Source of the DNA: Nanopusillaceae archaeon | GTDB lineage: Archaea; Nanobdellota; Nanobdellia; Nanobdellales; Nanobdellaceae | Length of the DNA: 7,575 nucleotides | NCBI GenBank assembly: GCA_049973735.1 | Contig: JBMFJL010000028.1 | Span: 1 to 7,575, forward strand | Direction of reading: 5' to 3' | Translations under genes and position numbers: made by a program | Shown here: in pieces, positions 1-7,575 of the stretch | Layout of the letters: every line of letters starts with the position of its first letter | Position numbering within the stretch: position 1 is the first letter of the stretch | The notes under the pieces: generated by a model | Told to the model about the DNA's origin: nothing | Seen by the model: only the letters and a program-made list of their open reading frames with translations | The model's database searches: none

Positions 1-4
1 GACC

Positions 5-1060
5 TCATTTCATTTTCTGAGCAATTATTCCAACTTGTATTTCGCCCAGTTTATTTTTATCAAAATCATTTACTTTCTTTATTACCAAATATGCTGGATA
101 TTCAAATGATTTATCTGCTTCATTCCTTACTCCCAACTCTATTTTCATTATATTATTAATATTTAAGTTTTCTGGATTATAAATTATGTCATTTATTACA
201 CTACACAACAAATCATTTGTACATACTGAGTAGATCTTAAATGTTCTTGGGAAGAAAAACTGTAGAGTCTGTATATTGTGATATACATAATAATCTCCGC
301 TATTCTGTTTTTGTTCTTTATGATGACAATGATTATATGGATTTGACATTGCATTATAGTATTCGTAAAATGTCATACCAAGGTTCAATGCAACATCAAG
401 TGCAATACTTACACCTATACCAATTGGGCCTCCTATTTTTGATATTATCAAACCGCCTACATATGTTTCTATAGCACTTATGGTTGAATATACAATATTC
501 TCTTGCAAAATTGTTGGAATCTCATATACAAATGAACTTATAGCAAATCTATTTGTTTCTGCAGCATAATTTAAAATACTGGTAGCACTGCCTGCTACCA
601 AATTTATTGAAAAATCTGCTGCTGCTGCCTTTGCTAATGTACCCATTATTTTACTAATATCAGCAGTTTTTAGAAATGGTATTGCTGATAATATCCCACC
701 TATAACACCAAAAAATACGCTTTGGGATACTTGTTCCCATAGATTTTTCCTAATACAATATCCTATAGATGTATAAAAACTATCACTACTATAGGTTTGA
801 AATGAAAAGAAATACCTTGTTTGTGGAACTCCTATTCTAAATTCTAAAAGAGGAGCTGGTTGTGAAGTAACATATATTACTGATGTCATTTCACCAGGTT
901 CTGATGTTGAATAAGTTAAAAAACCTGCAGTTTCTAATAATAAATATTTATTATGTGGATGAAATAGTTGTCCTGCAATATAAGGTAAATAAAATCCAAT
1001 TAGTAATACTACTATAATAAATATTGATGCAATTACAACATCTAGCAAAGTCTCCTCCAT
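5..1060 (-). CDS. Hypothetical polytopic membrane protein, 351 aa; sixth (last) gene of the minus-strand surface/membrane operon
   Basis: Complete ORF (ATG 1058-1060, TGA 5-7). Its ATG overlaps the stop of the upstream gene by 1 nt (TAATG). The plus strand is T-rich here, as over all minus-strand genes in the window. N-terminus is MEETLLDVVIASIFIIVVLLIGFYLPYIAG. Further hydrophobic segments lie at aa ~114-130 (VFFGVIGGILSAIPFL) and aa ~199-229 (TYVGGLIISKIGGPIGIGVSIALDVALNLGM, Gly-rich). No protein family recognised by eye. Confidence 0.6.
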   Translation of the reverse strand: MEETLLDVVIASIFIIVVLLIGFYLPYIAGQLFHPHNKYLLLETAGFLTYSTSEPGEMTSVIYVTSQPAPLLEFRIGVPQTRYFFSFQTYSSDSFYTSIGYCIRKNLWEQVSQSVFFGVIGGILSAIPFLKTADISKIMGTLAKAAAADFSINLVAGSATSILNYAAETNRFAISSFVYEIPTILQENIVYSTISAIETYVGGLIISKIGGPIGIGVSIALDVALNLGMTFYEYYNAMSNPYNHCHHKEQKQNSGDYYVYHNIQTLQFFFPRTFKIYSVCTNDLLCSVINDIIYNPENLNINNIMKIELGVRNEADKSFEYPAYLVIKKVNDFDKNKLGEIQVGIIAQKMK

Positions 1061-1992
1061 TATGTTTGAGTACCTGGAGATATTGGATATAGAATATTAA
1101 CATATAAATTATCTCCATCTACTGTAAATTTTATTGTTTGTCCTGTAACAATTCTATTTAATACTCCTGTACATGAATAACCTATAGTACACTTTAATAT
1201 TAATAAATCTACTCCAAGTTCTGCACAGTATACATATGCATTCTGTCCAGTATTATATTGAAATACATTTGCACCTGGAAAGAATCCATATAAGTATGCA
1301 CAAGAACCCATCGGACATGAGATTACAGAACCACCATTTTTACATATAGCATTTTTATCTGTAGATGGATAATCGAAGGTACATCCATTTGTAGAATCAC
1401 ATGTTATATTAACCCCTGCAGTCACTCCAAGGGTAGGATTGGACAAATACACCATAGATTTAAATATGTTGGAAGTACTTGATATAATTACAGGAGTTCC
1501 AAAGTAATATGTCATTTTACAATCTCCTTCTCCCCTTGGGACACATAAATATCCGGAAGAAAATGGAGTACCATTTATATATATCTTTATCCTATTCTTA
1601 TTTAATTTTTGATGAAATACCCTTACACAAGTTGATAGATCTGGTCCTATATAGAAAATTCCTTTTTGCTGATCATAATATAATACTGATATTCCATATT
1701 GAACTTCTCCAGAAGTAAATCCCGTCTGACATCTATATAGATCTAGATATAAACCACTACCATTTGTTTCTATTATATATATAAAATCTGGATCGTATGA
1801 TGTTATTACAACTGTACCTTTTCCATTATCTATATTGCTAGCTAATTCTTTTGCAAATTTGATATACTTTGGTTGCTCACCGGTTGATATTCCAACTAAA
1901 CCTAAAATAAATACTGCTACAAGTATTACCAGTATTAAAACAACTATTATTTCAAATACTACTTTTAAAAATGATTCTGTTGCCCTTTTCAT
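1060..1992 (-). CDS. Cys-rich ectoprotein with class III (prepilin-like) N-terminus, 310 aa; fifth gene of operon
   Basis: Complete ORF. Its ATG (1990-1992) lies 1 nt after the stop of the 53-aa ORF. N-terminus is MKRA|TESFLKVVFEIIVVLILVILVAVFILGLVG, i.e. K-R then a small Ala before a long hydrophobic helix. The rest is Gly/Thr/Tyr/Val-rich (beta-type composition). All 12 Cys lie after the helix. There are 3 N-x-S/T sequons (NGS, NGT, NIT). No family recognised. Confidence 0.7.
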   Translation of the reverse strand: MKRATESFLKVVFEIIVVLILVILVAVFILGLVGISTGEQPKYIKFAKELASNIDNGKGTVVITSYDPDFIYIIETNGSGLYLDLYRCQTGFTSGEVQYGISVLYYDQQKGIFYIGPDLSTCVRVFHQKLNKNRIKIYINGTPFSSGYLCVPRGEGDCKMTYYFGTPVIISSTSNIFKSMVYLSNPTLGVTAGVNITCDSTNGCTFDYPSTDKNAICKNGGSVISCPMGSCAYLYGFFPGANVFQYNTGQNAYVYCAELGVDLLILKCTIGYSCTGVLNRIVTGQTIKFTVDGDNLYVNILYPISPGTQT

Positions 1993-1993
1993 A

Positions 1994-2155
1994 TTATAAG
2001 CCAGATTCGTTTACAACTTTATATCCAACGCTTGTCACATTCATCTTAATAGAATTGTTTACTATGTAATAATATATGAATACACCCAGTACTATTAATA
2101 CAATGGCAATAATTAAATATATTAGAAAGTTTGTTCCTTCTTCAGACCTCCTCAT
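1994..2155 (-). CDS. Single-helix mini-protein, 53 aa (pilin-like design); fourth gene of operon; NOT in the supplied ORF track
   Basis: Hand translation of the minus strand. The ATG at 2153-2155 overlaps the TGA (2152-2154) of the upstream ORF as ATGA; the stop TAA is at 1994-1996. Product: MRRSEEGTNFLIYLIIAIVLIVLGVFIYYYIVNNSIKMNVTSVGYKVVNESGL. It has the same design as its neighbours. It fills an otherwise unexplained gap of about 160 nt in a tightly packed operon. The tail of about 20 residues has three sequons (NNS, NVT, NES). The smallest ORF in the track is 60 aa, so this one was probably filtered out by size. Confidence 0.55.
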   Translation of the reverse strand: MRRSEEGTNFLIYLIIAIVLIVLGVFIYYYIVNNSIKMNVTSVGYKVVNESGL

Positions 2156-2346
2156 GGTGTACTTCCTTGAACATTTCCTTGTATTTCGCTTATTACATGA
2201 GTCCCATTTGTTTGATTCACACTATTAAATAAATTTGCTCCTCCTTTAAAGTAATATGCAGAAAATATTACCAATAATACCAAGGCAACAATAAACAATA
2301 TTATTAAAACTAAGAAATTACTTACCTGAGATCTTTTATGGTACAT
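2152..2346 (-). CDS. Single-helix mini-protein, 64 aa (pilin-like design); third gene of operon
   Basis: ORF track. Its ATG (2344-2346) overlaps the preceding ORF by 11 nt. N-terminus is MYHKRS|QVSNFLVLIILFIVALVLLVIFS. The C-terminal tail YYFKGGANLFNSVNQTNGTHVISEIQGNVQGSTP has NQT and NGT sequons. Confidence 0.6.
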   Translation of the reverse strand: MYHKRSQVSNFLVLIILFIVALVLLVIFSAYYFKGGANLFNSVNQTNGTHVISEIQGNVQGSTP

Positions 2347-2470
2347 TGTTTTGTCCTATCAATTTTAGGTTCCATCCAACCTTTGGCCCTATTACAATAA
2401 AAATAAGTACTAATGCCAATATGACAAATATTAATGCTAATATTATTTTTAATAGTTCACCAGTTTCCAT
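2336..2470 (-). CDS. Single-helix mini-protein, 44 aa if started at ATG 2468-2470 (72 aa if started at 2554); second gene of operon
   Basis: The track gives 2336-2554. That start overlaps the 402-aa gene by 50 nt and adds a 28-residue extension (MKVDHIQYLLHHSSKSKNLIIVKGFRYI) unlike any neighbour. The internal ATG gives METGELLKIILALIFVILALVLIFIVIGPKVGWNLKLIGQNNVP, which matches the neighbours' design. The start cannot be resolved from sequence alone. Confidence 0.5.
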   Translation of the reverse strand: METGELLKIILALIFVILALVLIFIVIGPKVGWNLKLIGQNNVP

Positions 2471-2504
2471 TATATATCTAAAGCCTTTGACTATTATAAG
2501 GTTT

Positions 2505-3713
2505 TTACTCTTGGAAGAATGATGTAACAAATATTGAATGTGATCCACCTTCATATGTATATACTATATAACCGATAATACCAGATTGTTTAGATTCTGG
2601 TACTATTATTGTCGAACATCCTGCATCTTTTTGCAATGAATATTCTTGAACATCTGTATCAGTTACTTTATATGATTGGGTATAAAGCATTTTATTAATT
2701 GGGTCTGGAACACTACCGCCATTGTTACAAGAACCAACATTATTTAAATCCAATAGATTACATACTAAAGAGTCATCTGCTACCTTTTCAATATCTGTTC
2801 TATACATTTGCTTAAATGGATTCTTATCATAATAATTCATCATGTATAACATACAAAATACTGAAGATAAAGAAATTTCTTTACCCCTATAATCTAAATA
2901 TGTTATAGAATAGTGAGTATGTACTCCTGCAATAGATACTGCCTGTCCCAAGGTTTCACCAAATGTATTATAAAGATACTTTGCAATTAGATATGTTAAA
3001 AATATTGTCTGACATTCTGATTTTGTGGGATTTGAAGAACATTTGTAAGTTTTCTCTATTTTATCTACATAAGTTTGATTTAAATCCCTATACATTCTAT
3101 TTATATCTCTTGGATCTATTGATGTTGTATTAGTTGCTACTATTCCTACCGGTACTAGATAATATAATAACGGACCTTGAATCATTTTTGCAACCTGATT
3201 TAATACTGATCCGAGTACATATAGTCCTGCGCTTGTCAATGCAAGTTGTTGGAAATATGGATTTCCTACTACATATGTTATACCCTCCTTTGCACCAGTT
3301 GAAAATTTGTATAAAGTAGATTCTTCTTCCACTTTACCCAAAATCTTTTCTGCATATTTTTTATATTGTTCTTTTGATATTCTACCAGCTTGTAATTCTT
3401 CTCTTGCAAATTCCAATGCCTCTATATATCCTGTGGATTTTGATCTCACTGCACTTATACCACCTATAACAACTGCAGCTAATAATATTCCTGCAGTTAT
3501 ATATAATCCTATTTGTCCTACACTTTGAGTAATTTGTGCAGGTTTAACTACTAAGAAATCTACAGTACCAGAAAGTGCATAAGCAAATTTTGCCTGTAAT
3601 CTTCCACTATATGATAAAGCTTTAAAGAAATTAAATAATATGATCAACAATACTATAAATATTATTATTATCAAGATTAATCTTATTACATCATCCGAAA
3701 CTGCCCTTTTCAT
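2505..3713 (-). CDS. Membrane protein with class III-like N-terminus, about 3 TM segments and a Cys-containing C-terminal ectodomain, 402 aa; first gene of operon
   Basis: Complete ORF. N-terminus is MKRA|VSDDVIRLILIIIIFIVLLIILFNFF. From memory, its K-R-A-V-S resembles the R-A-V-S-P start of archaeal pilin N-terminal domains (Pfam PF07790 type). A second clear TM lies at aa ~66-89 (GQIGLYITAGILLAAVVIGGISAV). A charged helical stretch follows at aa ~90-135 (EALEFAREELQAGRISKEQYKKYAEKILGKVEEE), then a hydrophobic region at aa ~155-193. The C-terminal domain of about 200 aa holds all 6 Cys and the NTT and NQT sequons. Confidence 0.7.
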   Translation of the reverse strand: MKRAVSDDVIRLILIIIIFIVLLIILFNFFKALSYSGRLQAKFAYALSGTVDFLVVKPAQITQSVGQIGLYITAGILLAAVVIGGISAVRSKSTGYIEALEFAREELQAGRISKEQYKKYAEKILGKVEEESTLYKFSTGAKEGITYVVGNPYFQQLALTSAGLYVLGSVLNQVAKMIQGPLLYYLVPVGIVATNTTSIDPRDINRMYRDLNQTYVDKIEKTYKCSSNPTKSECQTIFLTYLIAKYLYNTFGETLGQAVSIAGVHTHYSITYLDYRGKEISLSSVFCMLYMMNYYDKNPFKQMYRTDIEKVADDSLVCNLLDLNNVGSCNNGGSVPDPINKMLYTQSYKVTDTDVQEYSLQKDAGCSTIIVPESKQSGIIGYIVYTYEGGSHSIFVTSFFQE

Positions 3714-3776
3714 ATAAAGTTAAAAATCCTTGAGAATTTAAAAATTTAATAAAATTTTCTATATATTGATAAAATA
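3714..3776. promoter_or_regulatory. Divergent promoter region between the six-gene operon and the C2H2 zinc-finger gene
   Basis: A 63-bp A/T-rich spacer separates divergent ATGs at 3713 (-) and 3777 (+). TATA-like runs are centred about 27 nt upstream of each ATG: TTTAATAAAA (3745-3754, plus sense) and TTTTTAAATT (complement of 3735-3744). No Shine-Dalgarno-like purine run is adjacent to either ATG, which is compatible with leaderless mRNAs. In DNA this AT-rich, such motifs also arise by chance. Confidence 0.35.
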
Positions 3777-4043
3777 ATGCTAAAGGCGGTTAAAGATGTA
3801 TCTAGGAATGGAATGTTAATATATAGATGTAGGTTGTGTGGACATGTATTTATTAATGGTAAGCAATATGCAAAACATTTAGTTAAATCTCACTTAAGAA
3901 ATATGAGCATGAATAAAAGAAAAGCCAAAAAATTATACAAGAGATTATTATTGATAAAAATTAAACAAGAAAATAATTTAGAGTTAACAAATTATGAAAA
4001 GTATCTATTATTAAAGGCAAAATTGAATAATATAAAGCTATAG
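3777..4043 (+). CDS. Small classical C2H2 zinc-finger protein with basic helical tail, 88 aa (putative DNA-binding regulator)
   Basis: aa 16-39 (nt 3822-3893), YRCRLCGHVFINGKQYAKHLVKSH, fits the classical finger pattern Y-x-C-x2-C-x3-F-x5-Y-x2-H-x4-H exactly. The C-terminal half is Lys/Arg/Leu-rich (NKRKAKKLYKRLLLIKIKQENNLELTNYEKYLLLKAKL). The plus strand is A-rich over the ORF, as expected for a plus-strand gene here. An alternative start at Met13 is possible. Confidence 0.65.
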   Translation: MLKAVKDVSRNGMLIYRCRLCGHVFINGKQYAKHLVKSHLRNMSMNKRKAKKLYKRLLLIKIKQENNLELTNYEKYLLLKAKLNNIKL

Positions 4044-4595
4044 CTATATAGTAAATAGTTTTATTCTTTCTTTTCCAGATAATTCTTGTATTATTCTTTG
4101 ATATATTATATCCTCAACCTTTCCCGGTATTTTTGTCCTCTTTTCTATATCTTCAAATGATTCAAATGGTTTTTTATTCCTTTCTTCAATTATCTTTTGT
4201 ACTGTAACTTTTCCTATATTTGGAAGTAGTTCTAATGAATGTATTCTTATGTTTATTGGTCCTGCTTTATTGAAGAATTCGACATATTTTTTCTCATTTT
4301 TCTTTATTAAATCTTTTATTACTCTTTCCAAATTTGCTTTTGCTATTTCCGGTAAATCATCGACACCAACCCTTCTTAGTATTGATCTGACCTTTGGCCT
4401 CTGTCCCTCGCCGACATATAATTCTTCAAAATTTTCAACCGAAACACCTGGCTTTAACGTTAATATTAATAATGTAAAGTAATCTTTTCCAATAGCATAT
4501 ACTATTGGCTCTTTTATATTTTTAGTTGGATCTCCTCCTGGTAAATATGCTAAAACTATTGCATATTCTTCTTTTTTTGTTTCTCTTTTATCCAT
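4044..4595 (-). CDS. DUF655 / COG1491 family predicted nucleic-acid-binding protein (OB-fold N-terminus plus helix-hairpin-helix C-terminus), 183 aa
   Basis: The N-terminal EEYAIVLAYLPGG and the C-terminal HhH-like LELLPNIGKVTVQKIIEERNKKPFESFEDIEKRTKIPG are typical of this archaeal family. The ATG overlaps the rpoF stop by 8 nt (ATGGATAA), reproducing the conserved archaeal rpoF-COG1491 gene pair. Confidence 0.85.
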   Translation of the reverse strand: MDKRETKKEEYAIVLAYLPGGDPTKNIKEPIVYAIGKDYFTLLILTLKPGVSVENFEELYVGEGQRPKVRSILRRVGVDDLPEIAKANLERVIKDLIKKNEKKYVEFFNKAGPINIRIHSLELLPNIGKVTVQKIIEERNKKPFESFEDIEKRTKIPGKVEDIIYQRIIQELSGKERIKLFTI

Positions 4596-4905
4596 ATTTC
4601 TTTATTATATCCAATATTTTGTTCATTTCTTCCTTAGAAATTGTATTAGTATATAGTACAACTCTTAATTCTTCTTCATTTTTTGGCAACATTTCCAAGA
4701 TTTGTATTTTAACTTCATCAAGTAATTTTATATCTTTCATCTCCTCCAAAATCTTTTTTTCTTCTTCTTCATCCAATTTATATGTGGTTTCAAGGAATTT
4801 CAATACCCTTTCCTCTACACTTGACAATTTTCTTTTTTTCTTTATTTCTTTTAATAAATTTTTAACATATCCTGGAGTAACAATTTTCTTTTCGCCAATT
4901 TCCAT
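4588..4905 (-). CDS. rpoF: DNA-directed RNA polymerase subunit Rpo4 (RpoF, Rpb4 family), 105 aa
   Basis: A small Lys/Glu-rich helical protein. The C-terminal LPKNEEELRVVLYTNTISKEEMNKILDIIKKYG resembles the C-terminal helical domain of archaeal subunit F. It is adjacent to L21e and translationally coupled to DUF655, the conserved archaeal neighbourhood. Confidence 0.8.
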   Translation of the reverse strand: MEIGEKKIVTPGYVKNLLKEIKKKRKLSSVEERVLKFLETTYKLDEEEEKKILEEMKDIKLLDEVKIQILEMLPKNEEELRVVLYTNTISKEEMNKILDIIKKYG

Positions 4906-4958
4906 TTTATATATCTTTAAAATATTATTTAAAAATATATCACAAAGTATTATAGAAA
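4906..4958. promoter_or_regulatory. Bidirectional promoter region for rpoF (-) and rpl21e (+), possibly with one shared TATA element
   Basis: A 53-bp spacer. A single A/T run ATTATTTAAAAATAT (4924-4938) is centred about 27 nt from both ATGs (4905 on minus, 4959 on plus). It reads TTTAAAAATA on plus and TTTTTAAATAAT on minus. There is no SD-like element before either ATG, which is compatible with two leaderless transcripts. Confidence 0.4.
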
Positions 4959-5255
4959 ATGACTGCTAGGAAGGGTAAAGGACTTAGAAGAAAAAGTAGA
5001 GATAAATTATCTTTAGATATAAGAGATCATGGTAAAATAAAGATTAGAAAGATATTGGCGAAATATAATGAAGGAGATAGAGTTGTAATTAAAATATATT
5101 CATCATACCATGATGGAATGCCACATCCAAAATATCATGGATTCATTGGAGTAATTAAAGGGAAAAGAGGGGATTGTTATGAAGTACTAATAAATGACAA
5201 GGGAAAAGAAAAATTATTAATAGTACATCCCGTACATTTAGAAAAACTAGCTTAA
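4959..5255 (+). CDS. rpl21e: Large-subunit ribosomal protein L21e (eL21), 98 aa
   Basis: The basic N-terminus is MTARKGKGLRRKSRDKLS. The core GDRVVIKIYSSYHDGMPHPKYHGFIGVIKGKRG fits the L21e signature by eye (G-D-x-V-x10-G-x2-H-x2-Y-x-G-x-[T/I]-G). Size and neighbourhood are as in other archaea. Confidence 0.93.
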   Translation: MTARKGKGLRRKSRDKLSLDIRDHGKIKIRKILAKYNEGDRVVIKIYSSYHDGMPHPKYHGFIGVIKGKRGDCYEVLINDKGKEKLLIVHPVHLEKLA

Positions 5256-5771
5256 ATCTTTTGATAATATATCCTTTATCTTTTTAATATTATCATCGTC
5301 TAAAAATTTTATTTCCAATATATAACCTAAATTACTTTTTTCATTATATTTTATATATAATTTCATTGTTTTTGTTTTCATTATCCTATCAAATATACTC
5401 TTACTAATTTTTATATCTTTAATGTATTTTAAATCTATTTTGTATTTATTTCCATTGATTATTTCTATTAAATTATTCTTTTCAAATAATAAAACATAAT
5501 TTTTTGCATAGAAATAATATGAAGCTAAAAAATAAATTAGCAAAATTATGATTCCAACCGTTATATAATTTGTATAAATATCTACATATGTTCTTTGTAA
5601 AAATAATTGAATAAGCAGATATATTATAGTCAGAAGCATTATCTTAAATGATTTGTCTATTGAATACAAAAGTGGATTATATCTTATTAAAAATATTGCA
5701 TCTTCGATATTCTCGGAGTCAATGATTTTCTTTATAATATCTTTATCATAAATTAGTTCAATTCGCTGCAT
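5247..5771 (-). CDS. Membrane protein with two TM helices followed by a bacterial-PH-like (bPH_2 / DUF304, YdbS-like) domain, 174 aa
   Basis: Two hydrophobic helices: FKIMLLTIIYLLIQLFL and YITVGIIILLIYFLASYYFY. They are followed by NYVLLFEKNNLIEIINGNKYKIDLKYIKDIKISKSIFDRIMKTKTMKLYIKY. By eye this follows the bPH_2 pattern (a strand, G, then I-x-di-x-i-x-q/s-x3-R-x5-t-l-x-i). The 3' end overlaps rpl21e by 9 nt in convergent orientation. Confidence 0.5.
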   Translation of the reverse strand: MQRIELIYDKDIIKKIIDSENIEDAIFLIRYNPLLYSIDKSFKIMLLTIIYLLIQLFLQRTYVDIYTNYITVGIIILLIYFLASYYFYAKNYVLLFEKNNLIEIINGNKYKIDLKYIKDIKISKSIFDRIMKTKTMKLYIKYNEKSNLGYILEIKFLDDDNIKKIKDILSKDLS

Positions 5772-5806
5772 AAAATTTATATTTTACTAAAACTCTTTAT
5801 ATTTTT
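5772..5806. promoter_or_regulatory. Very short divergent promoter region (35 bp) with interdigitated TATA-like elements
   Basis: TTTATATTTT (5776-5785) is centred about 26 nt upstream of the plus-strand ATG at 5807. AAAAATATAAAG (complement of 5795-5806) is centred about 29 nt upstream of the minus-strand ATG at 5771. Each candidate TATA therefore lies nearer to the other gene's start. Confidence 0.3.
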
Positions 5807-5989
5807 ATGAAATCTGATGTTCCTATCCAAATATTGATATTTATGATAATAGGAATTGTAGTATTAGTAGTTGCAATATTTTTTGCAACAAATATATTTA
5901 AATCTGCAAGTACTTCAGCAAATACTTCCTTTAACTATATAAATAGCACATTTCATAATGTAACAAACGAAACATTACTTATAAAATGA
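5807..5989 (+). CDS. Single-helix mini-protein, 60 aa, with sequon-dense tail; first gene of plus-strand surface module
   Basis: ORF track. Product: MKSDVPIQILIFMIIGIVVLVVAIFFATNIFKSASTSANTSFNYINSTFHNVTNETLLIK. There are four N-x-S/T sequons (NTS, NST, NVT, NET) in the last 22 residues. The stop TGA (5987-5989) overlaps the next ATG (5986-5988) as ATGA. Confidence 0.6.
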   Translation: MKSDVPIQILIFMIIGIVVLVVAIFFATNIFKSASTSANTSFNYINSTFHNVTNETLLIK

Positions 5990-7575
5990 GTAAATCTAGA
6001 TCTTTCTTCTTCATACCTTTTATATACTATTTTGTTATTTTTATTATAATACTTGCCGGAGTTTTATTTATTTTATTATCAATATTTAAATACAAATATC
6101 CTTTATTTTCTAATGTAGAAACTTCACAAGCTTTATCAGAACAAAATCAAAATAATAACAATATCAATAGTGGACAGAAATCAAATATAACTGTAATTGT
6201 TGAAACCTTCGGACAATTTGATAACAAAGTATTTTACATACAAAAATTATCTGATAGTATTTATTATTATATAAATTCTACAGTAGTTTCTGCCCCTACT
6301 ACAAATCTTGTGGCTCCAGATCCTTCATTAATATATAATAATACTCCAAATATATATCAAATAACTGCTCTACAAGGTCTTACCTTAAATATAAGTATTG
6401 TGTTAACAAATAATACAGACAATTCTACTATAGTAACATTCAATGGAGGATATTGTAAAGTAATGAATAGCCAAAATTATGATGTTATAAATGTGCAAAA
6501 TAAAAATGAACCAATAATATTTTGTTTATTATGTCAAGATACAAAAGGATTTAGTACATATGTTTATTTAGATAAACCAGAAAAAATAAATGTAACCCCT
6601 GCAATTTCCCTACTATCCGGATTTGAAAACATAGATTATTATAAATATACTATAGAAGATCTTACAATCGTAAATAAAACTATAACAACCATAAATATAG
6701 GCGATTATGGCAAATTAGGATATGAATTCTTAGATTTTACTACAATACTATTTAAAATAGGACCTCCTTTTAATACTTATATAAAAGATGACGGTAGTAA
6801 TGTTTTATTTTTATATAAAGATTTGTATAGTGGCAATTACTATGCATTACCATCTTGGTATGCTGGATTTGAAAATAGCAACAATGGTAAAGTATATTAT
6901 TTCTTCGTAAACTTGCTTGAGTTTCCCTCAAAAATACGTAAAAGTTCTGTATCTAAGAATTGTCCATTTTTACCAATATATATTGCATTTGCAGATAGAG
7001 AATTATATAGCATTTTGAACGGTACCATTGGAGGAGATCCTTATGCAATAAATCCAAATAATCCTGGAAGCGTTGTTAAGTATGACAATGGTCCAAATGT
7101 ATTCCCTGTATACATAAATTTATACAATTATGGTTTTGTAGATTTCTTTAGTTATCATCTTTCTAACAACGTTTTATATTTTTACTATGATAATTCTGCC
7201 TATAAAGATGTATTACCAACATATAATCCATGGAATCTATATTATCCAAATCCAACGGGTGGTTTACATCCACAGGGACTTACTTTATTAAATGATAAAG
7301 ATCAAGGAGTATTTATTTTGGTAAATTCTACACTTTTGAATATATTTCCAAGATACATACTAGATAAAAATAGTTATAAATATGGAAATGGGTTGAATGT
7401 ATTTGTTTATTTCTCTGGAAGTCCTATTGTAAATCCTAGAGAAATAAGTTGTGGTTTTTTTAAATGTCCAGAGTATGCAGATGCTGTTAGTATTGCATAT
7501 CAAATTTCTGTCAACATAATAATCTTCTACAGTGTTTATGGTTATTCCATACTCTCTCAACTCATTTATATATTC
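5986..7575 (+). CDS. Large N-terminally anchored, sequon-rich surface protein, at least 530 aa, 3'-truncated by the window edge; NOT in the supplied ORF track
   Basis: I checked the frame codon by codon. Frame 1 (positions congruent to 1 mod 3) is open from ATG 5986 to 7575, exactly 530 codons with no stop. The N-terminus is MSKSRSFFFIPFIYYFVIFIIILAGVLFILLSIF, followed by an Asn/Gln-rich linker (SEQNQNNNNINSGQ). The ectodomain is Tyr/Asn/Gly-rich with at least 10 N-x-S/T sequons and 6 Cys. The plus strand is A-rich throughout. The track probably lists only stop-delimited ORFs. The 66-aa minus ORF at 7360-7560 is antisense to this gene. Confidence 0.8.
   Translation, partial: MSKSRSFFFIPFIYYFVIFIIILAGVLFILLSIFKYKYPLFSNVETSQALSEQNQNNNNINSGQKSNITVIVETFGQFDNKVFYIQKLSDSIYYYINSTVVSAPTTNLVAPDPSLIYNNTPNIYQITALQGLTLNISIVLTNNTDNSTIVTFNGGYCKVMNSQNYDVINVQNKNEPIIFCLLCQDTKGFSTYVYLDKPEKINVTPAISLLSGFENIDYYKYTIEDLTIVNKTITTINIGDYGKLGYEFLDFTTILFKIGPPFNTYIKDDGSNVLFLYKDLYSGNYYALPSWYAGFENSNNGKVYYFFVNLLEFPSKIRKSSVSKNCPFLPIYIAFADRELYSILNGTIGGDPYAINPNNPGSVVKYDNGPNVFPVYINLYNYGFVDFFSYHLSNNVLYFYYDNSAYKDVLPTYNPWNLYYPNPTGGLHPQGLTLLNDKDQGVFILVNSTLLNIFPRYILDKNSYKYGNGLNVFVYFSGSPIVNPREISCGFFKCPEYADAVSIAYQISVNIIIFYSVYGYSILSQLIYIF

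Follow-up and report, generated by a model that had tools for sequence, protein, structure and literature searches.

A conserved nine-gene operon

The window analysed here is the whole 7.6-kb contig (7,575 nt, ~29% GC) of a MAG assigned to the Nanopusillaceae (Nanoarchaeota/DPANN), and its features are listed in Table 1. Six consecutive minus-strand ORFs had been read from the sequence alone as a six-gene operon, and their sizes and coordinates agree with the ORF calls, with an order that recurs in 11 further related genomes. Synteny comparison across 12 related genomes shows, however, that in Nanopusillaceae relatives g1-g6 are followed by three further genes, g7 (278-339 aa), g8 (155-165 aa) and g9 (487-515 aa), and that the contig end cuts a nine-gene operon. 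The start of g7 is already visible in the last eight bases of the window, and in relatives, where g7 begins MR(S/A)LSLKDIIEYI, the overlap with g6 is likewise 4 nt. Genomes with the nine-gene operon include those of the cultured N. acidilobi, Nanobdella aerobiophila and strain YN1.

Table 1. Operon features in the window (positions on the contig)
Feature	Position	Strand	Description
g7 start	1..8	minus	Bases 8..1 read ATGAGGTC (Met-Arg-Ser); overlaps g6 stop by 4 nt; cut by contig end
g6	5..1060	minus	351 aa; acidic N-terminus, single predicted membrane helix, 4 conserved Cys
g5	1060..1992	minus	310 aa; N-terminal helix with conserved acidic residue; 12 Cys (6-8 in relatives)
g4	1994..2155	minus	53 aa; one helix; tail with conserved sequons NVT, NQS/NES
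g3	2152..2346	minus	64 aa; basic N-region with [K/R]-[S/T/G] at its end, followed by Q/D; one helix; YFKGG motif
g2	2336..2470	minus	44 aa; acidic N-terminus METGELLK, one helix, GPK(V/I)G tail
g1-g2 spacer, 34 nt	2471..2504	minus	TATA-like box ttataa at 2494-2499, 24-29 nt upstream of g2 ATG
g1	2505..3713	minus	402 aa; N-terminal anchor helix, helical region, C-terminal alpha/beta domain with conserved Cys
Intergenic region upstream of g1	3714..3776	minus	AT-rich, TATA-like runs; flanks divergent C2H2 zinc-finger ORF

The g1-g6 junctions measure +34, -11, -4, +1 and -1 nt, as first described. An alternative g2 start at 2554, which would give a 72-aa product and a junction of -50, is dropped: the METG start is shared by all relatives and, judged by them, is the true one. 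The conservation of the neighbourhood, which the sequence-only reading had proposed to check, is strict, in that gene order and junction classes recur in related genomes across genera and the genes mostly overlap; more distant lineages carry variant forms of the operon. The proposed single translationally coupled unit is less certain. The g8-g9 spacer of relatives, like that between g1 and g2, is ~30 nt long with a conserved TATA-like box, and with two such spacers translation need not be coupled throughout. In the Nanopusillus and Nanobsidianus genomes the g1 stop is followed at once by TTTATAAATT(G/A)CAAAG, of which recognisable variants occur in YN1, KM4331-08, Nanobdella and the window. 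The box between g1 and g2 is a possible internal promoter that would yield a leaderless g2 transcript. The presumed promoter of the operon is the region upstream of g1, which also lies upstream of the divergent C2H2 zinc-finger ORF (3777-4043).

Family searches and taxonomic range

As had been supposed from the sequence, none of the products matches a family in Pfam, NCBIfam, PHROG, PADLOC or the PDB, and no archaeal pilin or class III signal model (Pfam, NCBIfam) matches any member, even at E ≤ 1. The N. acidilobi orthologues likewise have no arCOG assignment in the published arCOG-based gene table. Against Pfam DUF7554 (PF24431), a family without known function, g2 and three of its eight orthologues score up to 23.3 bits (E = 8e-5), below the 25-bit gathering cut-off, and the likeness, within the first half of the model (60 residues), is limited to the hydrophobic helix.

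The most conserved subunit is g1, with a juxtamembrane motif, SY(S/A)GRxxAKF(A/G)YAL, and a C-terminal signature, TYLIAKYLxxTxGETLGQ. Its 27 homologues (33-43% identity) all come from Nanopusillus, Nanopusillaceae or hot-spring metagenomes. An exhaustive HMMER search places the g1 family in only 28 clusters among 1.84 billion representatives; these include YN1_3840 and Nanobdella MJ1_0042, all but one of those with an organism name are Nanopusillaceae-type, and no match among them bears an N. equitans name. By this distribution the operon appears specific to the Nanopusillaceae (Nanopusillus, Nanobsidianus, Nanobdella and strains YN1 and KM4331-08). A confident AlphaFold2 model of g1 (pLDDT 75.6, pTM 0.68), helical plus alpha/beta, has no Foldseek neighbour in the PDB or BFVD, and the predicted fold is not pilin-shaped, that is, not lollipop-shaped.

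Selection and divergence

For all genes, the three micro-ORFs included, dN/dS is below 1 in most genome pairs (g2 0.17-0.33; g3 0.14-0.42; g4 0.03-0.43), and purifying selection on all nine indicates that they are real genes. In DNA this poor in GC, long open reading frames are common, as are codons for hydrophobic residues (ATT, TTT, ATA), and the ORFs might have arisen by chance in AT-rich DNA; this is effectively refuted by the conserved order and junctions in related genomes together with the dN/dS values. The other way in which the genes could fail to form a functional unit is as the remnant of a virus or mobile element. Here g4 offers a weak match to an unannotated PHROG, confined to the helix, against which stand the lack of relatives of the operon proteins in 2.9 million viral contigs or among BFVD structures and of any PADLOC or PHROG assignment. 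We regard it as extremely improbable that the locus is not a functional unit.

The operon evolves quickly. Across g1-g9, dN/dS spans 0.03-1.0; for the same genome pairs, FBPase, Toprim and TYW3 give 0.03-0.13. Identity between the window and YN1 is 23-51% for the cluster proteins and 76-88% for DUF655, Rpo4 and L21e. The most divergent member is g5, with 19-29% identity to its orthologues in the multiple alignment and 23-33% pairwise, while g6 retains an invariant motif, HNxYLxxExAGF(I/L)TYSTSEPG. The description of g5 as Cys-rich is borne out; Cys counts are even in most orthologues, and several subunits have even numbers of conserved cysteines. N-glycosylation sequons exceed those of shuffled sequences in g4 (1.9 vs 0.3), g7 (11.6 vs 4.8), g8 and g9 (15.4 vs 8.5), and the g3 tail has a conserved NG(T/S) sequon. 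Elevated non-synonymous SNP density has been reported for hypothetical surface proteins of Nanoarchaeota (PMC6142677).

These data bear on whether the operon encodes a housekeeping envelope complex, for S-layer anchoring, envelope biogenesis/glycosylation or cell division, whose members merely share signal-anchor N-termini. On the chromosome, the operon has housekeeping genes as neighbours (TYW3, primase, FBPase, ribosomal proteins), and every family genome examined carries it; g1, g5 and g6 are depleted in sequons, and a g1 homologue stands alone in one distant lineage. Such complexes, however, are normally slow-evolving and phylogenetically broad, whereas non-synonymous evolution of the operon genes is 3-10 times faster than that of the flanking housekeeping genes and the g1 family is very narrowly distributed. 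A housekeeping role is, on balance, improbable.

N-terminal helices and assembly machinery

All nine families have a single strong N-terminal hydrophobic helix by hydropathy and membrane-segment prediction. In the window, every product begins, as noted from the sequence, with a short polar region (2-9 residues) and then a helix of ~19-25 residues (Kyte-Doolittle 19-residue mean 3.0-3.8). Two members had been taken to be polytopic, which the predictions do not support for g6 and support at most marginally for g1: for g6 a single membrane-inserting segment is predicted, and g1 has one strong segment plus a marginal one at residues 68-86, the hydrophobicity of which is not conserved in all orthologues. 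The published N. acidilobi table lists three TMDs for Nps_00220 (g1) and one for Nps_00240, which maps, in our own mapping, to the g6 orthologue. Profile-profile comparison among the families aligns the helices only, so the ectodomains are not detectable paralogues.

Could these be bona fide type IV filament (TFF) pilins, with class III signal peptides cut by a divergent prepilin peptidase? In such a system, g2-g4 would make up the filament, with minor-pilin or tip-adhesin roles for g5 and g7-g9 and assembly in trans by an orphan ATPase/TadC pair of Nanoarchaeota, a sharper version of the explanation that we prefer below. Seven of the nine families have [K/R]-[G/A/S/T] directly before the helix. 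The pattern is [K/R]-[G/A/S] in g1 of every lineage, distant ones included, with similar motifs in g3, g5, g7 and g9, and Nanobdella g3 has a canonical K-G before Q. In distant lineages, extra small ORFs directly upstream of g1 have very class-III-like starts (KRS-VSLPIE, KRG-FSF, RKA-VST). Small archaeal major pilins are known, such as EpdE of Methanococcus, as are minor-pilin operons separate from the machinery, such as fimU-pilVWXY1E of Pseudomonas. A basic and a small residue before the helix are not discriminating, however: basic residues at this place are common to all N-in signal anchors, and the pattern is found again in unrelated anchored proteins encoded at these loci. The N-termini of g2 and g6 are acidic, without a basic residue. 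In g2 and g3 the helix is followed at once by G-P or G-G, which would interrupt a long alpha-1 helix. A FlaFind-type core pattern matches only g6 in relatives and none of the proteins in the window. Profiles of g3, g5 and g8 find no pilin or archaellin in the PDB, and the g1 model is not pilin-like. The tight coupling of the genes suggests near-equal stoichiometry, a poor fit to a major filament subunit.

The window had been noted to lack assembly genes, and this extends further: no ATPase, platform protein or prepilin peptidase was found within ~10 kb at any locus with Pfam-annotated gene calls. In N. acidilobi, the search for machinery acting in trans located ATPases (arCOG01817/01818) and a TadC-like protein (arCOG01814) encoded elsewhere in the genome, but no annotated A24 peptidase. 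A census of archaeal pili records nanoarchaeal ATPases without identified pilins, and also the absence of a prepilin peptidase from two nanoarchaea (PMC4858521). The initial pilin-like interpretation is only in part upheld, by the residues before most helices and not by pilin models or neighbouring assembly genes. Membership of the TFF pilins is, as we see it, a somewhat unlikely explanation, and the other option raised at the outset, a different, undescribed membrane complex, is fully open.

A candidate host-contact assembly

We tentatively favour the explanation that the nine genes encode one multi-subunit cell-envelope assembly, lineage-specific and anchored in a pilin-like manner, that serves host contact. 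The subunits would sit in the membrane N-in/C-out, and side-by-side packing of their N-terminal helices would be the means by which they are retained there or drawn out of it, a mode that we liken to that of type IV pilin-like proteins in minor-pilin or pseudopilin sets. The three micro-proteins would supply little beyond a helix, and the exposed part would consist of the large glycosylated, disulfide-rich ectodomains of g5, g7, g8 and g9. The role of membrane-proximal organiser would fall to g1, whose sequence is the best conserved of all the subunits and includes the conserved juxtamembrane motif. The assembly would stand on the cell surface and contact the host archaeon. We file it as working like a pilin-type anchored surface assembly and not as a type IV pilin family member.

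This host-contact assembly may belong to the Nanobdellota "attachment organelle". A stronger proposal, that the operon encodes the structural parts of that organelle as a static envelope machine without filament-type assembly, we consider unlikely. The proteins of the organelle are explicitly unassigned (PMC11420986, PMC11104419, bioRxiv 10.64898/2026.06.04.730037), the full operon occurs in both imaged organisms with checkable genomes (YN1_3840 onward; MJ1_0042-0050), and fast evolution suits narrow host specificity. The link is nevertheless purely correlative, with hundreds of lineage-specific genes common to every Nanopusillaceae genome, and N. equitans attaches to its host too, yet has no named match. 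A cone of ~8.5 x 10^4 nm2 would need a very abundant repeating subunit, and the published shotgun proteome of N. acidilobi yielded none of its orthologues (Nps_00220-00255), an absence that few tryptic sites and glycosylation may explain. With these reservations, the operon is a concrete, if unproven, candidate for the machinery by which these tiny parasitic archaea latch onto their hosts.

Comparison with known systems

Archaeal type IV pilin and minor-pilin sets (Epd of Methanococcus, Aap/Ups of Sulfolobales; PMC4858521) are co-oriented, as are the genes here. Further shared features are a very short, often basic N-region before a hydrophobic helix of ~20-25 residues, some tiny subunits, ectodomain sequons and machinery possibly encoded elsewhere. 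Unlike those sets, the operon has no Pilin_N, Class_IIIsignal or TIGR02537-type match; its members mostly lack the canonical cleavage motif, two have acidic N-termini, g1 is helical plus alpha/beta, and an ATPase, platform or peptidase gene never lies within 10 kb.

Bacterial minor-pilin and pseudopilin operons, such as the Pseudomonas example above and GspH-I-J-K of type II secretion, encode stoichiometric priming or tip complexes apart from the ATPase and platform genes. They resemble the operon in their tightly packed, helix-anchored subunits of very different sizes with a large adhesin-like member. The operon differs in being archaeal, in showing no sequence or detected structural similarity and in lacking the conserved Glu +5. 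The stator-like ArlF/ArlG (FlaF/FlaG) of the archaellum are anchored at the N-terminus, uncleaved or pilin-like, and bind the S-layer with beta-rich ectodomains, which illustrates that a pilin-like N-terminus can act as a static anchor; the operon proteins have no sequence match to them, and ArlF/ArlG genes lie inside archaellum operons, elsewhere in these genomes.

Cryo-ET of Nanobdella aerobiophila, YN1 and YN4 has shown the attachment organelle to consist of a cone, made of repeating units on the membrane's outer face, together with a portal/barrier and a 7-8 nm tube (PMC11420986, PMC11104419). It is defined by this morphology alone. Found in the same organisms and embedded in the envelope at its outer face, the organelle is a possible product of the operon.

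Operon extent and conservation

The observation is real and extends past the window. All six minus-strand ORFs (g1 to g6, encoding 402, 44, 64, 53, 310 and 351 aa) lie at the positions claimed in the sequence-only reading, with the claimed junctions of +34, -11, -4, +1 and -1 nt, and the NCBI proteins ACP5G1_02370 and ACP5G1_02390 match the 310-aa and 402-aa products without a difference. The window spans the whole of a MAG contig. For g2, the METG start (44 aa) is found in every relative and is retained, but the alternative start behind a -50 junction is not. The GC content of the window is ~29%, and Rfam and tRNA scans detected no RNA genes in it.

Loci of relatives were drawn from contigs encoding homologues of the 402-aa protein, and one genome was scanned per species. 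The neighborhood is conserved, with the same gene order in 10 Nanopusillaceae genomes, including complete Ca. Nanopusillus acidilobi 7A, strain YN1 and Ca. Nanobsidianus stetteri, and in the further genome of Nanobdella aerobiophila MJ1. In all these relatives, g6 is followed by three more genes (g7 to g9; 278-339, 155-165 and 487-515 aa), with junctions of -4, -1 or +6 nt plus one ~30-nt spacer. Their products also begin with a short polar stretch and a hydrophobic helix, and TYW3, on the opposite strand, adjoins the operon end. Thus, the proposed six-gene unit is in fact a truncated view. The last eight minus-strand bases of the window, ATGAGGTC, encode Met-Arg-Ser, match the conserved g7 start MRSLSLKD... 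and share with the relatives a 4-nt overlap with the g6 stop, so the six-gene appearance is due to the contig end alone.

More distant lineages (loci L013 to L015) retain g1 together with five larger and one or two small proteins, and encode one to three additional small ORFs directly upstream of g1. At another distant locus, L017, a g1 homologue (363 aa) is flanked by NurA and a tRNA synthetase gene, with none of the other operon genes present, so g1 may act on its own.

The ~30-nt spacers between g1 and g2 and between g8 and g9 are conserved, and the latter is likewise AT-rich. In a comparison of the g1-g2 spacer in the window with its equivalents in loci L003 to L012, eight genomes have the TATA-like element TTTATAAATT(G/A)CAAAG immediately behind the g1 stop, about 24-30 nt before the g2 ATG, and the remaining ones have variants of it. 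The window variant is ttataa, whose distance from the g2 ATG (24-29 nt) would suit an archaeal TATA box from which a leaderless transcript starts. An internal promoter and a leaderless g2 mRNA are therefore possible, as is an internal promoter in the g9 spacer, and the genes may not all belong to one uniformly coupled unit.

Features of the window and of related loci
Feature	Locus	Coordinates	Strand	Remarks
TATA-like box, ttataa	window	2494-2499	(-)	in g1-g2 spacer (2471-2504)
174-aa ORF	window	5247-5771	(-)	internal hydrophobic segments; weak match to bPH_2 (bacterial PH domain), 18.1 bits, cut-off 22
60-aa mini-protein	window	5807-5989	(+)	pilin-like start MKSDVPIQILIF..., sequon-rich tail
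Large ORF, at least 530 aa	window	5986-7575, past contig end	(+)	N-terminal anchor helix; 4-nt overlap (ATGA) with 60-aa ORF
Block compared for inversion	window	3777-5771		
Block compared for inversion	L009 (N. acidilobi)	2520-4268		
Block compared for inversion	L016 (Nanobdella)	4578-6321		
VKOR gene	L009 (N. acidilobi)	4193-4759		vitamin K epoxide reductase; Pfam E = 3e-19
Nine operon genes	L016 (Nanobdella)	10001-16559		
Extra small ORFs upstream of g1	L013; L014; L015	9071-9903; 9701-9865; 3144-3308	same orientation as g1	KKA·ISLPIN, KRS·VSLPIE, KRG·FSFIH, RKA·VSTDV
Lone g1 homologue	L017	10001-11092		

Coding status and evolutionary rate

Nei-Gojobori estimates for five genome pairs give dN/dS <1 in nearly all comparisons of g1 to g9. 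Values of 0.03-0.43 indicate that the micro-ORFs g2 to g4 are coding, and with synteny across genomes this makes it exceedingly improbable that the operon is an artefact. The larger operon proteins have dN/dS values of 0.14-1.0, 3-10x those of the flanking FBPase, primase-like Toprim and TYW3 genes (0.03-0.13 in the same pairs, at similar dS). In the L006-L010 and L009-L010 pairs, g1, g5, g6 and g9 reach 0.6-1.0, compared with 0.03-0.10 for flanking genes. These whole-gene ratios hint that selection on the large ectodomains is relaxed or diversifying.

Operon proteins share 23-51% identity with those of YN1, compared with 76-88% for the adjacent DUF655, Rpo4 and L21e. By such housekeeping proteins the window is closest to YN1, with Nanobdella at 59-71%. 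The identities of g1, g2 and g3 are 44, 70 and 60% to Nanobdella versus 38, 51 and 47% to YN1, possibly reflecting recombination, convergent host adaptation or uneven rates. That an operon so conserved in order, yet diverging this fast relative to its flanks, encodes a housekeeping envelope complex seems to us quite unlikely. Our preferred reading, held tentatively, is that it encodes a lineage-specific, fast-evolving, N-terminally anchored surface assembly that takes part in host contact.

Predicted anchored ectodomains of novel families

Each of the six products begins, as proposed, with 2-9 polar residues followed by a strongly hydrophobic helix (Kyte-Doolittle 19-residue means of 3.0-3.8; rough Hessa-scale sums of -1.9 to -7.1 kcal/mol), and one unambiguous N-terminal helix is present in all nine families. 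The description of g1 and g6 as polytopic fared less well. No second membrane-inserting segment is predicted in the window g6, and g1 is uncertain, with one strong helix and a marginal segment (residues 68-86) that is too weakly hydrophobic in some orthologues. The published N. acidilobi table gives three TMD for g1 (Nps_00220) and one for Nps_00240, which we assign to g6 from gene order. FlaJ/TadC-like platform or transport functions were considered for g1 and g6 and rejected, as the five or more TM helices and a T2SSF match are absent.

Sequons occur more often than in shuffled controls in g4, g7, g8 and g9, and less often in g1, g5 and g6. Most orthologues have an even, conserved number of cysteines, with 4 in g1, g6 and g7, 6-12 in g5 and 12-14 in g9. 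Together, sequon enrichment and even, conserved cysteines fit ectodomains that are disulfide-bonded, partly glycosylated and presumably extracellular. A gene for disulfide-forming VKOR, notable alongside Cys-rich ectodomains, occurs in the operon neighborhood of N. acidilobi and is absent from the window.

The absence of a recognizable family was borne out for every operon product. Searches of all window proteins and the relatives' g7 to g9 against Pfam, NCBIfam, PHROGs and PADLOC returned nothing at threshold for these products, and profiles of g1, g3 and g5 to g9 found no credible match in the PDB. The only near-miss was DUF7554 for g2, and membership was rejected, as the window protein scores 23.3 bits against a 25-bit gathering cut-off; the match covers the helix only, and although four of nine g2 orthologues match at E <= 0.01, none is reported above the cut-off. 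That g1 to g9 form a paralogous family was also rejected, given that hhalign profile-profile comparison aligned only their N-terminal helices. In an exhaustive HMMER search, the g1 profile found 28 clusters among 1.84 billion representatives, the named ones being from Nanopusillaceae MAGs, YN1 (YN1_3840), Nanobdella (MJ1_0042) and one Aenigmatarchaeota-labelled MAG. A viral origin was discounted, with no relatives of g1 or g9 in IMG/VR. For g5, a word-indexed homology search returned only the query itself, and orthologues were located via synteny.

A first AlphaFold2 model of g1, based on 28 close homologues, had a pLDDT of 57.7. Adding distant homologues gave a pLDDT of 75.6 (pTM 0.68), with residues ~190-310 above 90. 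In this model, the anchor helix and several long helices occupy the protein to residue 186, and the C-terminal part folds as an alpha/beta domain. Whichever reading holds, the nine protein families of the operon are new, and so is at least one fold.

Comparison with type IV pilins

So, are these proteins pilins? The sequence-only reading had likened them to type IV pilins, a label that is only partly supported. Several families have basic and small residues in their N-regions. A [K/R]-[G/A/S] pair immediately precedes the helix of g1 in all lineages, and g3, g5, g7 and g9 have [K/R]-[G/S/T/A/N] before theirs (K-G·Q in Nanobdella g3). The extra small ORFs of the distant lineages have very class-III-like N-termini, resembling textbook class III starts. 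Moreover, Nanoarchaeota have been reported to possess filament ATPases for which no pilins could be identified (PMC4858521). The published N. acidilobi annotation lists arCOG01817/01818 ATPases and arCOG01814 platform-like genes elsewhere in the genome, so machinery could possibly be supplied in trans. These points favor a true filament system, a reading that overlaps with the anchored surface assembly that we prefer.

Other evidence argues against a filament. The N-region motif is variable in g4 and g8, g2 and g6 have acidic N-termini without K/R, and unrelated neighboring proteins share the basic and small residues before their anchor helices. A strict FlaFind-type core pattern matches none of the six window proteins. 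Neither the products of g1 to g9 nor the extra small ORFs match Pfam Pilin_N/Class_IIIsignal or the NCBIfam archaeal flagellin N-terminal-like domain, even at E <= 1, and profiles of g3 and g5 to g9 retrieved neither pilins nor archaellins from the PDB. A pilin shape for g1 was rejected based on its model, in which helices are followed by an alpha/beta domain. The overlapping gene layout suggests equal stoichiometry, which would not be expected of a major filament subunit.

The window also lacks an ATPase, platform protein and prepilin peptidase, as noted from the sequence, and the absence extends to the relatives' loci. No T2SSE, T2SSF or Peptidase_A24 Pfam match occurs within ~10 kb at L001, L002 and L013 to L017, and there are no assembly genes among the upstream ORFs of YN1 and N. 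acidilobi. An A24 peptidase is not annotated in the published N. acidilobi genome, and two nanoarchaea lack one in the 2016 census (PMC4858521). Weighing both sides, it is plausible that the operon works like a pilin-type anchored assembly, but that it is a type IV pilin set is unproven, and we consider a true filament system served in trans possible but doubtful.

Other genes in the window

The 60-aa and large ORFs form a second conserved module (60-62 aa plus 778-879 aa in relatives) that is present in YN1, N. acidilobi, N. stetteri, a Nanopusillus MAG and Nanobdella; neither protein has a Pfam match. The block comprising C2H2-ZnF, DUF655, Rpo4, L21e, the 174-aa ORF and this pair runs in the opposite direction from that in N. 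acidilobi, YN1 and Nanobdella. In these three genomes, genes for 309-413-aa proteins (arCOG10265/10353 in N. acidilobi) lie between the block and g1, and these are missing from the window. The 174-aa ORF adjoins L21e in relatives also, and is an uncharacterized membrane protein with two TMD in the N. acidilobi table.

A possible link to host attachment

Nanoarchaeota/Nanobdellota attach to another archaeon, from which they draw lipids, nucleotides and probably ATP, and have tiny genomes of about 600-770 kb. An attachment organelle has been imaged by cryo-ET in Nanobdella aerobiophila, YN1 and YN4. Repeating units form its cone on the outside of the membrane, and it also has a portal or barrier and a tube of 7-8 nm; according to each of the three recent papers, the proteins that make it up are unknown (PMC11420986; PMC11104419; bioRxiv 10.64898/2026.06.04.730037). 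The nine genes may encode parts of this organelle (the cone, the portal and the tube bridging to the host cytoplasm), a narrower reading that overlaps with a host-contact surface assembly. The full operon occurs in both imaged organisms whose genomes were examined, YN1 and Nanobdella aerobiophila. Presence in organelle builders would be necessary, and far from sufficient, for organelle membership.

The N. acidilobi orthologues (Nps_00220-00255), listed without arCOG in the published table, were not detected in the published N. acidilobi shotgun proteome. This is weak negative evidence, because the operon proteins are poor in Lys/Arg and probably glycosylated. A survey of Nanobdella surface proteins covered only those with recognized signal peptides and does not discuss the operon genes. 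The literature searched has no mention of the operon locus tags. The proposed connection is an attractive hypothesis, purely correlative as it stands, and we regard organelle membership as unlikely. The surface assembly involved in host contact is the reading that we retain.

Because the genomes are so small, there are very few coherent organelle candidates, and a nine-gene, family-wide, fast-evolving, surface-anchored operon without known relatives is among them. In three cultured systems its genes are named targets: Nps_00220-00255, MJ1_0042-0050 and YN1_3840 onward. Should the products be organelle parts, they would constitute a new type of machine for contact between cells, assembled from subunits that combine pilin-like anchors with novel folds. 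If, alternatively, the orphan filament ATPases of nanoarchaea turned out to have their 'missing' pilins here, this would fill a gap in the 2016 census of archaeal type IV pili.

Follow-up and report, generated by a model that had tools for sequence, protein, structure and literature searches.

Three tiny single-helix proteins form the best-conserved core of a lineage-restricted nanoarchaeal operon and may be minimal pilin-like subunits

The window, the whole stretch of 7,575 nucleotides that we analysed from a Nanopusillaceae archaeon (GCA_049973735.1, contig JBMFJL010000028.1), holds a minus-strand operon in which three very small genes, here called mini A, mini B and mini C, lie between larger ones, and a plus-strand pair made up of a fourth tiny gene, mini D, and the gene of a large surface protein. 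The features are as follows.

5-1060, minus strand: ORF for a 351-aa membrane protein
1060-1992, minus strand: ORF for a 310-aa Cys-rich protein with an N-terminal helix anchor
1994-2155, minus strand: mini C, 53 aa
2152-2346, minus strand: mini B, 64 aa
2336-2470, minus strand: mini A, 44 aa from METGELL; a 72-aa form starts at 2554
2505-3713, minus strand: ORF for a 402-aa membrane protein, the first gene of the operon; counterpart Nps_00220
5807-5989, plus strand: ORF for mini D, 60 aa
5986-7575, plus strand: large sequon-rich surface protein of more than 529 aa, cut by the window edge, its frame open to the window end

Mini A and mini B overlap by 11 nt (2336-2346) and mini B and mini C by ATGA (2152-2155), so that the preliminary description was right about three back-to-back tiny genes with these two overlaps. 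A gap of 1 nt separates the end of mini C from the 310-aa gene, which in turn shares 1 nt with the 351-aa gene, and 34 nt lie between the stop of the 402-aa gene and the start of mini A in the window. The operon continues beyond the left window edge; in relatives the 351-aa gene is followed by genes for proteins of ~280, ~160 and ~500 aa and then by TYW3 on the opposite strand. For mini A, lengths of 44 and 72 aa had been offered as alternatives. We kept the 44-aa start, since the orthologues in 10/10 genomes are 42-48 aa long and always begin 30-34 nt after the 402-aa gene, and dropped the 72-aa start because its 28-residue extension is not conserved among them. Mini C had been described as missing from the earlier ORF list, and it is absent there only through the 60-aa floor of that list; it is annotated as a gene on GCA_049699895.1, a public copy of the window sequence. 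The 2016 gene table of N. acidilobi has 7 loci from the 402-aa gene to TYW3, where we found 8 ORFs, so one gene, probably a mini, was overlooked there. The minis are genuine genes and, as had been suggested, easily overlooked.

Conservation and dN/dS had been proposed as a check on the three small frames, and the frames are kept in all 10 of the related genomes fetched, together with the order of the trio and its overlapping junctions. Synteny and junction geometry are also kept in a more distant lineage (L012). In unsaturated pairs, dN/dS is 0.10-0.42 for the minis (0.10-0.33 for mini A) versus 0.43-0.73 for the 402-, 310- and 351-aa genes; the 310-aa gene, at 0.58-0.73, holds its syntenic position in all genomes. 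The minis are real genes and the best-conserved core of the operon. The mini-B family is confined to Nanopusillaceae, YN1 (YN1_3860) and Nanobdella (MJ1_0044), and in MJ1 735 of the 736 CDSs are transcribed. No peptides of Nps_00220-00255 were detected in the 2016 N. acidilobi proteome (Wurch et al. 2016), which is weak counter-evidence, small hydrophobic proteins being hard to detect. A viral or mobile origin was ruled out, as TYW3, primase and FBPase accompany the operon in conserved synteny on the chromosome, and a PHROG scan of the operon gave no significant match. RNA genes were excluded, and a scan for bacterial promoters and terminators was uninformative, the organism being an archaeon.

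Every protein of the operon opens with one type of module, in which a leader of 2-6 residues, mostly M-[KR]-[G/A/S/T], runs into a hydrophobic helix 20-27 residues long. Uncharged hydrophobic stretches of this length are present in minis A, B, C and D and in all of their orthologues, in agreement with the earlier view that each mini is a short N-terminus, one hydrophobic helix and a tail. Mini A has an acidic N-terminus (METGELLK), a 20-residue helix and a GPK-led tail; mini B has the leader MYHKRS, with FKGG as a hinge between its helix of 23 residues and its N-rich tail; and mini C has the leader MRRS, a 23-residue helix and a tail that carries conserved sequons. The minis are "headless" copies of the operon's leader-helix module, with a tail of only 16-31 residues.

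K/R is followed by G, A or S in the 402-aa protein (11/11 orthologues), the ~280-aa protein (10/10) and the 310-aa protein (9/11). Mini B has [KR][T/S] in 11/11 genomes, with K/R standing two positions ahead of the small residue next to the helix in every one; position -1 is T in eight and S in three, position +1 is Q, E or D, with Q in many orthologues, and position +5 is F or L. Nanobdella mini B reads K-G-Q, and G at -1 is found there only. Mini C has K/R in only 3/11 genomes, and in Nanopusillus its N-terminal K/R is absent. Mini A has no N-terminal K/R, its N-terminus being net negative and the region after the helix positive, and the 351-aa protein has an acidic N-terminus as well (MEETLLD), again without K/R, followed by a helix and further hydrophobic segments.

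When the N-terminal helices were compared pairwise with hhalign, the pairs B-C, B-165, C-310, A-351 and A-310 scored 25.4-30.3, and the best of 28 reversed controls scored 23.4. Over the helix, mini B and mini C gave 82-92%, which upholds the proposal that the minis include paralogues for this pair; mini A against the 351-aa N-terminal helix gave 89% (reversed control 3%), and mini C against that of the 310-aa protein gave 90% (control 6%). Judged from these profile alignments, the N-terminal helices of the operon are related to one another.

The 402-aa protein combines an N-terminal M-K-R-A leader plus helix with two more hydrophobic segments and a C-terminal domain that contains Cys. Its 28 homologues are all from Nanopusillaceae, and their alignment contains the motif TYLIAKYL..GETLGQ and four invariant cysteines, C225, C234, C287 and C318. 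The counterpart Nps_00220 is listed with 3 TMD, and an AF2 model from a 20-sequence alignment (pLDDT 56) is mostly helical; a Foldseek search of this model against the PDB returned no match at E <= 0.001. Both the 402- and the 351-aa proteins have several hydrophobic segments, which are commoner in integral membrane complexes. For the 310-aa protein, a word-index homology search returned only the protein itself, and there was no Pfam match. On the plus strand, mini D adds a fourth tiny protein with one helix, and its gene is joined to the following one by an ATGA overlap; its orthologues are 62 aa long in L002, L004, L006, L007 and L008, and the four sequons of its tail are position-conserved. 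The large surface protein downstream of it is anchored by an N-terminal helix, has an orthologue in L008 and, as its counterpart, the 847-aa Nps_00205, and gave no Pfam or PHROG match.

The sequon counts of the preliminary description are correct: mini B has two (NQT44 and NGT47), mini C has three (NNS33, NVT39 and NES49) and mini A has none. In mini B, NG[TS] is kept in 11/11 genomes and in 24/26 cluster representatives; in mini C, N[VAL]T is kept in 11/11 and N[QER]S in 10/11 genomes. We assessed sequon enrichment with composition-matched shuffles, which replaced a simple Poisson test. Mini C sequons exceed the composition expectation (P <= 0.02 in 8/11 orthologues), as do those of mini D (4 against 1.66 expected, P = 0.03). 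The single conserved sequon of mini B shows no excess over its N-rich composition, and its apparent Poisson enrichment was lost with the shuffles. The gene list of N. acidilobi includes an AglB-type gene; N-glycosylation machinery or glycoproteins have been reported for this species, N. aerobiophila MJ1 and YN4; and N-glycoproteins have been shown experimentally in related Nanobdellales. N-glycosylation is feasible here. For mini C the earlier proposal of an exposed tail that may be glycosylated has the backing of its enrichment, its two position-conserved sequons and the conserved positive K-R-S cluster before the C-like helix in fused homologues; for mini B the enrichment did not hold up, and mini A offers no sequon.

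In five distant relatives, less than 50% identical to one another, mini B and mini C are fused in frame, in operons otherwise syntenic with that of the window. The fusions have an invariant K-R-S before helix 2 and N-x-S/T at homologous positions of both tails. An AF2 model of a fused homologue has helices at H3-38 and H66-95, with a pTM of 0.29 at which the helix packing is not readable. A metagenome scan for further fused B-C loci found none, and P0064, an 828-aa repeat protein that matched the mini B profile, was a false positive. Since the two tails of a B-C fusion cannot both lie outside, it is doubtful that all three minis share the N-in/C-out topology first proposed; the acidic N-terminus of mini A and the lack of K/R in mini C in 8/11 genomes also go against it. 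Flank charges and fusions are in conflict over which tails are extracytoplasmic. The two-helix hairpin of the fusions would be compatible with canonical pilin insertion only after cleavage at the invariant K-R-S.

The trio had been proposed as possible polymerising or core subunits. That they are conserved core genes is borne out, but direct searches for a pilin signature were negative. Minis A, B and C have no match to the Class_IIIsignal, Pilin_N, archaellin or Flp models, with Pfam PF04021, PF07790 and PF01917 absent even at E <= 1; PDB profile searches with the three returned no pilin and nothing relevant; and a FlaFind-type regular expression had 0 matches among their orthologues. Scans of the window proteins and many neighbours with Pfam, NCBIfam and PHROG gave only sub-threshold, helix-driven matches. 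The canonical G/A at -1, which closes a short positive leader and is rarely S, is mostly S or T here, the larger operon proteins coming nearer to that leader than the minis do; there is no E at +5, and the EppA-type DUF361 motif QxSxExxxL (G at -1, Q at +1, E at +5) does not occur in the minis. In the complete genomes of N. acidilobi and YN1, the 10 kb around the operon hold no gene for an ATPase, a TadC/platform protein or a peptidase, and T2SSE/T2SSF domains are missing from the same 10 kb in these two and from L012. Genes of this kind do occur elsewhere in the genome (Nps_02245/02250 and Nps_00520), and in YN4 the gene YN4_047 has been described as type IV pilus-related. The gene table of N. 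acidilobi has no entry for a prepilin peptidase, and two nanoarchaea were found to be without one in a census (Makarova et al. 2016); as archaella are made all the same, there is probably a divergent enzyme. For several nanoarchaeal ATPases, a census of type IV pili in archaea found no pilins. The trio look like minimal pilins but are candidates for that role and no more.

The reading that we prefer, with a probability of roughly 0.4, is that the minis are core subunits of a minimal, pilin-like type. Minis A, B and C would be translated, co-transcribed single-pass membrane proteins, the conserved centre of an envelope assembly that is specific to Nanopusillaceae and Nanobdellaceae and is encoded by this operon of at least 9 genes. 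They may act like minimal type IV pilin-like (pseudo)pilins, with their helices packed together as the core of a short fibre or a membrane-proximal stalk, and the fast-evolving large paralogues (310, 351, ~280, ~160 and ~500 aa) would supply exposed, host-facing domains. The tail of mini C, and possibly that of mini B, would be extracellular and N-glycosylated by AglB. We infer membrane insertion, glycosylation, leader cleavage, polymerisation and the use of one of the nanoarchaeal type IV pilus ATPase/TadC systems that the genome encodes elsewhere.

The closest known systems resemble this locus in part. In M. maripaludis the major pilin EpdE/MMP1685 is 74 aa long (62 mature) and N-glycosylated, and there are three further pilin-like proteins of 67-76 aa, of which only MMP1283 is essential for piliation (PMC3875500). 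The pilin genes there do not adjoin the ATPase/platform genes (PMC3875500), which means that such linkage is not obligatory. The Epd pilins (MMP1685, MMP0528, MMP0903 and MMP1283; Class_IIIsignal/DUF361) are like the minis in size (~50-75 aa), in having a short charged leader, one hydrophobic helix and 1-6 sequons on a short tail, and in the coexistence of small paralogues and larger pilin-like proteins; the Q at +1 of many mini B orthologues and the K-G-Q of Nanobdella are further likenesses. The minis differ in that they have no PF04021 match, 2-6-residue leaders that mostly end in S/T rather than G and no E at +5, in the acidic nature of mini A, in the fusion of B and C in some lineages, and in that no dedicated EppA-like peptidase is found in the window operon.

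Flp/Tad pilins and TadE/TadF/TadG likewise combine tiny helix-plus-tail subunits with larger proteins that share an N-terminal module, but the minis have neither the G/xxxxEY processing motif nor a Flp_Fap/TadE Pfam match, no tadV, tadA, tadB or tadC lies nearby, and the organism is an archaeon with AglB-type N-glycosylation. Operons for pseudopilins or minor pilins (T2SS GspG-K, ComGC-GG and fimU-pilVWXY1E) are also coupled gene runs with a shared leader and helix and differing C-terminal domains; here, in contrast, neither sequence nor structural homology to them was found, the 402- and 351-aa proteins are polytopic, and headless subunits as small as the minis are unusual in such operons. 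Mini A and 9/11 of its orthologues weakly match the helix of DUF7554 (PF24431), with mini A at 23.3 bits, below the 25-bit gathering threshold, and the nine orthologues at E <= 0.1. This match is confined to the hydrophobic helix, and the function of the family is uncharacterised, so it explains nothing.

A near-equal rival, also short of even odds, is that the minis are subunits of a membrane complex that does not polymerise, with no prepilin-type cleavage and no filament. Mini B and mini C would form an antiparallel hairpin-like dimer, mini A would possibly be N-out, and the three, staying in the membrane as signal-anchored helices, would stabilise or assemble two polytopic partners, the 402- and 351-aa proteins, and serve as anchors for the large surface proteins. 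The fusions in five lineages, which force an antiparallel two-helix hairpin, argue for this, and so do flank charges that are not uniformly N-in (the negative N-terminus of mini A, and mini C without K/R in Nanopusillus), the 3 TMD and mostly helical model of the 402-aa protein, and the lack both of a pilin HMM or structure match and of linked type IV pilus machinery. Such a complex would, however, leave unexplained the restriction to G/A/S after K/R across several operon proteins and the invariant K-R-S, rather than mere positive charges, in the fusions. It would also place one sequon-bearing tail in the cytoplasm, yet both tails keep N-x-S/T even in distant fusions, and at least 9 genes with one shared N-terminal module is the typical layout of a pilin/pseudopilin cluster.

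It is unlikely, though worth stating, that the operon and the pair of mini D and the large protein encode components of the cone, the portal or the 7-8 nm tube by which the Nanobdellales attachment organelle connects the nanoarchaeon with its host, with the minis forming the tube, a filament or the membrane base. YN1, MJ1 and YN4 have been seen to carry the organelle, and its proteins are reported as unknown (PMC11420986, PMC11104419, bioRxiv 10.64898/2026.06.04.730037). Outside these lineages the mini-B family occurs only in Nanopusillaceae, the fast evolution of the large operon proteins is what one would expect of host-contact proteins (PMC6142677), and the near-complete transcription of MJ1 CDSs is compatible with a role there; but the argument is purely correlative, and these genomes hold many other lineage-specific hypothetical surface proteins. 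An organelle role overlaps with either a pilin-like or a membrane-complex role for the minis. We regard as improbable, too, a composite version in which the minis, mini D and the large helix-anchored proteins would make up the organelle tube, filament or portal that bridges the parasite and the cytoplasm of its host, and at the same time be the cognate pilins of the orphan nanoarchaeal ATPases, with the B-C fusion processed at its internal K-R-S.

We consider it very improbable that the minis are membrane-active effectors or toxins, holin-like or pore-forming, acting at the host contact site. They are small single-helix hydrophobic proteins with weak matches to models of holin-type proteins and of small membrane proteins from viruses, but these matches are all below threshold and composition-driven, no immunity-like partner is evident, and a toxin would not be expected to show such strong purifying selection, a fixed stoichiometric coupling with structural genes or glycosylation sequons. 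That the trio are chance ORFs and no genes is effectively refuted already by the conservation data: AT-rich genomes (28% GC) do yield many short ORFs, and the 2016 proteome gave no peptides, but frames, lengths and overlaps are kept in 10/10 genomes and more than 30 metagenomic clusters, dN/dS is well under 1 and below that of the neighbouring genes, and the trio fills the gap between its neighbours exactly.

Nanoarchaeota are obligate ectoparasites of other archaea. Cryo-ET in 2024-2026 revealed a large attachment organelle and extra filaments in nanoarchaea, the proteins of which are uncharacterised. The locus described here is a strongly conserved, lineage-restricted operon with pilin-like N-termini, the trio being its most constrained members, and it provides a testable list of candidate genes for these structures; co-culture systems exist in N. 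aerobiophila MJ1, YN1 and YN4. Should the minis turn out not to be pilins, they would still be a clean example of conserved proteins of less than 65 aa with a split and fused history, of the type that standard annotation and proteomics miss.

The window has a GC content of 28% and carries, on the minus strand, a string of ORFs in which three very small genes with a single predicted helix each (minis A, B and C) lie between larger neighbours:

Gene string in the window, in order of transcription
2505-3713, minus strand: 402-aa gene
2336-2470, minus strand: mini A, 44 aa
2152-2346, minus strand: mini B, 64 aa
1994-2155, minus strand: mini C, 53 aa
1060-1992, minus strand: 310-aa gene
5-1060, minus strand: 351-aa gene

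A gap of 34 nt separates the 402-aa gene from mini A; A overlaps B by 11 nt and B overlaps C by 4 nt (ATGA); a single nucleotide lies between C and the 310-aa gene, which in turn overlaps the 351-aa gene by 1 nt. When the ORFs were re-derived on the minus strand, the coordinates and features given for the trio in the preliminary description were correct, and every N-x-S/T sequon that it named was found. The observation was confirmed; the interpretation attached to it was supported in part. A 72-aa start of mini A was rejected, the conserved start being the 44-aa one. Mini C is already annotated as a gene on the public copy of the sequence (GCA_049699895.1).

We found 28 homologues of the 402-aa protein, the named ones from Nanopusillus or Nanopusillaceae and the remainder metagenomic. 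A pattern scan in which each species was represented by one genome gave 10 loci, including N. acidilobi, two Nanobsidianus stetteri assemblies, YN1 and several MAGs, and at all 10 the 402-aa gene is followed by A (42-48 aa), B (60-63 aa) and C (49-53 aa), in that order and with near-identical overlaps, and then by counterparts of the 310- and 351-aa genes. The preliminary description had proposed reading-frame conservation and dN/dS in relatives as a check; the trio passed, being kept in 10/10 loci with dN/dS of 0.10-0.42.

dN/dS by the Nei-Gojobori method, for pairs unsaturated at synonymous sites
Mini A: 0.10-0.33
Mini B: 0.15-0.42
Mini C: 0.10-0.37
402-aa gene: 0.43-0.68
310-aa gene: 0.58-0.73
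351-aa gene: 0.48-0.67

Given these low values and the conserved order and overlaps, the minis are genuine genes and are under the strongest constraint in the operon. In the 2016 N. acidilobi table (PMC4935971, Supplementary Data 1), Nps_00220-00260 comprises 7 loci as against 8 conserved ORFs, and the Nst1 orthologue numbering jumps over 040 and 042; it appears that one of the minis (probably B) was left unannotated. None of the operon proteins was detected in the 2016 N. acidilobi proteome; in MJ1, 735/736 CDSs are transcribed. We consider it firmly shown that the trio consists of real, co-transcribed, strongly conserved single-helix proteins, and that an envelope operon specific to this lineage has the trio at its core.

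A profile search with mini B retrieved 33 proteins of 35-64 aa, none with a Pfam domain, and the only named sources were Nanopusillaceae MAGs, YN1 (YN1_3860) and Nanobdella aerobiophila (MJ1_0044). When 1.84 billion representative proteins were searched exhaustively with HMMER, the only additions were five distant relatives and a single false positive, and by these searches the mini B family is lineage-restricted. Three more genes, of 278, 165 and 501 aa, extend the operon in N. acidilobi as far as TYW3, which lies on the opposite strand and is followed by primase and FBPase; the gene order is the same in a more distant lineage with 26% GC (locus L012), and none of these operon proteins has a significant Pfam match. 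In the window the operon is divergent from an adjoining C2H2 zinc-finger gene and lies near DUF655, RpoF and L21e (3714-5771, versus 2259-9831 of the N. acidilobi locus L008), whereas in N. acidilobi and YN1 L21e is separated from it by a fourth mini (mini D, described below), the 847-aa gene, and genes of 313 and 413 aa on the minus strand. Since the location differs but the internal order is unchanged, the operon has moved as a block. A 174-aa membrane protein (5247-5771, minus strand), kept beside L21e in relatives, has a sub-threshold match to bPH_2, a bacterial PH domain; for its YN1 orthologue the score is 21.9 bits, with the cut-off at 22.

All of the operon proteins begin with a very short leader followed by an uncharged hydrophobic stretch of 20-27 residues. 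After the leader K/R, G, A or S is found in 11/11 orthologues of the 402-aa protein, 10/10 of the downstream ~280-aa protein and 9/11 of the 310-aa protein. Mini B has T or S there (K-G-Q in Nanobdella), mini C has the leader K/R in only three of 11 genomes, and the N-termini of mini A and the 351-aa protein are acidic. In hhalign comparisons of the first 38 residues, the pairs B-C, B-165, C-310, A-351 and A-310 scored 25.4-30.3, against a top score of 23.4 among 28 reversed-sequence controls, a statistic that, for hydrophobic helices, gives a suggestion and not a rigorous test. By these links the minis look like copies of the larger proteins' N-terminal module that lack a head. A similar arrangement lies elsewhere in the window:

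5807-5989, plus strand: mini D, 60 aa, single helix, four sequons
5986-7575, plus strand: large sequon-rich protein with an N-terminal-helix anchor, running off the window; counterpart of the 847-aa Nps_00205

The two genes are coupled by ATGA and relatives keep both, so a mini paired with a large surface protein is a recurring arrangement. The four sequons of mini D are fixed in position, and most orthologues have a B-like GG hinge. The distant lineage has further single-helix proteins of 55-62 aa upstream of the operon, with MRS or MRG leaders and tails rich in sequons, which alternate with large helix-anchored proteins (L012 2111-2296 and 3797-3985; L019 72-329). It appears that envelope loci of this type generally contain such minis.

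The large operon proteins evolve fast, in agreement with the high non-synonymous SNP densities reported for hypothetical Nanoarchaeota surface proteins with an N-terminal helix (PMC6142677). For the 310- and 351-aa genes (1060-1992 and 5-1060, minus strand), unsaturated pairs give dN/dS of 0.5-0.7 and saturated pairs about 1, and a word-index search detected no homologues of the 310-aa protein. The 402-aa protein (2505-3713, minus strand) has an invariant block (TYLIAKYL..T.GETLGQ...H), D210 and four invariant cysteines, which could form an enzymatic or ligand-binding site; it has no family match, and its low-confidence model gave no fold match. A VKOR-family disulfide-bond oxidoreductase (PF07884, E = 4e-20) is encoded just upstream of mini D in YN1 (L002 5747-6208, plus strand), with a counterpart at L008 4193-4759 and none at the corresponding window position. 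Such a neighbour fits an extracytoplasmic location for the 402-aa protein's conserved cysteines and for the Cys-rich 310-aa protein.

The preliminary description had likened the trio to small archaeal pilins. As a family identity this found no support: no match passed a curated family threshold (the top one was mini A to the uncharacterised DUF7554, 23.3 bits against a cut-off of 25), PDB profile searches matched none of minis A, B and C to solved pilins, and the minis could not be placed in any of the known pilin families tested. Any claim is therefore that they work like pilins, not that they are members of a pilin family. The major pilin of M. maripaludis has 74 aa (62 when mature) and is N-glycosylated, three further pilin-like proteins have 67-76 aa, and the pilin genes are unlinked to those for the ATPase and platform (PMC3875500). 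Within 10 kb of the operon, neither N. acidilobi nor YN1 has a gene for a secretion ATPase, TadC/FlaJ or an A24 peptidase. Several type IV pilus ATPases of nanoarchaea are reported to have no cognate pilins that could be found, and in two nanoarchaea no prepilin peptidase was recognised (PMC4858521).

The tails of B and C, with five sequons in 53 residues, are seemingly enriched over the genomic background of 1.42 per 100 aa. Because the tails are rich in N, S and T, we ran composition-matched shuffles, in which mini C was still enriched (P <= 0.02 in 8/11 orthologues), mini D was marginal (P = 0.03) and mini B was not enriched (P = 0.2-0.86). Mini B keeps NG[TS] in 11/11 genomes and 24/26 cluster representatives, and mini C keeps N[VAL]T in 11/11 genomes and N[QER]S in 10/11; NQT of mini B and NNS of mini C lack such conservation. 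N. acidilobi has an arCOG02044 gene annotated as "required for N-linked glycosylation" and a cell surface that stains with lectin, aglB is present in N. aerobiophila MJ1, and glycoproteomics has found N-glycoproteins in YN4 and MJ1, so glycosylation of the tails is biochemically plausible.

The five distant mini B relatives (111-124 aa as called, 111-114 aa under the standard code) consist of B-like and C-like units joined in frame, and their ORFs are continuous in the DNA:

Fused B-C ORFs, in five distant lineages
L012 5544-5888
L013 188-532
L014 793-1167
L017 1288-1629
L018 507-848
L019 506-871

The L012 fusion lies in a fully syntenic operon. In two calls (L014 793-1167 and L019 506-871) an in-frame TGA is translated as W, adding 12 and 7 residues, probably through the gene caller's alternative code on low-GC contigs; under the standard code they end in ...NQTYYP and ...NKSFYI. 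Directly ahead of helix 2 the fusions have an invariant K-R-S, resembling HKRS of mini B and MRRS of mini C in the window, and an internal ATG in the L012 fusion falls exactly on M-K-R-S. AF2 modelling of a fusion gave a pTM of 0.29. With two helices, one tail of the protein ends up on each side of the membrane, which conflicts with both being extracellular; nevertheless both tails carry N-x-S/T at homologous positions. In 5/5 fusions the net charge of the inter-helix loop, counted by eye, is more positive than that of the N-terminus and no less positive than that of the C-terminal tail, favouring a loop-in, C-tail-out topology and supporting an outward-facing C-type tail. The exposed glycosylated tail proposed previously is supported for mini C by its sequon enrichment and the loop charges; for mini B, having both tails outside is at odds with the hairpin, and its orientation would follow from the fusions only if the precursor were cleaved at K-R-S.

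We narrowly prefer, at a probability of roughly 40%, the reading that the trio are minimal pilin-like subunits sharing their N-terminal module with larger, fast-evolving surface proteins, at least C exposing a glycosylated tail. Nearly as likely, and favoured by the B-C fusions and the flank charges, is that they are non-polymerising subunits of a membrane complex with B and C paired in antiparallel fashion. Cells of YN1, N. aerobiophila and YN4 have an attachment organelle that includes a 7-8 nm tube or filament; that the trio are components of it, or the missing nanoarchaeal pilins, is unlikely.

Follow-up and report, generated by a model that had tools for sequence, protein, structure and literature searches.

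The DNA analysed here, referred to as the window, is a stretch of 7,575 nucleotides from a genome of the Nanobdellales (Nanoarchaeota). Near its end, between positions 5807 and 7575, a small open reading frame overlaps a much larger one which runs off the sequence, and this arrangement raises the question of whether the two form a real gene pair and, if so, which function such a pair could serve at the cell surface. The features on which the answer depends are listed below, by position.

5..3713, minus strand: operon of proteins with N-terminal helices (402, 44 [listed as 72], 64, 53, 310 and 351 aa), from the ORF list; orthologous operons are found in relatives.
3777..5771, syntenic block upstream of the pair: 88-aa protein (plus strand), DUF655 protein (minus), Rpb4/RpoF-like protein (minus), L21e (plus), 174-aa membrane protein (minus).
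5772..5806, plus strand: intergenic region of 35 nt between the divergent genes for the 174-aa protein and the mini-protein, read from the sequence.
5807..5989, plus strand: mini-protein gene, 60 aa, composed of a short polar start (MKSDVP), a single hydrophobic helix and a tail rich in Asn/Ser that bears 4 sequons.
5986..5989, plus strand: ATGA overlap between the mini-protein stop and the start of the large gene, read from the sequence; the same 4-nt overlap is present in related loci.
5986..7575, plus strand: initial 530 codons of the large ectoprotein gene, which continues beyond the window; residues 9-518 align with homologs at 35-45% identity.
6004..6096, plus strand: predicted N-terminal membrane helix, residues ~7-37; hydropathy windows up to 3.28, AlphaFold helix at 9-37, block pLDDT ~87-88.
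6097..6177, plus strand: Asn/Gln-rich low-complexity stalk, residues 38-64; AlphaFold pLDDT <50 at residues 37-61.
6178..7020, plus strand: predicted beta-sandwich (Ig-like) ectodomains, residues 65-345; AlphaFold block pLDDT mostly 70-92.
7021..7575, plus strand: central region, residues 346-530, poorly modelled (pLDDT <50), with nearly invariant motifs; start of the variable C-terminal half.

An earlier note on this DNA had described a 60-aa ORF at 5807-5989, coupled through ATGA to a frame open for 530 codons up to the window edge. Both frames were re-translated and agree with this description: the plus-strand frame at 5986-7575 contains 530 codons and zero stops, while 34-58 stops are found in the other five frames across the same interval. 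The largest gene of the window was also said to be overlooked by the ORF track. It is indeed absent from the list, but this is a trivial property of the listing, since the tool omits ORFs running off the window end. The truncation by the window end, together with the divergence of the last ~25 residues from the homologs, could suggest an artefact or a pseudogene, i.e. a chance open frame or a decaying gene. Such a reading is effectively refuted by the length of the frame (the chance of 530 stop-free codons at the base composition of the window, ~26% G+C, is ~9e-21), by more than 80 homologous loci with which it aligns along its length, and by an independent assembly (GCA_049699895.1, contig JBNAWI010000114.1), which is 98.5% identical over window positions 4985-6503 and carries the same gene calls. 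Extension of the contig by exact-protein look-up returned only the 1.5-kb contig of this sister strain; an exact 31-mer from the window end matched no metagenome contig, and a protein-based metagenome scan found no relative above 49% identity. As for a viral or plasmid origin, phage records, plasmid records and IMG/VR contigs contained no homolog.

The large protein of the window corresponds to the N-terminal ~65% of a lineage-specific family, whose full-length members measure 778-879 aa. The family includes MJ1_0040 of Nanobdella aerobiophila, YN1_3820 of 'Ca. Nanofervidus parviconus' YN1, Nst1_036 of 'Ca. Nanobsidianus stetteri' and two copies from 'Ca. Nanopusillus acidilobi', where the gene is duplicated; all are annotated only as hypothetical proteins. 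They share with the window the 35-45% identity over residues 9-518, the helix, the stalk, conserved Cys and sequons, the mini-protein gene upstream with its ATGA, and the DUF655/RpoF/L21e flank. The window copy is the most divergent of the set, with at most 45% identity to any full-length member, and its neighbourhood, unlike the orthologous loci, is inverted relative to the pilin-like operon. The 34 homologs all derive from Nanopusillaceae, Nanobdella, YN1 or hot-spring metagenomes, and a search among 1.84 billion representative proteins gave 119 matches, nearly all of them fragments of the same family. Pfam and NCBIfam scans, applied to all window proteins, to all 35 family members and to sub-regions, revealed nothing above noise for the large-protein family, and a profile search of PDB sequences returned only noise at E > 0.1. 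The family is not discussed in the literature searched, and the published inventories of surface proteins for Nanobdella and YN1 do not include it.

As a separate observation on the distribution of the family, two host genomes, those of Sulfurisphaera ohwakuensis YN1HA and of a 60%-GC Thermoprotei, independently carry the 3' part of the large gene together with its downstream neighbour. In YN1HA the copy is located at AP031374.1, positions 1,658,176-1,659,669, next to a gene for 267 aa.

Conservation of the arrangement was evaluated by comparing loci from other genomes. A mini-protein gene with the 4-nt overlap to the large gene was found at 10 of the 11 reference loci and at 17 of the 27 from metagenomes, and the coupling extends over four or more genera. 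As 4-nt overlaps are common in the window (the 64/53-aa pair is an example), the ATGA gains its weight solely from its conservation in other genomes. These counts document the co-occurrence of the two genes, and the mini-protein and large genes are a real, conserved pair. The order of the upstream block is likewise identical in 10 related loci; here DUF655 is a Pfam match within the window, Rpb4 and L21e are assigned from precomputed Pfam matches on orthologous genes, and the 174-aa membrane protein has a sub-threshold bPH_2 match. In relatives, a single-pass protein of ~300 aa, with 309 aa in N. aerobiophila MJ1, is encoded convergently downstream of the large gene.

The mini-protein is absent beside a second paralog class and beside one distant homolog; the loci lacking it look like a second paralog. 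The mini-protein is accordingly not obligatory in cis, and its absence at these loci means that a strict 1:1 complex with the large protein is not required. An adhesin delivered with a dedicated mini-subunit, as the earlier note had proposed, is a putative reading of the pair. The same absence, along with the frequency of four-nucleotide overlaps in this compact genome, could be taken to indicate that the small ORF acts through mere translational coupling, or as a regulatory upstream ORF, its peptide having no role with the large protein. We consider this very unlikely, in view of the conservation of the peptide across genera, tail sequons included, of dN/dS values well below 1, and of its membership in a family of paralogous mini-proteins.

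The sequence of the mini-protein was analysed with these points in mind. Hydropathy and sequon counts agree with its description as a 60-aa single-helix protein having four sequons in the last 22 residues: one hydrophobic stretch spans about residues 7-31, and the sequons are at N39, N46, N51 and N54. Composition shuffles predict 1.2 +/- 0.95 sequons against the 4 observed (p ~0.013). Orthologs, of 60-62 aa, were found at the equivalent position of 10 reference loci and 17 metagenome loci; tail sequon positions recur across them, and three or four are kept in all mini-proteins. The exact 60-aa protein is also encoded by GCA_049699895.1, the two strains differing by 2 synonymous and 0 non-synonymous changes. 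With a dN/dS of 0.16-0.47, the mini-protein is under purifying selection. About 22-31 nt upstream of its ATG, the sequence TTTATATTTT could be a candidate archaeal TATA box, which would imply a leaderless transcript; its evidential value is low, since the intergenic region is ~80% A+T.

The large protein begins with MSKSRS followed by ~28 hydrophobic residues and contains, within the window, an Asn/Gln-rich stalk, 10 sequons and 6 Cys, exactly as the earlier note had reported (at least 10 sequons). The AlphaFold model of YN1_3820 agrees with that of the window protein, as both feature the helix, a disordered stalk (residues 30-57 in YN1_3820) and confident beta-sandwiches. Foldseek searches with the ectodomains gave only generic tandem Ig-like matches (antibody light chains, FimC-type chaperones and Gram-positive pilins, E >= 1e-3), and with nothing but generic beta-sandwiches returned by the fold searches, the model points to no binding function. 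The central region, which holds the most conserved motifs of the family (LNGTIGGDP and YDNGPNVFP.Y.N.Y), and the C-terminal half are poorly modelled (pLDDT <50). A relationship to DUF2341 or to concanavalin-A-like domains (LamG, Laminin_G_3), suggested by motif patterns and by a ...YLDWV... C-terminus, found no support, as central and C-terminal pieces gave no Pfam match at E up to 10. Foldseek matches to legume lectins are weak (TM-score normalised to target ~0.35, E >0.01), and involve a model whose C-terminal half is of low confidence.

The number of sequons in the large protein, 10, does not exceed the value predicted from its Asn-rich composition (7.4 +/- 2.4, p = 0.19). Their conservation is more telling: N67, N142, N202, N230 and N345 are kept in 28-34 of 30-34 homologs (>=93%), and Cys 157, 180, 183 and 326 in all of them. 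The proposal of a heavily N-glycosylated surface protein is favoured by five conserved sequons and four conserved Cys, but not by the sequon total. A membrane anchor combined with conserved extracellular sequons is what the sequence provides, and helix, stalk, predicted beta-sandwiches, sequons and Cys together speak for an extracellular glycoprotein anchored by its N-terminus. Experiments have demonstrated that surface proteins of Nanobdellales are N-glycosylated (10.64898/2026.06.04.730037; PMC4935971); the glycoproteomics of the related strain YN4 names other proteins, and two hypothetical glycoproteins, YN4_326 and YN4_730 (10.64898/2026.06.04.730037).

An anatomy of this kind is also compatible with an S-layer or S-layer-anchoring component, where the large protein would serve as a subunit of the lattice or stalk and the mini-protein as a membrane tether. 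The likeness lies in a large, N-glycosylated envelope protein rich in Ig-like beta-sandwiches, as are known archaeal S-layer glycoproteins (SlaA/SlaB of Sulfolobales and the putative MJ1_0160 and MJ1_0707). Sequence similarity to these is however lacking, and neither homology nor a C-terminal anchor with lattice domains was found, there being no match to any family or PDB chain. The large protein is anchored at its N-terminus, whereas theirs is a C-terminal anchor, and no C-terminal membrane segment is present in the full-length homologs. The genes proposed to encode the S-layer are others, namely MJ1_0160 and MJ1_0707 in Nanobdella and YN1_5000 and YN1_2560 in YN1. Moreover, the large gene evolves fast, with many indels, and is present twice in N. 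acidilobi. Taken together, these data render an S-layer role highly improbable.

The fast evolution of the large gene was quantified on pairs of genomes. Its dN/dS ranges from 0.44 to 0.61, against 0-0.25 for DUF655, L21e and RpoF in the same genome pairs, and its amino-acid changes accumulate ~4-6 times faster than those of the neighbours. Patches of variable sequence, rich in indels, cluster in the C-terminal half, while the N-terminal helix is the most conserved segment of the protein within Nanopusillus. Five assemblies break inside the large gene, which fits strain heterogeneity. Comparison of the host-borne copy with YN1 yields a dN/dS of 0.46-0.50, a value decisive neither for nor against a function in the host, since the family itself is at ~0.5-0.6. 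A dN/dS of ~0.5 could reflect relaxed constraint on the large gene rather than diversification driven by the host. Among Nanoarchaeota, the highest density of non-synonymous SNPs of any class has been reported for 'hypothetical external' proteins (Jarett et al. 2018, PMC6142677). The large protein fits both attributes of this class, a single N-terminal membrane helix, by which it is defined, and its richness in non-synonymous changes; the class is an operational category and not a family.

The neighbouring minus-strand operon bears on the origin of the mini-protein. An orthologous operon follows the large gene on its downstream side in YN1, MJ1, Nst1, N. acidilobi and Nanopusillus CON-C, with a few kb between the two in YN1, Nanobdella, Nanobsidianus and Nanopusillus. 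Profile-profile comparison (hhalign) of the 60-aa mini-protein gave a probability of 96.5% with the 53-aa family and of 74% with the 64-aa family, so that the 60-aa mini-protein is paralogous to both. The earlier note had viewed the two loci as variations on one design, each combining a mini-protein with a large ectoprotein. The relationship of the mini-proteins and the linkage of the loci bear this out in part, but the 310-aa protein could be ruled out as a relative of the large protein (hhalign probability 3%). Since these two proteins have no detectable relationship, the common design holds only for the mini-proteins and for the general layout with an N-terminal helix. Nor is the 53-aa protein a dedicated partner of the 310-aa one, being one of three or four consecutive mini-proteins in its operon.

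The paralogy with the 64-aa family introduces a further explanation, in which pair and operon would belong to a type IV pilin-like system. The N-termini would be class III signals cut by a prepilin peptidase, the 60-, 53- and 64-aa proteins tiny glycosylated pilins, and the large protein a giant minor pilin or tip adhesin of the same filament, assembled by one of the type IV pilus machineries encoded elsewhere in the genome; it may correspond to the filament of 6.6-8.2 nm that connects cells in the attachment organelle. In Methanococcus maripaludis the major pilin, EpdE, is an N-glycoprotein of similarly small size, and CofB and TcpB, minor pilins of the bacterial type IVb class, combine a large size with ends that are beta-rich and lectin-like. 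The layout of the latter, with a hydrophobic N-terminal helix, beta-rich domains, a lectin-like end and a small major pilin adjacent, may be regarded as analogous to that of the window pair, but they belong to a different domain of life, share no sequence or specific fold match with it, and the Foldseek lectin matches are the weak ones reported above. With archaeal type IV pilins (EpdE; Aap and Ups of Sulfolobus) the likeness consists of a short charged N-terminus followed by ~22-28 hydrophobic residues, of tiny glycosylated subunits, of several paralogs per operon and of KG|Q-type sites in some neighbours of the window operon.

Putative cleavage sites were surveyed by looking for K/R at -2/-3, G/A/S at -1 and at least 20 hydrophobic residues. 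Canonical starts, with [KR][GAS] preceding the hydrophobic stretch, were detected in the 64-aa (HKG|QISTF), 402-aa (KKG|VSDS, RKKG|QES, KRA|VSDD) and 487-aa (RKRG|SLAP) families. The large protein reads KSRS|FFF in the window, and RG|K, FG|S and LG|K in three other lineages, where it starts with MRG|K, MKTQFG|S and MKNQLG|K. Since several N-termini of the neighbourhood resemble class III (prepilin) signals, the large protein may have its helix processed, which would then not be a permanent anchor. In addition, two type IV pilus systems and an archaellum have been reported in Nanoarchaeota (PMC6142677), and filaments occur at the contact site (PMC11420986).

The window pair nevertheless departs from pilins in several respects. 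No match to Pilin_N (PF07790), Class_IIIsignal (PF04021) or TIGR02537, profiles that are short and insensitive, was obtained at E up to 10 for the mini-protein, the large protein or eight N-termini of the operon, either in Pfam or in NCBIfam. The site of the mini-protein is non-canonical (MKS|D, MKND|I, MKNS|I), as the hydrophobic stretch is preceded by N, D or S, and K/R stands three positions back (MKND|ISID, MKSD|VPIQ). In both AlphaFold models of the large protein, a disordered stalk of ~25 residues separates the helix from the globular part, while in pilins the helix packs against it; a helix continuing into, or packing on, a beta domain is not seen. Finally, no assembly ATPase, platform protein or peptidase is encoded in the 20-kb neighbourhoods. 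A pilin-like system is therefore a serious but rather unlikely explanation.

We lean, with modest assurance, towards reading positions 5807-7575 as a cell-surface module of two genes, restricted to thermoacidophilic Nanobdellales (Nanopusillaceae/Nanobdellaceae) and made up of the mini-protein and an N-terminally anchored glycoprotein, for which host contact is the most plausible role. The data above show that both genes are real and subject to selection and that coupling and synteny are conserved. We infer the following arrangement, from topology and glycosylation of these sites to the physical association of the two proteins and their role in host contact. The mini-protein would be a single-pass membrane protein exposing a short C-terminal tail outside the cell, with three or four N-glycans. 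Its gene would be translationally coupled, via the conserved ATGA, to that of a protein of ~800 aa, held in the membrane by an uncleaved N-terminal helix and predicted to comprise a disordered Asn/Gln-rich stalk, tandem Ig-like beta-sandwiches, a strongly conserved centre and a C-terminal half that is variable and rich in beta structure. The helices of the two proteins may associate in the membrane, probably together with the convergently encoded protein of ~300 aa. The glycosylated ectodomain would project to or through the S-layer, which in N. aerobiophila is 15-20 nm thick (10.1101/2023.10.27.564410), and its fast-evolving outer part would contact the environment, most plausibly the surface of the host cell.

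A broader proposal may be put forward as speculation, and we regard it as improbable. The mini-protein, the large protein, the convergent ~300-aa protein and the adjacent operon of nine or more pilin-like proteins would all be part of the host-attachment apparatus of Nanobdellales, perhaps the portal or the intercellular filament of the 'attachment organelle'. Host specificity would in this view be determined by the variable C-terminal half, and hosts would have repeatedly captured exactly that part, perhaps as a decoy or exclusion factor. If not due to a sampling effect, the host copies would record a rare instance of gene flow from symbiont to host, with a surface protein at its centre. Should the large protein turn out to be an ordinary envelope protein, a useful annotation would still be gained for a family labelled 'hypothetical'.

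The pair bears on the question of which proteins allow nanoarchaea to recognise their hosts, to attach to them and to tap them. Cones, portals and filaments have been revealed by cryo-tomography in YN1, YN4 and Nanobdella (PMC11420986). The analysis singles out a lineage-specific, conserved and fast-evolving surface module beside a pilin-like operon. Three cultivated systems possess this module, namely those of N. aerobiophila MJ1, YN1 and N. acidilobi. The pair is thus a reasonable candidate for host contact in hot-spring nanoarchaea that live attached to other archaea.

Translation of the window revealed, on its plus strand, a small gene (the mini) followed by a large one, which runs off the edge. 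Their positions and the predicted parts of the large protein are as follows.

5807-5989, plus strand: mini gene, 60 aa, directly 5' of the large ORF
5986-7575, plus strand: large ORF, 530 codons, stop-free to the window edge on translation
Large protein, residues 9-37: N-terminal helix (AlphaFold)
Large protein, residues 38-64: disordered stalk (AlphaFold)
Large protein, residues 65-345: all-beta region, confidently predicted (AlphaFold, block pLDDT mostly 70-92)

Both the open frame and its coupling to the mini, whose TGA shares bases with the large-ORF ATG as ATGA, had been described in the earlier note and were found again on translation; 4-nt overlaps are frequent within the compact window. 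The other five frames of 5986-7575 contain 34-58 stops, and a stop-free run of 530 codons has a chance of about 9e-21, given the base composition here. The ORF is indeed absent from the supplied track, for the sole reason that the list leaves out ORFs running off an end. Composition counts were likewise correct: the mini has a single hydrophobic helix and four sequons (N39, N46, N51, N54), all inside its last 22 residues and above chance (1.2 +/- 0.95 in shuffles, p ~0.013), while the large protein starts with MSKSRS, followed by about 28 hydrophobic residues, an Asn/Gln-rich segment (38-64), 10 sequons and 6 Cys.

For the window protein and its full-length homolog YN1_3820, AlphaFold gave concordant models (mean pLDDT 62 and 58); the centre and C-terminal half are beta-rich and of low confidence, and no second membrane segment was found at the C-terminal end of full-length homologs. 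Cys157, 180, 183 and 326 are retained in all homologs, and the sharpest family motifs (PSWYAG, LNGT.GG.P and YDNG.NVFP.Y.N.Y) fall at residues ~285-380, at and just past the C-terminal limit of the well-modelled part. As for the proposed heavy N-glycosylation, five sequons (N67, N142, N202, N230, N345) are retained in 28-34 of 30-34 homologs, but the total of ten is at chance level for an 11%-Asn protein (7.4 +/- 2.4 in shuffles). Experiments have demonstrated that surface proteins of Nanobdellales are N-glycosylated (10.64898/2026.06.04.730037; PMC4935971). The predicted anatomy is characteristic of a glycoprotein that is extracellular and anchored by its N-terminus; N-glycosylated, membrane-anchored archaeal surface proteins are a kind already known, and this one may be pilin-related.

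Homologs of the large protein were found in Nanopusillaceae, Nanobdella aerobiophila (MJ1_0040), YN1 (YN1_3820), 'Ca. Nanobsidianus stetteri' (Nst1_036), 'Ca. Nanopusillus', hot-spring metagenomes and, as two fragments, in host-type genomes, with no other sources. This distribution places the window in a thermoacidophilic member of the Nanobdellales (Nanoarchaeota), a group that lives in obligate ectosymbiosis with Sulfolobales and related archaea. Full-length members measure 778-879 aa, so that the window carries the first ~65% of the protein. A profile search (35 members against 1.84 billion representative proteins) returned only 119 matches, almost all of them pieces of family members; they include a distant 730-aa relative, from another nanoarchaeal contig. 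This homolog (P0093, locus L019, 7926-10118) is annotated as 705 aa, and its ORF reaches an upstream ATG; the extension to 730 aa adds a proper N-terminal helix (MKRSLLSEILEIIRGIIIFLIIL...). At its locus the mini is not adjacent and MCM comes next. No match was obtained in Pfam or NCBIfam for the window protein, any family member or sub-regions, nor for the family among PDB sequences, and the phage, plasmid and IMG/VR collections contain no homolog of the large protein. In the literature searched, MJ1_0040, YN1_3820 and Nst1_036 are mentioned in no paper. The S-layer proteins proposed are MJ1_0160 and MJ1_0707 for Nanobdella (10.1101/2023.10.27.564410) and YN1_5000 and YN1_2560 for YN1 (PMC11420986), and the family is absent from the lists of both papers. 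The large/mini pair falls in a lineage-restricted family, so far uncharacterised.

The window (G+C ~27%) encodes DUF655 (Pfam match), an Rpb4/RpoF-like subunit and ribosomal protein L21e, the latter two assigned through Pfam matches on orthologous genes; it contains no Rfam families or tRNAs. A 1.5-kb contig of a sister strain (GCA_049699895.1) matches window 4985-6503 at 98.5% identity, with the same gene calls. The reference genomes all share one gene order: 88-aa, DUF655, RpoF, L21e, 174-181-aa membrane protein, mini, large gene and a convergent ~300-aa gene for a single-pass membrane protein. After the latter comes an operon orthologous to the minus-strand operon of the window, encoding proteins of 402, 44, 64, 53, 310 and 351 aa, then three more genes. 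The operon proteins have N-terminal helices. In all reference genomes (loci L006, L007, L008, L011 and L016 compared) this operon follows the large gene and shares its strand, while in the window it is found upstream of the 88-aa gene (5-3713), inverted relative to the block 3777-7575. A single inversion that took in the block between the 88-aa gene and the large gene, both included, would account for the window layout; the two loci are thus persistent neighbours.

Local variation was observed around this block. A VKOR-family (disulfide-forming) membrane protein gene separates the mini from the 174-181-aa gene in two genomes, Nanopusillaceae MAG KM4331-08 (L002 9298-9783) and YN1 (L003 9319-9780); it is absent from Nanobdella and from the window, where 35 nt separate the 174-aa gene from the mini. 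Its position beside Cys-bearing ectoproteins may be meaningful. The L21e (+) and 174-aa (-) genes overlap convergently by 9 nt (window 5247-5255), and one substitution in the sister strain changes, within this overlap, both the L21e stop (TAA to TGA) and the 174-aa protein (Leu to Ser). Upstream of DUF655, at the site occupied in other genomes by Nop56, fibrillarin and S10, YN1 carries a tandem array of four AAA_14/DUF4143 ATPase genes together with a split HEPN gene (L003 1-7171); the segment is an island specific to this strain, next to the conserved block.

Co-occurrence of the mini and the large gene in other genomes, named in the earlier note as a test, was found at most loci. A 60-62-aa ORF with like layout and identical 4-nt overlap is present at 10 of the 11 reference loci covering the 5' end (YN1, N. 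aerobiophila, two N. stetteri, N. acidilobi and Nanopusillus MAGs) and, with the 4-nt overlap, at 17 of 27 evaluable metagenome loci. Its sequence is conserved, tail sequons included (consensus ...GGN.ASNQS.NFINNSFNN[IV]TNQS...), its dN/dS is 0.16-0.47, and the window and the sister strain differ by two synonymous and zero non-synonymous changes; this conservation and the low dN/dS therefore mark the mini as a protein-coding gene, more than a coupling device. The distant 730-aa homolog is without a mini, and the other loci lacking it match a second paralog class known in N. acidilobi. This class comprises the second locus of that genome (CP010514.1, L010 9959-13404), a duplicated unit of large and convergent genes with no mini (dS 0.15 from the first copy), and 10 metagenome loci. 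The association appears strong, though not obligatory in cis.

The pair had been read as the second module of one design, the 53-aa and 310-aa genes of the operon being the first. This idea survives only for the minis and for the overall layout with an N-terminal helix: profile-profile probability is 96.5% between the 60- and 53-aa families, 87% between the 64- and 53-aa and 74% between the 64- and 60-aa ones, but 3% between the 310-aa and large families, whose relationship was rejected. Since the mini signal lies largely in the membrane helix, the evidence for paralogy of the three minis is good, not conclusive. Nor is the 53-aa protein a dedicated partner of the 310-aa one; its gene is one among three or four consecutive minis. 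Another of the small operon proteins, listed as 72 aa (2336-2554, -), is almost certainly 44 aa long, starting at an internal Met (ATG 2468-2470; METGELLKIILAL...), because orthologs measure 43-48 aa and the long form overlaps the 402-aa gene by 50 nt. It begins like a mature pilin, without a basic leader, and has a sub-threshold match to Pfam DUF7554 (23 bits, cut-off 25).

For the N-terminal helices of the large protein and the mini, a permanent signal anchor is the interpretation towards which we lean. That these are pilin-type subunits with class III signal peptides is less likely. Canonical class III starts do occur in the 64-aa (HKG/QISTF), 402-aa (KKG/VSDS, RKKG/QES, KRA/VSDD) and 487-aa (RKRG/SLAP) families, and the large protein has RG/K, FG/S or LG/K in three lineages and KSRS/F in the window. 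Two type IV pilus systems beyond the archaellum have been reported in Nanoarchaeota (PMC6142677), but no pilus assembly genes are found in the 20-kb neighbourhoods, pilin or class III HMMs gave zero matches among the large protein, mini and operon proteins, and in the mini N, D or S precedes the hydrophobic stretch. In pilins the helix packs against the globular part, whereas that of the large protein is, in the AlphaFold model, set apart from the ectodomain by the disordered stalk. Helix lengths of 25-29 residues, we infer, call for no particular account where membranes consist of host tetraether lipids, which favours the permanent anchor.

In genome pairs from Nanopusillus and Nanobsidianus, the large gene shows dN of 0.13-0.25 and dN/dS of 0.44-0.61, against 0-0.06 and 0-0.25 for its DUF655, L21e and RpoF neighbours in those pairs. 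Conservation is greatest in the membrane helix and at residues ~234-376, and variable, indel-rich patches cluster in the C-terminal half. Five independent assemblies end inside the gene (window end 7575, L001, L005, L012 and L013, sister contig included) and the representative-protein search yielded mainly short C-terminal fragments, which together suggest strain-level heterogeneity fragmenting assemblies. Such fast, heterogeneous evolution agrees with the 'hypothetical external' class, whose density of non-synonymous SNPs was the highest found in Nanoarchaeota (Jarett et al. 2018, PMC6142677).

The search for nanoarchaeal DNA in host genomes was confined to the large-protein family and returned two copies. 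The chromosome of the YN1 host, S. ohwakuensis YN1HA, bears at AP031374.1 ~1,658,176-1,660,500 (L018 10016-12266, ~1,658,190-1,660,440) the 3' ~60% of YN1_3820 and most of the convergent gene, with 79-93% DNA identity to YN1 and both ORFs intact (497 and 267 aa). Against YN1 this copy has dN/dS of 0.46-0.50 and mosaic dS, values compatible with a functional as well as a non-functional copy. The same two pieces, the 3' part of the large gene and the convergent gene, form a ~2.4-kb island of 28-38% GC (L015 ~800-3100) in a 60% GC contig (JBMFJH010000016.1) of a Thermoprotei MAG, which shares its sample series with a Nanopusillaceae MAG; here the N-terminus and membrane helix of the convergent gene lie in high-GC DNA. 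The insertions are independent, because each is nearest to a different nanoarchaeal lineage, and they begin within ~35 residues of one another (window residues ~288 and ~322). The captured unit is the one duplicated in N. acidilobi. Horizontal transfer is not mentioned in the YN1 paper (PMC11420986); according to Jarett et al. (PMC6142677), Thermocladium and clade 2 Nanoarchaeota have four unannotated proteins in common.

The observation made in the earlier note is confirmed and its interpretation partly supported, while the conserved coupling to a mini-subunit, the convergent partner and the capture by host genomes are new. The mini and the large gene form a translationally coupled, conserved pair, fast-evolving and linked to the operon of proteins with N-terminal helices, with helix/stalk/Ig-like anatomy and conserved sequons and Cys. 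As for function, we infer throughout: the mini would have its N-terminus inside and its glycosylated tail outside, and would associate with the large protein via the membrane helices, the convergent single-pass protein probably joining them. The stalk and several beta-sandwich domains would span the S-layer, which is 15-20 nm thick (10.1101/2023.10.27.564410), so as to let the variable distal part touch the host surface. The module offers a specific candidate for the interaction of nanoarchaea with their hosts, one that can be put to the test.
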